Origin: a virus
Virus record (IMG/VR): IMGVR_UViG_3300045988_125079
Location: 79,838 to 143,837 of that record
Reading direction: 5' to 3' (one strand)
DNA: 64,000 bases
Made by a program: the position numbers and the translations under genes. Positions 1 to 64,000 of this stretch are shown here, piece after piece. Below the pieces are notes generated by a model. The model searched no databases. It saw only the letters and a program-made list of their open reading frames with translations, and was not told where the DNA came from. How positions within the stretch are numbered: the first letter of the stretch is position 1; the number at the start of each line of letters is the position of its first letter.

Positions 1-185
1 AGATGTTTTGGAATGTTAGATTTATAGCTTGCAAGCTCTTTGAATCCATTTCGTGCCTGCTCAAAAAATTGCGGACTGAGATACGTGTCATTGAGTTTGA
101 CGATTTTCAGGATTTCCAAATTCTCATTGATAACGACGCCAAACATTTCTTCAGCGACGTTTTCATAAATCTCGCTGATTATCAT
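1..185 (-). CDS. hypothetical protein, N-terminal part only (continues past left edge)
   Basis: ATG at 185-183 overlaps the stop of the upstream minus-strand gene (TAAAATG). The frame stays open to the window edge. Confidence 0.35.
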   Translation of the reverse strand, partial: MIISEIYENVAEEMFGVVINENLEILKIVKLNDTYLSPQFFEQARNGFKELASYKSNIPKH

Positions 186-186
186 T

Positions 187-909
187 TTAGAAATCATCCC
201 CTTCTTCGTCTTCGCCAATGTAACACATCTCTTGTTTCAAGCCGACTTCTGGAATCACCTTAACAATGGAAGCCCGGCGGATTCGCCCGACTTTCAATTC
301 GTATTTGAGCAGCTCAAACGTGGATCTTGCCGCTGCTTGAATTGGAAATCGCAATATTTGTTCTTCGCCAGTCAGGTGGATGATGCGAACTTGATATAAC
401 CCCTGCGGCTTAGGCTCTGTCGTGTAATCTTTAGGAAGAGACCGTGCCAGGACTTTATATTTGCCGTCTCCAGTCTTTTCGCAAAGGCACACCGAGTAGC
501 AATTCATATTTTCATTGGCTGTTTTCCAACCAAGAAACTCCTTATTCGCTTCTTCAAGTGTAGAATAGAATTTCTTACTGATACCAGAACCTCTTTTAGA
601 GCCTTTTATAAGTTCGAGCTGAACCATATACTCAGGCGGGGATTTTTTGGTTTGTTGCTGTGTTGCCCTGAGTTCTTGTACTTCGCCATCTTTTAGATTC
701 AGAGCAAAGAACACAGCGGTTTCAGTGGCAGGATTCGAACTAGTGATATAGTTCTCTTTTTTGTCGAGCTCGTCGCAAATTTTTCTGATTTCTTCGAGTT
801 GTTTTAAAGCATTTTCTGCCAGAGAACAGTTACGATATTGGATAGTATTTTCGTATTTGTGTAATGCTCCAAACCATGCAAGTTCAAAGATCTGTTTCAC
901 AGTCAGCAT
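187..909 (-). CDS. hypothetical protein (240 aa)
   Basis: Long ORF in a tightly packed co-directional minus-strand operon with a TAA stop. No domain recognised. Confidence 0.6.
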   Translation of the reverse strand: MLTVKQIFELAWFGALHKYENTIQYRNCSLAENALKQLEEIRKICDELDKKENYITSSNPATETAVFFALNLKDGEVQELRATQQQTKKSPPEYMVQLELIKGSKRGSGISKKFYSTLEEANKEFLGWKTANENMNCYSVCLCEKTGDGKYKVLARSLPKDYTTEPKPQGLYQVRIIHLTGEEQILRFPIQAAARSTFELLKYELKVGRIRRASIVKVIPEVGLKQEMCYIGEDEEGDDF

Positions 910-963
910 TCGATTTTATTCCCCTTTTTCTGCTGCTACCTTGCAGTGTTCTTACTCGTCGGT

Positions 964-1446
964 TTACACATCGCCTCGCACAATGCCCATCACGGGAACA
1001 CGCTGGCCTTCGCCCTGTTCAAACACATGAGCCTCGGTAGCGCGACCACCATAAACTTCACGCTTAGCCAGCTCAAAGTTTTCTTCAGCTTCCTTGTAGC
1101 TTCTGCACGGGTATTCAATTTGACCAAGACAAACCCATTTGATAGCAATAACATAAGGGGCTTCAGCAATCACCTGCTTATATGATTCCCGTCCACGATT
1201 CATGGAATCATTGCGCTCTTTAACTGCTTCTTCAGCCAGCTTGATTGCCATATCGGCACTGGTCGGGTGCTGCTTATGTTTTTCTTTCAGATAGACAGCT
1301 TCGATTGCATTCAAAGTCCCTTCACAGTCTTTTACAAGAGCTGCCGTTTTAGCACAGGGAATCGAATCATAAATAGCGCGTGCCGATTCGTATTCGTTCA
1401 TTGCGCCCTTACGTGCATACTTGAGAATAGTCAGATTATCCAGCAT
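964..1446 (-). CDS. hypothetical protein (160 aa)
   Basis: ORF with GAGAGGT SD upstream of the ATG and a TAA stop. Confidence 0.6.
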   Translation of the reverse strand: MLDNLTILKYARKGAMNEYESARAIYDSIPCAKTAALVKDCEGTLNAIEAVYLKEKHKQHPTSADMAIKLAEEAVKERNDSMNRGRESYKQVIAEAPYVIAIKWVCLGQIEYPCRSYKEAEENFELAKREVYGGRATEAHVFEQGEGQRVPVMGIVRGDV

Positions 1447-1477
1447 TTTTATTTACCTCTCTTTGCTTATATATATA

Positions 1478-2044
1478 TCAGTCTGCTTTAGTGCAGTCAG
1501 ACCACAGAACATCTTCCACGAAATCGTCAGAAAAATCCGGAGTTCCATTTGAATTGATAACGAGTGTCGCACTTTCACCGCGCTGCAGTGGGCAGAACCC
1601 GTAAAAGAACCAGTCTTCACCGTACTGGTCAGAAAACCAGACGCATTCACTTTGATTGTAGATGCCGAAGACAGTTCCCTTCAAAATATAACGGCCAAGC
1701 GGTCCAACGGCCACATTGGCATAGGAACTTTGAATCGGATTTACCGCTACAACTTCGTCGTCGTAGATATACTCGGGTGTACCAGCGTCGCTCATTACGA
1801 GCTCGACTTCTTGCCCAACGATAAAATCAGGGTCGGCATTAAAAGCCCAAAGCTGGCCACGTTCATCCAGCGCAGTAAATTCACCGTCGATTTCGCTCCA
1901 GATTGTTCCGGCTTTGGTGTATGTCTGCTGAGGCATGGTGCCGGCAGCGTTTGCACTAGGAACAGGAATTGCGAATATTGTAGTGATGAGGATAACGGCT
2001 GCGATGATAACAGTCATTCCTCGAAGCGAACGCATTGTTTTCAT
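1478..2044 (-). CDS. secreted protein with N-terminal signal peptide (188 aa)
   Basis: N-terminus MKTMRSLRGMTVIIAAVILITTIFAIPVPSANAAG is a basic-hydrophobic-AxA signal peptide. AAAGGT SD is present. Confidence 0.65.
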   Translation of the reverse strand: MKTMRSLRGMTVIIAAVILITTIFAIPVPSANAAGTMPQQTYTKAGTIWSEIDGEFTALDERGQLWAFNADPDFIVGQEVELVMSDAGTPEYIYDDEVVAVNPIQSSYANVAVGPLGRYILKGTVFGIYNQSECVWFSDQYGEDWFFYGFCPLQRGESATLVINSNGTPDFSDDFVEDVLWSDCTKAD

Positions 2045-2092
2045 AATGATTTACCTTTCTTTAATTCAAATGGATTCGTAACAGTGGCACTT

Positions 2093-2302
2093 TTAACGGC
2101 GGTGCTTCTCTCGCGCTTCGGCTGCAAAGCCCAGCTGCATGAAGAAAATTGCCAGCAGGATCAGCACCATAGCCGTAATAAACGCACCGTCCGAAACGAT
2201 GCCGCCGGTCTGACAGGTGCCCTCAAGGCCCATGCTGTACAGCAGGCCCACGCAAAAGCTGCTCATCGCCAGCAAGTACCAAACGCCAGATTTGATTCTC
2301 AT
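2093..2302 (-). CDS. small membrane protein (69 aa, two hydrophobic segments)
   Basis: ORF with GAAAGGA SD. Hydrophobic composition. Confidence 0.55.
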   Translation of the reverse strand: MRIKSGVWYLLAMSSFCVGLLYSMGLEGTCQTGGIVSDGAFITAMVLILLAIFFMQLGFAAEAREKHRR

Positions 2303-2317
2303 GTGGATTTTCCTTTC

Positions 2318-2455
2318 TTATTCTATCCAGCTTTTTGCGGAGCTTACATAATCAACACCCGCATTCTGCAATGCTTCACGATATACAGTGGCCAGTTCGG
2401 TGTCGCCAAACATAATCGCTAAATCATAGGCGGATTCAATTGCGATAATGGACAT
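2318..2455 (-). CDS. small hypothetical protein (45 aa)
   Basis: ATG..TAA ORF that exactly fills the gap between two genes. Below the ORF-track size cutoff. Confidence 0.35.
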   Translation of the reverse strand: MSIIAIESAYDLAIMFGDTELATVYREALQNAGVDYVSSAKSWIE

Positions 2456-2468
2456 GACATCACACCTC

Positions 2469-2762
2469 TTATGCTTTGTAATTGCGGCACTTCACACCGT
2501 TCTGACGGCGAGAACAAGTCATACGCTTACAACCTTCACAACCGCCACAAGCTGCAACTGAAATCAAATCATACACAGGATGAGCGACAATCAGGTCGTA
2601 ACAGCCGGGTGTACTAGGAGTGTGCCAGCGATTTGGCTCGATTTCGATTGCATTTTCTGGCAGAGAGTCAATCTGAGTGGACAAACCCTCTTCGTCATAG
2701 CGAATCAAAGTGTATCCAGTCAGCCTATAACCGGGTTTAGCCGGAAATTCAAACGATTTCAT
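2469..2762 (-). CDS. Cys-rich hypothetical protein (97 aa)
   Basis: Internal ATG at 2762 preceded by AAAGGAGA SD. The longer track ORF start has no SD. C-terminal CGGCEGCKRMTC cluster. Confidence 0.55.
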   Translation of the reverse strand: MKSFEFPAKPGYRLTGYTLIRYDEEGLSTQIDSLPENAIEIEPNRWHTPSTPGCYDLIVAHPVYDLISVAACGGCEGCKRMTCSRRQNGVKCRNYKA

Positions 2763-2948
2763 AACGGATTCTCCTTTGCTTTTGCATGGGTAAAATGCCT
2801 GCTGGGGCGTACTGGGGCGGTATACTATCTTCCCCGTGACCGCCAATCGCACGGCATAAGAAAAGAGGTAAAAGAAAACGCCAGCACTTGTGTCTTGCGG
2901 ACGCACTTGCTGACGTTGGGGTTGGTTATTAAATTTGGGCGGTTTTAT

Positions 2949-2962
2949 GTCATGCCCGGGAC
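2949..2962. repeat. GTCATGCCCGGGAC motif, copy 1
   Basis: Exact 14-mer repeated at 3922-3935. It lies 8 nt past the stop of the minus-strand gene 2971..3156. Confidence 0.6.
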
Positions 2963-2970
2963 GTGCAGGG

Positions 2971-3156
2971 TCAGAGTTCGTTGATTTCTACTCTTATAAC
3001 GGTTTGGTTTTCACCGTAATTCAGCTTCATAGCATACAAAGTCAAATCACGAAACTCTTCTGCTTCTTTCTTCGTAGCAAAATTAGTTGTCGTTAAGACT
3101 TTCGGTTCGTCTCTAAGGCAACTGATAGTTTTAACTACGAATTTATTTTCAGCCAT
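2971..3156 (-). CDS. hypothetical protein (61 aa)
   Basis: ORF with AGGAGGT SD and a TGA stop. Confidence 0.5.
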   Translation of the reverse strand: MAENKFVVKTISCLRDEPKVLTTTNFATKKEAEEFRDLTLYAMKLNYGENQTVIRVEINEL

Positions 3157-3234
3157 AAATTTACCTCCTGCGCTGGAATGGGATTAAACTAATCGCATTA
3201 TAACGAACAGCGGAAGTAAATTCAAGGCGAAAAT

Positions 3235-3828
3235 TCAACGTTTACCAGATTTTACAGGAAACTGAGGATTAAGAGGACGGTAACCGTCGGTCGTATTGCC
3301 GTCCATATACTGGGCCATCTTATTATCCATAAAACGAATTCGACCATTCACATCAATCTGGCCACCGTAGATTTCTTGGCTCGCAATCTGATACTCTTTC
3401 GAGAGGACAATTGGTGAATTACCGGCACTACGACCGATACCTTTGCCTTTAAACCGACGAATACAAGATTTGCAATTGTCAGAAAACGCACGGTTATACA
3501 TTGCATTTTCACAACGCCTTACAGAATCGGTTTGTTTTTCAGATTTGGATTTGATTTTCCAAACCTGAATACGATGCTGGTGGACTGCTTCAAGAAGGAA
3601 CGCGCTGATTTTAGTGGGACAAATTCGTACCCACTTAGAACCATTGTTCAGGATCACCATAGAAGGATATACACCAACTGCTGTCGCATATGGCTTAGTG
3701 ATGAAATGAACACCACCGAACGAACCATAAAGTTCATTCAAGTTTACAACGTTACCACAGAACAGCGTGGGCGTTTTTGCTTGAATAACCCATGCCTTCT
3801 GCGCATTGTCTCTGTAATTCGTTTTCAT
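3235..3828 (-). CDS. hypothetical protein (197 aa)
   Basis: ORF with GAGAGGT SD and a TGA stop. Confidence 0.6.
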   Translation of the reverse strand: MKTNYRDNAQKAWVIQAKTPTLFCGNVVNLNELYGSFGGVHFITKPYATAVGVYPSMVILNNGSKWVRICPTKISAFLLEAVHQHRIQVWKIKSKSEKQTDSVRRCENAMYNRAFSDNCKSCIRRFKGKGIGRSAGNSPIVLSKEYQIASQEIYGGQIDVNGRIRFMDNKMAQYMDGNTTDGYRPLNPQFPVKSGKR

Positions 3829-3921
3829 TGCGCATTTACCTCTCTTTTCTATCAGAATCTTAGTTTAAAGCCCCCGCGCCACGTCAAGGCGTTCTGAATT
3901 TGCGGGAGTGAGCAGTTTAAC

Positions 3922-3935
3922 GTCATGCCCGGGAC
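3922..3935. repeat. GTCATGCCCGGGAC motif, copy 2
   Basis: Exact repeat of 2949-2962. It lies 7 nt past the stop of the minus-strand gene 3943..4581. Confidence 0.6.
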
Positions 3936-3942
3936 AGCGCTA

Positions 3943-4581
3943 TTAAACAGCAGGAATAACAGACTTGAGTTCGTCTACATCAAGAAGTTCTTTTTCGCTG
4001 ATGAGCCCTCGATTGTACAGTTTGAAATGATGGTCACACTGCTCTTTTGCGAGGGTCAAAATAATATCAGTTAAACCGTATTTGATGCAGGCTTTTTCTG
4101 CATAAGCTAATTTTTTTGCAGAATAAGAATTTGCGTACAATTTATCTGCAAGGTACGCTTTTTTATACTCAGATTCACACTTTCTTACAAATGCACGTTC
4201 ACACAATTTGATTTTGCGCTGGTGCTCTTCTACAGACAGCATACACCACAGCAGCTGCCCCAACAAAATTTCTTTCGTATCGGCGTTGACGACAGGCTTA
4301 TTCTCAGGCCGTGTATACATGATATACCCATCCCTTGCGTTCTCAACGTACTTGACAGGCATACCAGCACTCAGCATCTTGAACACCGTGTCGTCATTCA
4401 CATTGGAAAGCCTCTCTCCGCCTTCCATGACGACATTGTATGCAGGACGAGCGACGATCTCGACATCTGCGCTTGCAAAGTCGTGGGTCAGGTCATAAAC
4501 CATCTCGTCAAGCTGGTAATAACCATGCTCACGAACATGGCCAAAACCGATGTTTTCACGAATGATGTAAGGGCAGGACAT
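3943..4581 (-). CDS. hypothetical protein (212 aa)
   Basis: Start moved to the ATG at 4581 (MSCPYIIREN...), which is preceded by AAAGAGG SD. The upstream part of the track ORF overlaps the neighbour and looks non-coding. Confidence 0.55.
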   Translation of the reverse strand: MSCPYIIRENIGFGHVREHGYYQLDEMVYDLTHDFASADVEIVARPAYNVVMEGGERLSNVNDDTVFKMLSAGMPVKYVENARDGYIMYTRPENKPVVNADTKEILLGQLLWCMLSVEEHQRKIKLCERAFVRKCESEYKKAYLADKLYANSYSAKKLAYAEKACIKYGLTDIILTLAKEQCDHHFKLYNRGLISEKELLDVDELKSVIPAV

Positions 4582-4702
4582 AACGACAACCTCTTTTCTG
4601 AGTGTACAAAATGCGCCACACTCTAAGACGCTACGCATACTGCGTTGGAAAGGGGCCGCTTTGAACGGTGCGACCCCGAAAGGGTATCCGTGAGCTGCGT
4701 GG

Positions 4703-5518
4703 TTACTGCTTATCTTCGGCGGCTTTGGTCTCTTCGGCCTTCTTGGTGCGACCGTACAGAGCGTCCAGAATGGCCTGCTTCTCTTCCTGAGTCGCATGGC
4801 TCTTATTGACGAGGGTCACGACTGCCACAATGTCGATACTGTGGGCTTCGTAGTCGGCCACCTTCTTCTCCAGCTGCGCAATCTTGTCGTCTTTTTCCTT
4901 GGCTTCTTCTGCGGCCTTCTGCTCTTCTGCAGCTTTATCAGCGGCTTTTTTCTCGTTAGCGGCTTTGGTGTCTGCAGCCTTCTTTGCCTTTGCATCGTTG
5001 GCGGCCTTGCGTGCTTTCTTGAAGTCTGCCGCGCTGATACGGGCAAGAGGTTGACCGTTCAGAATGCGGGCGGTCTCAAAGATGAGGTAGTTCAAGAAGC
5101 AGTCAGAAATTTTGCTTGCATCACCCGCGGCATCCGCTCTTGCATCTGCGGACACTTCGCCCATCAGCACAAGGTCAGGCACGGTTACGCTATACAGAGG
5201 ACGCCGCTTCCCGTCTGCCTTGTTAGGGTCGCGACTGCCCAGACCGTAAAACCACATTGCCATAGACTTGCGTGCCTTTTCTTCTGCGGCCTTCAGCGCG
5301 GGGAGATCTTCTTCGGCAGTGCCCTTGCTTTCGCGGAGCATCACCATTGCCGCGATATCAGCATACACTGCATCCGACACTTTCTTGATGCCCTCGACCG
5401 TGCCAACGACACGGAAGTCCTCAAGGGACTTTTTGGTGATAGCGGACACTTCCTGCTCAGGGTCAGCAATTGCCATGACCAGAGTAGCCAGTTCAGTCAG
5501 TTTTACGTTCTTTGCCAT
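4703..5518 (-). CDS. hypothetical protein with Lys/Ala/Glu-rich coiled-coil C-terminal half (271 aa)
   Basis: First gene of the left arm, with GAGAGGT SD and a TAA stop. It is followed by a GC hairpin at ~4640-4670. Confidence 0.65.
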   Translation of the reverse strand: MAKNVKLTELATLVMAIADPEQEVSAITKKSLEDFRVVGTVEGIKKVSDAVYADIAAMVMLRESKGTAEEDLPALKAAEEKARKSMAMWFYGLGSRDPNKADGKRRPLYSVTVPDLVLMGEVSADARADAAGDASKISDCFLNYLIFETARILNGQPLARISAADFKKARKAANDAKAKKAADTKAANEKKAADKAAEEQKAAEEAKEKDDKIAQLEKKVADYEAHSIDIVAVVTLVNKSHATQEEKQAILDALYGRTKKAEETKAAEDKQ

Positions 5519-6861
5519 AATTCTTTACCTCTCTTTTGCGATTGTGTACAGTGCTATCCGTATGATAACACTTGACGCGGTGCAAACTTGCGCTTGCGCC
5601 GTCTCAAGTGCCCGCCATGCTTTTACACATGACGAACACTGAAAAACTGTTATTTTTGTACGCTAAAGTGGTAGTTTTAAGCCTTGCTTTAGCGTAAAAG
5701 TGACTGCACAAATTGCGCTTGTATTCATGCAAGGCATTCCAGCTTTTGACATTTTGCAAGCTTGCGATTGCACGTCCACCACTAAAGAGTATAGTTAGGA
5801 CTTGTGCAACGGCTACTTTTGTGCGTGCCAGCGCTTTTCCGACACTTATCGGGCGGTATCTGGCACATCATCACAGTGCACCCTATTAAGGCGCACCTAT
5901 AGCTTATTTATCCAGTCGGCTATAGTCGGCAAGGTATATGCTATCCCCACGGAAGGCGTTTGAAATGGGACGCAAGACGAATACACACAAGTTGCAACGT
6001 CCGGCATAGTTCCCGCGCCAAAGCGTGGTCGTTCTACCTGTTTAAATTTTCAAAGTGCAACTGCTCCCCGGAAGCGGGTGCCGTTCCGGTGTTTCCCGTT
6101 CCCTCTGGAGTGACTACAGTATAGCCTAAATAATTTTTTTGTGCAACATGTCTACATGCCAGTTATCAGAACGCCAGTATAAAGAATGGCCGTGCCAGCC
6201 TATATATAAATAGGTATAAATTCCGTTCTGCCAGCAAAGTAAATAGCACCTTTTAACGGTAGGTACGATTTTCCGAAAAGCCGCATGATTCCTAGAGAAA
6301 ATGGACATTCGGCGCGGCACGTGGCGGGGGTGGTTAAAAATCGAGAAATGGGGTGTGCCAGCCCTAAAGGGCTAAGTTGTTTCATCTCCCCATCACCAAA
6401 TTATCTCTTCGGTTCCACCTTTAGTGTGCGTCATTTGTACATTAGCTTCGTGCTTCAATTCCTGTCCACGCATCACAACTTTGCTCATTTTATTCAATTA
6501 ATCCGCTTAACAGCCCGCTTTCCTAAATCGCCACAAACTATATCCGAAGCTCCATCCGGAAATCATCGTGTCATCGTTATATTTTATTATGTATTATTTT
6601 GTATATTTTCTGCCATTTGTTGCCATTTATTGTATTTTATCGCTGTTAAAAACGCATTAAATCGCTATATTTTCATCGTATTTTCGCTATTTTTTCGCCA
6701 TTTATTGAATATTTTATTAAATTTCGCCTCATTCCGGAAATATTCATAATTTTACTTGATATTTTGCATATTTAGGGGTATAATTATAAAAACAACTGTT
6801 ATTATCTACCGTATAGAATGGTAGAGTAACATTTATTATAAGAAAGGACTGAATATCTGTT
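5519..6861. promoter_or_regulatory. 1.3-kb non-coding divergent control region
   Basis: No SD-led ORF. It separates the leftward and rightward gene blocks. It contains repeated GTGCAAC and GTGCCAGC motifs, several hairpins, and an AT-rich tract with CGCCATTTATT-like repeats. Confidence 0.6.
6756..6784 (+). promoter_or_regulatory. sigma70-type promoter for the rightward block
   Basis: TTGATA, 17-nt spacer, TATAAT, about 80 nt upstream of the PIN-PhoH start. Confidence 0.6.
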
Positions 6862-8190
6862 ATGAAATTTTATGACACTTCCGCCCTACTCGATCTCGGT
6901 GCTGCAGCATTCACAAGTCAGTTCTTGATTGCAGACATGACTTTGCACGAGTTAGAAGATATTAAAACAAGTGGTAAAAAGAACGAAGAAACTCGTTAGA
7001 AGGCACGTACCGTAACCCGCCTGCTTGCTGAACACCGCGACGATGGTAGCTTCCGAGTAGTAGCCGTTCCCATGTCTTCCCTATTCTACATCTTGGATGG
7101 CAAGCCAATCAGTGACAATAATGACGCGACGATCATGGCAACCGCCTATTGGTATCTGGATGAGCTGTGTCACAATTTGAATGACGCGATTGAAGCCGGT
7201 CTCACAGACGCACAGCGACAGATCCAAGCTGATATCGATTCTTTTAAATTTGTCACCAGCGACTTAAGTTGTGCCAATATCGCCAGCGGTATTCTTGATC
7301 TACCGACTGAGTTCACTTTTCCTAACGCAACAGCTGCGAAAAACGACTATAAAGGATGGATAGAGGTCGCCCTAGAAGATGGCGGCGAAGAAGCGTTGGC
7401 TATGGCCTACTCTAAAGATGTCGAGCAGAAGAACTTGTTTGATACGCCCACTAACGGTTATGTCTTAATCCCAAATGCAGACGCTGATGGTAACACGGCT
7501 GGACTTCGCTGGGATGGCTCGCGCTATGTACCTATTAAGTATAAAAAAATCAGCAACCGCTTCACTGGGGACATTCGCCCTCTCAACAATCAGCAGAAAC
7601 TCGCCTTTGATATGCTGCAGAACGACAACATCACCGTCAAGATGCTTGCTGGAACATTCGGCAGTGGTAAAACGATGCTCATGGTGTCATCCGCTATTGA
7701 TATGATCGAGAAACATAAAATTGACAAACTGATCTGGATTCGCAACAACATCGAAGTCAAGAACACAAAAGAACTGGGAGCACTTCCCGGCACTCTACTA
7801 GAGAAGCTAGGAGCGGCCTCATTTGCTGGACCTCTTGCAGACCATTTGGGCGGAGAAAGCGGTTTGGAGTATTGGATCAAGAATGGGCAAGTAGAGGTGG
7901 CGCATCTCGGCTTCATTCGTGGGCGCGACTATAAGAATGCTATCTTGCTAGTATCAGAAGCAGAGAACTTGACAAAAGAACACATCCAGTTGCTGCTCGG
8001 CCGTGTAGGTGAAGGATCTATGCTGTGGCTTGACGGCGACTTGAAGCAGACGGATGAGGCGGTATTTGAAAATAACAGTGGTATGCGCAAGGCAATCTCT
8101 GCTTTGACTGGAAATCCGCACTTTGCTTATGTGTACATGCCGAAGACAGAACGCAGCGAGACCGCACAGCTTGCCGATCTACTCGATTGA
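6862..8190 (+). CDS. phoH: PIN-domain/PhoH-like ATPase (442 aa, one in-frame TAG at 6997)
   Basis: The N-terminal MKFYDTSALLDL... PIN-like segment continues in frame through the TAG into track ORF 7072..8190. Walker A GTFGSGKT and the PhoH-type FIRGRD...SEAENLT motif are present. TGA stop. Confidence 0.8.
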
Positions 8191-8203
8191 GGCGTCGCGC
8201 AAG

Positions 8204-8638
8204 ATGATAGAAGTAAAAATAAGCGGCCTGAAAGTAGCGGACTACTGGTCTCCTACCGACGGATGGAACTATGACGCCATTGATAGTCTTGCAAAAGAAT
8301 TGTACGACCGCTACCGAGAAGCCGAAGCCGAACAGACAGTGGAGTTATTCAAGAACTACATAGAAAAAATGAGTATACTACATGAAATCGATCCATTCTC
8401 TATTGACTATATCCGCGATCAGATTGAGTGGATGATTCGTCCTTTGATGCATCGTGGAATGACGATGAAAAAACGGTTGCAGATAAACGCATTGACCTAT
8501 GAGATCGTAGAAAAGTTGCTTCCCTCTTATCTTGATAATATGGCTATGCTACATCAGTTACAAAAAGAATTAGAAAATGCGGCTTTGCATCGATATTTGA
8601 TTACGCCATTTGGCAAAAGGACAGCTGTATGGAAATAA
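8204..8638 (+). CDS. hypothetical protein (144 aa)
   Basis: ATG at 8204, just after the phoH stop. The earlier track start overlaps phoH. Confidence 0.5.
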   Translation: MIEVKISGLKVADYWSPTDGWNYDAIDSLAKELYDRYREAEAEQTVELFKNYIEKMSILHEIDPFSIDYIRDQIEWMIRPLMHRGMTMKKRLQINALTYEIVEKLLPSYLDNMAMLHQLQKELENAALHRYLITPFGKRTAVWK

Positions 8639-8934
8639 TGAATGAAGCTAATTTGAATATGTTCTGGGCGATTGATGAGTATTTGACTTATAAGATGTCG
8701 CGATACTTTAATGCGTATATTCTTCTGATTGGTTTAAAAGACGATTCTGGTTTCTTTATGAATTTTGAAGGTGGCAAAGGTGGAGTCGAAGGTCATTTAT
8801 ATAAAGAAAAAGGTCCAGCGGTATTCGCATTTATTGGCGACAATTACAAGATTCTACGAAATGACGATGCAAAGTAGATTGTAGATTTAGCATTAAAACT
8901 ATGCAGTCAATACGAAGATCAATTATTTAATTGA
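8629..8934 (+). CDS. hypothetical protein (101 aa, in-frame TAG at 8875)
   Basis: The frame stays open past the TAG for 18 codons and ends at TGA immediately before the AGGAGG SD of the next gene. Confidence 0.55.
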
Positions 8935-8953
8935 ATAGGAGGTTCCACAGGGT

Positions 8954-9427
8954 ATGTATAAAATATTCGCTCCACGCGGCGGTGGCCGCACCTATCAAAT
9001 ATGTAAATACGCGATTGAAAACGACTGCGACATTATTGTGCCCGCTCTGAATTCTATCCAACACATTATAACGATCATAATGCAAATCTGCTATGATTCT
9101 AATGGTGAATATGAATATATTGATGACAATAACAATTTGCGTGATATCAAAATTAAAACACCAAACGACACGATTGTGATCCACGTTTTTGACGCTGATA
9201 GTTTCCGACATGCACAATTTGGCCCCGCCAGAAGAAAACCCGTGGTGATCGACGATATTGATGAATGTATGAAGCGTATTATAAATTCCGACTTGATTGA
9301 AGCTATTTCTATAGCTACATATGACCCATCTGATGTCGCACTTCATCCTAAAATCACAGATGCAGATGATCCAGCTATAGGAAGACCGGCACTGCAACCG
9401 CAACTGACCTGTAGGAGTTTACTATGA
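8954..9427 (+). CDS. hypothetical protein, CxSLL-tail family member 1 (157 aa)
   Basis: AGGAGG SD. Possible degenerate P-loop (APRGGGRT) and VVIDDID. C-terminus is TCRSLL. ATGA overlap with the next gene. Confidence 0.6.
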   Translation: MYKIFAPRGGGRTYQICKYAIENDCDIIVPALNSIQHIITIIMQICYDSNGEYEYIDDNNNLRDIKIKTPNDTIVIHVFDADSFRHAQFGPARRKPVVIDDIDECMKRIINSDLIEAISIATYDPSDVALHPKITDADDPAIGRPALQPQLTCRSLL

Positions 9428-9768
9428 CAACAGATATTTTTGGAACGAGTAATTTTAAAAAGAACGAAAAGGAAATACTAGACCTGGCTCGACATAAATT
9501 ATATGCAGAACTTAGTGAAGAGCGTGGACGTAAAGTAGATTCAGTAACGATTTATGTTGATATGGATCGCAGATATATACATTATGACTGGGATTTAACT
9601 TTTACTCTTAATCCGAAATATTTTATCAAAGTCGGAATTATATCTGGGTTACGGATGGAAATTATTGAAGGCGACGCTGCAGAACTAATTTATAAGCGAT
9701 ATCTTGAATTGGTTAGCAAGTATACAATGCAATCTAAAAAATCGTTTGTTTGTAGGAGTTTGCTATGA
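9424..9768 (+). CDS. hypothetical protein, CxSLL-tail family member 2 (114 aa)
   Basis: Start is coupled to the upstream stop (ATGA). C-terminus is FVCRSLL. Confidence 0.6.
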   Translation: MTTDIFGTSNFKKNEKEILDLARHKLYAELSEERGRKVDSVTIYVDMDRRYIHYDWDLTFTLNPKYFIKVGIISGLRMEIIEGDAAELIYKRYLELVSKYTMQSKKSFVCRSLL

Positions 9769-10184
9769 ATTACACTGTAACCGCCAGAGTCGCAATGCTG
9801 ACTTCTGTAAATTATAATGCCAAAAATGGAATATACGTCCCATTAAACGATAATAACATGGTATGGGTCATGCCATTCAAATCGTACCGTGATTTTAGAG
9901 CATGGTATTTAAGAGCAGACGATAGTTCAAAAATATTTCATCAGATATGGTTTGGACCCGGATATACCTATGATTCCATGAGTGATGTAGCGACACGGCT
10001 TGCAAAAGAATTTGATCAGCTTAACAATATGGATTATTACCGACTTGTTAATAACGATAGTATTTTAGATTTGATACATCCTATCAAGCTTGACTATACG
10101 TGGACTTTCGATCATGTCGTAAAAATCACAGCGCCATGGTATGAACGAAATAAAAAGAATCTCGTATGCTACAGCCTATTGTAA
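9765..10184 (+). CDS. hypothetical protein, CxSLL-tail family member 3 (139 aa)
   Basis: ATGA-coupled start. C-terminus is LVCYSLL, encoded by different codons (TGC TAC AGC CTA TTG TAA). Confidence 0.6.
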   Translation: MNYTVTARVAMLTSVNYNAKNGIYVPLNDNNMVWVMPFKSYRDFRAWYLRADDSSKIFHQIWFGPGYTYDSMSDVATRLAKEFDQLNNMDYYRLVNNDSILDLIHPIKLDYTWTFDHVVKITAPWYERNKKNLVCYSLL

Positions 10185-10210
10185 ACGTAGTGGGGAAGGA
10201 ACTTCGTAGA

Positions 10211-10483
10211 ATGACACGAGAAGAAACTATAAAGTTAGTTGCTGAGAGCATATTTAGCGATCCAAGTATTAAGGCAACTCAACGGCAAGATGATCTTATT
10301 AAAGTAATAACATGTATGGCTGTGAATGGTGTTGACCATGTTTTGTATAAAGATAAAAAATATAGACTTGATTGCGACGCAGGTTGGTTATTGTCTGACT
10401 TTATTATAAACGATTTTTATACATATCCGAAACCAATATACATAAATAAACAGCAGCCGCTAATTTGCAGGAGTTTATTATGA
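10211..10483 (+). CDS. hypothetical protein, CxSLL-tail family member 4 (90 aa)
   Basis: ATG at 10211 follows GGGGAAGGAA; the track start at 10166 lacks an SD. C-terminus is LICRSLL. Confidence 0.5.
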   Translation: MTREETIKLVAESIFSDPSIKATQRQDDLIKVITCMAVNGVDHVLYKDKKYRLDCDAGWLLSDFIINDFYTYPKPIYINKQQPLICRSLL

Positions 10484-11238
10484 ATAGAATTGATTTTCAA
10501 AATGGATCGTAGATTCAAACGATAGAAACCAATCACGACGAATCTCAGGATGAAGTAATTAATGTTTGGTCTGCAGATGGCAAACCAGTTAGAATCTGTC
10601 GTGAAAGCAATCCGAGCATTCAAGTGGTAAAACAATGTGCTGCAGATTATATAAAAAGATGGGCTGAAGTAAAACATTCAATTTCGACAATGCCTGAAGT
10701 ATCAGACAAGTTTGACTATGAGTTTTATAACTACTCCCCTTCTCCGACTATTAATACGATTGATTTATTTAATCGAGAATATGAAATGATAGTAAATGCA
10801 GAACGACAATCACATAAAGAAGAGGACGATATGAGAATTTTATTTGTAAGTCCAGAAAAATACGATGCCGTATGTTCTTGGTATGATAATTTAGACACTG
10901 TACAAAAACACCGTAAAGTAATCGTAATATGCAAATCGCCGGACGAATTCCGTGAAAAGTTTGACTATAGTAAAATGAATGCACAGTGTACTATGTTCTA
11001 CTTTGATGAATATCTTGGATTGGCTAAGTCGTTTGAATATTGCAAATTATTTACTAAGTTGTATGGAGAAGCTGATGTTAGATACATCTGTGGAAATAAA
11101 ATGCGACAGATAAATATAGATGATTTAATGTGCCGCAATACATTTGATTGGTTTAAAGAGTTTTCTGTCGTGCCAGAATGCTTGGAAGATCTTATTCGAA
11201 ATAGTAAGAGAGCCTTCGTTTGTAAGAGTCTATTATGA
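10480..11238 (+). CDS. hypothetical protein, CxSLL-tail family member 5 (252 aa, in-frame TAG at 10510)
   Basis: The ATGA-coupled ATG at 10480 is in frame with track ORF 10624..11238 through a single TAG. C-terminus is FVCKSLL. Confidence 0.6.
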
Positions 11239-11274
11239 TGTTTAATATAAAAAGCATTAAAGAGGTGAACACAT

Positions 11275-11463
11275 TTGGAACCCATCAGAGCATACGATCT
11301 CATCAACGGTTACTTTACACCAGAAATTAAAACTAATTCGTTTGTAATCGACAGAGCTAAAAATGTACAAGATGAAATTGAAGATTTACGAAAACAGCTT
11401 ATTGCTGTACAACGTGAGTTAGAAAAAATGAAGAAGCCCTTCCGTTGTGAATCGCTTCTATAA
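11275..11463 (+). CDS. hypothetical protein, CxSLL-tail family member 6 (62 aa)
   Basis: TTG start after AAAGAGGTG. C-terminus is FRCESLL, encoded TGT GAA TCG CTT CTA TAA. Confidence 0.5.
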   Translation: MEPIRAYDLINGYFTPEIKTNSFVIDRAKNVQDEIEDLRKQLIAVQRELEKMKKPFRCESLL

Positions 11464-11474
11464 GGAGGTCATTT

Positions 11475-11753
11475 ATGAAAGAAGATAATTTTTCAAAACA
11501 GGATATTTATAATATTGGATTCGCCGTAGTTGATGCGGTACGCGATTACGCAGTTACATATGAAAATATTATTGACGCAATTCAGATTTATGCTGAATGG
11601 CAAGAGTTAATTGGTGGTGCCTCGCTCCACGATACACTCTGGATGGATGATGGAACGCCAATGTCTCCTTCTTTGACGCGATATTTGTATTGTAAGCTAT
11701 ACGGGCTGAAAGAATATGATAACAACGACGAGGAGGATTATGGCGATGAGTGA
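11475..11753 (+). CDS. hypothetical acidic protein (92 aa)
   Basis: AAGGAGG SD and a TGA stop. Confidence 0.6.
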   Translation: MKEDNFSKQDIYNIGFAVVDAVRDYAVTYENIIDAIQIYAEWQELIGGASLHDTLWMDDGTPMSPSLTRYLYCKLYGLKEYDNNDEEDYGDE

Positions 11754-11922
11754 TCGCAAGCGTAATAAGGTTTCGAAGAGTACATATATGCGCGAAGCTC
11801 GTAAACAGCGCATGATTGAAAACCAGTTTATGCACGAAGTTGAGAAGGCTCAGGAAGCCGCGCAGCCCAAACATGATAAGTGGCAGCGTAACAAACGGCG
11901 CGAATGGGATGATGAAGAGTAA
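11740..11922 (+). CDS. small basic protein (60 aa)
   Basis: ATG at 11740 after GAGGAGGA. Lys/Arg-rich. Confidence 0.5.
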   Translation: MAMSDRKRNKVSKSTYMREARKQRMIENQFMHEVEKAQEAAQPKHDKWQRNKRREWDDEE

Positions 11923-11930
11923 GGAAGGAG

Positions 11931-12302
11931 ATGTATCGCAGCATGGATAAAGAGCCTAAAAAGCCGGGCGGAGAGAATGATACAGAGCGAGACGATATTC
12001 AGGAGATCCGTGTCAACTCTATTCCGCTGATGGTGCTTATCGCTGGTGTTTTAAGTTCCGTTGATTTTGTTGATTGGATGTTTACTATCGCAGAAATGCT
12101 GGTTGTATTCGTGCTTACATATCAGATTCTAGGGCGTGTGCTCTTTACTGCTCTGGTGGTTACGCCCATTTTGGTTGTGTTTATCAGCAGGTGTTTGGCG
12201 GCCTACGATGAGATCACGTATAGCGACGACGATATGGGCGGCGATAGCGAAGATAACGATGATGACCATTTTAACGACCACTGGAACAATTTGATTCATT
12301 GA
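11931..12302 (+). CDS. membrane protein with acidic tail (123 aa)
   Basis: AAGGAAGGAG SD. Two or three hydrophobic helices. Confidence 0.6.
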   Translation: MYRSMDKEPKKPGGENDTERDDIQEIRVNSIPLMVLIAGVLSSVDFVDWMFTIAEMLVVFVLTYQILGRVLFTALVVTPILVVFISRCLAAYDEITYSDDDMGGDSEDNDDDHFNDHWNNLIH

Positions 12303-12315
12303 GGAGTGATATTAT

Positions 12316-14859
12316 TTGTTTAGTCCACCATTATATAGCGTACTAAAATTTAACTTGAATTATATCGTTTCTCATAACTATAATTTTAAACTGACACCAG
12401 AAGAGATGGAGCAGTATAAAGTCTTGCAGGGTGACGATATGCTGTTCAGACAGATTCGGCTCATTTCCGACGACTAGAATAAATTCCAGCGCTTTATTAT
12501 CTTTGTTGATGCAACAGGCGGCCAAAACCACCCTGATGCTATCGATCATTTAGTAGAGCATGGATTCAAATTTAATGGTCAAAAATATCTGTTCTGTGAA
12601 CGTAGTGCAAGTATGGTTCGTCAGAGTATGTTGAGTTTTGTTGAGCGACATATCTACCCTGAACTCGATCGCCGTGTAAGCATGGAACTGGATTTTTCTG
12701 AGACACCAACTGTCCTGAGCAAGTATTATGCATATCGTGGTTTGATGCTGAGCAGCTGCCACTGTCTGGAGAACTGGTATCCCAAAATGATTGTTGTTCC
12801 AGATTATATGACAACGATCAAGAATCAGTGGATCGAGTACCTGGTAGACAAAACTGTGACGTTTAATGACCGCAAAACAGGCAAAGAACGTACCTGGACC
12901 CAGAAAGATATCGCCACAAAAACAGTTGACATTGATATCAACGCCTTTGATGGTGCTGGAATATGCCACCCAAGTATCATGCGCGAATTTGAAAAGCGTA
13001 TCGGTACTTCTGAACGGATGAATAGCTTGATTCTACGTGCTCCATATATCAAGGGTTGCTTACACGAGATTGATTACGAGCGTTTTTTTGAAGAGAACGG
13101 CGTTACAAAAATCAAGGATATCTGGGGTATGGAATATGATGTAACACCTGGCAGTGAACCAATGATTATTATTACTGCTTCAATGTACAAGGGTCTCAAA
13201 TATTTCAAGAAAACTGGTACCTATTCTGACTGGGAGAGATACTGGGAACTCTTCAAGAAGTACGATAACTGCCTTGGTGTAGCCAAATGGAACTTTACGC
13301 TTGAACAAGAACCGCTTTCCACCCGTAGCAACTATCAGGTTATTCAAGACCTACAGCTTGACAATGAGTCTTTTAAGCATCTAGCCGACGACAGCATTAC
13401 CTGGTATCAGAATATTGTCAAAGGCGACCCGATTTATACATACTGCTTCCTTGGTTTACTTGCCGAGAACAATGACCCGATGAATCATTACATGGCTGCT
13501 GCCCTGCGTAATCCAGTGATGGTAAAAGAGCCGGCAATCAAAGATTATATTCACTCGCTGCTTGATAAATATCGCAATGAGATGAAGTGCGGTCGGCTTT
13601 GGATGAATGCTACTTTTAAGTTCTGGGCTCCTGACCTTATCGCACTATTGCAGCATATTGGTGGCCTTCCTGTGACTGGCTGCCTTGAAGACGGTGAGTT
13701 CTACAGTTTCGATCGTCGTGGTGTGATGGAAGGAGACCGCTTAATTGAGCGCAATCCCCATATCTCTGTTGCTGAGCATGTAAAGGCCAAGGCCGTAGAC
13801 AACGAATACACCCATAAATACTGCAGCCATCTTCAGAATGTTGCTATGGTGAATATCAAATCCATCGTGGCTTCCAGACTTAATGGTTCAGATTTTGACG
13901 GCGACCTGGTTTTAATCATCGACAATCCGCTGATGATGAGTGGTGTTCCTGATAATATCCCCATTACACTTGATGTTGAAGATAAGATCACTGCGTTAGC
14001 AGAATGTGATATTGTGAAGAACAAAGTTGCTTGCACCATTCGTGGATTGAAAAGTTCTATTGGTGAGATCTCAAACTACGCAACTGCATACCATAATAAG
14101 GTTCCGACCATGGAAAAGACCAAAAAGCTCTATCACGATAATATTTCGCTTTTGAGTATCTGCAACGGAAAAGCTATCGATTATGCCAAAACCGGTGTTC
14201 TGTATCCGATCCCGCGTAATGTAGCAGCTTATGGTCGTCCTCTACCCTACTTTATGAAGTATGCAGGTCCTTACTACGCACGTTTACATAATCTCAGCAA
14301 GGCACATAGCAACATGAACCTGCTTTGCATGAGTCTGGAGCGTTGGGAGCGCGGTGTACGGTGGCGCAAAGAGCCGGCAGGCAGCTTTGATTGGCATATC
14401 ATGTACGACCCAGAGGTCTCCTATGACCAGGCAGTCTTTGATGAGATCGAAGCCATTTTCTTGGATTTCAACAAATGCCGCAAGGAACAGCTTGAGTTCG
14501 AAAAGAAATGCCGCAACTGGCAATTATATCATAAGGACATCGAGTCGCGTATTACCAAAGAAGAAGCCAAGACATATGAAACGAACTGGCAGGCGATCTA
14601 CAATGTCTACCGTAACAAGTGCAAGCTGGTGTGTCCTGATGTGAGAGAGCTGGCGAATATTCTTGTAGTGCTTTGCTATGAGAAGTATCCAAATAAATTT
14701 AAGAAGTTCTTGTGGCACATGGCCGGCGCTGGTGTGGTCGAAAATATCAAGCCGGTTCTTGTTCAGTTACCAGTTCACGACCCGAACGGTGAGTATGAAT
14801 ATCTTGGCCAGCGATATAGTTTGGCTGAACCGAAAACTTATGAAGCGAGGGTGAAATAA
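12316..14859 (+). CDS. YonO/RdRP-like single-subunit two-barrel RNA polymerase (847 aa, in-frame TAG at 12475)
   Basis: TTG start 9 nt after GAGGAG, in frame through the TAG with track ORF 12613..14859. GSDFDGD (13891-13905) is the DxDGD metal-binding signature. ERNPHISVAEHV and ERSASMVRQS resemble cellular-RdRP/YonO family blocks. Confidence 0.7.
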
Positions 14860-14860
14860 T

Positions 14861-15160
14861 ATGGATAATTTGAAAGATCCGGTTACAATGGATAAACCCG
14901 AGCAAATGAATACACTTCATTGTCTATTTTGCTGCTCTACAAAAGTATATCCTGTTGTTGGAAAAGATATAAAATGTAAAAACAAATATCCGCCATATCA
15001 AGAAATTAAAATTCCAAGTATTGATGGACTATATTGCCCTGATTGTAAAACAGCTTATGCTATAGACAAAAATCTTGACGATGTAATTCAGCAGTGTAGA
15101 AATATTTCGGGTGATTTAAATTTTTATCCATCAGAAATAAAGGAGAAAATTGATGTTTAA
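14861..15160 (+). CDS. zinc-ribbon protein (99 aa)
   Basis: SD GAGGGTG. CxxC...CPDC cysteine pairs. Confidence 0.6.
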   Translation: MDNLKDPVTMDKPEQMNTLHCLFCCSTKVYPVVGKDIKCKNKYPPYQEIKIPSIDGLYCPDCKTAYAIDKNLDDVIQQCRNISGDLNFYPSEIKEKIDV

Positions 15161-15413
15161 TCTATTCAAAAAGAAGAAACCACAACAGGAAGAAGCTCCA
15201 CAGCAGATGGAATGCCCCAAGTGTGGCGGAATCATGACACTGACAAATGGACTAACATATACATTCCACTGTCGGGGGCAAGAACTCGAAGCCTCAAATG
15301 TTACCGCCATGAAATGCGCGAATTGCGGCGAAATGATGTTTAGCTGGGACGAGGCTCAACGTATTCAAAAATTCGCTCATGAATCTGTGGGCTGGGAGGA
15401 TAAAACAGAATGA
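15150..15413 (+). CDS. YgiT/MqsA-type zinc-finger protein (87 aa)
   Basis: AAAGGAGA SD. MECPKCGG...KCANCGE pattern. Confidence 0.6.
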   Translation: MMFNLFKKKKPQQEEAPQQMECPKCGGIMTLTNGLTYTFHCRGQELEASNVTAMKCANCGEMMFSWDEAQRIQKFAHESVGWEDKTE

Positions 15414-15694
15414 GTTATCAGTGTTTTAAGACAACGGTTGTCACTTGTGTAATTTTGTTATGTTCACTCTTAGGTTTGGGAATCTGGGCATCCATTCCAC
15501 ATAAAAATGATACTGGCGACAAGTCAGTTTGCAACACAAAGACCTTATATCGTATTTCGGATACAGAATTGATTTATGATGATAACACAAGGATCTTATA
15601 TTATTGTTTATACAACGGTTTTATGTCTCCATACTACAATGCACGTGGCCAGCTTTGCCGCTATGTTAATGGCGAAATTGTACCAATCGAGTAA
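15410..15694 (+). CDS. membrane-anchored small protein (94 aa)
   Basis: GGGAGGA SD. N-terminal transmembrane helix. Confidence 0.6.
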   Translation: MSYQCFKTTVVTCVILLCSLLGLGIWASIPHKNDTGDKSVCNTKTLYRISDTELIYDDNTRILYYCLYNGFMSPYYNARGQLCRYVNGEIVPIE

Positions 15695-15709
15695 GGAGGT
15701 TATGTAAAA

Positions 15710-15862
15710 ATGAATATGGCCGCGTTAATTGCATATTGGAGAGCTAGACCATTTTCGTTCATAGAAAAGTATTTTCATCTTCGTCTATATTGGTATCAAA
15801 AATTATATTTACGAATGATCTATGATAGGAGGTTAAATGGCATATACAACTTTCTACTGTAA
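15710..15862 (+). CDS. possible small ORF (50 aa)
   Basis: ATG 10 nt after AAGGAGG. Overlaps the next gene by 26 nt. Below the track cutoff. Confidence 0.3.
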   Translation: MNMAALIAYWRARPFSFIEKYFHLRLYWYQKLYLRMIYDRRLNGIYNFLL

Positions 15863-16649
15863 TGAAAATATGTTGCTTGATCATTGGCAGGACTATCACG
15901 AGTCAAATCTGATGTTGCGAAACCTGCTAAAGCGAACCTCCCTCTCCCCTATTGAATGCGCCACGTTTTATTATGAGCGGATGAAAAATCCTGAGTCTGT
16001 CAGTTATGATCGCAGCCACTTGATTCAGATGTTCAGCAGAGGTCGTAAAAATAACGCGCCTATATTTGACGTACATCAAGTTGTACTTTATCAGAAAGAT
16101 CTGGACTATATTACAGAGGCGCGCCGAAAATATCATATCAACTACGCACAATTACGTGTTCTGTTTGGGGTGATATTCTTCTGCCGACTATACGGAAGTG
16201 ATACCTTTGCTTTGGACACCGAGTTTAAGATGAAACGTTTTGGTGGCTGTTTTGAAGAGCAGACAGAGATCATGTATTGCGCTGGGAAGAACTAGGATGA
16301 CGGCTATAATACAGTGCGGGGTATGAAGGAAATTTCTGACGACTATCATCTGCTGAACAGGACAGGTACTGACGACATTGGATGCTTATACCAGTACCAG
16401 AATTTCGCTCTTGATAAGAATGACACGATTGCGTACACGTTTAATGTGACGCTTGAAAACAATCGACTGAATCTAAGTGCCATAGTGCGAGAGTTGTTTG
16501 ACCCGAAGGAATGTTATTGCATCGTGTGTGGCGAACAGTATCACTCAGAAAAGCCAAATGCCAGCAGATATTGCAAAGGGTGTGCGGCAAAAAAAGAACA
16601 AGCACGTCTGGCGAAAATCAAGCGAAAACGCAGCAAATGCACGAAATGA
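15837..16649 (+). CDS. hypothetical protein with C-terminal zinc ribbon (270 aa, in-frame TAG at 16293)
   Basis: Track ORFs 15837..16295 and 16314..16649 share one frame and are joined by the TAG. AGGAGG SD. CIVCGE...CKGC motif. Confidence 0.65.
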
Positions 16650-16725
16650 ACTTTAGATTCTTAATATATGAAAGGGTGTTATATATTTCCCTTTCGATTA
16701 TAAATTACAAAGGAGATTTATTATA

Positions 16726-16923
16726 ATGGTTGAAATTACTAAAAACGAAGCTACATATCTGCGGAAGGTTATTCCCAATGTCCATATTACCCGTACCACA
16801 CACAAGTGGTATGCTGAGGAGATTAAGTCTGTTCTGACTCAGCTTCCTGGCAATGTAGAAGCTGAAGCCGCTCTGCGTGAACTGAACCGTACTCAAAGAA
16901 CCATTTCGAACTTCGAAATTTAA
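16726..16923 (+). CDS. hypothetical protein (65 aa)
   Basis: AAAGGAGA SD and a TAA stop. Confidence 0.55.
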   Translation: MVEITKNEATYLRKVIPNVHITRTTHKWYAEEIKSVLTQLPGNVEAEAALRELNRTQRTISNFEI

Positions 16924-16934
16924 CGAGGTGCTGA

Positions 16935-18134
16935 ATGGACGAATTTAAAAAGAATGCTTTTCGTAAGATGGATGATGAATCTTTCGATGAATATATGATG
17001 CGGATTGGTAGCGCGTGCCATGAGCACAATTTGACATAGGATGAAGCTGCCGAGATTCTGAATGATGCAACAGGTTCTAACTATGGTGAATGTCGCTATC
17101 GTAAGACCTATAAAGCATGGAAGGCTGGCTACGACTATGCGCTTGAGCATGAATGCGGAGATGCCGTGGCTAATGATATCCAACGTCTGAAGATTGAACA
17201 GGTAAAAGCCCGCGATGAACGTGCAGCAGCTAACAGAGTGTACCGCAATATGGCCAGAACGGAGTCTATTAAAGATCTGATTGCTGCTGCGGTAGTTCCT
17301 TATGACAAGAATAATTTTCTAAATGTCGTACAATATGAATGCAGTGATCATGATGTGATTGTGTGTCTGTCTGACTTGCACACTGGATCTGGTATTGATA
17401 CTGCATGGAATAAGTTCGATAAAGAAATTCTTAAGTCGCGACTTGAATCCTACATTGCACAGATTTATAACATCGTAGCTCGTCATGCCGCCGAAAAGAT
17501 TCATGTACTATTGCTTGGTGATCTGATCAATGGCCATATCCATATGAATACCCGTATACAAAACAACGAGAACAGTATTGAACAAGTCATGATTGCAGCG
17601 GAGCTTGTGAGTAATTTTGTGGCTGAATTATATAAAGTGTGCAGTCATATCGATGTGTATGCGGTGAGTGGCAATCATTCGCGTGTATTTCCAAATAAGG
17701 ATGAACAGGTTGCAGGAGATGAACTCGAAGCGCTGATTCCGTTCTATATGAAGGCACGGCTACAGAATCTGGCTGGCATTGAAGTAAAAACAGAGAAGCT
17801 CGATCCTACGTTTGGCGGATTTAAGGCTCGTAATAGTTTAGTGATGTATGCACATGGAGATAAAGACTCCCCTGCTAACGTCGTTGAACACTTGACCATG
17901 ATGGTAAAACAGCCGATTGATCTGGTCTTCCTCGGACATCGCCATACAAACGGAATGACAACCGTGCACGGTACAAAGGTTATTGAAAGTGGCTGCGTAT
18001 GTGGCACTGATAGTTTCGCGGTTGGGCTTCGTAAAAATGATGTTCCGCAGCAGGCCGTTGCCGTGATTGATGATGGCGGTCTGGAGTGTTTGTATGATGT
18101 CAAGCTGGAGAAGCCAGCAAAGATAGTAATTTAA
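16935..18134 (+). CDS. metallophosphoesterase (calcineurin-like) with N-terminal HTH-like segment (399 aa, in-frame TAG at 17037)
   Basis: ATG at 16935 is in frame through the TAG with track ORF 17166..18134. Phosphoesterase motifs present: LSDLHTG, GDLINGH, GNHSR, GHRHT. Confidence 0.7.
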
Positions 18135-18156
18135 CATTGTAATTCAATAGATTTAG

Positions 18157-18190
18157 ACGTTCTGGGCTTAACCGCTCAGGGCGTTTTTTT
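18157..18190 (+). terminator. rho-independent terminator
   Basis: 8-bp stem ACGUUCUG/CAGGGCGU followed by a run of seven T. Confidence 0.6.
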
Positions 18191-18208
18191 ATTATAAAGG
18201 AGATTATT

Positions 18209-18388
18209 ATGGACGACATTTGTTCTGTTTTAGCAGGTTCTAAACGTGAGGCTGTTTGTGCTGGTCCTGATAAAGACATTGAAACTAGTCTTAAAGGATT
18301 AGGGATTGATATTAGAAATGCTGATGGAGAATTGAAAACGGTTTATCAGATCTTAAAAGAATTGTCAGATAAATTCCACAATAGATAA
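18209..18388 (+). CDS. small ORF resembling a tape-measure fragment (59 aa)
   Basis: AAAGGAGA SD. LKGLGIDIRNADGELKTVYQILKEL is a typical tape-measure-style segment. The ORF is flanked by hairpins. Confidence 0.4.
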   Translation: MDDICSVLAGSKREAVCAGPDKDIETSLKGLGIDIRNADGELKTVYQILKELSDKFHNR

Positions 18389-18424
18389 ATAAACAGCTTG
18401 TTTGAAAAAGCAAGCTTTATATGT

Positions 18425-18512
18425 CGCAGGTGACAGCGCCGGTGTGCTGGCCAGCCTCATAAGCTGAGACAAGGAGAAATCCAGATGCGTTCGACTCGCA
18501 TACCTGTACCCA
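18425..18512 (+). tRNA. tRNA-like gene, anticodon loop CUCAUAA (CAU), long variable arm, encoded CCA
   Basis: Hand-folded cloverleaf. Acceptor stem is CGCAGGU/ACCUGUA with a C1-A72 mismatch. D stem is CAGC/GCUG with GG in the loop. Anticodon stem is CAGC/GCUG. The variable arm is 17 nt (GGA-GAAA-UCC). T arm is AUGCG-UUCGACU-CGCAU. Discriminator is C, followed by CCA. Non-canonical G8 and G14. Confidence 0.45.
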
Positions 18513-18549
18513 TGAAATTAAATTGTAAAGGAGGTTCCAGAATTCAAAG

Positions 18550-18810
18550 ATGGAAGAAAAATTTCACAAAGATTTAGGAGGCGATTACTTCTACTGTTAT
18601 TCCCGCCGTTGTGCATTCTTTATTCGTGCAATGGGAATTTTCTATGAAGAGATTGGCGAGCATCCAACTACGGGCTCTGTATATACAAAGTTCCACAAAA
18701 CAAAAAAGCTCAATGAAATCTTAAAGCTGTGGGATGATATCAAGTATCGCTTTGACAATATGTCAGATGACGGAACGGTGGTGAAGGACTATGGCCAGAA
18801 CTGCCATTGA
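18550..18810 (+). CDS. hypothetical protein (86 aa)
   Basis: AAAGGAGG SD and a TGA stop. Confidence 0.55.
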   Translation: MEEKFHKDLGGDYFYCYSRRCAFFIRAMGIFYEEIGEHPTTGSVYTKFHKTKKLNEILKLWDDIKYRFDNMSDDGTVVKDYGQNCH

Positions 18811-19789
18811 AAAGAAACCGCCACGCATTAAAGTGCCAGCCTCATGGAGTGGTGGCAAATGTATGTGCTGCGGAAAAATCTATGATGTGCGTAAGGGAAA
18901 TTTCTCGAAAACACAGAGTCAATGGTTTATAGGCAATGATGGATATCTGCCGTGGTGCAACGAGTGCCGCGAACGCATGTTTGAATTCTACGCCAAGAAA
19001 TACAATGACGAGGATGAAGCGATCGACCGTCTGGCTATGATGTTTGATACCTATGTTGATGATAAGCTGTTGGAGGCTTCTGAGCATTCTACCACATCCG
19101 CTTTGAAGATCAACACTTACATGGGACGGCTCAATATGCGTCAGCACGCTGGTAAATCCTATGACGATGTAATCGATCAGAAGAAAAAGGACGCACTTGC
19201 TGCCGGCGATACCAAGGGAACAAAAGTCACTCAGAGAATGATCAAGAATTAGGGGCGTGGCTTGGATGATCAAGATTATCTATTCCTTGAAGACCACTAC
19301 CAGAATCTTATTACACGCCATGAATGCAAGACAGCCGCACAGGAGATTCTGTTTAAGCGCATTGCAAAGGCAGAGCTTAACTGCGAAAAGGCCGATGCGA
19401 CTGGTGACACAAAGAAAATCAAGGAAGCCAATGATAACCTACAGAATCTAATGGGTTCAGCTCAGATCAAGCCGAACCAGACGAATGATAATGCACTGGC
19501 TGAGACGAATACTTTTGGCACGCTAATTCAGAAATAGGAAGAGGAAGAGCCGATTCCAGAACCGTCGCCCGAGTGGCAAGACGTTGATAATATTGGTAAG
19601 TATTTTAGAGTATGGGTGCTGGGCACTTTGCTTAAGATGTTCAACTTAAAGAATCCATATCAAGACGAATTTGATGAAGAGTTTGAACGATATACTGCTC
19701 ATAAACCAGAAACAAATGAGGATGATACCGCAGATACCAGCCTCCGCGAAACTATTTTTGGTATTGGCGAAGGCGGTGGTTCCGCATGA
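18791..19789 (+). CDS. terS: putative small terminase subunit (332 aa, in-frame TAGs at 19250 and 19535)
   Basis: Three same-frame pieces are joined by TAG. It lies immediately upstream of terL and overlaps it (ATGA). N-terminal zinc ribbon CMCCG...CNEC. Confidence 0.5.
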
Positions 19790-20276
19790 GTAAAGAGAAA
19801 TTAACAGATAAGGAAGTAGCGAATACAAAATCAGAAAAGATAATGAACGCAGTAGCTTTAAGAGCGTCTTTTTATCGAGCGAATCCTCAGCGGTTTGCAA
19901 AAGATTATTTAAACCTGACATTGAAACCATTCCAAGAGCTGCTATTGTTTTTGATGGTGAGATGCACAGGTTTCTGCTAGGTCGCCGCACGCGGGTTGGG
20001 CAAGTCCTTTTTGACAGCAGTTTTTTGCGTTATCACATGTATTTTGTGGCCTGGTTCCAAAGTCTGTATTGCGTGTAAAGTGCGAAGTCAGTCCATTAGT
20101 ATTTTGGACGAAAAAATAATGAAAGAAATCTATCCGAACAGCCCACTATTAAGAGCTGAGATAAAAAAAGTAGATATCAATAATCAAAAAGCAGAAATAA
20201 TATTTAGAAACGGTAGCTACATCAAAGTCGTTACTGCAACAGACTCATCACGAGGTTCGCGTGCGACTTTATTGGT
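19786..20276 (+). CDS. terL: terminase large subunit, exon 1 (in-frame TAG at 19978)
   Basis: Walker A AARGLGKSF. Ends ...SRGSRATLLV just before the expected Walker B DE. The downstream frame degenerates into intron sequence. Confidence 0.75.
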
Positions 20277-21327
20277 AAACAAACATGCCAGATTTTATAG
20301 AAACATAAAACCTAGACTGGGCAAAATCGGTAAATGCTAAAAATTTATTTGAAGGAAGGAATAATTATAGCTAAGGTAAATCCGCGAAAGAGAACGAAAG
20401 AACAATTCCAATATCTACTAGATGAGAAATTTGGACCAATTTATGAAGTCACTGGAGAGTACGTTGATAGCCAGACAAAAGTCGGGTTACTTTGCAAGGT
20501 GTGTGGAAATATATTTTATAAAGTACCTAATAAAATGACTTCCTGTGGCGAGGGCTGCTATTTTTGTAGTAAGAAAAATTGGCACAAAACAACCGAAAGC
20601 TTTCAAAAAGAGTTAGACAATAGATTCCCAAACACATACGAAGTTTTGACTGAATATGTAAAAGCACGGAAACCTCTTTTGGTGAAACGGATTCCATGTG
20701 GACATATTTATAAAGTATCACCTGATAATTTGTTGCGTGGAAAAGGTTGCGCTTTATGTACAATACGTCAATCTCATTATATGGATATCGTTGAAGACTA
20801 TTTTAAGAAACACAATATTATTTTTGAAAAAGAAAAAAGATTTGACGATTGCCGTAATATTCGTGTTTTACCTTTCGATTATTATATTCCAGATAAGAAT
20901 TTATGTATCGAGGTCGATGGTGAATTTCATTATCCACATGTCACATACGAAAAAAGTGATTAGACACTCAAAGGTGCTTCCCAGTAGGAGGCAGTCCATG
21001 AGCGTGATTTAATTAAAACCGCATACTGTGAACAAAATGGAATTGATTTACTACGACTTCCATATTTTGAAGAGAAAAATTTTGAAAAAATTCTTGATGA
21101 TAAATTCAATGCTAATACCGAGATAAATGAAGAAATTTCGCAAGGTTCTTCATCATTGTAACGCATAGGAGATGAATAAATATAATTCTCCCACGAGTGT
21201 CCAGCACAACAGTATATAGGACTGTTCGCAGAAATGCGCCTAACGTTAAACGAGGGTGAAAATATATGCTGACCTTACAGGAAACTGTAAGAATCGTTGG
21301 ATAAAAAGCCGACGAGTTAACATATTG
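20277..21327 (+). mobile_element. group I intron in terL (~1051 nt)
   Basis: Removing it joins ATLLV to CDEYRLLSKDVID, restoring the Walker B motif in one frame (491+1267 nt = 586 codons). P1 is UUGGU(20272-20276)/GCCAG(20287-20291) with a U-G wobble at the splice site. P10 is ACAU(20283-20286)/GUGU(21328-21331). The last intron nt, 21327, is G. A GAAA-capped hairpin sits at 21274-21291. Confidence 0.7.
20334..21161 (+). CDS. intron-encoded nuclease: tandem zinc-ribbon repeats plus PD-(D/E)XK (Vsr/DUF559-like) C-terminal domain (in-frame TAGs at 20961 and 20985)
   Basis: Two CxxC...GxGCxxC repeats, then FDYYIP...CIEVDGEFHY...ERD..K...GIDLLRLPY. The start codon is uncertain. Confidence 0.55.
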
Positions 21328-22594
21328 GTGTGATGAGTACCGTTTACTTTCTAAAGATGTTATTGATTTGATCTTGAAGAAGTTCCTGAATATTGTTCGT
21401 CATCCTGGATATTTGGATAAGCCACAATATACACATCTTGCAGAGCGAAACAAAGAATTCTACCTAAGTTCTGCTTGGTTCCAAAACCATTGGAGCTATG
21501 AAAAATGTCAGGACTATTTCGTAAATATGATCGACTTTAATAAAAAATATTTCTGCGTATCTTTCCCGTATCAAATGTCAATTAAGAGCGGTTTGCTGTT
21601 GAAAGAAGCTGTAGAGGACGAAATGAGTGAATCCAGTTTTTCTGATTTGACATTTGCAATGGAGAATGAATGTAAATGGCTTGGTGCTACTGAGGGTGGG
21701 CTATTCCAATTTGATGACATCAACAAAACACGCGTCATTGAAAAGGCGTTTTACGCACCGAATCTTTTACTTAATCAAGCTGCTATGGACGTACCAAAGA
21801 GGAAAAATGGCGAAGTACGAATTCTTACCGCAGATATTGCATTGATGAGCAGCCGCAAAAACGACAACGACGCAACTAGTATCTTTTTGAACTGTATGCT
21901 GCCAAATAAATCAGGGCGCTATACGAGTAATTTCGTTTACTCCGAGAATATAGAAGGTATGAGCATTCAAGACCAAGCGCTAAAACTGCGCCGCTATTTT
22001 GAATATTTTAACTGTGATTATCTTGGTATCGATGCCCGTTCAGTTGGTATTCCATTGATTGACCTACTCATGCGCGATATTTATGATCCTGAAATTGGTG
22101 AAACCTATCCAGCAATCAGTTGCTGCAACAATTCAGAAATCGCCGACCGTTGTTCAGATAAGGCTGCAAGGAAGGTCATTTGGGCTATTATGGGCAGTTC
22201 TCAGTTCAACAGCGATGTAGCCATTGGTTTGCGTAGCGGTTTTCAGCAGGGGCGCATTCACCTTCTGCAAAGTGAATATAGCTGCGAAGATCAGCTACGC
22301 AAGTTGTATAAGGGATACGATAAAATGTCGCCTAGCGAACGAGCTGCTCTACAAATGCCGTATATCAATACAGGTCTTGCAATAAACGAGCTCGTTAATT
22401 TGGGTTACGAAACAGTAAATAATGTAATCAAGGTCAAGGAGAAATCTGGGTGTCGTAAAGACCGTTACTCTTCCCTGTCCTACAATTATTATATCGCACA
22501 GCAAGTTGAGCGAAGTATGGAGAAACGGCACAATAAACCGAAGTTGCTCGATTTTAACTTCCGTGCGCCAGTATTGAAGAAGGGAGGGCTGTAA
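21328..22594 (+). CDS. terL: terminase large subunit, exon 2
   Basis: Begins (V)CDEYRLL and has no SD or start of its own. The nuclease-half region precedes the portal gene. Confidence 0.75.
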
Positions 22595-24114
22595 TGGCTG
22601 AAAATATAATGAATAAAAAGGTCATGGTCACGAATTCCAAAAGTGGAAAGACCTCCTATGTTACATATTCCGACTTGGTAAGTGGAGTTTATGCTAACTT
22701 ATCAAAGATTGGTATTCGTAACCTTGAATCCACATCAGAGACTAATCCGACATACACCAAGTATACGAAAGATCAAATCGTAAAATATCTTTCCAATCCA
22801 GCCAGCTACGAAAAGCAGCTACGAAATATGAGCAAATATCTGTTTAATATTTCAAACTACTATCGTCGGCTGATTCAGTATTTTGCGAATATGTCAACAT
22901 TTTCTTATGAACTTGTTCCCTACGGACTCGACAGATCTAAAAGTATCAACCTAAATAAGTTTAAGAAAGCATACTACGCGAGCTCTACAGCCGTTGAATT
23001 GATGAATATTCCTCACGAAGCAATCAAAATCTTAACGATTGCATTTCGCGACGACGTTTATTATGGATACGCATGGGAGACAAACGACAGCTTTGCTTTC
23101 CAAAATCTCGATGCAGACTATTGTAAGATCAGCAGCATTGAGGATGGTGTATACAATTTTGCATTCAACTTCTCATACTTTGATTCTAACACGGATAAGT
23201 TACCCAACTATCCACCCGAGTTCCAGACCATGTATAACACATACAAAACCAATACACAGTTGTACAAATGGCAAGAGCTGGACAGTTCTAAGTCTATCTG
23301 TATCAAGGTGAATGAGCATGACTATATTCCAATTCCGCCGTTTGTGAGCCTTTTTAGTGCTCTGGCTGACATTGAGGATTATCGTGCCATTAGTAAAAAC
23401 GCCAGTGAGGCAAATAACTATAAAGCCATTGCGATGGAAATTCCTATCAACGACGAAGATGGTACGTTTTTGATTGACTATGACACCGCTAAAGAGTTCT
23501 ACGACATGATGAGTAACGTGTTGCCACCGAATATTGGTGCGATTCTCACCCCCATGAAACTTACTGACTGGAATTTTGACAAGAGCGGTGTAAATAGTGA
23601 TACGAACGAGGTCGCAAAGGCCGAAGCAACACTATTTGCGCAAGCTGGTGTAAACAAAATCTTGTTTGGCGGCGGCGACGATCCGGCTGCTTCTACTCTA
23701 AATCTGTGTACTGTGAATGACCAAATGATCGTATTTGCAGTGATTCGTCAGTTGGAACGCTGGATCAACCGTAAACTCAAGAGCGTATCAAGTTCTTATA
23801 AATTCCGTATCAATTTCTTGCCTGTGACACATTATAACCGCGCCGAAATGCATGAGCGCTATTTAAAAGATGCTCAGTATGGTATTCCAACCCGTAGCGC
23901 TATTCTTGCAACTGCCGGGTTTGCTGGCACAGACTACGAAAATATGGCTTATCTCGAGAACGACGTTCTAAGTTTGAATACTGTTGAAGTTCCGCTTACA
24001 AGTTCCAACACACAGTCTAGTGCTGTTGATGAGGGCGGTAGGCCGTCTAATGCTAGTGAGGGTAAACAGTTAAGTGATGCTGGCGAAGTAACAGCAGATA
24101 GACAGGAGGAGTAA
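22594..24114 (+). CDS. portal protein (506 aa)
   Basis: Size and position directly after terL. GGGAGGG SD. No TAG codons. Confidence 0.7.
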   Translation: MAENIMNKKVMVTNSKSGKTSYVTYSDLVSGVYANLSKIGIRNLESTSETNPTYTKYTKDQIVKYLSNPASYEKQLRNMSKYLFNISNYYRRLIQYFANMSTFSYELVPYGLDRSKSINLNKFKKAYYASSTAVELMNIPHEAIKILTIAFRDDVYYGYAWETNDSFAFQNLDADYCKISSIEDGVYNFAFNFSYFDSNTDKLPNYPPEFQTMYNTYKTNTQLYKWQELDSSKSICIKVNEHDYIPIPPFVSLFSALADIEDYRAISKNASEANNYKAIAMEIPINDEDGTFLIDYDTAKEFYDMMSNVLPPNIGAILTPMKLTDWNFDKSGVNSDTNEVAKAEATLFAQAGVNKILFGGGDDPAASTLNLCTVNDQMIVFAVIRQLERWINRKLKSVSSSYKFRINFLPVTHYNRAEMHERYLKDAQYGIPTRSAILATAGFAGTDYENMAYLENDVLSLNTVEVPLTSSNTQSSAVDEGGRPSNASEGKQLSDAGEVTADRQEE

Positions 24115-24115
24115 C

Positions 24116-24331
24116 ATGACACAATATCTATGCGAAATAGTCGTGCATGGTTCTCGTGCCGCCGGGATGTCGAAGTTTTTGACAGACCGTGGCGCTCTCC
24201 TGCTACGAAAAGATCCACCAAATAACTATGTATTTATCAATGATAATGTATTTGAAAATGCTCTGGCTGAGTTGCAGATTGCAATTCGCCAGGGCTTTTA
24301 TTTTGCGGACGAGGAGGTGAAAACAGAATGA
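24116..24331 (+). CDS. hypothetical protein (71 aa)
   Basis: AGGAGGAG SD. Coupled to its neighbours. Confidence 0.55.
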   Translation: MTQYLCEIVVHGSRAAGMSKFLTDRGALLLRKDPPNNYVFINDNVFENALAELQIAIRQGFYFADEEVKTE

Positions 24332-25962
24332 ATCAACGATATCCAATCTCTTTTTCAAAGAAGAACGAATATGAAACTTCTGATTTTCGCTTCATTGATG
24401 TCTATATTGATGTGATGCATACAGGGACAAACCTTAACAAGACCAGTTTCACGAAAGACGCTATCAATAAGGCCGTCCCAACTATCGCTAATATGCCGAT
24501 TCTTGGCTATGTGGTAAACGAACTAGATGACGAGGATAAAGACTTTAAAGGTCACGAACACGAGCTGAGGATTACCGATACCGATGTTAAATATCTGTAT
24601 GCTGGACAAGCTTATGGCGTAATTCCTGAATCCTGCAATCCACGTTGGGTTATTAAAGATGACGGAACCGGCACAGAACGTGAATATTTGCGTGTTGACG
24701 GGTTGATTTGGACAAAGTTTGGCGACCCAGTTGATATCTTCACTCGTGATGTGACAAAAAACCACAGCGTCGAGCTGACAGATATGATTTGTGGCGTAAA
24801 AGGCGACGATGGGATTACCCCTGTTTTATCTTTTAAGTTTGATGGTTGCTGCATTCTGTCGACCACTGACCCGAAGATTCAGCCTGCAATGACTGGGAGC
24901 TGTGTGACGGCCAATTTTTCCGTTGACGATATCACATCTCAAATTCGAGAGCGACTCTACGAGTATCAGGCTCTCACGCAGAATTATGCTGCACAAAATG
25001 AAAATCCATCCGATGAGGAGAAAGGAGATAAAACACCAATGAATGAAAACGAGAAGAATACGACCGTGGCTGAAAATCCTGAAACCGTGACTCCTCCGGC
25101 AGAAAATACAGTACAGGAGCCCGACGTCCAGACTGCCGAGAATACTACTTCGGCAGATGGCGAAGGTGAGACTCCTGCGGCTGAAAATGCTGCAAAAAAT
25201 GAGGGCGAGGATGAATCTGCTCCGGCTGAAAATACAGCACCGGCATCTGAAGATGAGCCCACCGTTACTGGAAACAAGGAATTTACTCTAACTACGGTTC
25301 AACTGATGGACGAGATCGGTACTAAACTTGCCGAGCACACTCATCCTTCTAGTTGGGATTCTGAGTATATGATTCCAGATTTCTATTTTGAAGATCTGAT
25401 GCCTGAGACAGTGGTGGTTCGTTGCTCCAAGACATGGCAGCTAATGGGCATTCCCTACTCTATGAATGGCGACAATGTTGTTCTGGATTATGAGAATATC
25501 AAGCGCATGAAGGTTACATATGAGGATTGGGATGAGGGTGAAGTGATGCCTGGCACTATTGCCGCCTTTACTACCCTGACTGACAAACTTGTTGAACTGT
25601 CTGATAGCTTTACTAAAGCAGCCAATGAAGTTAGTGAAATCAAACCCAAACTAGAATCATATCAGAAGGCCGAAGCTGAGGCAGCCGCCGCAGCAGAAAA
25701 GGCTAAGCGTGATGAGCTGTTCTCTATTATGGATGAAAAGCTTGGCGCAAATGCGGAATATACCGCACTAAAGGAGAATACGGAGATTACTTATGCCGAG
25801 CTGGAGACTAAGTGCTATGCACTGGTTGGCCGTCAGTCCGCTGAGTTCTCTTATGTTCCCACAACTAACAACAAAGGAACTGTCCGCTTTGGCGTGGGTG
25901 GCACCCAGAACGGTTCAGACGCCGCGTATGGTGGCCTGATGGAACACTATCTCGGCAAGTAA
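24328..25962 (+). CDS. head morphogenesis protein, protease/scaffold-like (544 aa)
   Basis: Sits between the portal and capsid genes. Globular N-terminal domain, acidic Pro/Glu/Thr-rich linker, coiled-coil C-terminus. Confidence 0.5.
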   Translation: MNQRYPISFSKKNEYETSDFRFIDVYIDVMHTGTNLNKTSFTKDAINKAVPTIANMPILGYVVNELDDEDKDFKGHEHELRITDTDVKYLYAGQAYGVIPESCNPRWVIKDDGTGTEREYLRVDGLIWTKFGDPVDIFTRDVTKNHSVELTDMICGVKGDDGITPVLSFKFDGCCILSTTDPKIQPAMTGSCVTANFSVDDITSQIRERLYEYQALTQNYAAQNENPSDEEKGDKTPMNENEKNTTVAENPETVTPPAENTVQEPDVQTAENTTSADGEGETPAAENAAKNEGEDESAPAENTAPASEDEPTVTGNKEFTLTTVQLMDEIGTKLAEHTHPSSWDSEYMIPDFYFEDLMPETVVVRCSKTWQLMGIPYSMNGDNVVLDYENIKRMKVTYEDWDEGEVMPGTIAAFTTLTDKLVELSDSFTKAANEVSEIKPKLESYQKAEAEAAAAAEKAKRDELFSIMDEKLGANAEYTALKENTEITYAELETKCYALVGRQSAEFSYVPTTNNKGTVRFGVGGTQNGSDAAYGGLMEHYLGK

Positions 25963-25992
25963 ATAATTCAAAATTTTAGGAGGTACATAATT

Positions 25993-26502
25993 ATGGCAAA
26001 TACTAAGCATGCTGTTGTGCGCACTGATAATCTGGGTGGCACCAAGAATGGTGAGCAGCTGGCAAGTGTAATTTTCTATTCTAGCGATGCTCCCGCAGCA
26101 ATTGACAACGGCAACATCGTTGTTCTGGGCGAGAAGCTGGGTCGTGAGGCTTACAAGGCTACCGCTCCCGCTGCTGGCGCTGTGGCTGAGGATCTGTATG
26201 TGATTGCAGAAGAGGAACTGTTCTATGATCAGACTGTCGCTCACTATCTGACCGAGTGGGTCAACGAGGCCGGCAAGACTATTCGCGCTTATTCTCTGGA
26301 CTCCAAGGGTGGTTTCTCTGTGACTGCCGAGGCTTTTGACGGTACTCCCGAAGTTGGTAAGACTGTTGGTTTTACTGCTGGTTCTACCAAGATTAAGGTC
26401 GAGGATACTAAGGGTGATGCTACTTTCGGCACTATCCTGGAAAAGGAGACTGTTGGTTTTGGTGAAGGTAAGTACACCTACTTCTACATTGGCCTGAAGT
26501 AA
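25993..26502 (+). CDS. head decoration or auxiliary capsid protein (169 aa)
   Basis: AGGAGG SD. Codon usage looks highly expressed. A terminator follows. Confidence 0.45.
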   Translation: MANTKHAVVRTDNLGGTKNGEQLASVIFYSSDAPAAIDNGNIVVLGEKLGREAYKATAPAAGAVAEDLYVIAEEELFYDQTVAHYLTEWVNEAGKTIRAYSLDSKGGFSVTAEAFDGTPEVGKTVGFTAGSTKIKVEDTKGDATFGTILEKETVGFGEGKYTYFYIGLK

Positions 26503-26529
26503 TCCAAAGTTTATTATGAAATCTACATG

Positions 26530-26565
26530 AAGCCGTCCGTTTGTCGGGCGGCCTTATTTTTGTTT
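26530..26565 (+). terminator. rho-independent terminator
   Basis: Stem GCCGUCCG/CGGGCGGC followed by a T-rich tail. Confidence 0.6.
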
Positions 26566-26579
26566 TAGGAGGTTTAATT

Positions 26580-27575
26580 ATGGCTATTGATTCTAATCTG
26601 ATCAAGCTGGCTGTCGATGGTTACAAGGGCCACGTCGCTGGTGACTACTCTGTTGGAGATACTCAGGAGGCTCTGCGCAATGCACTGGTCGAGGCAAATG
26701 GCGGCTCCACCAAGCTGGATCTGAAGGCAATTCGTGATGGTAAGTGCAATGGTGTGTTTGCTATCGTTGAGGAACTGGTGAATGTCATCCATGAGGAAGG
26801 TCTGAAGGGTGATGAGTTCTTCATGAATATGGTCGAAGACCGCAATACGTCTCTGGGCGACACTAACAAGTTCCATATTGAGAAGGAGTGCCTGTTTGCT
26901 ATTGCAGATATCGCTGAGGGTACTCAGGGTGTTCGTCGTCAGCGCATCGAGGCTGGTACTGACGTTACTGTCAACACCCAGCTGCGTGCCGTTAAGATCT
27001 ATGAGGAACTGAATCGTGTTCTGGCTGGCCGTATCGACTTCAACAAGTTCGTTGACATTGTTGGCAAGTCTTTCACCAAGCAGGAACTGGATGCTGCTTA
27101 TGCTGCTTTTGTTGGTATGTTCTCTAAGCTGCAGGCTCCGTATACTGTGACTGGTACTTATGATGAGGAGAAGCTGCTGGATCTGATCGAGCATGTTGAG
27201 GCTTCTACTGGCGAGAAGGCAACTATTATCGGTACTAAGAAGGCTCTGCGCAAGATCAAGACAGCTAATATGTCTGACTCTGCCAAGGAACAGGCTTATG
27301 CTATGGGTTATATTGGAGCTCTGGCTGGTACTCCCCTGGTGGCTGTTGCACAGCGTCACGCTTATGGTACTGATGACTTTATCCTGGATGACAACACCAT
27401 CTACGTGTTTGCTGGCGATACCAAGCCCATTAAGCGCGTTACCGAGGGTGATGTCACTATGCTGATGGGTAATCCCATGGATAACGCTGATATGACTCAG
27501 GAGTTCCTGATGATGAAGCGTACCGGCATTGCCGTTATCTTTGATCGTGACTTTGGCGTGTATAAGCTGTCCTGA
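26580..27575 (+). CDS. major capsid protein (331 aa)
   Basis: ATG at 26580 after AGGAGG. Position after the scaffold gene. Strongly biased codon usage and flanking terminators. Confidence 0.6.
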   Translation: MAIDSNLIKLAVDGYKGHVAGDYSVGDTQEALRNALVEANGGSTKLDLKAIRDGKCNGVFAIVEELVNVIHEEGLKGDEFFMNMVEDRNTSLGDTNKFHIEKECLFAIADIAEGTQGVRRQRIEAGTDVTVNTQLRAVKIYEELNRVLAGRIDFNKFVDIVGKSFTKQELDAAYAAFVGMFSKLQAPYTVTGTYDEEKLLDLIEHVEASTGEKATIIGTKKALRKIKTANMSDSAKEQAYAMGYIGALAGTPLVAVAQRHAYGTDDFILDDNTIYVFAGDTKPIKRVTEGDVTMLMGNPMDNADMTQEFLMMKRTGIAVIFDRDFGVYKLS

Positions 27576-27598
27576 TCATCAAATTAAAATGTTACATG

Positions 27599-27630
27599 GG
27601 CGGTAGGGGCTTCCCCGCCGCTTCTTATTA
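27599..27630 (+). terminator. rho-independent terminator
   Basis: GC-rich hairpin GGCGG..GGGG/CCCC..CCGCC followed by a T-rich tail. Confidence 0.5.
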
Positions 27631-27644
27631 TATAGGAGGAAATA

Positions 27645-28178
27645 ATGGCAAGACGTGCAACTACAAAACCTGCGGCTCCAAAGGCAACTGCTGCAAAGAC
27701 TCCTGTTGAGCAGCCAGTTGTTTCTGCTGCAGAGATTACAAATGAAACTATGGTCGAGTGTCGAAGTGGCGTCTCTGGCAGCCTGATCTACAAATCCTCA
27801 CTAAACCCCGGCTATGTAGTCGAGTGGAGCGGTCTGGGTGAAATTCAGGAGATGGAGTATCGCGAGCTCGTTTCTATGCGTGGCAATCAGCGCCGTTTCT
27901 TTGAGGAGAATTGGATTTTGATTGATGATCCCGCAGTTATCAAGAAGCTGGGTGTCGGTCGCTACTACCAGAATAGCCTGTCTACTGATGACTTCGAGGA
28001 TGTATTTAATATGTCTGCTGATGAAATCAAGGAGATCGTGCCTACTTTGCCTGGAGGCACTAAGGATGCCATCGCATCTGAGGCCAAGAAAAAGATCGAT
28101 TCTGGCGAGCTGGACAGTCGCAGCGCTATCAAGGCGCTGGAAGACTCTCTGGATATTGAGTTGGAAGATACTATCTAA
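27645..28178 (+). CDS. hypothetical head-associated protein (177 aa)
   Basis: AGGAGGA SD. Lies in the head module. Confidence 0.5.
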   Translation: MARRATTKPAAPKATAAKTPVEQPVVSAAEITNETMVECRSGVSGSLIYKSSLNPGYVVEWSGLGEIQEMEYRELVSMRGNQRRFFEENWILIDDPAVIKKLGVGRYYQNSLSTDDFEDVFNMSADEIKEIVPTLPGGTKDAIASEAKKKIDSGELDSRSAIKALEDSLDIELEDTI

Positions 28179-28194
28179 GTAAAGGAGGCGGGCT

Positions 28195-28629
28195 ATGGCA
28201 ACCACTTTTGAAAGTATCTATGCCCGCTGTCGTGGGCGAATCAAAGATTATGACAAGGAAGGCTACACAGACGAAATGTTTGCGGCTGTTGAAAAAGACC
28301 TGCTGCAAGCAGCGATTGATGACTTCGTAGATATCTGCGCTCAAGATCTGACCGATTATGATGAGGAACTCGAAGAATTCAATATTACGCTGACCCGTAA
28401 AGAGCAGAGTATTCTCGCGCTAAGCATGATTGTTCATTGGTTGGAGCCTTATGTCTATAATTCCGATGCACTGAAAAACGCCATGAGTACAAAGGATTTT
28501 TCTATGTTCTCCCCTGCTAAACTACTCGAACAGATGAAAGGATTGTTAGAGTAGTCACAGAAAAAGCTGAAAGCCGAGATGAATCTATATTCATTCAAGG
28601 TCAACAGTGTTTCTGCGCTGACTGAGTAA
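28195..28629 (+). CDS. head-tail connector candidate (144 aa, in-frame TAG at 28552)
   Basis: The frame continues 24 codons past the TAG to a TAA that abuts the next SD. Confidence 0.5.
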
Positions 28630-28640
28630 GGTGGTGGACT

Positions 28641-29666
28641 ATGACGCGTTCACAGTATCGAAAAATACTTAATCTCAATGGTTCAACTCAGCGTGATAGA
28701 ATTATTAATAAATCAATACACGACCAAAACAAACTGGCACCTGTAAGCCCCTCGTATAAAAATGTTACAATTGATGATGTCCCGCGCAAATTAAACATTA
28801 TCTCTTCTACTGTCATGAATCAGAAAATTATACATACTCTTCCAGGCGAAGACTTCGTTATTGGTAGTATTGTCTATTAGAGCAAGAGCCACTGGTTAAT
28901 TACCGAGCGCGACGCAGAAGATGAGATTACCGTGCGTGGTCGTATTCAGATCTGTCAAAAACAGATTACTTGGCAAGACGACAATACACATGAGATACGA
29001 TCTCTGTGGGCTACAGTTGAAAAGCCGTATTATTCCAATCTGGAGGAGAACAAAACACTTAGTTATTCTACACGCGAATTCCGTATTCAAATGCCTTTTG
29101 ATGAATATTCAGCAAATTTAAATATTGGCAAGCGTCTGATGTTAGAGATCGTTAATGGTGTACCTAAAACATATCGTATAACTTCAATTGACCAGATGAC
29201 AAGTCGAATTGATTACAATGGTGAGCAGGTCGGATTCCTTTCTTTCAATGTCGAGCAGGATTTGTACAACCCTGATACCGATAATACAGAGAAGATGATA
29301 TGCGACTATGTCCCCATTGACGACGCAAAAGAAGATCCGCCTGAAATTGTATATCCGCCCGTGGAAGATGATACGTCTGAATATAAACTATCGATCGATT
29401 TTACCGGAGCACCTACTATTCAAACTGGCGGCTTTGGAAAATTGTTTACGGCAAAAATCGATGATGAAGTCTGCGAAGAAGCCGTTTGGACTTTGACAGG
29501 TGACCATGTTCCTGATGAGATACATTTTAAAAATGCGGCTGATTCTGTGTCTAACGCAAAATGTAAAGTAGTTTGCGCTGATAATCCAAAATTGATTGGG
29601 ACGGCTATTATTTTAAGAGTTCAGTCTGGCAAATTGACCGCCAATATAGAATTGGAGGTGATCTGA
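28641..29666 (+). CDS. structural protein, head-tail joining region (341 aa, in-frame TAG at 28878)
   Basis: Track ORFs 28641..28880 and 28932..29666 share one frame with no other stop between them. Confidence 0.55.
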
Positions 29667-29667
29667 C

Positions 29668-30168
29668 GTGAATCTTGAAGAAGTCGGTTCTTTCAAAAAT
29701 AAAGTCGTATCAAAACTGATAAACGATGACAATGTTCTTGATGTGCTACTTGGTGACATTGATAATGTTGATGACCCTGAAACTATCCTGCTTGGCAAGG
29801 ATGGGTCAGGGAAGGGCGGTTGTGTGTTTAAGTATGAGTATGTGCCCGATACACAAGAAAACTCTAAAACCTTTTTGTGTATTGAGGTTGTACCGCAGGA
29901 GACTGATGGCGATACGATCACAGATATGATTATTTACGTATTTATATATTGTAGTAAAAACCTCATGCAGACATATCACCGTAAAGGACAAGCCGGCACT
30001 CGCGTTGATATTCTCGCCAGTGATATTGATAAGATTCTAAATGGTAACGCAGAGTTTGGAATTGGTCCACTTGAATGGATGGGTAGTAGTATTTATAAAC
30101 CCGCACAGCCCTATTATGGCCGTATGCTCATTTATCGTGTTGGAACTTTTCGGAGGACAAAACGATGA
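29668..30168 (+). CDS. structural protein (166 aa)
   Basis: GTG start after GGAGGTG. Confidence 0.5.
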   Translation: MNLEEVGSFKNKVVSKLINDDNVLDVLLGDIDNVDDPETILLGKDGSGKGGCVFKYEYVPDTQENSKTFLCIEVVPQETDGDTITDMIIYVFIYCSKNLMQTYHRKGQAGTRVDILASDIDKILNGNAEFGIGPLEWMGSSIYKPAQPYYGRMLIYRVGTFRRTKR

Positions 30169-30968
30169 TTCGACTAACTTATATGGACCATATTAGTCCC
30201 TATGGCGTTGCTTTACGAAACATTGGGCGTATTCATTCTCCCGTTTTAGATAACGTATTAAAAATGGGATATAACCAATATCAAAGAATATTAACATTAT
30301 TTTTATATACCCCAGAGAAATATTTTATGGACGCTTCTACTGAAGCAAAAATAGAAAATCCATAGAATCAATTAACAAATGAGCAAAAGAACAATATTAC
30401 GATGTACGATATTCTGACATCAAATGATGAAACCAGGTCCGAATTGATTTCGGGTCTGGCTCTTTTTGTTTCTGGAGATCTTGAGTGGGATGAAAAGCAT
30501 CAGGCTATTTTAATCAATAAGGAAGTTGACGATGAAGGCAAAATGTCTGTTGGTGGTCTTATTGATAAGTCGAACTATAAAATTGTCATTCAAGTTATTT
30601 TACAAATGCTTGATATTTCAGATGACGACATGCCTGAAGAAAATCCAAAATTTAAAAGTGAAAAAGATCGTTTGTTTTAGGAGCGGTTTCAGAAGAAAAA
30701 GAAAGAATTTGCGAAATCAAAAAAAGGCGACCCCAATTTAGAATTGCCCAATATGATTTCGCTTTTATGTACATTTCATCAAAGTTTGAACTACTCGAAT
30801 ATTTGTGAACTCACCATTGGGCAAATACGTGATACGTTTTCCCAACTGATGAAGGCAAAACAATTAAATATTGCAGAAATGAACTATTCCGTTTGGGGCG
30901 GTAAATACGATCCGTCACAATGGATAGAACGAATTGATAAAACACAGGAGGAAAATAACTATGGCTAA
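30165..30968 (+). CDS. structural protein (267 aa, in-frame TAGs at 30363 and 30678)
   Basis: Three same-frame track ORFs are joined by TAG. The gene ends 8 nt into the tail-tube gene. Confidence 0.55.
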
Positions 30969-31692
30969 TAAAAATGCAAATTTCGCCAACCGTGAAGTTG
31001 CCGATCTGATGCTGATGGACTATTCCACTAAGAAGATGTTCCTGAATGTGGATTGGGCTAACGTCACCTCTACTTCTTTTGAGGGTGATCGTGTGTTTGC
31101 TACCGGCGGTCAGGGCGCTCCCAACCGTGTGCAGTTCGACGGCTCTCGTACTGGTACTCTGACCATCGAAGCTCAGGTTTATCCTGTCAAGGTCTTCCAG
31201 ATGCTGTCTGGTAACGATCTGGGCACTGAGGCCAATTTCCTGAAGCGCGAGAAGGTTACTGCTGCTGATGCTACCAAGCTGACTCTGACTGATGCTGCAG
31301 CAGGTACTTACGTCCAGGTCTTTAAGGCTGACGATGATCTGGGTACCGAGCTGACTGCTACCGTTGCTGATAAAGAAGTCACTGTTACTGTCGAGAGTGG
31401 TGTTGAGTACGTTGTGTACTACTACAAAAAGGCCGCCAAACCTCAGGTTGTCCGCCTTGATTCCAAGCACTTCCCCAAGGCATATCATATCGAAGGCTCT
31501 GTTCCCTACAAGACCGAGAACGATGAGATTGTCGAGGCACATCCGATCTGGTATAAGGCCGCTCCTCAAGCTGCTTTCGAGCTGTCTTGGCAGAACACTG
31601 GTGACCCCGTCTCTCTGACCATGACCTTCGACGTTATGGCCGATGCTGATGGCAACATTTATGACATGATCTATGAAAATGGCCAGGAGTAA
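30961..31692 (+). CDS. major tail (tube) protein (243 aa)
   Basis: ATG after AGGAGGA. Position upstream of the chaperone and tape-measure genes. Codon usage looks highly expressed and a terminator follows. Confidence 0.55.
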   Translation: MANKNANFANREVADLMLMDYSTKKMFLNVDWANVTSTSFEGDRVFATGGQGAPNRVQFDGSRTGTLTIEAQVYPVKVFQMLSGNDLGTEANFLKREKVTAADATKLTLTDAAAGTYVQVFKADDDLGTELTATVADKEVTVTVESGVEYVVYYYKKAAKPQVVRLDSKHFPKAYHIEGSVPYKTENDEIVEAHPIWYKAAPQAAFELSWQNTGDPVSLTMTFDVMADADGNIYDMIYENGQE

Positions 31693-31713
31693 TTCCTAAG
31701 CAAATACATCAGA

Positions 31714-31745
31714 GGTAGAGTCTTTCGAGGCTCTACCCCTTTTAT
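31714..31745 (+). terminator. rho-independent terminator
   Basis: Stem GGUAGAG/CUCUACC followed by CCUUUUAU. Confidence 0.6.
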
Positions 31746-31823
31746 GAGCGCACGAGTAATGCAACCATATACAGAATTCGCGCGTTGATATGAGGAAACT
31801 CACGAAGCCAAAAATAAAAGGAA

Positions 31824-32321
31824 GTGTTTATTATAAAAATCTTAGCTTTTGACCAAGCACTGATAAAGACCGGTGTTTGTACATTAGATAACGGCACTGT
31901 ATACCATTCATTGATTGATCTAAGCAAAGTTAAAGACCCAGCCGAACGACGTATTATTATGCGTCAAATGATACAAAGCCGTATCAAAACCAATAACCCT
32001 GATCTTGTCGTAATCGAAGACGTGGCGCTACAAGCATCAGCCAAGACGGTAATCCAGCTCGCACAGTTGCAAGGTGCGATTATTGGAGCGTGTGAATTAT
32101 TCAATATTCCTTATGAAATCATAAAACCGGCTGAATGGCGTAAAACGCTCGATTTTAAACAGGGACGACAAGTAAAACGCCCAGAATTAAAACAGCAAGC
32201 TATTGATTATGTGGCCGAATATTACGGTGAGAATGTCTCTTCTGATGAAGCGGATGCGATGTGTATTGCAACTGCTGCACTGATGAGACTTGAACAAGAT
32301 AAAATTACACAGGAGGACTAA
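31824..32321 (+). CDS. ruvC: RuvC-like Holliday junction resolvase (165 aa)
   Basis: ILAFDQA...VVIEDV...SDEADA acidic catalytic pattern typical of RuvC-fold resolvases. Confidence 0.65.
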   Translation: MFIIKILAFDQALIKTGVCTLDNGTVYHSLIDLSKVKDPAERRIIMRQMIQSRIKTNNPDLVVIEDVALQASAKTVIQLAQLQGAIIGACELFNIPYEIIKPAEWRKTLDFKQGRQVKRPELKQQAIDYVAEYYGENVSSDEADAMCIATAALMRLEQDKITQED

Positions 32322-32326
32322 AAATT

Positions 32327-32854
32327 ATGAGTGAAAAATATAATCTAACTCTCAAGGAGCGAATTGATTTTGTAGACAGTGTAGTGGATCTGTCTAAGCG
32401 TGATGGTTATTATGATCCAGCACTATATGACTACGCATTCCGTATCGCCACTGTAGCGTATTTCACTGATACCAATGTTAATGATTTAGATGGCGAACAA
32501 TTGAGCAATCTTGCTTTTTCCGATGACACAACTAATCTGATGAACGAAGCTCCGCGCAAGTATATTCTGGGTACACTGAATAAGGCTTGTCGTGAGAAAA
32601 TTGAGATTGAGCGTCAGCAGTATATGGCATTGTTCGAGACGACCGCAAAAAATCAGCCGTTTGAGGATCTGATGCAGCTGGCAACCGATGTACTAAATGG
32701 TATTGGTGAGCAGTTTAACATGAAGGAAATAATCAAAACTATCTCTGAAGAGAACATGAAGAACCCTGTGATCGATAACGATTATAGTATTAAAACTCCA
32801 GAAGGGATGCTTGATGGAGCTCCCGTCACAGCGCTTGTTGAAGGCAAGGAGTAA
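32327..32854 (+). CDS. tail assembly chaperone candidate (175 aa, acidic)
   Basis: AGGAGGA SD. Position just upstream of the tape measure. Confidence 0.4.
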   Translation: MSEKYNLTLKERIDFVDSVVDLSKRDGYYDPALYDYAFRIATVAYFTDTNVNDLDGEQLSNLAFSDDTTNLMNEAPRKYILGTLNKACREKIEIERQQYMALFETTAKNQPFEDLMQLATDVLNGIGEQFNMKEIIKTISEENMKNPVIDNDYSIKTPEGMLDGAPVTALVEGKE

Positions 32855-32858
32855 AGCT

Positions 32859-33338
32859 ATGGCAAAGTTTACAGCTACTACGGTTAACGCTCTTCAGACT
32901 GAGATCATGCGGCGAGTGAATAAAGCTATGAAAAATAGTGTCGCTCCTTATGTAGAAGATAAACTCAAACAGCATGTTGAAAAGGACGTATATTCGACTT
33001 ACTCCCCTGTCGAATATGATAGACGTGAAACCGATGGTGGTTTGTTAAACGATTCAAAAGATTCTGGTATAAGCAGTACATATCGAACAGCTGACAGAAC
33101 GTTAACCGTGTTTGAACGAGCGCCAGTCGATCCGCCCAAACTTGAGCACAAAGAATATAATGCTCCTGATGGATTAGCTAGATTAATCGAAGAGGGTGCA
33201 CATAATCCTTGGAACAATCGACATTATAAATGGGAGAATCCACGTCCGTTTGTATCTAAAACGCAAGCAGATATTAATGCACATAATTCTGCAATTGTTA
33301 AGATGCTAAAAAATCAAATTGAGCACGATAAAGAATAA
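32859..33338 (+). CDS. tail-module protein (159 aa)
   Basis: ATG at 32859, directly after the previous stop. Confidence 0.45.
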   Translation: MAKFTATTVNALQTEIMRRVNKAMKNSVAPYVEDKLKQHVEKDVYSTYSPVEYDRRETDGGLLNDSKDSGISSTYRTADRTLTVFERAPVDPPKLEHKEYNAPDGLARLIEEGAHNPWNNRHYKWENPRPFVSKTQADINAHNSAIVKMLKNQIEHDKE

Positions 33339-33349
33339 TTAAAGAGAAG

Positions 33350-33378
33350 AGCAGACTTATTGAAAGCCTGCTTTTTTT
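33350..33378 (+). terminator. rho-independent terminator
   Basis: Hairpin AGCAG..CUU/AAG..CUGCU followed by a run of seven T. Confidence 0.5.
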
Positions 33379-33407
33379 AGATTCGGCTCCAAAAGGAGGA
33401 ATGTGAT

Positions 33408-36400
33408 ATGGCGCGTGAACCAGAGTTAAGCATTAAAGTCAAAGTAGATCCACAAATTAACCCATCAAGCTTAAAAACGAATATTGAGCGTCAGGTAAAA
33501 CAAAGTGGTGAAAAGCCAAAGGTTGAGATTGATCCTAATGTTGATGGTATTAAGGGTAAAATTGAAGAAAAGCTTAAGAATGTCAAAGCGACTGCAACTG
33601 TAACGCCGATTGTTGACACTGAAAAAATTAAAACAGACATTCAGCGACAGATTAACAGCATTAGCGATATGCCAAAGGTTACAGTTGGTGTCGATGTTAA
33701 TAATTTTTCAAATGAGTTAAGTAAGCAGCTAAAGACACAACTGAAAGAAGTCAATCAGCAACTAAGTTATTATTTGAAGAATCTGACAAGAAATACAAGT
33801 AACCTTGGATCTTTTGCAGAAAATATTTTTAGCATTAAAGGAGTCGCGCCTGCAGCACAAAAGGCTGTGAAAAATGCCGTTGATGAGGCTACTCGAGCAG
33901 CCAAAACATCAAAAAAAGAATTTAATATTAACGATTTGTTTAATTTCAAAATTTCAGACAACACAAAAAAGAAAAGCTTATCTGAAATTGAAGACTTGAC
34001 AATGAACGTTACAGAAGGACTGGACGAATTAAGAAAGAGCGTAGAATCCTGGGATCAAAAAAAAATATCAACAAAAGAGTTCAATGATGGTCTTACAAAA
34101 TTAAAATCTAATGCTTTAGAATTAAAAAGTATAATTTCGTCTTTTAACACCGCGCTTAATTCAGATAATTCAGGCGTAAAAACATTTTTGGATTTGCTAA
34201 AACAAAATGGCTTTGATTTAGCAACGAATACTGGTTCTTTTCAGAACCTCGAATCTCTTCTTGAATTATTAACAAACTTCGATGAGAATTTCAAAACTCC
34301 AACTGAAGCATTTAAATTTGTAGATTCTTTAGACGAAGAAGCGAAACACTATGACAAGGATTTACGAAGGCTATGTCAAAATGCTATTTCCGAATTCGGA
34401 GATATCCAGGATAAATCTGCTGAAACAATCAATAATATCAAAGCAATAAATATTGAAACAAAAAAAGCGCAGCAAGAATTAAAAGTGAATAAAGCAGATG
34501 ATAAATCTGGTTATCTTGATGCTTCTACGATTGAAGCTTATGGCAATGCAATTGACAGAGTTCTTGGCAATATTGCTCAAAAGCAAGAAGACATCAATGC
34601 AAAACGACAAGAAGCCATCAATCTTGAAAAAAATATCCTCTCTAATACTGTCTCAACTCGCGAAGGTCTTAGTCATGAACTTGAAGAATACACTAAAGTT
34701 CTAAATAAATTTGATACTGAAAAAATCACTAAACTTGCAGCGAGTCTAAAAGATACAAGAGTAGAGGCCGAACAATCTGTCCCAAAAGAATTAGTCCAGC
34801 CCGTGGCGCAGCCTTCCAAAAAAGAACCCCCCAAATTTGCCGGAGGTGGCATTCCAGATTTTAATGAGGGATTAAAGAATAACAAAAAAACTGAAGAAAC
34901 CGTTATTCCCATTAAGGGTAAAGTAACAATCACAGATGCTGATATCACAGTAGATGTAAAAAATCCTGTCAAGATTCCTAGTGTTGCAGTTATTGATTCA
35001 AGCGCCGCACAGATTGGTAATACAGATGATTTAAAGGTAAGCGCAGATGCTCTCGCTTCGGCTAATAAGAGCTTGAACGGTATTGCTAGTAAGACGGATA
35101 AATACGTTTCTAATATTTCTGCTCTTGGTCCTGCATTTCAGTATGTAGCGCAGGAAGTCGATAATCTCAGCCATTCTTTAGAGAACCAGATTATTGACTT
35201 CGATCGAATTTCTGAGCAGACAAACGCTTATATTGGCAAAGCTGGTTCTATTCTAATTAATACTTCCAATGTTGCGATTACTGGTGAACCGACAACTATT
35301 GATGGTAAAGTTATTCTTACCGCTAACGACATTGTACCACCCGAAGAACCTGTTGATATCAAGGGACATGTTGAGCTAAAGGTTTCCGATATCACTCCCC
35401 CGTCTGAACCTGTTGAGCTTCAGGGCAAGATTGCAAAGACGACTATGGAGTCTACGGCAAAAGGTAAAAAGAAAAAGGGACAGGATGTTGAAAAACCTGA
35501 TGTTGTCGAATTAGCTGGTCATGTTAAGCTTGAGGACAAAGATATTGAGCGACCTGATCCCGTCAAGCTCAATGGTGCCGTTAAAATCAAAGACAGTGAC
35601 ATCAAGGTTGGCGATATTGAAATTTCTAAAAAGAAGTTTGATATTAATGGCAATTTAATTCTGAAGAATGCTGAGATTGTCGATGCGGTTAAAGAAGCGG
35701 CTGGTGAAGCAGCAAAAGCCAAAAAGAAAAACAAAACTACAGAGAATAGTGGTGGAGGATCAGAAGAAAAATCACTTGATTTTGATCGTAAAGCGAAAGA
35801 GGCTCATCTTGGCTGGCTTATTTCCAATATTGGAGAAAATAGAACATATTTACAGAGTGCAATTTCAAATAAAGATTCAAACAAGAGATCTTGGTATGCA
35901 GGAAAAATTGCAGACTATGAAAAGGATTTTGAAGAAACAACAAGAGAACTTATCGAAAATCTTACGGAAGAAGAGCAGGATTGGATCGAGTCCTTAAAGG
36001 GTAAAAAAATAAACCTCAATGATCCAAAACAAATCGATGAACTCATGGCAGATAAAACAATCTTGTGGCCATGGGAAGAAAGCGGCTCTTATTTAAACGG
36101 TACATTAAAAGCTGCCAATATGGCAGGATTTTATAATGTTTCTGAAACTGATAAAGCTAAAAAGAGAAATAGCTATGAAAAAGAATATGTCGAGTTAATA
36201 AAACAAAAACCGGCATTGATTAAAGCTGCCGCAGAAGCAAGAAAACAATATGGCGAAGACAGTGACGCCTATAAGGATGCTGTAAGGGCAAAAAAAGAAA
36301 ATGAAGAAGCTTTACGTGCTATTAATCCTGATAGACAAAAATCTAATGTTCCAAGAGGAATTGTTGATGGTGGCTATTCAAACTCCCCCGCTGTCCAAAG

Positions 36401-38495
36401 CACATTGGCTGACATTCATAAACAGGTGCAAAAACGGCGTTCAGAGCTACTGTTGCAAAAAACAAAAGATTCTAAAGATGTTAATGATAAACAAACTCAA
36501 CAAGCAAAAAAGATTTTATCTGATGCATTTATTGAACAGGTAAGAGCTTATGCTGATGGTTTAAAAGAATCTTCAAAGTACAACGATGATGACGTTTCTG
36601 AATCTGCAAAAACTGCCCGCAAACAGATGCAGGATGCTTTTGATTCTGCCAATGATAAATTTTTAGAATTGCTTGATGTTTTTTCTGGAGACGAAATCGA
36701 TCAGCTTACATTAAAAGCAAAGAAGGAACTTGATTCTGCTAATAGAATTGTAGATCGCCGAATTGCAAATCTCACTGATAACAATAATAAACAAAATTTA
36801 TCTGTTGAAGATCGTCAGAAAGCATTAGATCAAATTCGAGCTGCGATTGAAAAGAATTCAAACAATATGGACCGCGCCAGGAAGAATGGTTCAGCCGGTA
36901 GTGATCTCTATAGTCAATTCAATGCCAAACAGACCATGTACAAAGCACTAGAAGGTGCAGTATCTTCTGGATCTGGCATTAAAGATTGGGCGAAGACATA
37001 TTTTCCTGCTAAAGTTGACGATATCAATAATGTTACCGATGCTCTGAGGGAAATGCGCGGCGAGTTAACAGAAGACCAAATCAAATTAGCACAAGTATCG
37101 GCTGATAAGTCAATTGAACGTTCTACTAACAAAGCAGCTACTGCGGTTGCAAATTTAAAATCTCAAATTCATGACTATCTTGAAACGAACAAGAAAATTC
37201 AAAATAGTGAGCTGGCTCAGCCTTTTAGAGATCTAATGAATGCATTAAATTCTAAAAATGCTCCAGAAAAAATCGGAGAATTACAGAAACAATTTGCTGA
37301 GCTTCGTGCGAGATCTAAAGAACTTGGACTTGAAACCGAAAGTTTGATTGATAAGTTCGAGAAACTCTTCGGAACGCACTTGAGTACAATGATCACCATG
37401 GCAGCGTTACACAAGATGCAAGACGCCCTACGCTTGGTGTATCAGAACGTGGTCGAGATTGATACGGCAGTAACCGAGCTGAGAAAAGTTAGTGAATATA
37501 CAGGCAAATCTCTCGAAGAATATATGGGACGTGCGGCTGAACAGGCTCAAAAGCTAGGTGTCTCTATCAGTGATTATGTCAATTCTACAGCCGATTAGAA
37601 GCGGCTTGGTTATTCTGATGAAGACGCCGAGAATTTAGCAACCTACTCTACCTTGCTCAAAAACGTTGGCGATAATATCGATGACGTTAACACCTCGTCT
37701 TCGTATTTGATTTCTACTCTGCAAGGTTTTGGGCTGTTAGCCGATCAAGCAGAAGATGTCGTTAATAAAATTGACGCTGTGGCAAACACGCAGCCTGTTA
37801 CTGCAAAAGACCTTGGCGAAATCTTGACTCGCAGTTCTGCTGCTATGTCGGCCGCTAATAATACGCTGGAAGAAACTATCGCGCTTGGTACTGCTGCAAA
37901 TGCAGTTATCCAAGATGCAGATACGGTCGGTACAACTTTAAAAAGTTTATCAATGTATCTCCGTGCTGCTAAAAGTGACGCAGAGAATGCAGGTATTGAA
38001 GTTGACGGTATGGCCAATTCTGTGTCTGAGCTCCGCAGTGAACTGAAATCTCTGACTGGCGTTGACATCATGCTGGATAGCAAAAATTTCAAGAGTACAT
38101 ATCAAATCATGAAAGAGCTGTCTCAAGTATGGAGTGGTCTGTCCGATGTAACGCAAGCAAATGTCACTGAAATGATTGGCGGGAAGAGAAACGCAAATGC
38201 AGTTAGTGCTATTCTAAACAATTTTGACGTTGCTGAATCTGCTATGGAATCCGCTGCTAACAGCGCCAACGTGGCATGGGAAGAGAACGAGAAGTATCTC
38301 GACAGTATCCAAGGCCGCCTTGCGCAACTCAATGCAAGCTTCCAAGTCCTTTCTCAAGATGTCCTCTCTTCCGGTCTCGTGAAGAGTGGAGTATCTTTCC
38401 TCACATCAATTGTTAAACTTCTTGATAAAATCATTAATCTCACTGGTGCCCTTCCTGCTGGACTGGGTATCGCAGCATTTGCAACTCAGCTGGGT
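33408..38495 (+). CDS. tape measure protein, exon 1 (1696 codons, in-frame TAG at 37596)
   Basis: AAGGAGGA SD. Long coiled-coil protein with the conserved tape-measure core (...KLGVSISDYVNSTAD-TAG-KRLGYSDEDAE...). Coding quality collapses after ...AFATQLG at 38495. Confidence 0.75.
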
Positions 38496-38782
38496 GAACC
38501 CAAAATGACGGGTTTCATGATTGTGCCCAGCAATACTCCGGGTGGTGACACGGAACAAGTGCTCCGCAGGTATTATATTATATATTCGCGAAGCATGAGG
38601 GAGTATTTAGTAAAACCGACGAACATGGTGACATAGCCACGGCGAGTTTGGGTAATTCTCGTCCGGGAACCGAAAGGAATCCGCAGGCAAGCTCTGTATA
38701 CGCCTACATTATTATAATAGGCGCTGCTAGAGACGCTTCAGAGAGCATAATGTCGGGGTGGATCTTTTATGTGTTGCTTCCA

Positions 38783-38808
38783 CGATTTTGTTGACGTCAA
38801 CAAAATCG
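38783..38808. repeat. perfect 26-bp palindrome CGATTTTGTTGAC/GTCAACAAAATCG
   Basis: Read directly. It lies 112 nt upstream of the island promoter. It could be an intron hairpin (P8-like) or an operator. Confidence 0.8.
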
Positions 38809-38919
38809 CTCGTAACAATACTATAGGTTCACTATGGGGTGCTCCAAATCAGCTGTCGCAAGATAGCAAAAATTACAGGCGGTCTCTCCCCTGCTGTCAA
38901 AAGTGGAGAAATATTTTTG

Positions 38920-38948
38920 TTGACTATCTTAGTATTTCTGGCTATAAT
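38920..38948 (+). promoter_or_regulatory. consensus sigma70 promoter (TTGACT-17-TATAAT)
   Basis: Exact hexamers with a 17-nt spacer, 55 nt upstream of the ATG at 39003. Confidence 0.75.
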
Positions 38949-39002
38949 AAAAATATCAAAAACAATACACAAGCAAAACGTATGTAGTGGAGGTATTTTA
39001 TT

Positions 39003-39335
39003 ATGGCACGTCCTAAAGGAAGCAAGAATAAAGCAAAGGTTCTCGATGGCGTCGATTATGCAGCACAGATCGCTGAGAAAAATACTGCCGCAGAATCTCT
39101 TGCTGAAGAAATTGCAGCACTTGGCACGAATATTGCCGCGCTGAATGCTGAGAGAAAATCCAAAGAAGCAGAACTGAAAAAGCTCAACAAAGAAGTTACG
39201 AAGCTTGAAAAGAAAAAAGCTGAGGCCGATGAAAAGATTGCAGAAGCTGCGAAGAAAGCTGAAGCTGAAGACGTGCTCAAGAAACTACTGTCCAGTGGTA
39301 TGAGCGCAGATGAGATTTTGGAAAAGCTGAAATAA
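39003..39335 (+). CDS. Lys/Ala/Glu-rich coiled-coil protein with AT-hook-like N-terminus (110 aa)
   Basis: GGAGG SD. MARPKGSKNK start. TAA stop followed by a terminator. Confidence 0.65.
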   Translation: MARPKGSKNKAKVLDGVDYAAQIAEKNTAAESLAEEIAALGTNIAALNAERKSKEAELKKLNKEVTKLEKKKAEADEKIAEAAKKAEAEDVLKKLLSSGMSADEILEKLK

Positions 39336-39353
39336 GGTATCATCATAAAACAA

Positions 39354-39392
39354 GCCCGACTTCCCTACTGCTGGGAGGCCGGGCGTTTTAAT
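39354..39392 (+). terminator. rho-independent terminator
   Basis: 12-bp stem GCCCGACUUCCC/GGGAGGCCGGGC followed by UUUUAAUUU. Confidence 0.65.
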
Positions 39393-39449
39393 TTATGGTT
39401 GATTTTGGTAGCAAGCTATGATACACTCTCACAAAAGGAGTGTTGAATC

Positions 39450-39605
39450 ATGGAAAATAAAAACAAGGCAAGCGTAAAGCAGCCTACTAATAATCCAAAT
39501 CACGGACAAATTAGACATGATGGGCATTTTAGCTATCAGCCAGCACCAGAGAAGCCCAAATCTCCAAATACTGTTAAAACAAAATTCAATCCTAAAAAGA
39601 GGTGA
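39450..39605 (+). CDS. small Pro/Lys/Asn-rich protein (51 aa)
   Basis: AAAGGAG SD. TGA stop 4 nt before the next start. Confidence 0.4.
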   Translation: MENKNKASVKQPTNNPNHGQIRHDGHFSYQPAPEKPKSPNTVKTKFNPKKR

Positions 39606-39609
39606 TAAA

Positions 39610-40173
39610 ATGAATCCAAAAGATTTAATCTCTATTCTTCCGGATTTTTTATCTTATTTTATTCCCGGTGCGACATGTCTTATCATTTACAATTTTTTGT
39701 TTTTAAAGAAATCAGATCATGACAAATTCTTGTTTTGGTCTATTATAATCAGCTATACTTCAAAAATTTTCATTGATACTTTTATCCATAGCCGATTCAA
39801 TTTATTTCTTCATGCTATCTTTTGTATTTTTGCTCCAATTCTATTATTTAGTATCAAAAGAGTCGGTATTAGCGATTGGTTTGATAAAATCACCGGCTTA
39901 TCTAGCGAAGAAAACATTTGGTTAAAAACTATTGACTGGGGTAACGATAATTATATTGCTCTTCATCTTTCGGACAATTCCATATATACAGGTATCATTT
40001 ATTCCGTTGATTGTGACTGGATTATCTTGAAATCTTACGATGACGACAAAGGGAGTAATTCCAGTGATGAAGTCGATTATAAAATTCTTTGTATCCCGAT
40101 TTCTAAGGTTGAGCGATTCGAAATGTCGTATATTGACAATGACAAAATGAAGAAAAAATTCTATCCTGAATAA
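39610..40173 (+). CDS. membrane protein (187 aa, about 3 N-terminal TM helices)
   Basis: ATG at 39610 after AAGAGGTG. Hydrophobic N-terminal half. Confidence 0.6.
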   Translation: MNPKDLISILPDFLSYFIPGATCLIIYNFLFLKKSDHDKFLFWSIIISYTSKIFIDTFIHSRFNLFLHAIFCIFAPILLFSIKRVGISDWFDKITGLSSEENIWLKTIDWGNDNYIALHLSDNSIYTGIIYSVDCDWIILKSYDDDKGSNSSDEVDYKILCIPISKVERFEMSYIDNDKMKKKFYPE

Positions 40174-40182
40174 TAATTTCAA

Positions 40183-40220
40183 GTCCGTATGAGCATTATG
40201 CTTGTGCGGGCTTTTATTTC
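40183..40220. terminator. hairpin terminator between convergent island operons
   Basis: 13-bp stem (with G-U pairs) at 40183-40211, followed by UUUUAUUU on the plus strand. Confidence 0.55.
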
Positions 40221-40235
40221 TATATTACTACGCAG

Positions 40236-40580
40236 CTAATCCTTGATTTCATTATCAAGACGTTTGATATAATCTGCTTCCAGCTGGTCGAAGTTTAAAT
40301 TATAGCGAGTTTCCAAGTAGTTCAGCACAGAGTCCAGTGCACTTCCTATGAAATATTTGTTTGCACCAAATTCATATCTCAGGCTCCCAATCGTTTCTGG
40401 CATGATTGGATATCCATCTCTTCCGTCAAACAGGTCGTTATTACAAGCGGGATTTCTGTAAGCAACAGGATAATGATAAAACCCGCCCTTGCCGTAGTTA
40501 TTGGACTTGTTATATGTCCACTCAGCAGCAAAGTCCTCAAGTATCGCTATAAGTTCTGCACGTTCTTGTGACATACTCAT
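40236..40580 (-). CDS. hypothetical protein (114 aa), terminates at TAG
   Basis: GGAG SD. The stop codon is TAG, and the terminator hairpin follows immediately. Confidence 0.6.
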   Translation of the reverse strand: MSMSQERAELIAILEDFAAEWTYNKSNNYGKGGFYHYPVAYRNPACNNDLFDGRDGYPIMPETIGSLRYEFGANKYFIGSALDSVLNYLETRYNLNFDQLEADYIKRLDNEIKD

Positions 40581-40689
40581 AATTGATTTCTCCGTAAAGA
40601 ATTAGAAATTCGAATTACAGTTTTTGCAATGCCATTGTTTTCCGATTTTCCCGCTGGCAGCGCCCACGAGAGATACAGACACTGTGCGG

Positions 40690-41598
40690 CTATGGACGTT
40701 CTAGTTTTGCATCGATCGTTTTCTTCTGTGTGCAATAATCCAATACGTATTTCAAATCATCTCGAACTTTTTTAGTCGCATCGTCGCCGTGCCAACCCGT
40801 ATCGAGATATTGTTCGTAGAAGTATTGAATTATTTCCGTTTCGGTATGTTTCCCTGTGTCAATAAAATCTCGGAGGATTCGCTGTCTTTGTGTTGCTGAC
40901 TTTGTTGTTGTGTACCCATCTTTATTTATAGTTGTTTGTTGGGCAAAGTCGTCAAAGATTTCGTTCTGATCTTCATAATAACTCGCCCACAATGCAAGTT
41001 CTCTACCATGCTTAGACATAGATGAGTCAAACTCAGTCGATAAATAATATTGATAACTGCCACCTTTTGCAGCAAAAATTTCTTTTGTTACAAAATATTT
41101 GTCGCATTTATCACAGTGAATAACATCAACAGTGGTTGGATCGGTGAAAGCCTCGTATTCCGGTTTAGGTTTAATTCTAGCTCTATACGCCGTGCAATGG
41201 TGCTTCTGTCTGAAACATTTATTTGATTTAAAATAAAATATAACTGTGTGGAGTTTATCATCAGTCCAGTCGATATCTTGAGGTATCTGATACTGGGCTG
41301 CCAATGCTTGATCTACCTGTTTTGTTTCAAGGATAGTGTATTTTAAAGTCCGTCCGTCTTTCTCGATCTGAAAGGAATCTGCTCCTGTCGCAGCTGCTTT
41401 CATAGCCGCATCAAACAAATTCTTCATCTTTTCATCGCCACGCAAAACAAACACGGGATATTCATAGCATCCAGGCTCTGGCAAAACACTAAATTCGTAA
41501 TCCGACAAAATTATCTTATAAATTTCAGGATCGTCTACATTCTCATCCTCTGAAAAGTAGGCATATAATATCGCATAGACTGGATTATATGCTTCCAT
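40690..41598 (-). CDS. hypothetical protein (302 aa), terminates at TAG (25 more codons if TAG is read as sense, ending at 40615)
   Basis: Long ORF with GAGGAAAA SD. The stop codon is TAG. Confidence 0.6.
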   Translation of the reverse strand: MEAYNPVYAILYAYFSEDENVDDPEIYKIILSDYEFSVLPEPGCYEYPVFVLRGDEKMKNLFDAAMKAAATGADSFQIEKDGRTLKYTILETKQVDQALAAQYQIPQDIDWTDDKLHTVIFYFKSNKCFRQKHHCTAYRARIKPKPEYEAFTDPTTVDVIHCDKCDKYFVTKEIFAAKGGSYQYYLSTEFDSSMSKHGRELALWASYYEDQNEIFDDFAQQTTINKDGYTTTKSATQRQRILRDFIDTGKHTETEIIQYFYEQYLDTGWHGDDATKKVRDDLKYVLDYCTQKKTIDAKLERP

Positions 41599-41613
41599 GA
41601 TTTTTCCTCGATA

Positions 41614-42246
41614 TCAAAAGTTACTATTACAATTCTTACAGTGCCATTGTTTACCTAACTTCGGAGACGCGATACCGAATGCGTAAATTGATATACCACG
41701 GCTTACTCCAGAGATCTTCTCGGTATTTGCGGACTTACAGTAGGGGCAGACGACACGCTTGCCGTTGGCGAGGTCTTGCTGCTCTTGACGTGCGGCCTGT
41801 TGCGCCTCGGCTTCGTGTTGCTCGTGAAGATGAGCCATTTGTTGACGATGAGCTTCTTTGTTCTGTCTACGGATTGCTTCTTCTACACACAAAATCCCCG
41901 GATGATCTTTCTCTCGAAGTTGGTCATAGTAGAATTGAAGAAACTCTGAATTATTTCTTTTATAATGGATTTTATTGTCTCCAAATAATTTTCTATTGCT
42001 TGTTTTAATTTGTTTGTAGCGTCCTCTCAACTCTTTATGATCTTTTAAAATACAATCAGTTAAATATGCCCTTGTAACATTTTCATAATACTCTTCTAAT
42101 GTTTTTGTATCAGGGTCTTCTTTTAGATATTCATAGTCCGGGTATATTTTAAGAATTCTTTTTGCCTCATTCCACCAAGATAGCCTTTGAAAGTACCCTT
42201 CTGGTTTTGGAAATGGTATATCTTTTTTTATGATTCCTATTTTCAT
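41614..42246 (-). CDS. hypothetical protein with C-terminal zinc ribbon (210 aa)
   Basis: GAGAGGA SD. CPYCKS...WHCKNCNSNF. First gene downstream of the minus-strand island promoter. Confidence 0.6.
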   Translation of the reverse strand: MKIGIIKKDIPFPKPEGYFQRLSWWNEAKRILKIYPDYEYLKEDPDTKTLEEYYENVTRAYLTDCILKDHKELRGRYKQIKTSNRKLFGDNKIHYKRNNSEFLQFYYDQLREKDHPGILCVEEAIRRQNKEAHRQQMAHLHEQHEAEAQQAARQEQQDLANGKRVVCPYCKSANTEKISGVSRGISIYAFGIASPKLGKQWHCKNCNSNF

Positions 42247-42293
42247 AGCATCCTCTCAATCGTGACAAATAATCTTAACCGACCATTTTGATT

Positions 42294-42322
42294 ATTATAC
42301 GATATGACAGTCAATAAGTCAA
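42294..42322 (-). promoter_or_regulatory. consensus sigma70 promoter (TTGACT-17-TATAAT) reading leftward into the island
   Basis: On the minus strand, TTGACT is at 42322-42317 and TATAAT at 42299-42294. The -35 hexamer lies inside tape-measure exon 2. Confidence 0.7.
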
Positions 42323-45300
42323 TGATTGAGCTTGGAAATAGCCTTGACGGAACAATCAAAAATGCTGTTGACTCTGTAAAAAAATTAGAAGGCATTCCAA
42401 AGGCATACCAGAAATTCATGGTATCTGGAGATTTTGTCTGGGGAAATGGGCAAAAAGTTGATATATCTTCTTATGGAAATAGTTCAAAGGAACTTAACAA
42501 TTATATTGCTCAAGTTTCCACATTAAACAAAGAGCAACAAAAAGTCGTTTTCTCTATGACAAATTTCAGTGATGGGCAAAAAGAAATTATCACTAATACA
42601 TTGAATGAAATTTCAACAGGGGAAAAACTAAACGGCATCATCGCAGAGCAGGTGTTAAGAGAAAAAGGATTTGGCGAAGCTGCCGTAAAAGGATTGACTT
42701 CTATTTACAAACTAAGTGACGGAGCTGGAAATTATGGAGTTGCTCTCACTTCCAAAGTTATTCCTGCAATGGAAGGATGGATTAACAAGCATACAGAATT
42801 AATTGATGCGAATGAATTATTAAAAAACAACATCATTACTGGAACTGCGGGGAACTATAAATTTTCTGATTCTTTTATTCAACTTATTTCCAATGAACAA
42901 AATGCCGTTGTTGTAACCAAAGCACTTACCGCAACTCAAAAAGCGTGGAATATTGCAACACAATTTAGTAAACAACTTCTCCTCTCTCTTGGCGTAGCCG
43001 CTGTTGCCTTTATTGCAACCAAAATTGTCGATTATCTGATGAACCTAAAAACTCGTTCTGAAGAACTTGTTGATGCAATGAATGATTCTCACGATGCTGC
43101 ACAGCAAGCAACTAAGGATGTTGAAGAGATCCAGTCTAAAATTGACGAGCTGAACAAATCTCTGAAGGACGCGGGCGTTAAAAAGATTGAAGACATCGTT
43201 GATCCTGCCGAGCGCGAGCGTCTGCAAGCCATCAACGATATGTTGCAGGCTCAACTCGAACTCAAGAAGCAGCTGGAGAAGGATGCGAACGATAAAGCAA
43301 ATGCCGACACAAGTGCTGTTGTGAATGATAAGACAGAAGACAGTATTGTGAAATCCCGCACAGTAAATGTTTCTTATGCCGAGGGTGGTGCAAATGCTGG
43401 CACTCATCAGGTTGCAGAGAAAGTCTCTAAGACTGAATCTCTTGAAGAGCACGCTGCTGCACTTAACGACCTAATCGATAAACGGCGCGAACTAGCTACT
43501 GCTGGCAAAGAAGATACTCAAGAGTACAAAGACAATGAGGCTGCAATCGTGTCCGAAACCGAGAAGGTTGAAGAGCTCTCCTCTGCTGTGTCTGAGCAAA
43601 TGGACGGTTATGAGACAAATGCCGACAGTTTCGCTAGGTACAAAGATGAGTATGTTACAGGCACGAATGCAATGACTGCAGCCACTAAAGCTCTGGCGAA
43701 TGCACAAGATAATACAGGCATTGATACTACCAATCTTGATATATTCTCAGAAAAAGTAAAACAAATCAAGAATGATATCGACAATGGTGATTCTCAGCAA
43801 AGCGATTGGAAAACATTCAATGGGCTTGACGCATTTAGTGGAATGACTGGCGAGGCAATAATCAACATCGATAAAGACTCTTCTCATCAAACCGAGACCG
43901 AAACAGCTGCGCTTGAAAAACTCCATAAAACTGCAGACGAGAATAAAATATCATTTGAGTCTCTAATTGGTGTGTTTGAAAGTTTCGGTCTTGTGCAAAT
44001 TAGTAACTCTGCAACTGCTGACGATTACGCCGATAAACTCGAAAAAACAATGGGCGTCATCGACAATATTCAATCAGCATACAAAGCCTGTTCTAGTGCT
44101 GTTGAAGAATATAACCAGTATGGATACATGAGCGTTGACTCGTTGCAAGCTCTTTTGCAAATGGATGACCAGTATCTTAATACTCTTGAACTTGTTAATG
44201 GAAAGCTCCAAGTCAATCAAAGTGCGTATGCAGATTTATTGGCAACTCAATACGCAGAAGCTCAAACGGAAGCTATTTCTCAGGCGATATCAGAACTAAA
44301 TGCGATTGCAAAGGGAGACGCCGCAGAAAAAGCCGAGACATTTACTGAAGCAACTGAAGATGAAAAGAATAAGCTTACTGCTTTATGCCCCGCTTTGAAA
44401 GATGCTACTGTTGGAACAGGCGAACTTGCTGCCGCATTAGCCGCTGCACAGGGAGCAGCCAACGGGGAAGACGCTGACGCTATTCAAGCTAAAATTGACG
44501 GTGTTATGAACGCATTAAACACCAGATTAAAGCTTATTGGAAATAATATGTCTGCCGCAATGAATGGCGCTGCCGGTTTACGCAATCAGCTCGATGGCTT
44601 TAGCAATTCTTCGAACAAGGCTGCGGATTCTTCGAGAAAGGCAGCGGATTCTTCTAAAACACTTCTTGACGCATGGTCTACCCTTACCTCTGCGATGAAA
44701 GAATACAACGAGCAAGGTTATATCACTTTCCAAACCCTGAAGAGTTTGACCGACCTTGAAGATAAGTATTCTTCTATGCTCAAAAAGAATGACGTTACTG
44801 GTCAGCTTGAAATACGCACAGATGACTTTTATAAGTTAATGAAAGCCGAGCTGAAAGAAGCGCAGATAAAAGGTGACGGTGCAAGTGAAGCACAGTACAA
44901 TAAGATTCTTGAGTGGACAAACCGTAACATCAAAAATCAGATCATGTCCTACTGGGATCTGGTCGCTGCAATTGAAGGTTACACTGCTGCTCTCTCAGGT
45001 GCTAAAGAAATCACTGACACATTCAAAGATGCATGGGATAATGGCAAAACTGTCAAGGAAAAGCAAGAAAAGAGTCGTGCCGGCGCACTTGATTATGAAG
45101 GTACTGAAGCACAATCCTCTGCTCTGCAAGCCCTGATGAAGTACAGCGAATATGACCCTGAATTGATTGGCAAGGCGTTCAATAAGGAAACTGGCAAAAT
45201 TGATTTGAGCGGAGACATGCTGAAAACCGCCGTTACAGAATCGCTAAAGCAGCAGGCTGCCGCAGCTCGTACTGAAGGTGGAGCAGCTGCTGAAGCTATT

Positions 45301-47418
45301 GCTGCAAGCTATGAGAAGTCTGCCGAGAATATTGAGAATGACGTCATTTCCGTACAGGATTATTTTGACGGTCTTGGCTCTACGATCGAAGAAGCCAACT
45401 CGAAGATTGATGAGCTGCAGAGCGCGTACACAGATCTCGAAGATACTGCCAGCGAATATAATACTTATGGCGGCTTAAGCGTTGATAGTTTGCAAAAGTT
45501 GCTTACAATGTCTCCTGAGTATCTTGCATGTCTCGAAATGAATGGCGATCAACTTGTTTTCAACCGTGACAAAATGCAAGAACTTTTGATTCTCCAGCTT
45601 GAGAGTAGAAAAGAATTCTTGACATCTAAGAAAGAAACAGAAGATCAGGCTCAGATTATCCAGGCCATTATAGATTCTATTCGAACTAATGGTGTCAATG
45701 CTATTAAAGGAATGGGCACAGAAGCCGGACGAGTAAAATCAATCCTTTCAGATATGAAAGACATCTTCTCTTCCTTTCTTGATCTGATTGAAAGTGCAAA
45801 CTCGAAAAAGGATAACGACCTCAAACTTTGGGGCGAGGCCATGACCGAGGATATAGATAAGCGAATCGATGCCCTAAACAAGCAGAAAGAAGCTCTTCAA
45901 GAAGCCAATGACGAAGAGGAACGCGCGATTACCCTGGCTAAGCTAAAGGCCGAACTTGAAAAGGCTCGCACTCAGCGTACTGTTCGCAAGTTGACCAGCA
46001 ATGGCTATGAGTGGGTTGCTGACGAATCCGCAGTCAAGGAAGCTCAGGATAATCTGAATGACCAACAACGTGAGTGGCGCAAGGAAGATGCCGAGAAAGC
46101 TATTGATGACCAGATTGATAAACTGAACGAACTGAAAGATAAGTATAGCGAGATTATCGGTCTAATTGGAACTGACTGGGATGACTATAATAAAAAGCTG
46201 AAATATGCATCCGAAATCGCCGATATGACTTTCACAGAAATGGAAGGTCGTGTCGATGTTTTTAAGGGCAATGTTTTAGCTTCTATGCAAGCCGCCAATC
46301 CAATTTCTACTATTAAGAAGATTATTAGTGGACTTGAGTCTCTAATTAGTACGCTTGAAAAAGTCGGAAATGTCTTAGATAAGCTGGATGGCGGTAGTGG
46401 CAACGGCGGAATTACCACTTTATGGAATAAAATCACCAACTTGTTTAATGGAAAGAACACGAACAATACGCAGACCGCTTTTGGTAATTTCTGGAATAGC
46501 CTTAGTCAGGTTGGCAGAAATGGCGTAAATAAACTTCAAGAAGTAATTTTTGGTGGTTGGAATAAAATAACATCAGGAACCAGTGGTTTTCTTTCTAATG
46601 TAGGAAACTTCTTTGGTGGAGCGTAGAATAAAATTTCAACTTCGACCAGTTTACTGTTTGGCGATATTGGATCATTCTTTTCTCAGGGTTTTAGTTCATT
46701 AGTTGGGCTTGCACAAAACGGATTAGGAAGCGTTGTATCTGTTGTTGGTAGCCTCTTTACTCCGATTGCAAATGGAGCTATGTCTATTGGCAGTGCAATA
46801 AGCTCTGGCATTGTATCGTTCTTCCCTTCGATTTTTATGGCGCTTGGAACATTGGTTTCTACTGTTGGTGCTGCAATGAGTGGCATGTTAATGCAAATTG
46901 CTACCGCATTAGCTTCAATCCCGGTTGTAGGATGGATAGCAGCAGCAGTTGCAGTTGCAGGCGCTGTTGCTCTAATTGCGTCCATCGCTGCTACTGCATC
47001 AAAGACTAGTAAAACAACAGTAGATCAACCGAAGCCTTCATTCAAAGCAAAAAAATATGCGAAGGGCTCAAAAACAATTGATAAGGATCAGTTGGCTAAT
47101 GTCGATGAACAAGGTTCTGAGCTTGTTGTTCGTCAACCAGAATCTGGTCGTTATACATATTTAGAAACTGGTGATGGTGTTGTTCCGGCAGACATAACAT
47201 CTCGGTTGTTTGAAATGGGAGGAAATCCCGACGAATGGTTCAATAAACAACTCGCAAAGCACGTTGCGTTAAGTAATGTTCAGAATCATACCGTTGGAGG
47301 AGCAGTCTCTGTTGGAGATATTTATATTCAAAATCCTGTTGGAAATACAAATGAACTCGCAAAAGAGATTGTTTTAAAACTGCCAAATGCCTTGCTGCAA
47401 TATCAAAGCAAGCGATGA
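42307..47418 (+). CDS. tape measure protein, exon 2 (1703 aa, in-frame TAG at 46624)
   Basis: No SD precedes the ATG at 42304. Coiled-coil rich. Track ORFs 42304..46626 and 46780..47418 are joined in frame by the TAG. Gly/Ala-rich hydrophobic segment and a typical tape-measure C-terminus. Confidence 0.75.
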
Positions 47419-47436
47419 GTAACGGAGGTGTTATTT

Positions 47437-47691
47437 ATGACTGAAGTTGAACGTGCAGTGGAGACTCTTACAAAATCGATTATTCAAGGAGCAAAACATG
47501 AAGTAAATAATGCTTCTTATGACGTAACATCGTTTGGTGTTATAAAAAGCAAAGTAAATAATGGTTATGTAGTTACATTGTTTGGATCTGATTATACAGT
47601 AAGGTCTTCACAGGACTTCCAGCCGTGTGAAAGAGTGGCTGTTACCGCTCCGCAAGGGAACTATAATAATTTACTACTCCACAAAATATAA
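47437..47691 (+). CDS. small tail protein (84 aa)
   Basis: ATG after ACGGAGG. Confidence 0.5.
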   Translation: MTEVERAVETLTKSIIQGAKHEVNNASYDVTSFGVIKSKVNNGYVVTLFGSDYTVRSSQDFQPCERVAVTAPQGNYNNLLLHKI

Positions 47692-47757
47692 TCGATCTAT
47701 ACAGGTAGTTCCGTAATTGCGGATAACCCTGTATTTTACTTAGGAGGTGAATACCTA

Positions 47758-48891
47758 TTGGCTAAACCAGTTTTATCCTCGATTGATATTTTTGATGCGT
47801 CAATTGGCGGAAGAGTTAATTTTCAGATTTATACAAGTAATACTGAAATTAAGAGTTACGAATATGAGATTTATAGTGGAAGTAATTTTATCCTTTCACA
47901 TTCTGGAGAATCATCCGATCTATCTTATAATTCAAACACGGGATATAGTTTTGCAATTATCCCAAACGAAAAATTAAAGAATCAATCTTCAAACTATTCT
48001 ATTAGAGTTAGGGTAAAACTATCAAGCGAAGATACGTTTGGAACATATAGTTCTCTAATGACGTTTTATTGTAAGAGCAGGCCAGTTTTATCTTTTAACG
48101 GTCTTACTCCTACAGGAGAGAATACTTTTGAAACTTCTTCTATTATTTTCGAATTAAAATATTCTTATGCTTCATCCGAAAATGAATTGCTCAAAAATTA
48201 TAAATACCAATTATATAACGCAGACAAAATTCTACTTGATGAATCAGATACGTATTATGGATCAATATCCAATTCGTTTTCTGCATATAATTTAGAAAAC
48301 GGAAACAAGTATTTTATTAGAGGTATTGGGGAAACCAGAAATGGTTATAAACTGGATACTGGATTTTATTTGGTGAAAATTGGATACTCTGGGAGAGATA
48401 ACACATTCGCTTTAAATGCAACAAATAATAAAGATAACGGTTGCATTGATATCACGAGTCATTTTATTTCAGTCACAGGTGTACCTAATGGAGAATTTTC
48501 TTACGTACAATCAGATGATGGAAATTATTATATTGACTTGACAAATAGGACATCAGTTACGTACTCAATTCCATCAACTTATAAAGAATTACATGATTTT
48601 GATATTAAATTATTCACAAAATCCAGTTCCCCTAATGAGTTGGCAACGCTAGTGTGGCAAAACGATTCATACAACGTGGTTGGGAAAATTAAATTAAATA
48701 CTAGAAAATTTACTGATCGCGACTCAGATTCAAACTTAACATACGCTATCTTCCAGTTGTTTGTTAACGAAAAGCAATATTTGATCATTCAAAGCAACTA
48801 TTTAGAAAATCATGATAGTTCTAAGGTGGTGCTTATTGATCTTGCGTTACGTGATAAGTTGTTTGACATTCACATAAATTCAATCAATTAA
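47758..48891 (+). CDS. distal tail protein candidate (377 aa)
   Basis: TTG start after AGGAGGTG. First large gene after the tape measure. Confidence 0.5.
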   Translation: MAKPVLSSIDIFDASIGGRVNFQIYTSNTEIKSYEYEIYSGSNFILSHSGESSDLSYNSNTGYSFAIIPNEKLKNQSSNYSIRVRVKLSSEDTFGTYSSLMTFYCKSRPVLSFNGLTPTGENTFETSSIIFELKYSYASSENELLKNYKYQLYNADKILLDESDTYYGSISNSFSAYNLENGNKYFIRGIGETRNGYKLDTGFYLVKIGYSGRDNTFALNATNNKDNGCIDITSHFISVTGVPNGEFSYVQSDDGNYYIDLTNRTSVTYSIPSTYKELHDFDIKLFTKSSSPNELATLVWQNDSYNVVGKIKLNTRKFTDRDSDSNLTYAIFQLFVNEKQYLIIQSNYLENHDSSKVVLIDLALRDKLFDIHINSIN

Positions 48892-48912
48892 ATATTACGA
48901 AAGGAGTGTATT

Positions 48913-51240
48913 ATGTTTCTTGGATGTGATATTTTAAACGATTCCACTTCTTTCAATTACAAGGGTTTTAATTCAAAATTATTGTCCTTTTCTGTTAAAA
49001 ATGCAATTTTTGACAAGGTTTACCTATCTTCTAATTGTAACGATTATAAGAAGACAGACATTGAATGGAATTCAGATGTATTGGTTTTGGCTACTTTCGA
49101 TTCTAAAAACTTGGAAGGTGGAAATATTGGAGATTTAGGCCCAAAACTACAGTCGATGCAGTTGAAACGTCGTGAAGTTGGAAGCTCGAAGTGGACTTCT
49201 TTAGCGGGATATCTCATAACAGACTTAGATAATTTAAATTTTGCTTTTGCAGATTACTTTGCAAGAGGTAGAGATACAAAATATGAGTATTCTGTTACAT
49301 ACGTTTTAAAAGACGGAACTGAACTTCCGTATATTTCAGCATCTGCTGTTAGTGATTTTTACGGAGCCGTAATTTCCGATGGAGTAATTTCTTATCATAT
49401 ATTTCTCGATCCTAAAATCACTTCTGTTACAAGAAATCGCGAATCTAATGTTGTTACGACATTAAATAGTAGATATCCGTATGTGTTTTTTGGAAGCGAA
49501 GCAAACTATGATTCTGGAACATTTTCCGGAACCATTATAAAGCGTATTGGTTATGATAATTGGGACATTGCTAATTCATATCAATATAGAGAAGATTATG
49601 TTGATTGGTTAACCAATGGACAGGCAAAAATTTTAAAGATCGAAGATGGTAGAGAATGGTTGATGACCGTTAGTGATGAGGTTACTATTGACAACGAAGA
49701 TCATCCTGACAAGGTAAACATTGGTTTTAAATTTATCCAAACCGGAGATTACAATAGCACTGATGATCTCGCTGATAGCGGCTTAACTTCTTTTGACGAG
49801 CAACAATATGGAGTTTATTATAGTGTGACTTACAACCTAACAAACACTTCTTCCACAAATAATATTGTTGCAGTTAAGAGCAATTCTTCTTTTTCAACTA
49901 CCATCTCTGCATTTTTTGGATATGCTATTGCTGATGTTTCTGTAGTCGTGAACAATACTGTTGTTACGAACAATGTGTATAATGACGCAACTGGAGAAAT
50001 TAGCATTCCAAATGTTTCTGGCGATATAATCATTTCAGCATCTGCGATTAGAATCAAAGCAAGTAAAATTGCATTAAACTACACACATTTATACTTAAAA
50101 AAGGGAACCAGAAAAGAATTCAAATTATATTACTTGCCTGAAAATATAAAACTCAGCAAAGTATCATGGACATCCTCTAACACAAATATTGTTATCGTTG
50201 TTGATGGTAAAGTACAGGCAATATCTGAAGGTTCTACGTTTATCACAGCAACAGTAGATAATATTTCCGTCAGATGTCCAATTGATGTTATTTCTGTAGA
50301 TTCCGGCGTTCGTTTGGATGATCTTTCTGAAGGAACAGTGGTAGGCTTTACTGAAGAGGGGCAAATCGCAGAATTTTATATTGCAAAACATAATTACGAA
50401 GAGAGTCTTAACTATACAGGAAATATGCTTTTAGTTAGAAAAGACGTATATTCAGAAACTGTAGAGTTTGATAAAAATAAGAGCATTGAATATTCGTCAA
50501 GTACAATTGATAAATGGTGCTCTGACTATAAAACAAAGCTAGACAATTCCGTTTCAAGTAAAATCACACCAACGTCATTTTATTATACACCTAAAAACAA
50601 TTACAATTCAACAGATCAAAACTATAAGCCCGATCAAATTGCAACTTTAACAAGAGATGTTTTTATATTGTCGGTTACTGAACTAGGTGTAAAAAATTGG
50701 ACTGGCTCTTGTAATGTGGAAGGCTCTTTATTGCCAATTGCCAGCAAGATAGCAGATGCACCTGACGTAGGTCTTTGGGGAGAAGATTATGGCGAGCAGC
50801 TAACTCGCTCTCGTATAGTTAATCAAGGAGTTTTTGGACTTGGTGAAAATTATAAAGATAGATATATTGCAGTTTCAAAAATAAATAAAAACACAAAAGA
50901 TACCTATGTCGAGCCGATTCTTCCAACGGGTAAACTCTATTTCCGTCCAGCATTTGCATTGCCCTGCTCGTTTAGAATAAGCTCAGAGAATTTTATCGGA
51001 GTAAAAAATATAACAGCTACTTCAATTGGGTATGCATTGGCGATTGGTGAAAGTAAAAAGATTACATATACACTTTCTCCTGCGGATGTAACGTATCCGA
51101 TTCTAAACTTTCAGACATCAAATCCTTTTGTAGCGACAGTTGACAAAGATGGTATGGTTACTGGAATTGGAGTCGGAGAATGTTTTATTACTATAACTCT
51201 TGATGACGCAAGTACAACATGCTCTGTTAAGGTTGTTTAA
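48913..51240 (+). CDS. tail/baseplate protein with two Big_2-like Ig domains (775 aa)
   Basis: AAGGAG SD. Segments ...KIALNYTHLYLKKGTRKEFKLYYLP...VSWTSSN...ISEGSTFITAT... and ...ITYTLSPADV...FQTSNPFVATVDKDGMVTGIGVGECFITI... match the bacterial Ig-like group 2 pattern. Confidence 0.6.
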   Translation: MFLGCDILNDSTSFNYKGFNSKLLSFSVKNAIFDKVYLSSNCNDYKKTDIEWNSDVLVLATFDSKNLEGGNIGDLGPKLQSMQLKRREVGSSKWTSLAGYLITDLDNLNFAFADYFARGRDTKYEYSVTYVLKDGTELPYISASAVSDFYGAVISDGVISYHIFLDPKITSVTRNRESNVVTTLNSRYPYVFFGSEANYDSGTFSGTIIKRIGYDNWDIANSYQYREDYVDWLTNGQAKILKIEDGREWLMTVSDEVTIDNEDHPDKVNIGFKFIQTGDYNSTDDLADSGLTSFDEQQYGVYYSVTYNLTNTSSTNNIVAVKSNSSFSTTISAFFGYAIADVSVVVNNTVVTNNVYNDATGEISIPNVSGDIIISASAIRIKASKIALNYTHLYLKKGTRKEFKLYYLPENIKLSKVSWTSSNTNIVIVVDGKVQAISEGSTFITATVDNISVRCPIDVISVDSGVRLDDLSEGTVVGFTEEGQIAEFYIAKHNYEESLNYTGNMLLVRKDVYSETVEFDKNKSIEYSSSTIDKWCSDYKTKLDNSVSSKITPTSFYYTPKNNYNSTDQNYKPDQIATLTRDVFILSVTELGVKNWTGSCNVEGSLLPIASKIADAPDVGLWGEDYGEQLTRSRIVNQGVFGLGENYKDRYIAVSKINKNTKDTYVEPILPTGKLYFRPAFALPCSFRISSENFIGVKNITATSIGYALAIGESKKITYTLSPADVTYPILNFQTSNPFVATVDKDGMVTGIGVGECFITITLDDASTTCSVKVV

Positions 51241-51248
51241 AATGGGAG

Positions 51249-52874
51249 GTGATGTTTTTGTATACTCCTACTTCAAAAGAATTGCGCCTCTTAAAAACAC
51301 ATACCAAAGAATTGCACTGCAAGTTAGAGTTGTTAGATAAAAATTTAAACGTGATCGATTCTCTTGAGGGTATTGCCATTGATGGTTCATTATCTATAGA
51401 TGCAAACTCTGACATCAGAAGAACTTTTTCAGGTACTATTCATTTAAATCCAAGAAAAAGAATAAGCAGATATGAGATCAACGAATAGACGGATAAGATG
51501 GTACGAGTATATATAGGCATGAGTGTAAATAAAGCAAATATTTATTGGTATCCTCAAGGCGTATTTGCTTTTAGTCAAAATGGATTTACGTATAGTTCTT
51601 CTGAGCATACTGTTTCTATTTCGTGTGTAGATCTCGTTGCGTTACTTGATGGAACTCTCGGAGGAACACTTACTGGTTACAAGACAACAATAAGTATTGG
51701 TACAAACATTCGTTCTGCGATTGAGGATACTTATAAATTAAGTGGTATGACTGATTGTTCTATTGACTATTAGAATCGTAAAGTTCCAAACGATATTGAT
51801 TTTCAAACGGGAACAACGATTTGGTCTATTCTAACACAGTTGCGCGATTTGTATTATCCATTTGAGATGTTTTTTAACAACACTACTTTTGTATGTCAAG
51901 AAATTCCGTCTGGTTTTGATGACCCTATCGCTCTAAAAAACGATACTTTCCAAGATCTTGTTATTTCAGAAGATTGTACAATAGATTATAGCGAAGTAAA
52001 GAATTGTGTTGAATTGTTTGGCGCGAGTATTGAGTACGATCAATTTGTCTCAGATGATAAAATGGAAACTTCAAACGAAGAGGATACGACTAACATTACA
52101 CTTAATACTGTAGACCTTGAAACAAATAATGACGTGCTAATTGCATTCACAACTCCCCTCCCTGGTCTAACCAAGCGTATCAATATTACGATTGTCAATT
52201 CAATGACCGAGACTGATGATGACAACAACACAAGTGTAAAGAAATATTGGCATGGTCCTTATACTTTATATGAAAGTGACGTTGACGAAAATGGACTTGA
52301 TGTTGCTATTGATGGAACTACTATTCCATGTGATACGATGGTAGTTGTAAAATATAGTCCATCGAATAAAGCTTTCTATTATCGTGGAGAACAACAAATT
52401 CATACCATGGTGAAGCTTGTAGATAAATATCCTACCGATGATGAAATCGAGCTGGATAAAAAAGAGGAATCTTGCAATTATATTAAATATATTTGTTTAA
52501 CAAATTCCGAATCTAAATCTTTAACTGATGTAGATTCATATTTTACCATCGATAAAATCGGAAGACGAAATCTTGTTTGTTCTGGAAGTGATTATGAAAT
52601 TTACAATACCAGCGCTTCAGCATTACAATGCACAGAGTATGAGCATTAGAAAGCTTGTCGTTTAACTGATAGTGTAAGTGTCGAATGTCTCCTTGTTCCA
52701 TGGCTGGATGTTAATCAAAAGATATCTTATATTCCCAAATATATAAATTCAAATGATGAAGAACTGGAATTCATCATAAAACAAATTAATATTTCTTTGG
52801 GTTCAGGAACGATGAGTTTAACACTAAGCAGGTATTATCCGTATTATCCATATATTGTCGAAAATAAATATTAA
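51249..52874 (+). CDS. tail-associated/baseplate hub-like structural protein (in-frame TAGs at 51486, 51771, 52647)
   Basis: Four same-frame pieces are joined only by TAG. The start is ambiguous (GTG 51249, ATG 51252, TTG 51258) after GGGAGG. Confidence 0.6.
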
Positions 52875-52908
52875 ATACTTTCGTCTATAACAATAGGAGG
52901 TGACTTCA

Positions 52909-53700
52909 TTGAGTTACGAAAAAAATCCAGATGGTACATATGTAGATTTGGAATTCACATCATTTCCCGCTCAAATAGATAGTTAGCAAAACAGCGAAAA
53001 TGTAAGCTCAGAGTTGCTATCGGATGTAAACGATTATAAAAAAGCAATTCAAAATGGAAATTATGCGCTTGCACAAAGTATTTTAGAAGCGAACCCAAAG
53101 ATCAAGAACACAATTATCGATGCAACCGATATCAATGAGCTGAAACATAGCACAATGGCACTGGAACGAATGTTCAAAGAAGACATTGAATTGTATATTG
53201 AGAGTTTTACAAACAAAGCAAGTGATTTTTCAGCAAAAGCTGCAACGTCTGCTAATAATGCGGCATTATCGGAAAGCAATTCAAAAGAAATTCAAAAAGA
53301 TCTCACAGCTCGATATGATAATATTCAGGCTACTCTTGATACTGCTAATCAGCTTTCTACTGAAGCAAAAGATAGCGCAAAAAGGGCTGAAGCATCCGTA
53401 AAATACGTCCAGCAGTATGTTGGTGGTTATTATAATTCGTACACTTTTGAGATTTCACCTGAAAATTAGGGAACATCTTCTTTTGAAAGTTTTAAGTATC
53501 AGTACGTAGCTTCTTGTGATGCCGCTACAGAAGATAGAATTCCGATGGCGTCAGTTTATCCCGAAAATATGGATGTTGCTACAGCGGCTGGCGTATGTCG
53601 TACATGTCTAACTGGTGATAAAACTATTACTTTCTATTCCAAAGAAATTCCAGCTAATACAATTAAGATTCAAGTGACGTTGTTTAGCAAAACAGCTTAA
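52909..53700 (+). CDS. baseplate upper/fibre-anchor-like protein (263 aa, in-frame TAGs at 52984 and 53467)
   Basis: TTG start after AGGAGGTG. Three same-frame pieces. The C-terminal ..ISPEN-TAG-GTSSFESFKYQYV.. resembles a conserved fibre domain. Confidence 0.55.
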
Positions 53701-53718
53701 TAAGGAAGGAGTGAGCAA

Positions 53719-53985
53719 ATGGCACTTTCTTTTGAGCAGTCCAGACGTATAGTTGCAGAAAATTCAATAATGACGATAGAGGCGTCTATGGAAGCCGCTC
53801 GTCCAGTAGTTGATTCTGATGAAGATGTAGATGAGCTTGCTGTAACGGAACAAACCTTTACCAGAAGCGGCAATTATGCATATCGTGATCATAAGATGCA
53901 TGATTTGTTTTTAAAGAAGAAGCTTGAAGAGAATCAGATTTCGTCAGACGAGTATAAATATATTGTGGTTGGGAAGGAGGTGTAA
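53719..53985 (+). CDS. hypothetical protein (88 aa)
   Basis: AAGGAAGGAG SD. Confidence 0.55.
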   Translation: MALSFEQSRRIVAENSIMTIEASMEAARPVVDSDEDVDELAVTEQTFTRSGNYAYRDHKMHDLFLKKKLEENQISSDEYKYIVVGKEV

Positions 53986-53987
53986 AT

Positions 53988-54632
53988 ATGTATACATTTT
54001 TAATTAACGAGGACAACACGTTAACTGCTAGTGTTGTTGAACGCATCATGCAAAGAAGTAAACTTGTTGATAATCTTCATTTTTTGGCTGACACGACCTA
54101 TAAAGGAATCGATATGTCCAACTACACTGTAATGCTAGAATACGTTCTACCTGTAAGTAAAAATTATAAAACTGAGATTCTACAAAAATCTGCAGAACTG
54201 TACAAGAATAAGTTAGAATAGGTTCTTCCTTTTGATACAGAGTTAACAAGTGAAGTTGGTGATATTGAGATTCAGCTTACCTTTGCAAACACAGAAATGG
54301 ACTCCGAAGGCAGAATCACACAATATGTTCGCAAGGTTGGACCAGGTGTGATTCACGTTGTTTCTATCAATAACTGGTCTGATATGATTCCTGATTCGGC
54401 ACTTAGCTCTTTAGATCAACGACTTCTGGTGATGATTAGTCAGACGAAGGCTTTAAATGACCAAATGAATACTGTCATCAACAACAAAGCAGATGGACTC
54501 AGTTACAAGAATAGTGTTTTACGACTTCTTTCTCAAGGTAATCCGATTGGTAATGCAGTAAAGTTGTCTAGCGATTCTTCGGGAGATTCTTCTGGTGGAC
54601 AAGATGGAACTATCCGGGTGGTTGAATTCTAA
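53988..54632 (+). CDS. tail-module protein (214 aa, in-frame TAG at 54219)
   Basis: Track ORFs 53988..54221 and 54297..54632 share one frame with no other stop between them. Confidence 0.55.
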
Positions 54633-54659
54633 TCACCCTTTTATTTTGGAGGTGATAGA

Positions 54660-55016
54660 ATGGCAACTCACTCAAAACTTGGTTATGGCAACTCTACTGA
54701 TGTAGACAGTGCAATAGAGAATGGTGTGATTGATGGCAAGGACCTTGTCATCACAAAAGATACATCTGAATTCATTTATATTCGTGACGATAAAACAAAA
54801 CAAATCATTCGTCCTAGAGAAAGGTTATTCGACACTGAAAATGCAGCGCTTGTAACGCTAAATGCAGATTCAGATACCTATGCCGGTCAAACCGTGAAGA
54901 TTCTTGGAACCAACGGGAAATATCTTCCTTATATCGTTCAAAAGTCTTCAACGGGTAAATTTATTATTGAACCATTTGCTGCCGAAACAACCGGTTTCGT
55001 GTGGCAAGAATTTTAA
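54660..55016 (+). CDS. tail-module protein (118 aa)
   Basis: GGAGGTG SD. Confidence 0.55.
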   Translation: MATHSKLGYGNSTDVDSAIENGVIDGKDLVITKDTSEFIYIRDDKTKQIIRPRERLFDTENAALVTLNADSDTYAGQTVKILGTNGKYLPYIVQKSSTGKFIIEPFAAETTGFVWQEF

Positions 55017-55037
55017 TGCTATAAGGAGGATTATATT

Positions 55038-56123
55038 ATGGCATCTGTTAAATTTTTGTATGGCACTAAAGCTAATTATGACGCACTGCAGGTAAAGGAT
55101 AATGATACCCTGTATTTCCTGACTGATACTCTGCAGTTCTTTAAGGGTACCAGCGAGTACACTAAGAGCGTGAAGAATGTAAGCGCCCTTCCTTCTTCTG
55201 GACAGATTCAGGGCGTGATCTATTTCCGTATGACTGATTACACCATGCATATCTGGAATGGCACTGAGTTCATTCAGATGAATAAGCAGACTGTAACTCA
55301 GATTCCTGCAAGCGATGCGACCGATGACAATGTGCCTACTACCAAGGCTGTTGCTGATTACGTTAATGCTAAGATTGCATCTGTCGAAGGTATCAAGGGC
55401 AAGTTTGTTACTGATGTCACCTATGATGCTGGTGTTTTGAGCGTTGCAAAAGGTGGCGAGCCTGTTACTACTACTCTGACAGGTGTTGTTCATGAGCCCA
55501 CCTATGATTCTAACACTCGCACAATTAAGCTGCCCGTGTTTGGCGGTGACACTCTGACTATTGCCCTTGGTAAGGATCTGGTTGTTACCAGCGGAACTTA
55601 CAATGCAAAGGATAAAAATATTGAGCTGACCATCACTAGTGGTGACGTAATTAAGATTCCTGTAGGTTCTTTGATTGACATTTATGTTGGTGTTGCAACT
55701 TCTACTGCTGAGGTTGCTGTGTCTTCTGATAATAAGATCAGCGTGAATGTTCGTGTGTCTGCAAAGGCTAACAACTCCATTGTCATTGAAGAGGATGGTC
55801 TTTATGTGGCCGTGCCGGATGCTTACACCAAAGCCGAGATTGATAAGAAGATCAAGGCAATCAACGATGCTGCTACTGCTCATACTGGTGATAAGGTTGC
55901 ACATATTACTGCAGAAGAACGTACTGCATGGAATGCCAAGATTGATGCAACTCAGCTGGCAACTGCAAAGTCCGAAGCAATTTCTGCCGCTGCTGCTGAT
56001 GCAACTAAGAAGGCAGATGCCGCACTGTCTGGTGCTAAGACCTATGCTGACGGTCTTAACACTGCTATGGATACCCGTATGAAGAGTGTCGAAGGTGCGA
56101 TTACCTGGAAGACTATTGCTTAA
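55038..56123 (+). CDS. tail fibre protein (361 aa)
   Basis: AAGGAGGA SD. Fibre-type N-terminus MASVKFLYGTKANYDAL..DTLYFLTDT. Confidence 0.6.
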   Translation: MASVKFLYGTKANYDALQVKDNDTLYFLTDTLQFFKGTSEYTKSVKNVSALPSSGQIQGVIYFRMTDYTMHIWNGTEFIQMNKQTVTQIPASDATDDNVPTTKAVADYVNAKIASVEGIKGKFVTDVTYDAGVLSVAKGGEPVTTTLTGVVHEPTYDSNTRTIKLPVFGGDTLTIALGKDLVVTSGTYNAKDKNIELTITSGDVIKIPVGSLIDIYVGVATSTAEVAVSSDNKISVNVRVSAKANNSIVIEEDGLYVAVPDAYTKAEIDKKIKAINDAATAHTGDKVAHITAEERTAWNAKIDATQLATAKSEAISAAAADATKKADAALSGAKTYADGLNTAMDTRMKSVEGAITWKTIA

Positions 56124-56196
56124 TTAAACTTACATTACCTGCCATGTCAATTTTGATGTGGCAGGCTTATTTTTTTATATCGAAAAGGAGTATACG

Positions 56197-57378
56197 ATGT
56201 CAAAGTTATCGTTATTAGAGATAGCACAGTCTCAACTCGACACGACTCCAGTGGTTGATGGACAATTGATTGTCTGCCTTGACACCGGAAACGCCTATCG
56301 AGACAATTCTGTAGCTCATGTAAAAATCGGCAACGATTTAGAGGTTGTGAGTGAACTTCCTTTGGCTCCTCTCGCCGAAAAACTTTATTACTTAAAGCCG
56401 GATAAACTGTATTTAAACCTCGGCGGCAACTAGGTTTTATTAAATGAGCGTTCTGTTATTCAAGATAATCTCACTTCAGATAGTTCAACAAATTCTTTGA
56501 GTGCAAAACAAGGCAAGGTATTAAAGAATTTGATTGACAAGAAACCAGACGAAATGAAGCTCTACCCAATCACGATTCCTGCAGAAGGATGGAAATCCGA
56601 TGGTTCGATATCGTATCCATATTATATCGATCTTCAAATTTCTGGTATTAAGGAATCCGATTGTATTGCAGTTACGATTTCACCAGAAGATATTGACGTT
56701 GCTAAAGCAGCTTATTTTACAACAACAGAAGCAAAAAATAATGTACTAAGACTTCGTGCAAAATATACTCCCCAAAAAGAAATTAGTGCTTTTTATTATT
56801 TTGTACGTGAAGATGTCGTGAAAGCTTTCGGGTTAGAAACTTTAAATGTAAATCCTTATACTCTTCCACCTGCAACAAAGAGTGAACTTGGCGGTGTGAT
56901 TGTTGGCAATGGTTTATCTATAACTAATGCAGGCCGTTTATCTGTTTCGTTTACTTATAAAGATATTATGCTATTAGCGTATCCTGTCGGAAGTGCATTC
57001 TTTACTATCAAGGATGATAACCCAGCGGAGCTATTTGGCGGTACGTAGAAAAAAATTGCAGAAAATAGAGCTATCATGGGAGCATCTGGTACCCATGCAG
57101 CAGGCAGCACAATGGAAGCCGGTCTGCCAGATCTTAATTTAGATTTATTGTATCGGCAAGATGCAACTTCATCTGGTTCGTATGATAGTAAATATGGTCA
57201 TGACGGTATGACTGTATCATGGAGTAATACGAGTGGAACGGACGAGTATATGCAAAGTATAAGTAACAGCTATACTAACGCTCCATTAGGATTGGAAATC
57301 GGAAATCCTATCTATGGACGCAGCAGTACCGTGCAGCCACCAGCTTATTATATGAACATTTGGCTTCGTACAGCTTAA
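56197..57378 (+). CDS. tail fibre/receptor-binding protein (393 aa, in-frame TAGs at 56431 and 57046)
   Basis: ATG at 56197 after AAAGGAG. LPPATKSELGGVIVG fibre repeat. The C-terminal AYPVGS...ELFGGT-TAG-KKI...GRSSTVQPPAYYMNIWLRTA domain is present. Confidence 0.65.
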
Positions 57379-57397
57379 TAAAGGAGGTAATTTATAT

Positions 57398-58375
57398 ATG
57401 GCATTTGGTCCAGTATCAATCGGAGGTAGTTCATACGTATTACCTCCTGCAACTGCCGACACACTTGGTGGTGTGGTCATTGGCGATAATTTAACTGTAG
57501 ATGAACAAGGAAAGGTTAATTTGCCTGTTGCCGCCGCGACCACGCTGGGCGGTATTAAATTAGGAAAGGGTTTGAAAATCAGTGCGGATGGTACGGCATC
57601 AATTGACGCTTATAATACAGCTGAAACAGACGCCATGCTAGATGAGCTGCAGGAACAGGTGTCAAAGATGGGGGCAAGCGGCCAGCCTATCGCGGTGTGG
57701 AGCGGGTATAAATCTTTCAGTAGCTTACATCTTCATACATTCAATATTCCAGACTCGGTTGATTATATCGTCGTAAAAAAAGATCCAAGTATGGATGTGT
57801 CTCAAGTTATCGTCCCCCGTGGAAAAAGCGGTGTAATGGGGTATTTCAGCGTCGACTTCTCAGATAGCAAAACCCTTAAGCTATATGCTGACAGTCCTTC
57901 AGGACATACTCTGTACTTTGTAGGATACCACTACCTGACTGCAGCTGATGGCGTGAAATTTCCATATGCTGTCAATACAAAATCGTTTGAAGTTAACCAA
58001 TATTATGGAACATCTTTTACCGTAGATGCTAACGTCGATTACATCGTAATGGAGTGGACTACAGAACAAAACACAAGTAACAACAGTGATTCTGTTACAG
58101 TGCGCGCCAGATATTCAGAGATTATCGTGAGAGGAACTCTTGATAATGCTACGGACAGCTTTTCAAGCTCTGGTACGGTTAAAATCTGGTCAAATGGCGG
58201 CAAATACGTCAATATCACCATGTACCACTACGCAACGCCCGAGGAACTGAACAATAGACTCATCGCTGCAGAATCCGCACAGGCCGACGCCGACGCGCTG
58301 AACCTTGACCAGGACTACCGCCTGACTCTCTTAGAGCTGGGCGCTTCAGAATCTGAAAACGAAAAGATGGAATAA
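57398..58375 (+). CDS. tail fibre protein (325 aa)
   Basis: AAAGGAGG SD. LPPATADTLGGVVIG and TTLGGIKLG repeats. Confidence 0.6.
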   Translation: MAFGPVSIGGSSYVLPPATADTLGGVVIGDNLTVDEQGKVNLPVAAATTLGGIKLGKGLKISADGTASIDAYNTAETDAMLDELQEQVSKMGASGQPIAVWSGYKSFSSLHLHTFNIPDSVDYIVVKKDPSMDVSQVIVPRGKSGVMGYFSVDFSDSKTLKLYADSPSGHTLYFVGYHYLTAADGVKFPYAVNTKSFEVNQYYGTSFTVDANVDYIVMEWTTEQNTSNNSDSVTVRARYSEIIVRGTLDNATDSFSSSGTVKIWSNGGKYVNITMYHYATPEELNNRLIAAESAQADADALNLDQDYRLTLLELGASESENEKME

Positions 58376-58393
58376 CAAAATGGAGATTAGTAT

Positions 58394-58921
58394 ATGAGTA
58401 TTTATGAATTATGTAAAAGCGTAATTGCTTCTGGTAAAACAAACGGGTTGACTGAAAAGCTCGATACTTTTTATTTGGCGGGCAAATTGACAAAAGACGA
58501 GTATACAGAGCTCACAGAGAGTAACCCTGAAAACACATTGGAACTAAGTAAGAACAAAAAGGTCGAAAAATCTAAAACCGCGCTCGCTACATATCTTGCC
58601 GAGCATCCGTTGCAGTAGGTTGATGGCAAGTATTATAGCGTAACAAGTGAAAAACAAACTCTTCTTACTTCCAATCTAGCTCTGTACCAACTTGCCGTCG
58701 CAAGTAATCAGCCTTTTGTCTTAAAATGGAACACTACTGGTGATGAATGTACCGAGTGGACCTATGAAAATCTGGCCGCACTGGCTCTTGCAATCGGAAC
58801 TTATGTGCAGCCTTTTGTATCTCGGCAGCAGGAACTTGAGCTTGCTATTAAAGCATGTAAGTCACTGGAACAGGTCAACGCTGTTAATATTACGTATGAT
58901 GATGTCGGTCAGGTGAGTTAA
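58394..58921 (+). CDS. fibre-associated protein (175 aa, in-frame TAG at 58616)
   Basis: The frame continues 100 codons past the TAG to a TAA 3 nt before the next ATG. Confidence 0.55.
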
Positions 58922-58924
58922 TAT

Positions 58925-59350
58925 ATGTCGATTCGACAAAAAGAATACTTAAAATGCGCCATTCTCTGGTTGATCGGAGGGGTGCTTTATTATTGCATCG
59001 AGATTTTATGGCGAGGTCATTCACACTGGACAATGGCTGTTGTAGGTGGTACTTGCTTTGTGGTCATCGGAGGCTTGAACAATTATATTCCATGGGAAAT
59101 GGCGTTGCATAATCAGGCAGTTATTGGCGCATTGTTCGTAACTGCAATGGAACTTGTCGTGGGTATCCCGCTGAACTTGATGCTGGGGTTACACATTTGG
59201 GACTACTCTTCCCTGCCCTTCAATCTGCTAGGTCAAATCTGCCTGCCATTTACAGTGCTATAGTTCTTTTTAGCTTTATTATGCATTTTCATCGATGACT
59301 GGTTAAGGTACATTCTTTTCAAGGAAGAACGTCCACACTATCACTGGTAA
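58925..59350 (+). CDS. polytopic membrane protein (141 aa, in-frame TAG at 59261)
   Basis: Hydrophobic helices continue across the TAG (..PFTVL-TAG-FFLALLCIF..). A terminator follows. Confidence 0.55.
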
Positions 59351-59354
59351 TAGA

Positions 59355-59396
59355 AAAGACCCAGAGTTGTTATACTCCAGGTCTTTCCTTTTTATT
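59355..59396 (+). terminator. rho-independent terminator
   Basis: Imperfect 12-bp hairpin followed by CCUUUUUAUU. Confidence 0.5.
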
Positions 59397-59488
59397 GTCA
59401 TTCTCTTCCTGCTCGATGAAGGGATAAGACAATTTTAATATACCATATTGTCGAATTTTGTCAATAGAATCGAGGTGATGAAAGTTAA

Positions 59489-59971
59489 ATGGAAGAGATT
59501 CTTGATTTTTGTTTAAATCATCTTGGATCTGTTATGGCTGGTAGTAGTGGTTTGATTGTCGCAGTTATGTCTATTATTCAAGTATCGAAAATCGAAATCA
59601 ATCCGTAGTCTTGGATAGCCACCCAATTGGGTAACGCTCTTAACGCTGGTGTAATGAAAGAAATTAAAGATATCAAAACAGAACAGGAAGAAACTAGAAA
59701 GAAGCTTGACGCACACATTGAAGAAGGTGAAGAACGTAAAGCGGATAATTATCGTAGCCGTGTTCTTCGTTTCAATAATGAGCTTGTCAGAGGACTTGGA
59801 CATACTGAAGAGGACTACGATGAGATTCTTGATGTTATTTGGAAATACAATGAATATTGTAAAACGCACCCCAAGTATAAAAATAATAAGATGCCACATG
59901 CCATCAAGAATGTGGAGCGTATGTACGATGAAATGCTGCACACGAATGGATTCTTAAAAACAGAAGAATAA
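59489..59971 (+). CDS. membrane-anchored lysis-region protein (160 aa, in-frame TAG at 59606)
   Basis: ATG after GAGGTGATG. N-terminal TM helix, then ..KIEINP-TAG-SWIATQLG.. in frame with track ORF 59627..59971. Confidence 0.55.
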
Positions 59972-60036
59972 ACACATGAATCGTTGACCCGGTTGGCTTA
60001 GTGCCACCGGGTCTTTTATTTATCAGGAGGTATATT

Positions 60037-60357
60037 ATGATGGATTATATGAATCAGATTATTTCTGTTGTTGTCAAACTGGTTATCACTGGTGCAGGCA
60101 CTGCTTTTATCGCCTATGGGATTCCTTACCTGAAGCAGATCGGTATGTATAAGATTGTCCAGATGGCTGTCCGTGCAGCTGAAAAGCTTGGCCTTACTGG
60201 AGCGATCAAGAAAGCCGATAAGAAGAAGTACGTTATTACTATTCTGGAGAAGATGGGTGTAAAGGTAACTCCTGTTATTGAGATGATGATTGAAGCTGCC
60301 GTTAAAGAGCTGGACATTCAGAACGAAAAAATTGAAACCGAACTCAAGAAGGATTGA
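60037..60357 (+). CDS. holin-like small membrane protein (106 aa)
   Basis: ATG after AGGAGG. One N-terminal TM helix plus a charged C-terminus. Lies immediately upstream of the endolysin. Confidence 0.55.
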   Translation: MMDYMNQIISVVVKLVITGAGTAFIAYGIPYLKQIGMYKIVQMAVRAAEKLGLTGAIKKADKKKYVITILEKMGVKVTPVIEMMIEAAVKELDIQNEKIETELKKD

Positions 60358-60369
60358 AGGTGTGGCTCT

Positions 60370-61017
60370 ATGAGCATTATTACATATTCTATGAAGAAGG
60401 ACTGGAATAAAAAGCTGTCCAAGAACTTCTGCGCCTATGAGTTTGCTTGCAATGACCGGAGCGACGAATTCAAGGTGGCAACTGAGCTGGTGGAAACTCT
60501 GCAGCAGATTCGTGACCACTTTGGAAAGCCGGTTCTGATTAGTTCTGCCTACCGTACTCCTGCATATAACATTTCAATCGGTGGCAGTTCTCGCAGTCAG
60601 CATTGTCTGGGCACGGCAGCGGATATTCACATCGCTGGTATTGATCCAATTCGTATTGCACTATACGTAGCCTCCCTCCCCTACTTCCAGAAACATGGCG
60701 GTATTGGCTATTATAGTCGTGCACAAGTGACGGGCGGCTTTGTTCATGTCGATGTACGTGAGACTCCTAGCCGTTGGATCAGTAAAAGTGGCACAGCATA
60801 TCAGGTCGTGAGTAAAATCATGCCTACGATTCGTCAGGGCTCTAAGGATTGCACTAGTGGCGTGTCTTATGCTGTGACCGTATTGCAGCGGCATTTAGGC
60901 TTGAAGGCAGATGGCGTCTTTGGCGCTGGCACAAAAGCTAAGCTAGTGGAATGGCAGAAAGCACATGGATTGGCGGCTGACGGCATCTGCGGAATGGCAA
61001 CATGGGGTTCGTTTTAA
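60370..61017 (+). CDS. endolysin: M15-type peptidase domain plus C-terminal peptidoglycan-binding repeat (215 aa)
   Basis: SAYRTP..N...GGS..SQH..G.AADI and HVD metal-site pattern. C-terminal LQRHLGLKADGVFGAGT...GLAADGICG (PG_binding_1-like). Confidence 0.7.
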   Translation: MSIITYSMKKDWNKKLSKNFCAYEFACNDRSDEFKVATELVETLQQIRDHFGKPVLISSAYRTPAYNISIGGSSRSQHCLGTAADIHIAGIDPIRIALYVASLPYFQKHGGIGYYSRAQVTGGFVHVDVRETPSRWISKSGTAYQVVSKIMPTIRQGSKDCTSGVSYAVTVLQRHLGLKADGVFGAGTKAKLVEWQKAHGLAADGICGMATWGSF

Positions 61018-61253
61018 TGGCAAGTAACCAGAACACATTGCGTGCAGGAGACAAAATTAAATTAGACGGAGTATTATTTTCAAACAGCCAGACTCACTGC
61101 GGTATGCGCCGCAGCGGTGAGTAGTTCATCTACGATGGGAAACTAGTCAATGGACGCTATCGAGTGACAAATCTTGAAAGCCGAATTGGCAAGTATCCAA
61201 TTTCGATAAATGTGTCGGGTTATGTCGAACCGAGCGATATTGAACTAGTATAA
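61017..61253 (+). CDS. small SH3-like protein (78 aa, in-frame TAG at 61122)
   Basis: TAATG-coupled start. The frame stays open through the TAG to a TAA just before the terminator. Confidence 0.45.
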
Positions 61254-61258
61254 AAACG

Positions 61259-61300
61259 AATGGGGTATTGTTCCTTAACTGGACCAGTACCCCATTTTTT
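61259..61300. terminator. terminator between convergent blocks
   Basis: Stem AUGGGGUA/UACCCCAU followed by a run of six T. Confidence 0.6.
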
Positions 61301-61305
61301 AGCGT

Positions 61306-61464
61306 TTATTTCTTTTCAGCGTAACTACAGAAATCGTCAGGTTTGGTATATATAGGTCTGGAATCATCTAGCGTGAAGTGAGCACAGCTACATAGATTTC
61401 CCTGTTTGTCCCATGCGTTCCAAAGATCGCAGTCCTTACAACAAATCACTTCTATTTTATTCAT
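61306..61464 (-). CDS. small Cys-rich protein (52 aa)
   Basis: ATGA-coupled to the upstream gene. CCKDCD...CSC...C pattern. Below the track cutoff. Confidence 0.45.
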   Translation of the reverse strand: MNKIEVICCKDCDLWNAWDKQGNLCSCAHFTLDDSRPIYTKPDDFCSYAEKK

Positions 61465-61688
61465 TTTATTTCCTCAGACAGCCATTCCTTCCATCCGCTC
61501 ACTGTATTTGGGCAGTTATCCTGCTGTGCAACGAGCTCATTTAAGAACGCGGCCATTTCTTCATCTGACAGCTCGCGGATGGCTTGTGCTTTATTATTTT
61601 TACGACCAAATTCATCCCGGCTATGTTTGTGCAGAACGAAGCCGAGTGCGATATCAAGGATTGCTGGATTATTCATTGGAGTTGTCAT
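61461..61688 (-). CDS. hypothetical protein (75 aa)
   Basis: ORF in the co-directional right-arm operon with a TGA stop. Confidence 0.55.
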   Translation of the reverse strand: MTTPMNNPAILDIALGFVLHKHSRDEFGRKNNKAQAIRELSDEEMAAFLNELVAQQDNCPNTVSGWKEWLSEEIK

Positions 61689-62262
61689 CTCCTAATATTT
61701 TATTGATTTCTTCTAACCGAGCAAGAAGTTTTTCTCTTTCGATAATAAGACTTTTATAGTCTTGAATTTTGTCATCTTGTATTGTTTTATAAGTGACACC
61801 ATCCGGTAACTCGCTGTCTAATAAAGTCTCCGGGACATTATAAACGGTAGCGATTGCACCTGCTGGAATAATCGTTATATAGTTTGCCCGGCTTCCTCCA
61901 CTGGTTGGTTTTCCCTCTGTAAAAATAACATCCTCGCCAACCATTGCGCCAGTATCACGCCCTCGTGCTCGTGCGATTTCTTTTTGGAATATTAAAATAG
62001 GAGCACAAGAGTTGCTGCGACACTCTTCATCAAAATGGAGCTCTACTGTCACGTATTTTATATCCTCTGGTAAATCGCATTCGCCATAGACCTGACGCAT
62101 CATATTTCGTGCCAGATCAATATGCTCTGCTGGAATTTGCCATACCTTTTTTGATGGATTCCAACGTGCCGCACCAATTGTTTTTATTTTGCTGATAAAC
62201 TCTGTGTTATATGGAGATTCTATATATGCGAGCGTCTTATCATCATTAAGTGTGATTTTCAT
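61669..62262 (-). CDS. hypothetical protein (197 aa)
   Basis: ATGA-coupled start. The N-terminal ..IKTIGAARWNPSKKVWQIP.. motif is of a kind seen in phage replication-associated proteins. Confidence 0.55.
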   Translation of the reverse strand: MKITLNDDKTLAYIESPYNTEFISKIKTIGAARWNPSKKVWQIPAEHIDLARNMMRQVYGECDLPEDIKYVTVELHFDEECRSNSCAPILIFQKEIARARGRDTGAMVGEDVIFTEGKPTSGGSRANYITIIPAGAIATVYNVPETLLDSELPDGVTYKTIQDDKIQDYKSLIIEREKLLARLEEINKILGDDNSNE

Positions 62263-63302
62263 TGTTCCACCTTGTGAAATACAATAGGAGCGTCTTCTGG
62301 GTCAGCTGCAACCGCCATAGGAGACAACCATTTTAATATGAGTTTTCTCTCTTTCGGTTTTGCTTTAGGTCCAGTCCAAAAATGATGCCAATGACCACGA
62401 CGCATATGAGGGCGTGGACTTGCATGACTGCCATTTTTATTTTGATTCTCTGTGTTTCTTAATTTTTCCGTTTCTTCATATAAACGAATAGCGGACCCAG
62501 TACGGAAACCAACATCCCACTTACGAATCTCAGAATATTTATCTTTAATGATTACCCCGCGTTTTGTGATAGCTTTTTGTTCTTCATCAGGGGCGATTTC
62601 TGCGTTTTGAGCTAAAATATAGAGGACAATTTGCATAACTTGTTTTATAAATGTAATCGTCTCACTATCTTTTGCAGGATCTGATTTGGCATACTCTTCA
62701 AGTTCTTTATCTCCTTTAGCGTATGCGACAAGCTGATCGTTTAGTTTTTTAATACTTTTTTCAATAGATCCAGCATCAAGATCAATTGGATAGCTGAAAA
62801 CATCTTCCTTTTCAGAAAGAAATGTCAGTTTTAAATCGCGTTCTTTTAACTTAATATTATAATCAAGAGACACAAAGAAACCATGAATTTTTTCACTATC
62901 AAAATAAGTGTTTGGTAGTTCAATATAAAAGCATTGATATGGAAGATGAAGTAAAATATCAGTAGGAATCTCCACATCGTCTTTCTGCTCAAAGAGAAGA
63001 TCCTTTATTTTTTCATCTATAATATAAACTTCTTTACTGAGACGCCACGGAGCCAGAACGGAAATTAGTTGCGCACACGATACAACTGCACCTTTCTGCT
63101 TTGGGGTAAGCATGTTAAGATTATTTCCATCAGAAGCAATTGTTAGTGCTGCTTCAATTGGCGCGTAGCACCAATCAGGCCAATTCGCATAACTTGATGT
63201 TCCATTCATATTATGGAACTCTTCCATCTCTTTCCAAATAACAGGATACAGTTTGGTAAGATAGTTAATCATTTTAAGCGGAAGATAAACATTTTGTTTC
63301 AT
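62259..63302 (-). CDS. hypothetical protein (347 aa)
   Basis: Long ORF with a TGA stop. No domain recognised. Confidence 0.6.
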   Translation of the reverse strand: MKQNVYLPLKMINYLTKLYPVIWKEMEEFHNMNGTSSYANWPDWCYAPIEAALTIASDGNNLNMLTPKQKGAVVSCAQLISVLAPWRLSKEVYIIDEKIKDLLFEQKDDVEIPTDILLHLPYQCFYIELPNTYFDSEKIHGFFVSLDYNIKLKERDLKLTFLSEKEDVFSYPIDLDAGSIEKSIKKLNDQLVAYAKGDKELEEYAKSDPAKDSETITFIKQVMQIVLYILAQNAEIAPDEEQKAITKRGVIIKDKYSEIRKWDVGFRTGSAIRLYEETEKLRNTENQNKNGSHASPRPHMRRGHWHHFWTGPKAKPKERKLILKWLSPMAVAADPEDAPIVFHKVEQ

Positions 63303-63314
63303 GATATTTATACC

Positions 63315-63668
63315 TTATACATTCTCTTTTGCGGATAACATAATTTTATGACGGAATCCATCATTAAAGAGAGCACCTTCCCACCATTTATGCAGCCCAG
63401 AATTTTTAAGTTCTTCGATATCTACATAACCAGCGCATCCAGTAAGCTTATCATAGATTGCGCATAGTCGAACGACTCTATTAGGTTCCAACCCAATTTC
63501 GCGAGTTGTACGGCCATATTCGTCAAACTGATCTTCACACAACCATTCTAGTGCGTCAATAAAATTTTCTACAGTAATGGAGGAATGTTCTTTCCAATTA
63601 TTAAAAATTCTACTGTTTCCAGCCAACACAATTTTCTTTTTGATTTCAAAATTTGTTGATTGTTTCAT
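63315..63668 (-). CDS. hypothetical protein (117 aa)
   Basis: ATG at 63668 after GGAGGTG. First gene of the right arm. Confidence 0.55.
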   Translation of the reverse strand: MKQSTNFEIKKKIVLAGNSRIFNNWKEHSSITVENFIDALEWLCEDQFDEYGRTTREIGLEPNRVVRLCAIYDKLTGCAGYVDIEELKNSGLHKWWEGALFNDGFRHKIMLSAKENV

Positions 63669-63740
63669 TGCAGGACACCTCCAATTTGCTTTAATAATAT
63701 TGTAGCACATCTTGTAGCGCTGTTCAAGAAAAGTAAATGA

Positions 63741-63770
63741 AAAGGCGCAGGTTGCCCCGCGCCTTTAAAA
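63741..63770 (-). terminator. terminator-like hairpin in the leader of the right-arm operon
   Basis: Stem AAAGGCGC/GCGCCUUU followed by UUUUCAUUU on the minus strand. Lies between the promoter and the first gene. Confidence 0.45.
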
Positions 63771-63957
63771 GTACATCGTTTCAAATGCGATTTTCAATTT
63801 TAAGAGCAAGCTAAGATTGTCACATCGGAGCTCTTTGGTTTAAGACTCAAAATCGGATTTGATGGCGTAACGAGTAAATTGGTGTAGTAGTGGTGTAGTA
63901 ACAGTCGTTTCTGCCAATGTTTTATCGCTGTTACGTTATTTTTGAAAAATTGGTTTT

Positions 63958-63986
63958 ATTATACTGAATTTTCCATAAAAATGCAA
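63958..63986 (-). promoter_or_regulatory. sigma70-type promoter (TTGCAT-17-TATAAT) for the right arm
   Basis: On the minus strand, the -35 is at 63986-63981 and the -10 at 63963-63958. Confidence 0.65.
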
Positions 63987-64000
63987 GAGCTTCTATAAAA

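What the first reader, a model, noticed from the sequence alone, without database searches (positions are those of the whole stretch)
38496..42306. The tape-measure gene is split by a 3.8-kb group I intron-like element carrying a multi-gene cargo
Coding quality of the tape measure stops at ...AFATQLG (38495) and resumes at 42307 (TVNKSMIELG...). The ATG at 42304 has no SD, unlike nearly every other gene here.

The boundaries fit group I splicing rules:
- The 5' exon CUGGGU pairs with GCCCAG (38525-38530), with a U-G wobble at the splice site.
- The six nt immediately 5' of that guide (GAUUGU, 38519-38524) pair with the first six nt of the 3' exon (ACAGUC).
- Nt 42306 is G.
- Both junctions fall on codon boundaries, giving one 3,399-aa ORF.

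Core-like elements follow the guide. AAUCCGCAGG (38678-38687) is Q-like. CUUCAGAGAGCAUAAUGUCGGGG (38736-38758) resembles the Tetrahymena R/P7-P3 segment. A hairpin at 42259-42303 abuts the terminal G.

The architecture would resemble introns whose ORF sits in a 3' peripheral loop. Here the insert is about 3.4 kb with six ORFs on both strands and no recognisable homing endonuclease.

Two caveats. A second CUGGGU at 38463-38468 is an alternative in-frame 5' site. Two intrinsic terminators inside the element would have to be read through.
Basis: partly seen in the sequence, partly recalled or inferred. Interest (0 to 1): 0.9.

Follow-up and report, generated by a model that had tools for sequence, protein, structure and literature searches.

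The report
Cargo-laden group I intron in tape-measure gene
The tail tape-measure gene of this SPbeta-like gut phage is interrupted by a 3.8-kb self-splicing (group I) intron that standard RNA models miss and that carries several unrelated genes on both strands instead of the usual homing endonuclease.

Summary
Window 38496-42306 is an intervening sequence between two halves of a tape-measure gene (33408-38495 and 42307-46626).

Its first ~420 nt are a structured RNA with a group I layout. They are almost invariant in 64 related phage contigs whose flanking exons have diverged.

Three findings decide the case:
- The guide sequence covaries with both exons. A lineage with the same core in a tape-measure gene only 30% identical has changed P1 and P10 compensatorily.
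- The last intron base is G in 27 of 27 elements.
- Exon 2 has no start codon of its own in most relatives.

Two other intron types at the same site in related phages match Rfam's group I model. This one does not, even at E ≤ 10.

No homing endonuclease or transposase was found. In the 25 window-type elements the constant cargo is a 110-aa coiled-coil gene plus an antisense ~210-aa zinc-ribbon gene. The antisense gene's promoter straddles the 3' splice site. The rest of the cargo varies between elements.

Corrections: the joined ORF is 3,135 codons, not 3,399, and this copy has a TGG-to-TAG change at 37596.

Group I introns in tape-measure genes are already known, so this is a new variant. Splicing itself is inferred, not shown.

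The parts
33408..38495 (+). Exon 1: N-terminal 1,696 codons of the tape-measure protein. Contains an in-frame TAG at 37596-98.
   Evidence: ORFs. Pfam PhageMin_Tail and PHROG tape-measure hits end at the junction. TAG versus TGG in 41 relatives.
38489..38531 (+). P1: 5' exon GCUGGGU (38489-95) paired with the internal guide GCCCAGC (38525-31), with U38495.G38525 at the 5' splice site. Encloses hairpin P1a (38496-501 with 38510-15).
   Evidence: 7 of 7 pairs in 27 of 27 elements. Two pairs are compensatory in L023 and L028.
38518..38524 (+). P10 guide strand UGAUUGU, pairing with the first 6-7 nt of exon 2 (42307-13).
   Evidence: 5-7 bp in all 27 elements. L028 has UAAUUGC with GCAAUUA and L023 has GAUUGC with GCAAUU.
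38496..38912 (+). Ribozyme core.
- P2: 38532-39 with 38600-07
- P2.1: 38542-51
- P2.2: 38559-96
- P3: 38616-21 with 38751-56
- Extra hairpin P3.1: 38628-40
- Extra hairpin P3.2: 38641-63
- P4: 38664-67 with 38680-83, with AA/AA internal loop
- P5: 38670-77, GAAA loop
- P6: 38687-88 with 38735-36
- P6a: 38691-95 with 38729-34
- P6b: 38701-23
- P7: 38741, 38743-47 with 38840-45, bulged A38742
- P8: 38758-64 with 38826-32
- P9: 38852-67, GCAA loop
- P9.1: 38876-79 with 38890-93
- Pseudoknot: 38885-89 with 38905-09
   Evidence: Conservation block. RNAalifold and minimum-free-energy folds recover most helices. P3 and P7 are invariant.
38920..38948 (+). Sigma-70-type promoter TTGACT-17-TATAAT for the first cargo gene.
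   Evidence: 11 of 12 match. Kept in relative L001.
39003..39335 (+). Cargo gene: 110-aa coiled-coil protein.
   Evidence: Present in 25 of 25 window-type elements. The same cassette, 84% nt identity, sits in a different (class B) intron in L076. Only coiled-coil noise in Pfam, NCBIfam and PADLOC.
39354..39394 (+). Intrinsic terminator: 12-position stem with one A.C mismatch, GC-rich, followed by a T-run. Lies inside the intron in the sense orientation.
   Evidence: Read from the sequence. The simple scan did not list it.
39450..40173 (+). Cargo: 51-aa ORF (39450-39605) and a hydrophobic 187-aa ORF (39610-40173; 218 aa if started at 39517).
   Evidence: ORFs. The family is in 6 of 25 elements. 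No family hits.
40181..40213 (.). Terminator-like hairpin between the convergent cargo units.
40236..40580 (-). Cargo gene, 114 aa, unknown function.
   Evidence: Family in 17 of 25 elements. No family hits.
40602..40694 (-). Out-of-frame remnant of a second copy of the zinc-ribbon C-terminal segment (..SRTVSVSLVGAASGKIGKQWHCKNCNSNF).
   Evidence: Translation. Short blastn match.
40690..41598 (-). Cargo gene, 302 aa, unknown function.
   Evidence: Family in 6 of 25 elements. No family hits.
41614..42246 (-). Antisense cargo gene: 210-aa helical protein with a C-terminal zinc ribbon. The only cargo type found in every element examined.
   Evidence: - Present in 25 of 25 window-type elements, and also in L028 and L023.
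- 118 unnamed clusters.
- Third codon positions 47% identical against 81-88% for first and second positions.
- AF2 pLDDT 86, with no PDB fold match.
42268..42296 (+). 3'-terminal hairpin: AAUAAUC paired with GAUUAUU, loop containing the conserved GACCA.
   Evidence: Stem sequences differ but pairing is kept across 18 variants.
42294..42322 (-). Promoter of the antisense gene. The -10 TATAAT (42299-294) is in the intron and the -35 TTGACT (42322-317) is in exon 2.
   Evidence: 11 of 12 match. Both hexamers coincide with nt-conserved strings in relatives.
42306..42306 (+). Terminal G (omega-G). The 3' splice site is 42306|42307.
   Evidence: G in 27 of 27 elements.
42307..46626 (+). Exon 2: C-terminal 1,439 codons of the tape-measure protein.
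   Evidence: - ORF.
- tblastn alignments in relatives start exactly at codon 1.
- The first ~18 nt are conserved while the protein is only 26-50% identical.

Best explanation
Window 38496-42306 is a group I intron in phase 0 of the tape-measure gene of an SPbeta-like siphophage.

Ribozyme and splicing (inferred):
- The ribozyme, P1 to P9.1, lies entirely in the first ~420 nt.
- All cargo sits between the core and a short 3' tail. The tail is a hairpin followed by 10 nt ending in G.
- The late transcript runs through the whole element.
- The core folds and an external guanosine bound in P7 attacks after U38495, which is the U.G pair in P1.
- P10 (38518-24 with 42307-13) and G42306 then place the 3' splice site.
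- The exons join to encode one 3,135-residue tape-measure protein.

Cargo:
- The cargo is expressed separately from host-type promoters.
- A sense unit encodes the 110-aa coiled-coil protein and ends at a strong terminator.
- A convergent antisense unit starts at a promoter split across the 3' splice site.
- Its first gene, a zinc-ribbon protein, is the only cargo type present in every element.
- The remaining cargo is variable accessory genes.

Shown versus inferred:
- Shown: the boundaries, the RNA structure, guide-exon covariation, the lack of an independent start for exon 2, selection on the antisense ORF, and the absence of any known endonuclease or transposase.
- Inferred: actual splicing; read-through of the internal terminators, possibly by the phage's YonO-like RNA polymerase; and what the cargo does.
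For: 1. Conservation contrast. The core is ~98% identical to MT837120 while the adjoining exon is ~70% identical. The same holds across 52 distinct cores from 64 IMG/VR contigs.
2. Pair counts. 92% of cells pair, against 37-46% when partners are slid. 31 pairs change on both sides (0 of 500 shuffles reach this). Compensatory pairs occur in P1, P2, P2.1, P3.1, P3.2, P5, P6, P6a, P8 and the pseudoknot.
3. Guide adaptation. L028 and L023 carry the same core in a tape-measure gene only 30% identical. There, exon GGCGGGU pairs with guide GCCCGCC, (U)AAUUGC pairs with GCAAUU(A), the terminal G is kept, and the joined frame is open.
4. 3' junction. All 27 elements end in G. The codon before exon 2 is ATG only in the window type. 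Elsewhere it is TTG, TCG, ACG, AAG or TAG.
5. No intron-less relative. None of the listed hits to a 400-aa junction peptide (best 120 of 302, ranked by score) spans both halves.
6. Same site, other introns. Classes B and C of relatives have RF00028 matches at the same tape-measure site (41.5 bits, E 2.8e-7; 26.9 bits, E 0.0065).
7. Core motifs resemble textbook group I, from my own knowledge of the Tetrahymena sequence. These are P7 with a bulged A followed by G-C and A-U, J6/7 UUCA, J7/3 UAA, P3 3' strand UGUCGG, CCGCAG-GC-AA-GCUCU matching CGCAG-CC-AA-GUCCU, and A-rich J4/5 and J5/4.
8. Distant tape-measure proteins are continuous across the equivalent point.
9. Precedent. Group I introns with site-adapted guides occur in tape-measure genes of B. 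cereus-group prophages (PMC2504315).
Against: - Rfam's RF00028 gives no match to this element or to L028, even at E <= 10 on 461 nt.
- Two hairpins (P3.1, P3.2) sit between J3/4 and P4. I know of no described subgroup with that feature.
- P3 and P7 never vary, so covariation neither supports nor contradicts them.
- A strong sense-strand terminator (39354-94) and a second one (40181-213) lie inside the intron.
- Convergent antisense transcription would oppose the pre-mRNA.
- No homing endonuclease explains how the element spread.
- This copy of exon 1 has a TAG at 37596, so this genome may not make a full tape-measure protein at all.
- No RNA data were available.
Confidence: 0.85

Rival explanations
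1. Two independent tape-measure genes are separated by an accessory-gene island. The conserved 420-nt RNA is some other non-coding RNA, or a dead intron, and the two halves are never joined.
For: - RF00028 is negative.
- The window's exon 2 happens to begin after an ATG.
- Internal terminators would favour separate transcripts (and the sequence).
- Every relative's gene call stops near the junction.
Against: - Most relatives have no start codon, or have a stop codon, immediately before exon 2, and no ribosome-binding site.
- P1 and P10 track exon sequence in a different tape-measure gene. That has no purpose without splicing.
- The terminal G is invariant.
- The joined frame is open in L028.
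Confidence: 0.05
2. It is a real group I intron, but the internal terminators usually stop the full-length pre-mRNA. Exon joining would then be rare and regulatory, or would occur in trans between a 5' transcript (exon 1 plus core) and a separately initiated 3' transcript (hairpin plus exon 2).
For: - The whole catalytic core lies 5' of the cargo, and only ~40-60 nt are needed at the 3' end.
- A strong terminator lies 850 nt into the intron.
- P10 plus a conserved loop (GACCA) could serve for docking.
Against: - No convincing sense promoter lies upstream of the 3' tail. The best is 9 of 12 at 42207-34.
- No long pairing between the core's 3' end and the tail was found.
- The phage encodes a YonO-type polymerase. 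The SPbeta enzyme transcribes the late operon as one unit and pauses little.
Confidence: 0.07
3. It is a decayed IStron: a group I intron fused to an IS605/IS607-type transposon that has lost tnpA and tnpB and picked up other genes. Its spread would then be by past DNA transposition.
For: - It has the same layout as IStrons. The intron core is at the left end, genes sit in the 3' region, and the 3' splice site is at the far right end (bioRxiv 10.1101/2023.11.20.567912).
- The 5' flank ..TGGGT resembles the TGGG adjacent motif reported there for the C. botulinum IStron.
- The hosts are clostridial.
Against: - No transposase, TnpB or recombinase domain in any cargo ORF of the window or of the sister-element ORFs that were scanned.
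- IStron introns match the Rfam model. This one does not.
- All copies found sit at one homologous site in tape-measure genes, not at scattered sites.
Confidence: 0.05
4. It is a DNA-level intervening element that is cut out by site-specific recombination to restore the gene, as with the skin element of sigK.
For: A large insert with its own genes splits an essential late gene.
Against: - No recombinase in the element.
- No shared core repeat at the two junctions.
- The RNA-level covariation of P1 and P10 is unexplained by this model.
Confidence: 0.02

Closest known systems
Group I introns in tape-measure genes of Bacillus cereus-group prophages (TMP-IVS1/2/3; Tourasse and Kolsto 2008, PMC2504315)
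   Same: - Same host gene type.
- Self-splicing group I RNA in a phage tail gene.
- Guide and P10 adapted to different insertion sites.
- Different introns occupy the same site.
- Some copies lack a complete endonuclease gene.
   Different: - Those are IA1 or IA2 introns found by standard models. This core is missed by RF00028 and has two extra hairpins between P3 and P4.
- Here the insert is 1.3-5.2 kb with several unrelated genes on both strands.
IStrons (CdISt1, CboIStron: group I intron plus IS605/IS607 genes)
   Same: - The ribozyme core is at the 5' end.
- Protein genes lie in the 3' region.
- The 3' splice site is kilobases away at the element's right end.
- Clostridial setting.
   Different: - No tnpA, tnpB or guide-RNA scaffold was detected.
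- Copies are restricted to one homologous site.
- The cargo is variable accessory genes with their own promoters, partly antisense.
Phage T4 nrdD (sunY) intron and other phage introns with an ORF downstream of the core (own knowledge)
   Same: - The open reading frame is placed 3' of P9.
- The 3' splice site is found through P10, a short 3' structure and the terminal G.
- The intron gene has its own promoter.
   Different: - T4 introns carry one sense-strand homing endonuclease gene.
- Here there are five or six genes, none a recognisable endonuclease, and the one constant gene is antisense.
Phage 'morons' and accessory-gene hotspots
   Same: - Cargo units have a host-type promoter and terminator.
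- Content is variable between close relatives. A PemK/MazF toxin and a retropepsin-like protein occur in sister elements.
   Different: The hotspot is inside an intron inside an essential structural gene, rather than between genes.

Membership tests
Group I intron | 5' splice site after a U that forms a U.G wobble in P1 with an internal guide sequence | tested here: met
   U38495.G38525. P1 is 7 bp. The wobble is present in 52 of 52 cores.
Group I intron | The guide sequence tracks the exon sequence (P1 and P10 covariation) | tested here: met
   L028 and L023 have two compensatory pairs in P1 and compensatory changes in P10, in a different exon context.
Group I intron | Terminal G at the 3' splice site | tested here: met
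   G in 27 of 27 elements with both junctions.
Group I intron | P3-P8 / P7 pseudoknotted core with a guanosine-binding P7 (bulged nucleotide followed by G-C) | tested here: inconclusive
   The sequence fits: P7 is G-C, bulged A, G-C, A-U, G-C, C-G, A-U, and P3 is CCGACG with UGUCGG. Both helices are invariant in all 52 sequences, so there is no covariation. P8 covaries.
Group I intron | P4-P6 domain with A-rich J4/5 and J5/4 | tested here: met
   P4 is CGGG with UCCG, flanked by AA/AA. P5, P6, P6a and P6b have compensatory changes. Unusual: hairpins P3.1 and P3.2 precede P4.
Group I intron | Match to the curated covariance model RF00028 (a diagnostic, not a defining property) | tested here: not met
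   No hit at gathering score or at E <= 10. L028 is also negative. Sister introns at the same site are positive.
Group I intron | Guanosine-dependent self-splicing | not testable with these tools
   Needs an in vitro assay or RNA-seq.
Mobile group I intron with homing endonuclease | Encodes a LAGLIDADG, GIY-YIG, HNH, His-Cys box, PD-(D/E)XK or similar endonuclease | tested here: not met
   No such domain in any cargo ORF. The constant antisense protein has no PDB fold match.
IStron | Group I intron joined to IS605/IS607 tnpA and/or tnpB with transposon ends | tested here: not met
   No transposase, TnpB or recombinase hits. Transposon ends were not tested.
Tail tape-measure protein (host gene) | PhageMin_Tail / TP901-type tape-measure domain in a very long ORF downstream of tail genes | tested here: met
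   PF10145 E 2e-19 and phrog_4211 E 6e-49. Homologues are annotated as tape measure in SPbeta-like, Enterocloster and Bacillus phages.

The most novel reading that the evidence does not exclude
This would be a previously undescribed branch of group I introns, invisible to RF00028 and with extra P3.1 and P3.2 hairpins. It has become a fixed, endonuclease-free platform for exchangeable accessory genes inside an essential phage gene.

Its one constant protein, an antisense zinc-ribbon protein transcribed from a promoter split across the 3' splice site, would be a new kind of intron-associated factor acting in mobility, maintenance or control of splicing.

The choice between host RNA polymerase and the phage's YonO-type polymerase would decide between cargo expression and tape-measure production. 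Host polymerase expresses cargo and stops at the internal terminators. The phage polymerase reads through, allowing splicing.
Probability: 0.3. Interest if true: 0.75.

Novelty: new variant of a known kind. Interest (0 to 1): 0.6.

Why it matters
- **Annotation.** The intron explains why tape-measure genes of a large group of gut SPbeta-like phages are annotated as fragments. At least 64 IMG/VR genomes of 85-150 kb are affected. Standard intron models miss the cause.
- **Intron biology.** A group I intron can persist and appear in tape-measure genes only 30% identical without any recognisable homing endonuclease. It can also serve as a landing pad for variable accessory genes, including a MazF-type toxin in sister copies.
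- **Testable questions.** Does a YonO-type polymerase ignore intrinsic terminators? What does the ever-present antisense zinc-ribbon protein do?

Tried and rejected
- **Rfam.** Searched at gathering score on the whole window, and at E <= 10 on 5.3 kb and on 461 nt. No group I hit, only noise.
- **Stop-codon recoding as the reason for the TAG at 37596.** Rejected. Relatives have TGG there. Other internal TAGs in the window look like ordinary gene ends. No suppressor tRNA was found.
- **The second CUGGGU as the 5' splice site.** Rejected, because it is not conserved.
- **My first P4 idea (GCCACGG with CCGCAGGC).** Rejected, because covariation supports hairpin P3.1 instead.
- **Extreme conservation of the zinc-ribbon C-terminus as an overlapping RNA element.** Rejected, because third codon positions vary freely.
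- **Function of the antisense protein.** Pfam, PHROGs, NCBIfam, PADLOC, an AF2 model with Foldseek against PDB, and a 1.8-billion-protein search showed only a common C-terminal zinc-ribbon module.
- **Host assignment by an 18-mer scan of genomes.** Six of seven hits were chance matches in coding DNA.
- **A partner for the conserved GACCA loop and the UAUAC tail.** No covarying partner was found by eye.
- **A second intron upstream in relatives** (extra DNA near residue 1140). No RF00028 hit.

Full report
**What is there**

The window holds the late region of an SPbeta-like siphophage.
- A 1,396-codon ORF (33408-37598) continues in the same frame after a single TAG to 38636.
- A 1,440-codon ORF runs 42304-46626.
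- The stretch after the TAG carries the Pfam PhageMin_Tail domain (E 2e-19). It matches PHROG tape-measure profiles up to residue 296 of the 299 that end at 38495.
- Between 38496 and 42306 lie six ORFs on both strands.
These are CUGGGU with GCCCAG, GAUUGU with ACAGUC, G at 42306, codon-boundary junctions, no ribosome-binding site before the ATG at 42304, and the second CUGGGU at 38463.

Two corrections are needed.
- The joined frame has 1,696 + 1,439 = 3,135 codons, not 3,399.
- It is broken in this copy by TAG at 37596-98. Homologous proteins have W there, and all 41 related loci have TGG.

**The first 420 nt are a conserved structured RNA**

- In the closest GenBank relative (MT837120, human faeces), the tape-measure coding DNA is about 70% identical to the window. 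From 38484 to about 38915 identity is near 100%, apart from hairpins that differ in a paired way.
- An 18-nt core motif retrieved 64 IMG/VR contigs of 85-150 kb. Their 52 distinct cores show the same sharp conservation block.
- RNAalifold and single-sequence folding recover most of the helices I assign. The single-sequence fold has a z-score of -3.64.

**The fold (window coordinates)**

| Element | Coordinates | Notes |
|---|---|---|
| P1 | 38489-95 with 38525-31 | U.G at the splice site |
| P1a | 38496-501 with 38510-15 | |
| P2 | 38532-39 with 38600-07 | two inner hairpins |
| P3 | 38616-21 with 38751-56 | |
| P3.1 | 38628-40 | extra hairpin |
| P3.2 | 38641-63 | extra hairpin |
| P4 | 38664-67 with 38680-83 | flanked by AA/AA |
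| P5 | 38670-77 | GAAA loop |
| P6 | 38687-88 with 38735-36 | |
| P6a, P6b | 38691-95 with 38729-34; 38701-23 | |
| J6/7 | | GCUUCA |
| P7 | 38741, 38743-47 with 38840-45 | bulged A38742 |
| J7/3 | | UAA |
| P8 | 38758-64 with 38826-32 | |
| P9 | 38852-67 | GCAA loop |
| P9.1 | 38876-79 with 38890-93 | |
| Pseudoknot | 38885-89 with 38905-09 | |

Pair counts on the 52-sequence alignment:
- 92.0% of cells form standard pairs, against 37-46% when partners are slid by 1-3 columns.
- 31 of 93 pairs have changes on both sides, against 17.1 +/- 1.6 in shuffles (0 of 500) and 5-13 in slides.
- P3 and P7 never vary, so they rest on resemblance to textbook group I cores rather than on covariation.

From my own knowledge, that resemblance is close:
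- Tetrahymena has CGCAG-CC-AA-GUCCU where this RNA has CCGCAG-GC-AA-GCUCU.
- Tetrahymena has UUCACAGACUAAAUGUCGG where this RNA has UUCAGAGAGCAUAAUGUCGG.
- Both have the bulged A followed by G-C and A-U in P7.

**Decisive evidence: the guide follows the exons**

Loci L028 (identical core region in L029 and L059) and L023 (identical in L041) carry the same core in tape-measure genes only about 30% identical to the window's.

| | Window type | L028 / L023 |
|---|---|---|
| 5' exon end | GCUGGGU | GGCGGGU |
| Guide | GCCCAGC | GCCCGCC |
| P10 guide strand | GAUUGU | (U)AAUUGC |
| Exon 2 start | ACAGUC or ACAAUC | GCAAUU(A) |

- P1 differs by two doubly compensated pairs, and the U.G is kept.
- The intron still ends in G, and the joined frame is open (..LNKAAG|AIKPTVD..).
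- Across 27 elements with both junctions, P1 is 7 of 7 paired, P10 has 5-7 pairs, and the last intron base is always G.

**Exon 2 is not an independent gene**

- In 27 loci, tblastn alignments to the C-terminal half begin exactly at its first codon.
- The triplet before that codon is ATG only in the window type. Elsewhere it is TTG, TCG, ACG, AAG or the stop TAG, and no ribosome-binding site is present.
- A 400-residue junction peptide searched against 5.8 billion proteins found 302 relatives. In the listed best 120 (ranked by score), down to about 46% identity, none covers both halves. So I found no intron-less allele in this clade.
- More distant tape-measure proteins, such as Enterocloster phage CB473P1 (1,509 aa), are continuous through the equivalent point.

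**Other introns at the same site**

N-terminal halves of relatives end in three conserved tails, which I call classes A, B and C. In representatives of class C (L078) and class B (L076), Rfam's RF00028 matches right at the end of the N-terminal half:
- Class C: 41.5 bits, E 2.8e-7.
- Class B: 26.9 bits, E 0.0065.

Both scores are below the gathering score of 50, but both sit exactly at the expected place. Class A, which includes the window and L028, gives no RF00028 match even at E <= 10 on 461 nt. I read this as divergence from the curated model. The P3.1 and P3.2 insertion and a minimal P5 are likely reasons. It does not outweigh the evidence above.

**The 3' end**

- Upstream of the terminal G is a hairpin whose stem sequence differs among lineages while pairing is kept. 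Examples are AAUAAUC with GAUUAUU, UUUGUAUCA with UGAUACAAG, and AGUGAUUUCGG with CCGAUUUUAUU.
- Its loop always contains GACCA. I found no covarying partner for that loop.
- Part of the conservation here has a second cause. On the minus strand, TTGACT (42322-317, in exon 2), 17 nt, then TATAAT (42299-294, in the intron) is an 11-of-12 promoter pointing into the antisense gene.

**Cargo**

Element length ranges from 1,325 nt (L028) to 5,196 nt.

- **Zinc-ribbon protein, antisense.** This is the only cargo type present in every element. In the window it is 41614-42246, 210 aa.
  - Its C-terminal ~50 residues are almost invariant.
  - Third codon positions are 47% identical against 81-88% for first and second positions. 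It is therefore a protein under selection.
  - The family has 118 clusters, all unnamed.
  - An AF2 model (pLDDT 86) shows a helical bundle plus a zinc ribbon, with no PDB match better than E 0.9.
  - The C-terminal module occurs in about 1,400 protein clusters. In the 150 listed it is nearly always at the C-terminus of small proteins, with varied N-termini.
- **110-aa coiled-coil gene (39003-39335).** It has its own 11-of-12 promoter and a strong terminator.
  - It is in all 25 window-type elements.
  - It also sits, at 84% nt identity, in the unrelated class B intron of L076.
- **Variable genes.** The 114-aa, 302-aa and membrane-protein genes are present in only some elements.
  - Sister elements carry other genes instead. 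One is a PemK/MazF toxin (E 8e-20) and another a retropepsin-like protein (E 1e-5, below cut-off).
- **Recombination scar.** A remnant second copy of the zinc-ribbon 3' end at 40602-40694 brackets the 302-aa gene. This suggests cargo is gained by recombination at that conserved segment.
- **No mobility enzyme.** No endonuclease, transposase or recombinase domain was found.

**How it most likely works**

The steps that are shown and those that are inferred are listed under the best explanation.

The main difficulty is the sense-strand terminators at 39354-94 and 40181-213. The window encodes a YonO-type polymerase at 12613-14859:
- Pfam RdRP, E 2e-13.
- tblastn matches to SPbeta-like phages, including a record annotated yonO.
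- SPbeta YonO transcribes the late operon as one unit, pauses little, and lacks the flap domain that hairpin-dependent pausing and termination rely on (PMC5467207).

Read-through by this enzyme is my inference and was not tested. Host polymerase would then express the cargo from the sigma-70-type promoters and stop at the terminators.

**Comparison with what is known**

- Group I introns in tape-measure genes, with guides adapted to different sites and different introns at one site, were described in B. cereus-group prophages (PMC2504315). The kind is therefore known.
- The layout of core first, genes in the 3' region and a distant 3' splice site matches IStrons and, from my own knowledge, the T4 nrdD intron.
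- What differs:
  - a core missed by RF00028, with two extra hairpins;
  - no endonuclease or transposase;
  - several exchangeable genes on both strands;
  - a constant antisense gene whose promoter spans the splice junction.
- The core has no match in annotated GenBank phages other than the unannotated MT837120, and none in PLSDB plasmids.

**Verdict**

Confidence that this is a splicing group I intron is about 0.85. It is a new variant of a known kind, of moderate to good interest.

Noticed in passing
window 37596-37598: An in-frame TAG lies inside the conserved tape-measure domain (STAD*KRLGY). Homologous proteins have W there, and all 41 related loci have TGG. This is either a genuine amber mutation, meaning a defective phage, or a sequencing error. 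There is no sign of general TAG recoding and no tRNA in the window.
   Followed up: yes
window 12613-14859 (+): A 748-aa homologue of the SPbeta YonO single-chain RNA polymerase (Pfam RdRP, E 2e-13; tblastn to SPbeta-like phages, one record annotated yonO). This marks the phage as SPbeta-like and may explain read-through of the intron-internal terminators.
   Followed up: partly
window 40602-40694 (-): An out-of-frame remnant of a second copy of the zinc-ribbon protein's C-terminal coding segment, directly downstream of the 302-aa ORF. It looks like a scar of cargo insertion by recombination.
   Followed up: partly
window 42294-42322 (-): A near-consensus promoter for the antisense gene is split by the 3' splice site, with -35 in exon 2 and -10 in the intron. 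It therefore exists only in the intron-containing allele.
   Followed up: partly
L076 9812-11342: A different, RF00028-positive intron at the same tape-measure site carries the same 110-aa gene cassette (84% nt identity). In L076 no C-terminal tape-measure half was found downstream. Minus-strand genes lie directly upstream of the tape-measure fragment, with an integrase and a Tn916-type Xis gene at the far end of that block. The locus looks rearranged.
   Followed up: partly
proteins P0056 and P0091: Gene calls fuse the N-terminal part of a tyrosine recombinase to the tape-measure domain. This suggests another mobile element inserted in the upstream part of the gene in some relatives.
   Followed up: no
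L023 about 1490-1745 (also L041): A ~260-nt insertion in the P6a loop of an otherwise intact core. This is the classical place for insertions in phage introns. It contains a terminator-like hairpin.
   Followed up: no
L034 9175-9854; L011 2836-4469: Relatives have about 550-680 nt of extra DNA near residue 1140 of the N-terminal half. Many gene calls for the N-terminal half start just downstream of it. There is no RF00028 hit there and the cause is unknown.
   Followed up: partly
sister elements, e.g. L014 element 1968-2651 and L036 element 774-1286: The cargo of sister introns includes a PemK/MazF-type toxin (Pfam E 8e-20) and a retropepsin-like protein (E 1e-5, below cut-off). The intron is a hotspot for accessory, possibly conflict-related, genes.
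   Followed up: partly
window 42307-43206 versus loci: The first 300 residues of exon 2 are only 26-50% identical between phages whose exon 1 ends are 75-98% identical. The intron therefore sits at a boundary of mosaic exchange in the tape-measure gene.
   Followed up: no

What the first reader, a model, noticed from the sequence alone, without database searches (positions are those of the whole stretch)
38783..42322. The cargo island is a self-contained pair of convergent operons under two identical consensus sigma70 promoters
Two exact TTGACT-17-TATAAT promoters face each other, at 38920-38948 (plus strand) and 42322-42294 (minus strand). They drive three plus-strand ORFs (39003, 39450, 39610) and three minus-strand ORFs (41614..42246, 40690..41598, 40236..40580). 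The two operons meet at a shared hairpin terminator (40183-40220).

The -35 of the right promoter lies inside tape-measure exon 2. A perfect 26-bp palindrome (38783-38808) sits upstream of the left promoter.

The products are an AT-hook-like coiled-coil protein, a 3-TM membrane protein, a zinc-ribbon protein and unknowns. I recognised no nuclease or recombinase.

This looks like a moron or accessory module, perhaps for exclusion, defence or counter-defence. It would be expressed by host RNA polymerase independently of late transcription, and it sits where splicing would keep the essential gene intact.
Basis: partly seen in the sequence, partly recalled or inferred. Interest (0 to 1): 0.7.

Follow-up and report, generated by a model that had tools for sequence, protein, structure and literature searches.

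The report
Accessory-gene island inside a tape-measure intron
A 3.8-kb stretch that splits the tail tape-measure gene of a gut prophage looks like a self-splicing intron that carries a shuffling set of independently promoted accessory genes instead of the usual homing endonuclease.

Summary
The sequence features are real. The only two TTGAC-N17-TATAAT sites in the 64-kb window sit at 38920-38948 (+) and 42322-42294 (-). They flank six ORFs that all have good ribosome-binding sites.

Three details need correcting:
- A110 has its own bidirectional terminator at 39354-39384.
- The "shared" hairpin at 40181-40213 is a strong terminator on the plus strand only.
- The 26-bp palindrome is a window-specific insertion in a peripheral RNA stem, not an operator.

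The island lies between a ~410-nt conserved structured RNA with group I intron hallmarks and a covarying 3' hairpin. Removing 38496-42306 joins the tape-measure halves in frame. The joined product aligns colinearly with the uninterrupted tape measure of Enterocloster phage PMBT24.

All of about 80 relatives carry an island at this site. These are SPbeta-like gut prophages of 100-150 kb. A110 and a Zn-ribbon gene are constant, and the middle is a mosaic of about 50 architectures that includes MazF, retropepsin-like and DUF6338-like genes.

The phage encodes a YonO-type late RNA polymerase. Two transcription regimes over the same DNA are therefore plausible.

Best reading: a host-polymerase-expressed accessory (moron) hotspot housed in a fixed group I intron. 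The function of the cargo is inferred, not shown.

The parts
37653..38495 (+). 3' part of tape-measure exon 1. It ends ...ATQLG, with GGT as its last codon.
   Evidence: PhageMin_Tail PF10145 at E 1e-17 and phrog_4211 at E 5e-46. The last 7 nt, GCUGGGU, pair with GCCCAGC inside the intervening sequence, with a U.G pair at the end.
38496..38910 (+). Conserved structured RNA, proposed to be the catalytic core of a group I intron.
   Evidence: In 37 distinct relatives the junctions are invariant and the peripheral hairpins vary with compensatory changes. Of 83 predicted pairs, 11 show double changes. P/Q/R/S-like motifs are visible by inspection. There is no RF00028 hit here. There is one at the equivalent place in L066: 26.8 bits, E 3.5e-4.
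38783..38808 (.). Perfect 26-bp palindrome, a window-specific extension of a variable stem of the RNA.
   Evidence: It falls in a block that is absent from the other 36 aligned relatives. It folds at -12.9 kcal/mol.
38920..38948 (+). Left sigma-A/sigma-70 consensus promoter, TTGACT-17-TATAAT.
   Evidence: TTGAC[AT]-17-TATAAT is present upstream of the A110 homologue in 71/71 relatives, with two unrelated spacer versions.
39003..39335 (+). A110: invariant N-terminal M-x-RPKGSKNK (AT-hook-like), a coiled coil, and a conserved C-terminal helix. It is a constant member of the locus.
   Evidence: Found in all 80 relatives, as 59 distinct sequences. Only coiled-coil noise in Pfam, PHROGs, PADLOC and NCBIfam.
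39354..39384 (.). Bidirectional intrinsic terminator after A110.
   Evidence: -24.9 kcal/mol (+) and -23.4 (-). No shuffle out of 200 folds as well, and a U-rich tract follows on both strands.
39450..39605 (+). B51: small basic protein that precedes the C187-type gene.
   Evidence: Good RBS. Similar small MENK/MENN ORFs precede C187 homologues in most relatives that carry one. No family match.
39610..40173 (+). C187: three N-terminal hydrophobic segments plus a C-terminal Sm-like domain. It is a distant relative of DUF6338 and a variable cassette.
   Evidence: Present in 33 of 71 islands. There are 38 clusters among 1.84 billion representatives. 12 of 30 family members hit PF19865. The family profile gives weak Sm/LSm matches in the PDB. 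GC is 0.29-0.32 against 0.40-0.46 in the flanks.
40181..40213 (+). Intrinsic terminator of the B51-C187 unit, effective on the plus strand only.
40236..40580 (-). D114: orphan protein, the usual downstream partner of the Zn-ribbon gene.
   Evidence: Present in 27 of 71 islands. It also follows the Zn-ribbon gene in the distant phages L148, L149, L151 and L157. No PDB or family match.
40602..40700 (-). Truncated duplicate of the Zn-ribbon C-terminus (NVHSRTVSVSLVGAASGKIGKQWHCKNCNSNF*), read as a cassette-exchange scar.
   Evidence: Translation. Direct repeat of 40601-40650 with 41613-41662, 72% identical.
40690..41598 (-). E302: orphan protein with conserved Cys pairs, a variable cassette.
   Evidence: Present in 14 of 71 islands. 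Only 32 clusters among 5.8 billion proteins, all in this phage context. The AF2 model (pLDDT 70.7) has no PDB analogue.
41614..42246 (-). F210: variable helical N-terminal domain plus a conserved C-terminal Zn-ribbon module (CPYC...GKQWHCxxC). It is a constant member and always the rightmost gene, antisense to the tape measure.
   Evidence: Present in 70 of 71 islands and in 118 protein clusters. Alignment A1. The AF2 model (pLDDT 85) has no PDB or BFVD analogue. The same module, joined to other N-termini, occupies the same position in phages with 24-50% tape-measure identity.
42268..42296 (+). Covarying hairpin with an invariant GACC loop just upstream of the 3' splice site. It overlaps the -10 of the right promoter.
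   Evidence: 7 of 10 pairs show double changes. 88.9% of cells are paired against 34-52% in the slid controls, and 0 of 500 shuffles reach the observed score. Its 3' arm lies upstream of the expected minus-strand start, so it can form only in plus-strand RNA (inference).
42294..42322 (-). Right consensus promoter, TTGACT-17-TATAAT. Its -35 lies in exon 2.
   Evidence: AAGTCAAT is invariant in 36 distinct relatives while the downstream coding sequence diverges. The strict pattern is kept in 34 of 71 relatives.
42307..46626 (+). Tape-measure exon 2 (TVNKSMIELG...). The predicted 3' splice site follows G42306.
   Evidence: G|ACA(A/G)TC is conserved. ACAGU/ACAAU can pair with AUUGU next to the guide sequence (P10, by inspection). 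There is no Shine-Dalgarno (at most 3/6) and no consistent start codon in 31 relatives. It is colinear with the uninterrupted PMBT24 tape measure.

Best explanation
The 3.8 kb between 38496 and 42306 is a group I-type intron that splits the tape-measure gene of an SPbeta-like prophage of gut Clostridia. Where phage introns normally carry a homing-endonuclease gene, this one carries a set of small transcription units read by the host sigma-A RNA polymerase.

**The units**
- The left consensus promoter drives A110, which ends at a bidirectional terminator.
- B51-C187 follow and end at a plus-strand terminator.
- The right consensus promoter has its -35 inside exon 2. It drives F210-E302-D114 on the opposite strand.

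**Proposed mechanism, lysogeny or early infection**
- Only these units are transcribed.
- Their products act as prophage accessory functions. These are a membrane protein of the DUF6338 type, orphan proteins and, in sister phages, a MazF toxin and proteases.
- The most likely roles are superinfection exclusion, abortive defence or addiction.

**Proposed mechanism, late infection**
- The phage's YonO-type polymerase reads through the whole region, including the host-type terminators.
- The 5' ribozyme core and the conserved 3' hairpin bring the splice sites together.
- The intron and all of its cargo are removed, giving an intact tape-measure mRNA that no longer overlaps any antisense transcript.

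**Cassette turnover**
- The middle of the island turns over by recombination between conserved end pieces: A110 with its promoter on the left, and the Zn-ribbon gene with its promoter on the right.

**Shown versus inferred**
- Shown: the anatomy, its conservation, the mosaicism, the in-frame colinear junction, the RNA covariation, and the presence of a YonO-like gene.
- Inferred: splicing itself, which polymerase reads what, the timing of expression, and the function of the cargo.
For: **Promoters**
- They are the only two such sites in 64 kb.
- The left one is kept in 71/71 relatives, and sites of this kind are about 23-fold enriched in the islands.

**Genes**
- All six have a good RBS and conserved homologues.
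- Terminators.

**Intron**
- P1 with a U.G pair, an invariant G before exon 2, and in-frame ligation.
- Compensatory changes in the 5' RNA and in the 3' hairpin.
- Exon 2 lacks an RBS and a consistent start codon.
- In some relatives the tail of the exon-1 ORF is broken by a 1-nt deletion or an early stop.
- RF00028 hits the equivalent RNA in L066, ahead of the same cargo.
- A second, canonical intron with an HNH gene sits in the tape-measure gene of L058.
- The uninterrupted PMBT24 tape measure aligns across the junction and further on.

**Accessory character**
- About 50 architectures in 71 loci.
- MazF/PemK at E 9e-20 and a retropepsin-like protease above the Pfam threshold.
- A proteasome-like cassette.
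- C187 is low in GC.
- A recombination scar.

**Two polymerases**
- Pfam RdRP/YonO-type ORF at 12613-14859.
- SPbeta-type structural genes are nearby.
- YonO transcribes the SPbeta late genes as one operon and is highly processive (PMC5467207).

**Prophage state**
- The same genes occur on contigs of 323-706 kb.
Against: - The window's 5' RNA gives no hit to the Rfam group I model even at E<=10 on 461 nt. I could not draw a clean P3-P7 pseudoknot: P7 would need a 5-nt bulge.
- No intron-less allele with the predicted junction exists in IMG/VR or in the JGI metagenome contigs. The junction therefore rests on RNA pairing and protein colinearity only.
- None of the six proteins of this window matches a known defence, toxin-antitoxin or exclusion family.
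- A110 and the Zn-ribbon gene are universal, which fits a built-in role better than optional cargo.
- The minus-strand unit has no convincing terminator of its own.
- Read-through of intrinsic terminators by YonO-type polymerases is inferred from its processivity. It was not reported directly.
- This window's tape-measure gene also carries a TAG in place of a conserved Trp codon, so this copy may be defective.
Confidence: 0.6

Rival explanations
1. The constant genes (the Zn-ribbon protein F210, perhaps with D114 and A110) serve the intron itself. They could be an unrecognised homing or maintenance factor, a splicing helper, or a DNA-binding protein that marks the site. On this view the variable genes are hitch-hikers.
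For: A gene with the Zn-ribbon module lies antisense at the 3' end of the intervening sequence in 70/71 close relatives. It holds the same position in phages with only 24-50% tape-measure identity, usually with a sigma-A-type promoter at the exon-2 boundary. A110 is in all 80 relatives and has an invariant AT-hook-like N-terminus. Phage introns normally carry a mobility gene, and none is otherwise present.
Against: No nuclease motif or fold was found. The conserved module is about 47 residues of Zn ribbon without the catalytic His/Asn of HNH. Its N-terminal partners include transmembrane segments and further Zn ribbons, which does not suit an endonuclease. The intron appears fixed, with no empty sites, so there is no sign of ongoing homing.
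Confidence: 0.15
2. The main function is regulatory, not protein-coding. Strong convergent host-polymerase transcription, especially antisense from the exon-2 boundary, blocks or destroys any read-through of the tape-measure and later tail genes in the lysogen. The proteins would be secondary.
For: The right promoter straddles the 3' splice site and is conserved at the nucleotide level. The minus-strand unit has no good terminator at 40181-40213, so it may run antisense through C187/B51 to the bidirectional terminator at 39354-39384. Splicing would remove every sequence complementary to these transcripts.
Against: All six ORFs have strong ribosome-binding sites and are conserved as proteins. 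Cassettes such as MazF and proteases make sense as proteins. SPbeta-type late genes depend on a phage polymerase that is itself off in lysogens, so an extra block seems unnecessary.
Confidence: 0.1
3. There is no splicing. The tape measure is made as two proteins from two genes, the structured RNA has another role, and the island is an ordinary intergenic moron cluster.
For: Rfam does not recognise the window's RNA as a group I intron. No empty-site allele was found. Gene callers annotate separate proteins. Plus-strand terminators lie between the two halves.
Against: Exon 2 has no ribosome-binding site and no conserved start. In L016 a stop codon abuts the predicted splice site. The P1/P10/terminal-G geometry gives an in-frame join. 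The ORF tail after the predicted 5' splice site is conserved as RNA, not as protein. The PMBT24 tape measure is one protein that aligns with both halves. L066 has a recognisable group I core at this place.
Confidence: 0.1
4. The six ORFs are ordinary tail-module genes, such as chaperones or minor tail proteins.
For: They lie inside the tail gene cluster.
Against: Half are on the opposite strand and they have host-type consensus promoters and terminators. Content differs among close relatives, with about 50 architectures. The uninterrupted PMBT24 tape-measure gene has no such insertion. There are no PHROG tail families beyond coiled-coil noise.
Confidence: 0.03

Closest known systems
Phage morons: independent promoter-gene-terminator units in prophages such as the lambda and HK97 family (reviewed in PMC3594210, listed)
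   Same: They have their own host-type promoter and terminator. They are read independently of the surrounding late operon, vary among related phages and differ in base composition. They often encode membrane, exclusion or toxin functions.
   Different: Classic morons sit between genes. Here a whole bidirectional cluster sits inside an essential gene and relies on RNA splicing to be harmless. Two of its genes are fixed rather than optional, and one promoter overlaps coding sequence of the host gene.
Group I introns of phages that carry a homing-endonuclease gene with its own promoter, such as T4 td, nrdB and nrdD/sunY and the SPbeta bnrdE/bnrdF introns (from my own knowledge)
   Same: A self-splicing RNA interrupts a conserved phage gene. 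An internal ORF lies in a peripheral loop and is expressed on its own. As in sunY, the cargo lies 3' of the catalytic core, with a short terminal element before the 3' splice site. A canonical example with an HNH gene sits in the same tape-measure gene of relative L058.
   Different: There are six genes on both strands and no recognisable endonuclease. The intron is 2.1-5.2 kb long with shuffling content, and it is fixed in all relatives with no empty sites. The window's core is not recognised by RF00028.
Prophage and satellite accessory or defence hotspots flanked by conserved genes, such as the P2/P4 hotspots (from my own knowledge)
   Same: The position is fixed, the anchor genes are conserved and the internal cassettes are highly variable. 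Cassettes include toxin-antitoxin-like and protease genes.
   Different: The hotspot is nested in an intron of a structural gene. The cassettes of this particular window match no catalogued defence family.
SPbeta late transcription by YonO (PMC5467207)
   Same: The window encodes a YonO-type polymerase and SPbeta-type structural genes. This would separate late transcription from host-polymerase units.
   Different: SPbeta's own tape-measure gene (yomI) is, from my own knowledge, uninterrupted. Whether YonO-type enzymes ignore the island's terminators has not been tested.

Membership tests
Moron (independent transcription unit in a prophage) | Its own host-type promoter | tested here: met
   Two 11/12 consensus sites, the only ones in 64 kb. 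They are conserved in relatives.
Moron (independent transcription unit in a prophage) | Its own terminator | tested here: met
   A110 has the 39354-39384 terminator and B51-C187 has the 40181-40213 terminator. The minus-strand unit has no clear terminator of its own.
Moron (independent transcription unit in a prophage) | Present in some related phages and absent in others | tested here: inconclusive
   Met for B51, C187, D114 and E302. Not met for A110 (80/80) or the Zn-ribbon gene (70/71).
Moron (independent transcription unit in a prophage) | Expressed from the repressed prophage | not testable with these tools
   This needs transcript data from lysogens. The prophage state itself is inferred from contigs of 323-706 kb.
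Group I intron | P1 helix between the exon end and an internal guide, with a U.G pair at the 5' splice site | tested here: met
   GCUGGGU/GCCCAGC is invariant in 37 sequences and is predicted by RNAalifold.
Group I intron | Terminal G, P10 pairing, and in-frame ligation that restores a conserved protein | tested here: met
   G|ACA(A/G)TC is conserved. ACAGU can pair with AUUGU (by inspection). The join is in frame. The product is colinear with the PMBT24 tape measure.
Group I intron | Catalytic core (P3-P9) that matches the family model | tested here: not met
   No RF00028 hit in the window, even at E<=10 on 461 nt. P/Q/R/S-like strings are seen only by eye. The equivalent RNA of relative L066 scores 26.8 bits, E 3.5e-4, which is below the gathering score.
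Group I intron | Self-splicing activity | not testable with these tools
   This needs in-vitro transcription with GTP, or RT-PCR.
Homing endonuclease gene (as intron cargo) | LAGLIDADG, GIY-YIG, HNH, His-Cys or PD-(D/E)xK nuclease domain | tested here: not met
   No such domain was found in any of the six proteins. The AF2 models of F210 and E302 have no nuclease-like matches.
Known anti-phage defence or toxin-antitoxin system | Match to a catalogued defence or toxin family | tested here: not met
   PADLOC gives only coiled-coil noise for the window's proteins. Cassettes in relatives do match: PemK/MazF PF02452 at E 9e-20, and an Asp protease (PF13975/PF13650, with a PDC-M08B match in PADLOC).
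DUF6338 (PF19865), for C187 | Significant match to the family model | tested here: inconclusive
   The window protein itself has no hit. 12 of 30 homologues do, with a best E of 2.4e-5.

The most novel reading that the evidence does not exclude
A self-splicing intron has been turned into a protected cargo bay. A fixed group I intron in an essential late gene houses a recombining, bidirectional set of host-polymerase-driven accessory, toxin or defence genes. One promoter straddles the 3' splice site. The phage's own processive polymerase plus splicing erase the whole island from the tape-measure mRNA. The arrangement, with its Zn-ribbon anchor gene, is conserved across a broad clade of SPbeta-like gut prophages.
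Probability: 0.5. Interest if true: 0.8.

Novelty: new variant of a known kind. Interest (0 to 1): 0.7.

Why it matters
Phage introns are thought of as selfish RNAs that carry at most a homing endonuclease. Morons and defence hotspots are thought of as lying between genes.

If this reading holds, an intron can act as a stable landing pad. A prophage could then keep and exchange lysogen-expressed genes in the middle of an essential structural gene at no cost to that gene.

That would add a new kind of accessory-gene hotspot to look for in gut phages. It would explain why tape-measure genes of this abundant clade are annotated as fragments. It would also offer a natural system for three open questions:
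- how a ribozyme finds a 3' splice site 2-5 kb away;
- how two RNA polymerases share one stretch of DNA;
- what the orphan families do (A110, the Zn-ribbon module, D114, E302 and DUF6338-like proteins).

Tried and rejected
**Intron type**
- Group II intron: the 40181-40213 hairpin looked a little like domain V. It has no bulge and no GNRA loop, only about 60 nt follow the last ORF, and Rfam finds nothing.
- Rfam on the window's RNA alone gave nothing useful. Rfam on five distant loci and on L143 gave no significant group I hit, although R/S-like strings are visible by eye in L143. I therefore do not claim those as introns.

**Structure and family searches**
- Structure searches for F210 (PDB and BFVD) and E302 (PDB) gave no match better than E 0.01 and TM about 0.2.
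- PDB profile searches gave nothing for D114. C187 gave only weak Sm-like matches.
- NCBIfam, PHROGs and PADLOC gave no function for the six proteins.

**Searches for related sequences**
- Intron-less alleles: the exact junction pattern gave 0 hits in viral and metagenome contigs. A relaxed pattern gave 50 chance hits, none related to a tape measure.
- Host identification through GTDB genomes gave only one MAG, labelled Peptococcaceae. Cluster look-ups gave no names.
- PHROG scans of the window's ends, run to establish lifestyle, gave nothing informative.
- A literature search found no description of multi-gene cargo in a phage intron and nothing on DUF6338 function.

**Interpretations dropped**
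- The palindrome as an operator was rejected because it is absent from relatives.
- The inverted repeat at the right promoter as an operator was judged less likely than an RNA hairpin. Its sequence varies while the pairing is kept.

Full report
**1. The observation**

The region was read directly and its ORFs were listed.
- The consensus scan ranks TTGACT-17-TATAAT at 38920-38948 (+) and 42322-42294 (-) as the two best promoter-like sites in 37-44 kb.
- A pattern search shows they are the only TTGAC-N17-19-TATAAT sites in the whole 64-kb window. The expectation is 0.17, and 2 of 100 shuffles reach two.
- The six ORFs are A110 (39003-39335 +), B51 (39450-39605 +), C187 (39610-40173 +), D114 (40236-40580 -), E302 (40690-41598 -) and F210 (41614-42246 -).
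- All six have 4-5 of 6 matches to AGGAGG at the right distance.
- The 26-bp palindrome and the 40181-40213 hairpin are present.

**2. Corrections to the anatomy**

- A110 is followed by a strong hairpin plus U-tract at 39354-39384 that folds about equally well on both strands (-24.9 and -23.4 kcal/mol). The left promoter therefore most likely serves a one-gene unit.
- B51-C187 form a second unit. A candidate weaker promoter, TTGATT-17-TACACT at 39399-39427, was found by inspection only.
- The 40181-40213 hairpin terminates the plus strand well (-20.4 kcal/mol, z -4.96, U-run). On the minus strand its G.U pairs become mismatches (-7.5, z -0.83) and no U-run follows.
- Minus-strand transcripts may therefore run antisense through C187/B51 to the bidirectional terminator. 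This is an inference.
- The palindrome lies in a block that the other 36 aligned relatives lack.
- A truncated second copy of the Zn-ribbon C-terminus lies just after E302, at 40602-40700. It reads as a scar of cassette exchange.

**3. Surroundings: a split tape-measure gene**

- ORF 37653-38636 carries the PhageMin_Tail domain and matches tape-measure PHROGs up to about residue 278.
- The 1440-aa ORF from 42304 is the distal part.
- A search in IMG/VR returned 80 relatives with 59-99% identity in exon 1, on contigs of up to about 150 kb. Every one has an insertion at this place beginning with an A110 homologue.
- In the 51 close relatives both boundary motifs are present and the intervening length runs from 2071 to 5196 nt.

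**4. The intervening sequence behaves like a group I intron**

*Evidence for*
- The first ~410 nt are nearly invariant, including at codon third positions. The exceptions are hairpins that change by compensatory substitutions. By contrast, the exon just upstream shows synonymous variation.
- The last 7 nt of the proposed exon 1 (GCUGGGU) pair with GCCCAGC 30 nt downstream, ending in a U.G pair.
- The base before exon 2 is always G. The exon starts ACA(A/G)U, which can pair with AUUGU next to the guide sequence (pairing by inspection).
- The join is in frame (...ATQLG|TVNKSMIELG...).
- The reading frame that continues past the 5' splice site ends at different places in different relatives. One relative has a 1-nt deletion there.
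- Exon 2 has no Shine-Dalgarno (at most 3/6) and no consistent start codon in 31 distinct relatives. In L016 a stop codon abuts the predicted splice site.
- A hairpin just before the 3' splice site (42268-42296) keeps its pairing through double changes in 7 of 10 pairs. 88.9% of cells are paired against 34-52% in the slid controls, and the GACC loop is invariant.
- The 3' arm of that hairpin lies upstream of the expected minus-strand start. It can therefore only be a plus-strand RNA element. This also implies that the island is transcribed through on the plus strand.
- The cultured Enterocloster phage PMBT24 has one uninterrupted 1508-aa tape-measure gene. It aligns colinearly with the conceptual spliced product, across the junction and twice more in exon 2.
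- In the more distant relative L066, Rfam's group I model hits the equivalent RNA (26.8 bits, E 3.5e-4). The same promoter, an A110 homologue, a C187-type gene and a convergent Zn-ribbon gene follow it.
- Relative L058 has an additional, canonical group I intron (52.8 bits) with an HNH gene elsewhere in the same tape-measure gene.

*Evidence against*
- The window's own RNA gets no RF00028 hit at any threshold.
- I could not draw a standard P7.
- No intron-less allele with the predicted junction was found.

I rate the intron reading at about 0.8.

**5. What kind of phage**

- Neighbouring genes in relatives carry the YomN, YomU, YomV and YomW families of Bacillus phage SPbeta.
- The window encodes a 748-aa protein matching Pfam RdRP (E 2e-13). 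This is the family to which SPbeta YonO belongs (my own knowledge).
- YonO transcribes the SPbeta late genes as one operon, pauses little and lacks the flap domain used in hairpin-dependent termination (PMC5467207).
- Island proteins and tape-measure homologues of this clade occur on contigs of 323-706 kb, which points to integrated prophages.
- The cultured relatives infect Enterocloster bolteae.

**6. The island across relatives**

- Clustering the ORFs of 71 islands gives about 50 different gene orders.
- The constants are A110 with its promoter on the left and a Zn-ribbon gene on the right. The Zn-ribbon gene is in 70 of 71 islands and is always antisense.
- The variable cassettes are:
  - the C187 type (33 loci);
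  - a retropepsin-like aspartic protease with a small partner (32 loci; PF13975 and PF13650 above threshold);
  - D114 (27 loci);
  - E302 (14 loci);
  - a weakly proteasome-like protein (10 loci; best PDB profile hit E 1.6e-4);
  - a PemK/MazF toxin (5 loci; E 9e-20);
  - several small orphans.
- The left promoter is kept in 71/71 loci, with two unrelated spacer versions. Consensus sites are about 23 times denser inside the islands than in 1.23 Mb of flanking phage DNA. Some extra cassettes bring their own promoter.

**7. The Zn-ribbon anchor**

- The F210 family has 118 clusters. It combines a variable N-terminus with an invariant C-terminal module, CPYCxSxNTxKI...GKQWHCxxCxSxF.
- A scan with this alignment found the module in further phages whose tape-measure part 1 is only 24-50% identical to the window's. 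In at least 17 of those 24 loci it again lies antisense, next to a tape-measure part-1 homologue on the opposite strand.
- There the N-termini are double Zn ribbons, transmembrane segments or nothing.
- In L143 the gene is again preceded by TTGACA-17-TAAAAT at the boundary (by inspection).
- This persistence is the main reason to keep open a built-in role for this gene.

**8. The six proteins of this window**

- None matches a family of known function in Pfam, PHROGs, PADLOC or NCBIfam.
- A110 has an invariant M-x-RPKGSKNK start, a coiled coil and a conserved C-terminal helix.
- C187 has three hydrophobic segments and a C-terminal domain with weak Sm-like similarity. 12 of 30 homologues touch DUF6338.
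- The F210 model (pLDDT 85) and the E302 model (pLDDT 70.7) have no structural analogues.
- E302 has only 32 clusters, all in this context.
- No nuclease, recombinase or integrase was recognised.

**9. Mechanism proposed**

- *Shown:* the units, their signals and conservation, the mosaic content, the RNA elements and the in-frame junction.
- *Inferred, lysogeny or early infection:* the host sigma-A polymerase transcribes the short units, giving accessory proteins. By analogy with morons and with the cassettes of relatives, these act in exclusion, abortive defence or addiction.
- *Inferred, late infection:* the YonO-type polymerase reads through the terminators. The ribozyme then removes the whole island, and with it every sequence complementary to the antisense transcripts.
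- *Inferred, turnover:* cassettes are exchanged by recombination between the conserved end pieces. The Zn-ribbon remnant after E302 is direct evidence of one such event.

**10. Comparison with what is known, and novelty**

- It works like a moron cluster or accessory hotspot. It fails full membership only in that two genes are constant and lysogenic expression is untested.
- It works like a phage group I intron with an independently expressed internal gene. It resembles T4 sunY in having its cargo 3' of the core. It fails two membership tests here: the family model does not match and there is no homing endonuclease.
- I found no description of a multi-gene, bidirectional, non-endonuclease cargo inside a phage intron.
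- I therefore rate it a new variant of known kinds, with interest 0.7.

Noticed in passing
window 37596-37598: A TAG stop interrupts the tape-measure gene inside its PhageMin_Tail domain. The next ORF continues in the same frame. In nearly all relatives this codon is TGG (Trp, ...STADWKRLGY...). Two loci of the distant group carry the same TAG. It could be a nonsense mutation in a decaying prophage, an assembly variant or a read-through site.
   Followed up: partly
window 12613-14859 (+): A 748-aa ORF matches Pfam RdRP (PF05183, E 2e-13), the family of SPbeta YonO. It is a probable phage-encoded late RNA polymerase.
   Followed up: partly
L058 10507-12130: A relative has a second, canonical group I intron (RF00028 52.8 bits, above the gathering score) with a 371-aa HNH-type ORF. 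It is inserted about 100 codons upstream in the same tape-measure gene. The gene is therefore a repeated target for introns.
   Followed up: partly
L142-L167 (for example L143 5656-6198, L156 5284-6231, L158 6150-6929): The ~47-aa C-terminal Zn-ribbon module (CPYC...GKQWHCNNC.SDF) is joined to very different N-termini: helical domains, one to three extra Zn ribbons, or transmembrane segments. In most of these loci it sits antisense beside a tape-measure part-1 homologue, in phages only 24-50% identical in that protein.
   Followed up: partly
L066 10890-11241 versus window 38496-38910: The distant group has a different, longer ribozyme. By the Rfam P1 alignment, its 5' splice site lies about 20 codons further downstream in the tape measure, yet it carries the same promoter-A110 cargo. 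Either the 5' half of the intron or the cargo has been exchanged between introns.
   Followed up: no
proteins P0059 and P0103: Two tape-measure fragments from related contigs are annotated with phage-integrase domains (PF00589, PF02899, PF13495) as well as PhageMin_Tail. This could be a gene-calling fusion or a recombinase inserted in the tape-measure gene.
   Followed up: no
window 42268-42296 and 38545-38556: The invariant GACC(A) loop of the 3' hairpin is complementary to UGGU in the invariant GGGUGGUGAC loop near the 5' end of the RNA. This could be a long-range contact that brings the distant 3' splice site to the core. Both sides are invariant, so covariation cannot test it.
   Followed up: no
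window 39354-40213: The minus-strand unit lacks a good terminator at 40181-40213. Its transcripts may therefore run antisense across C187 and B51 to the bidirectional terminator at 39354-39384. This would be a possible antisense control of the membrane protein.
   Followed up: no
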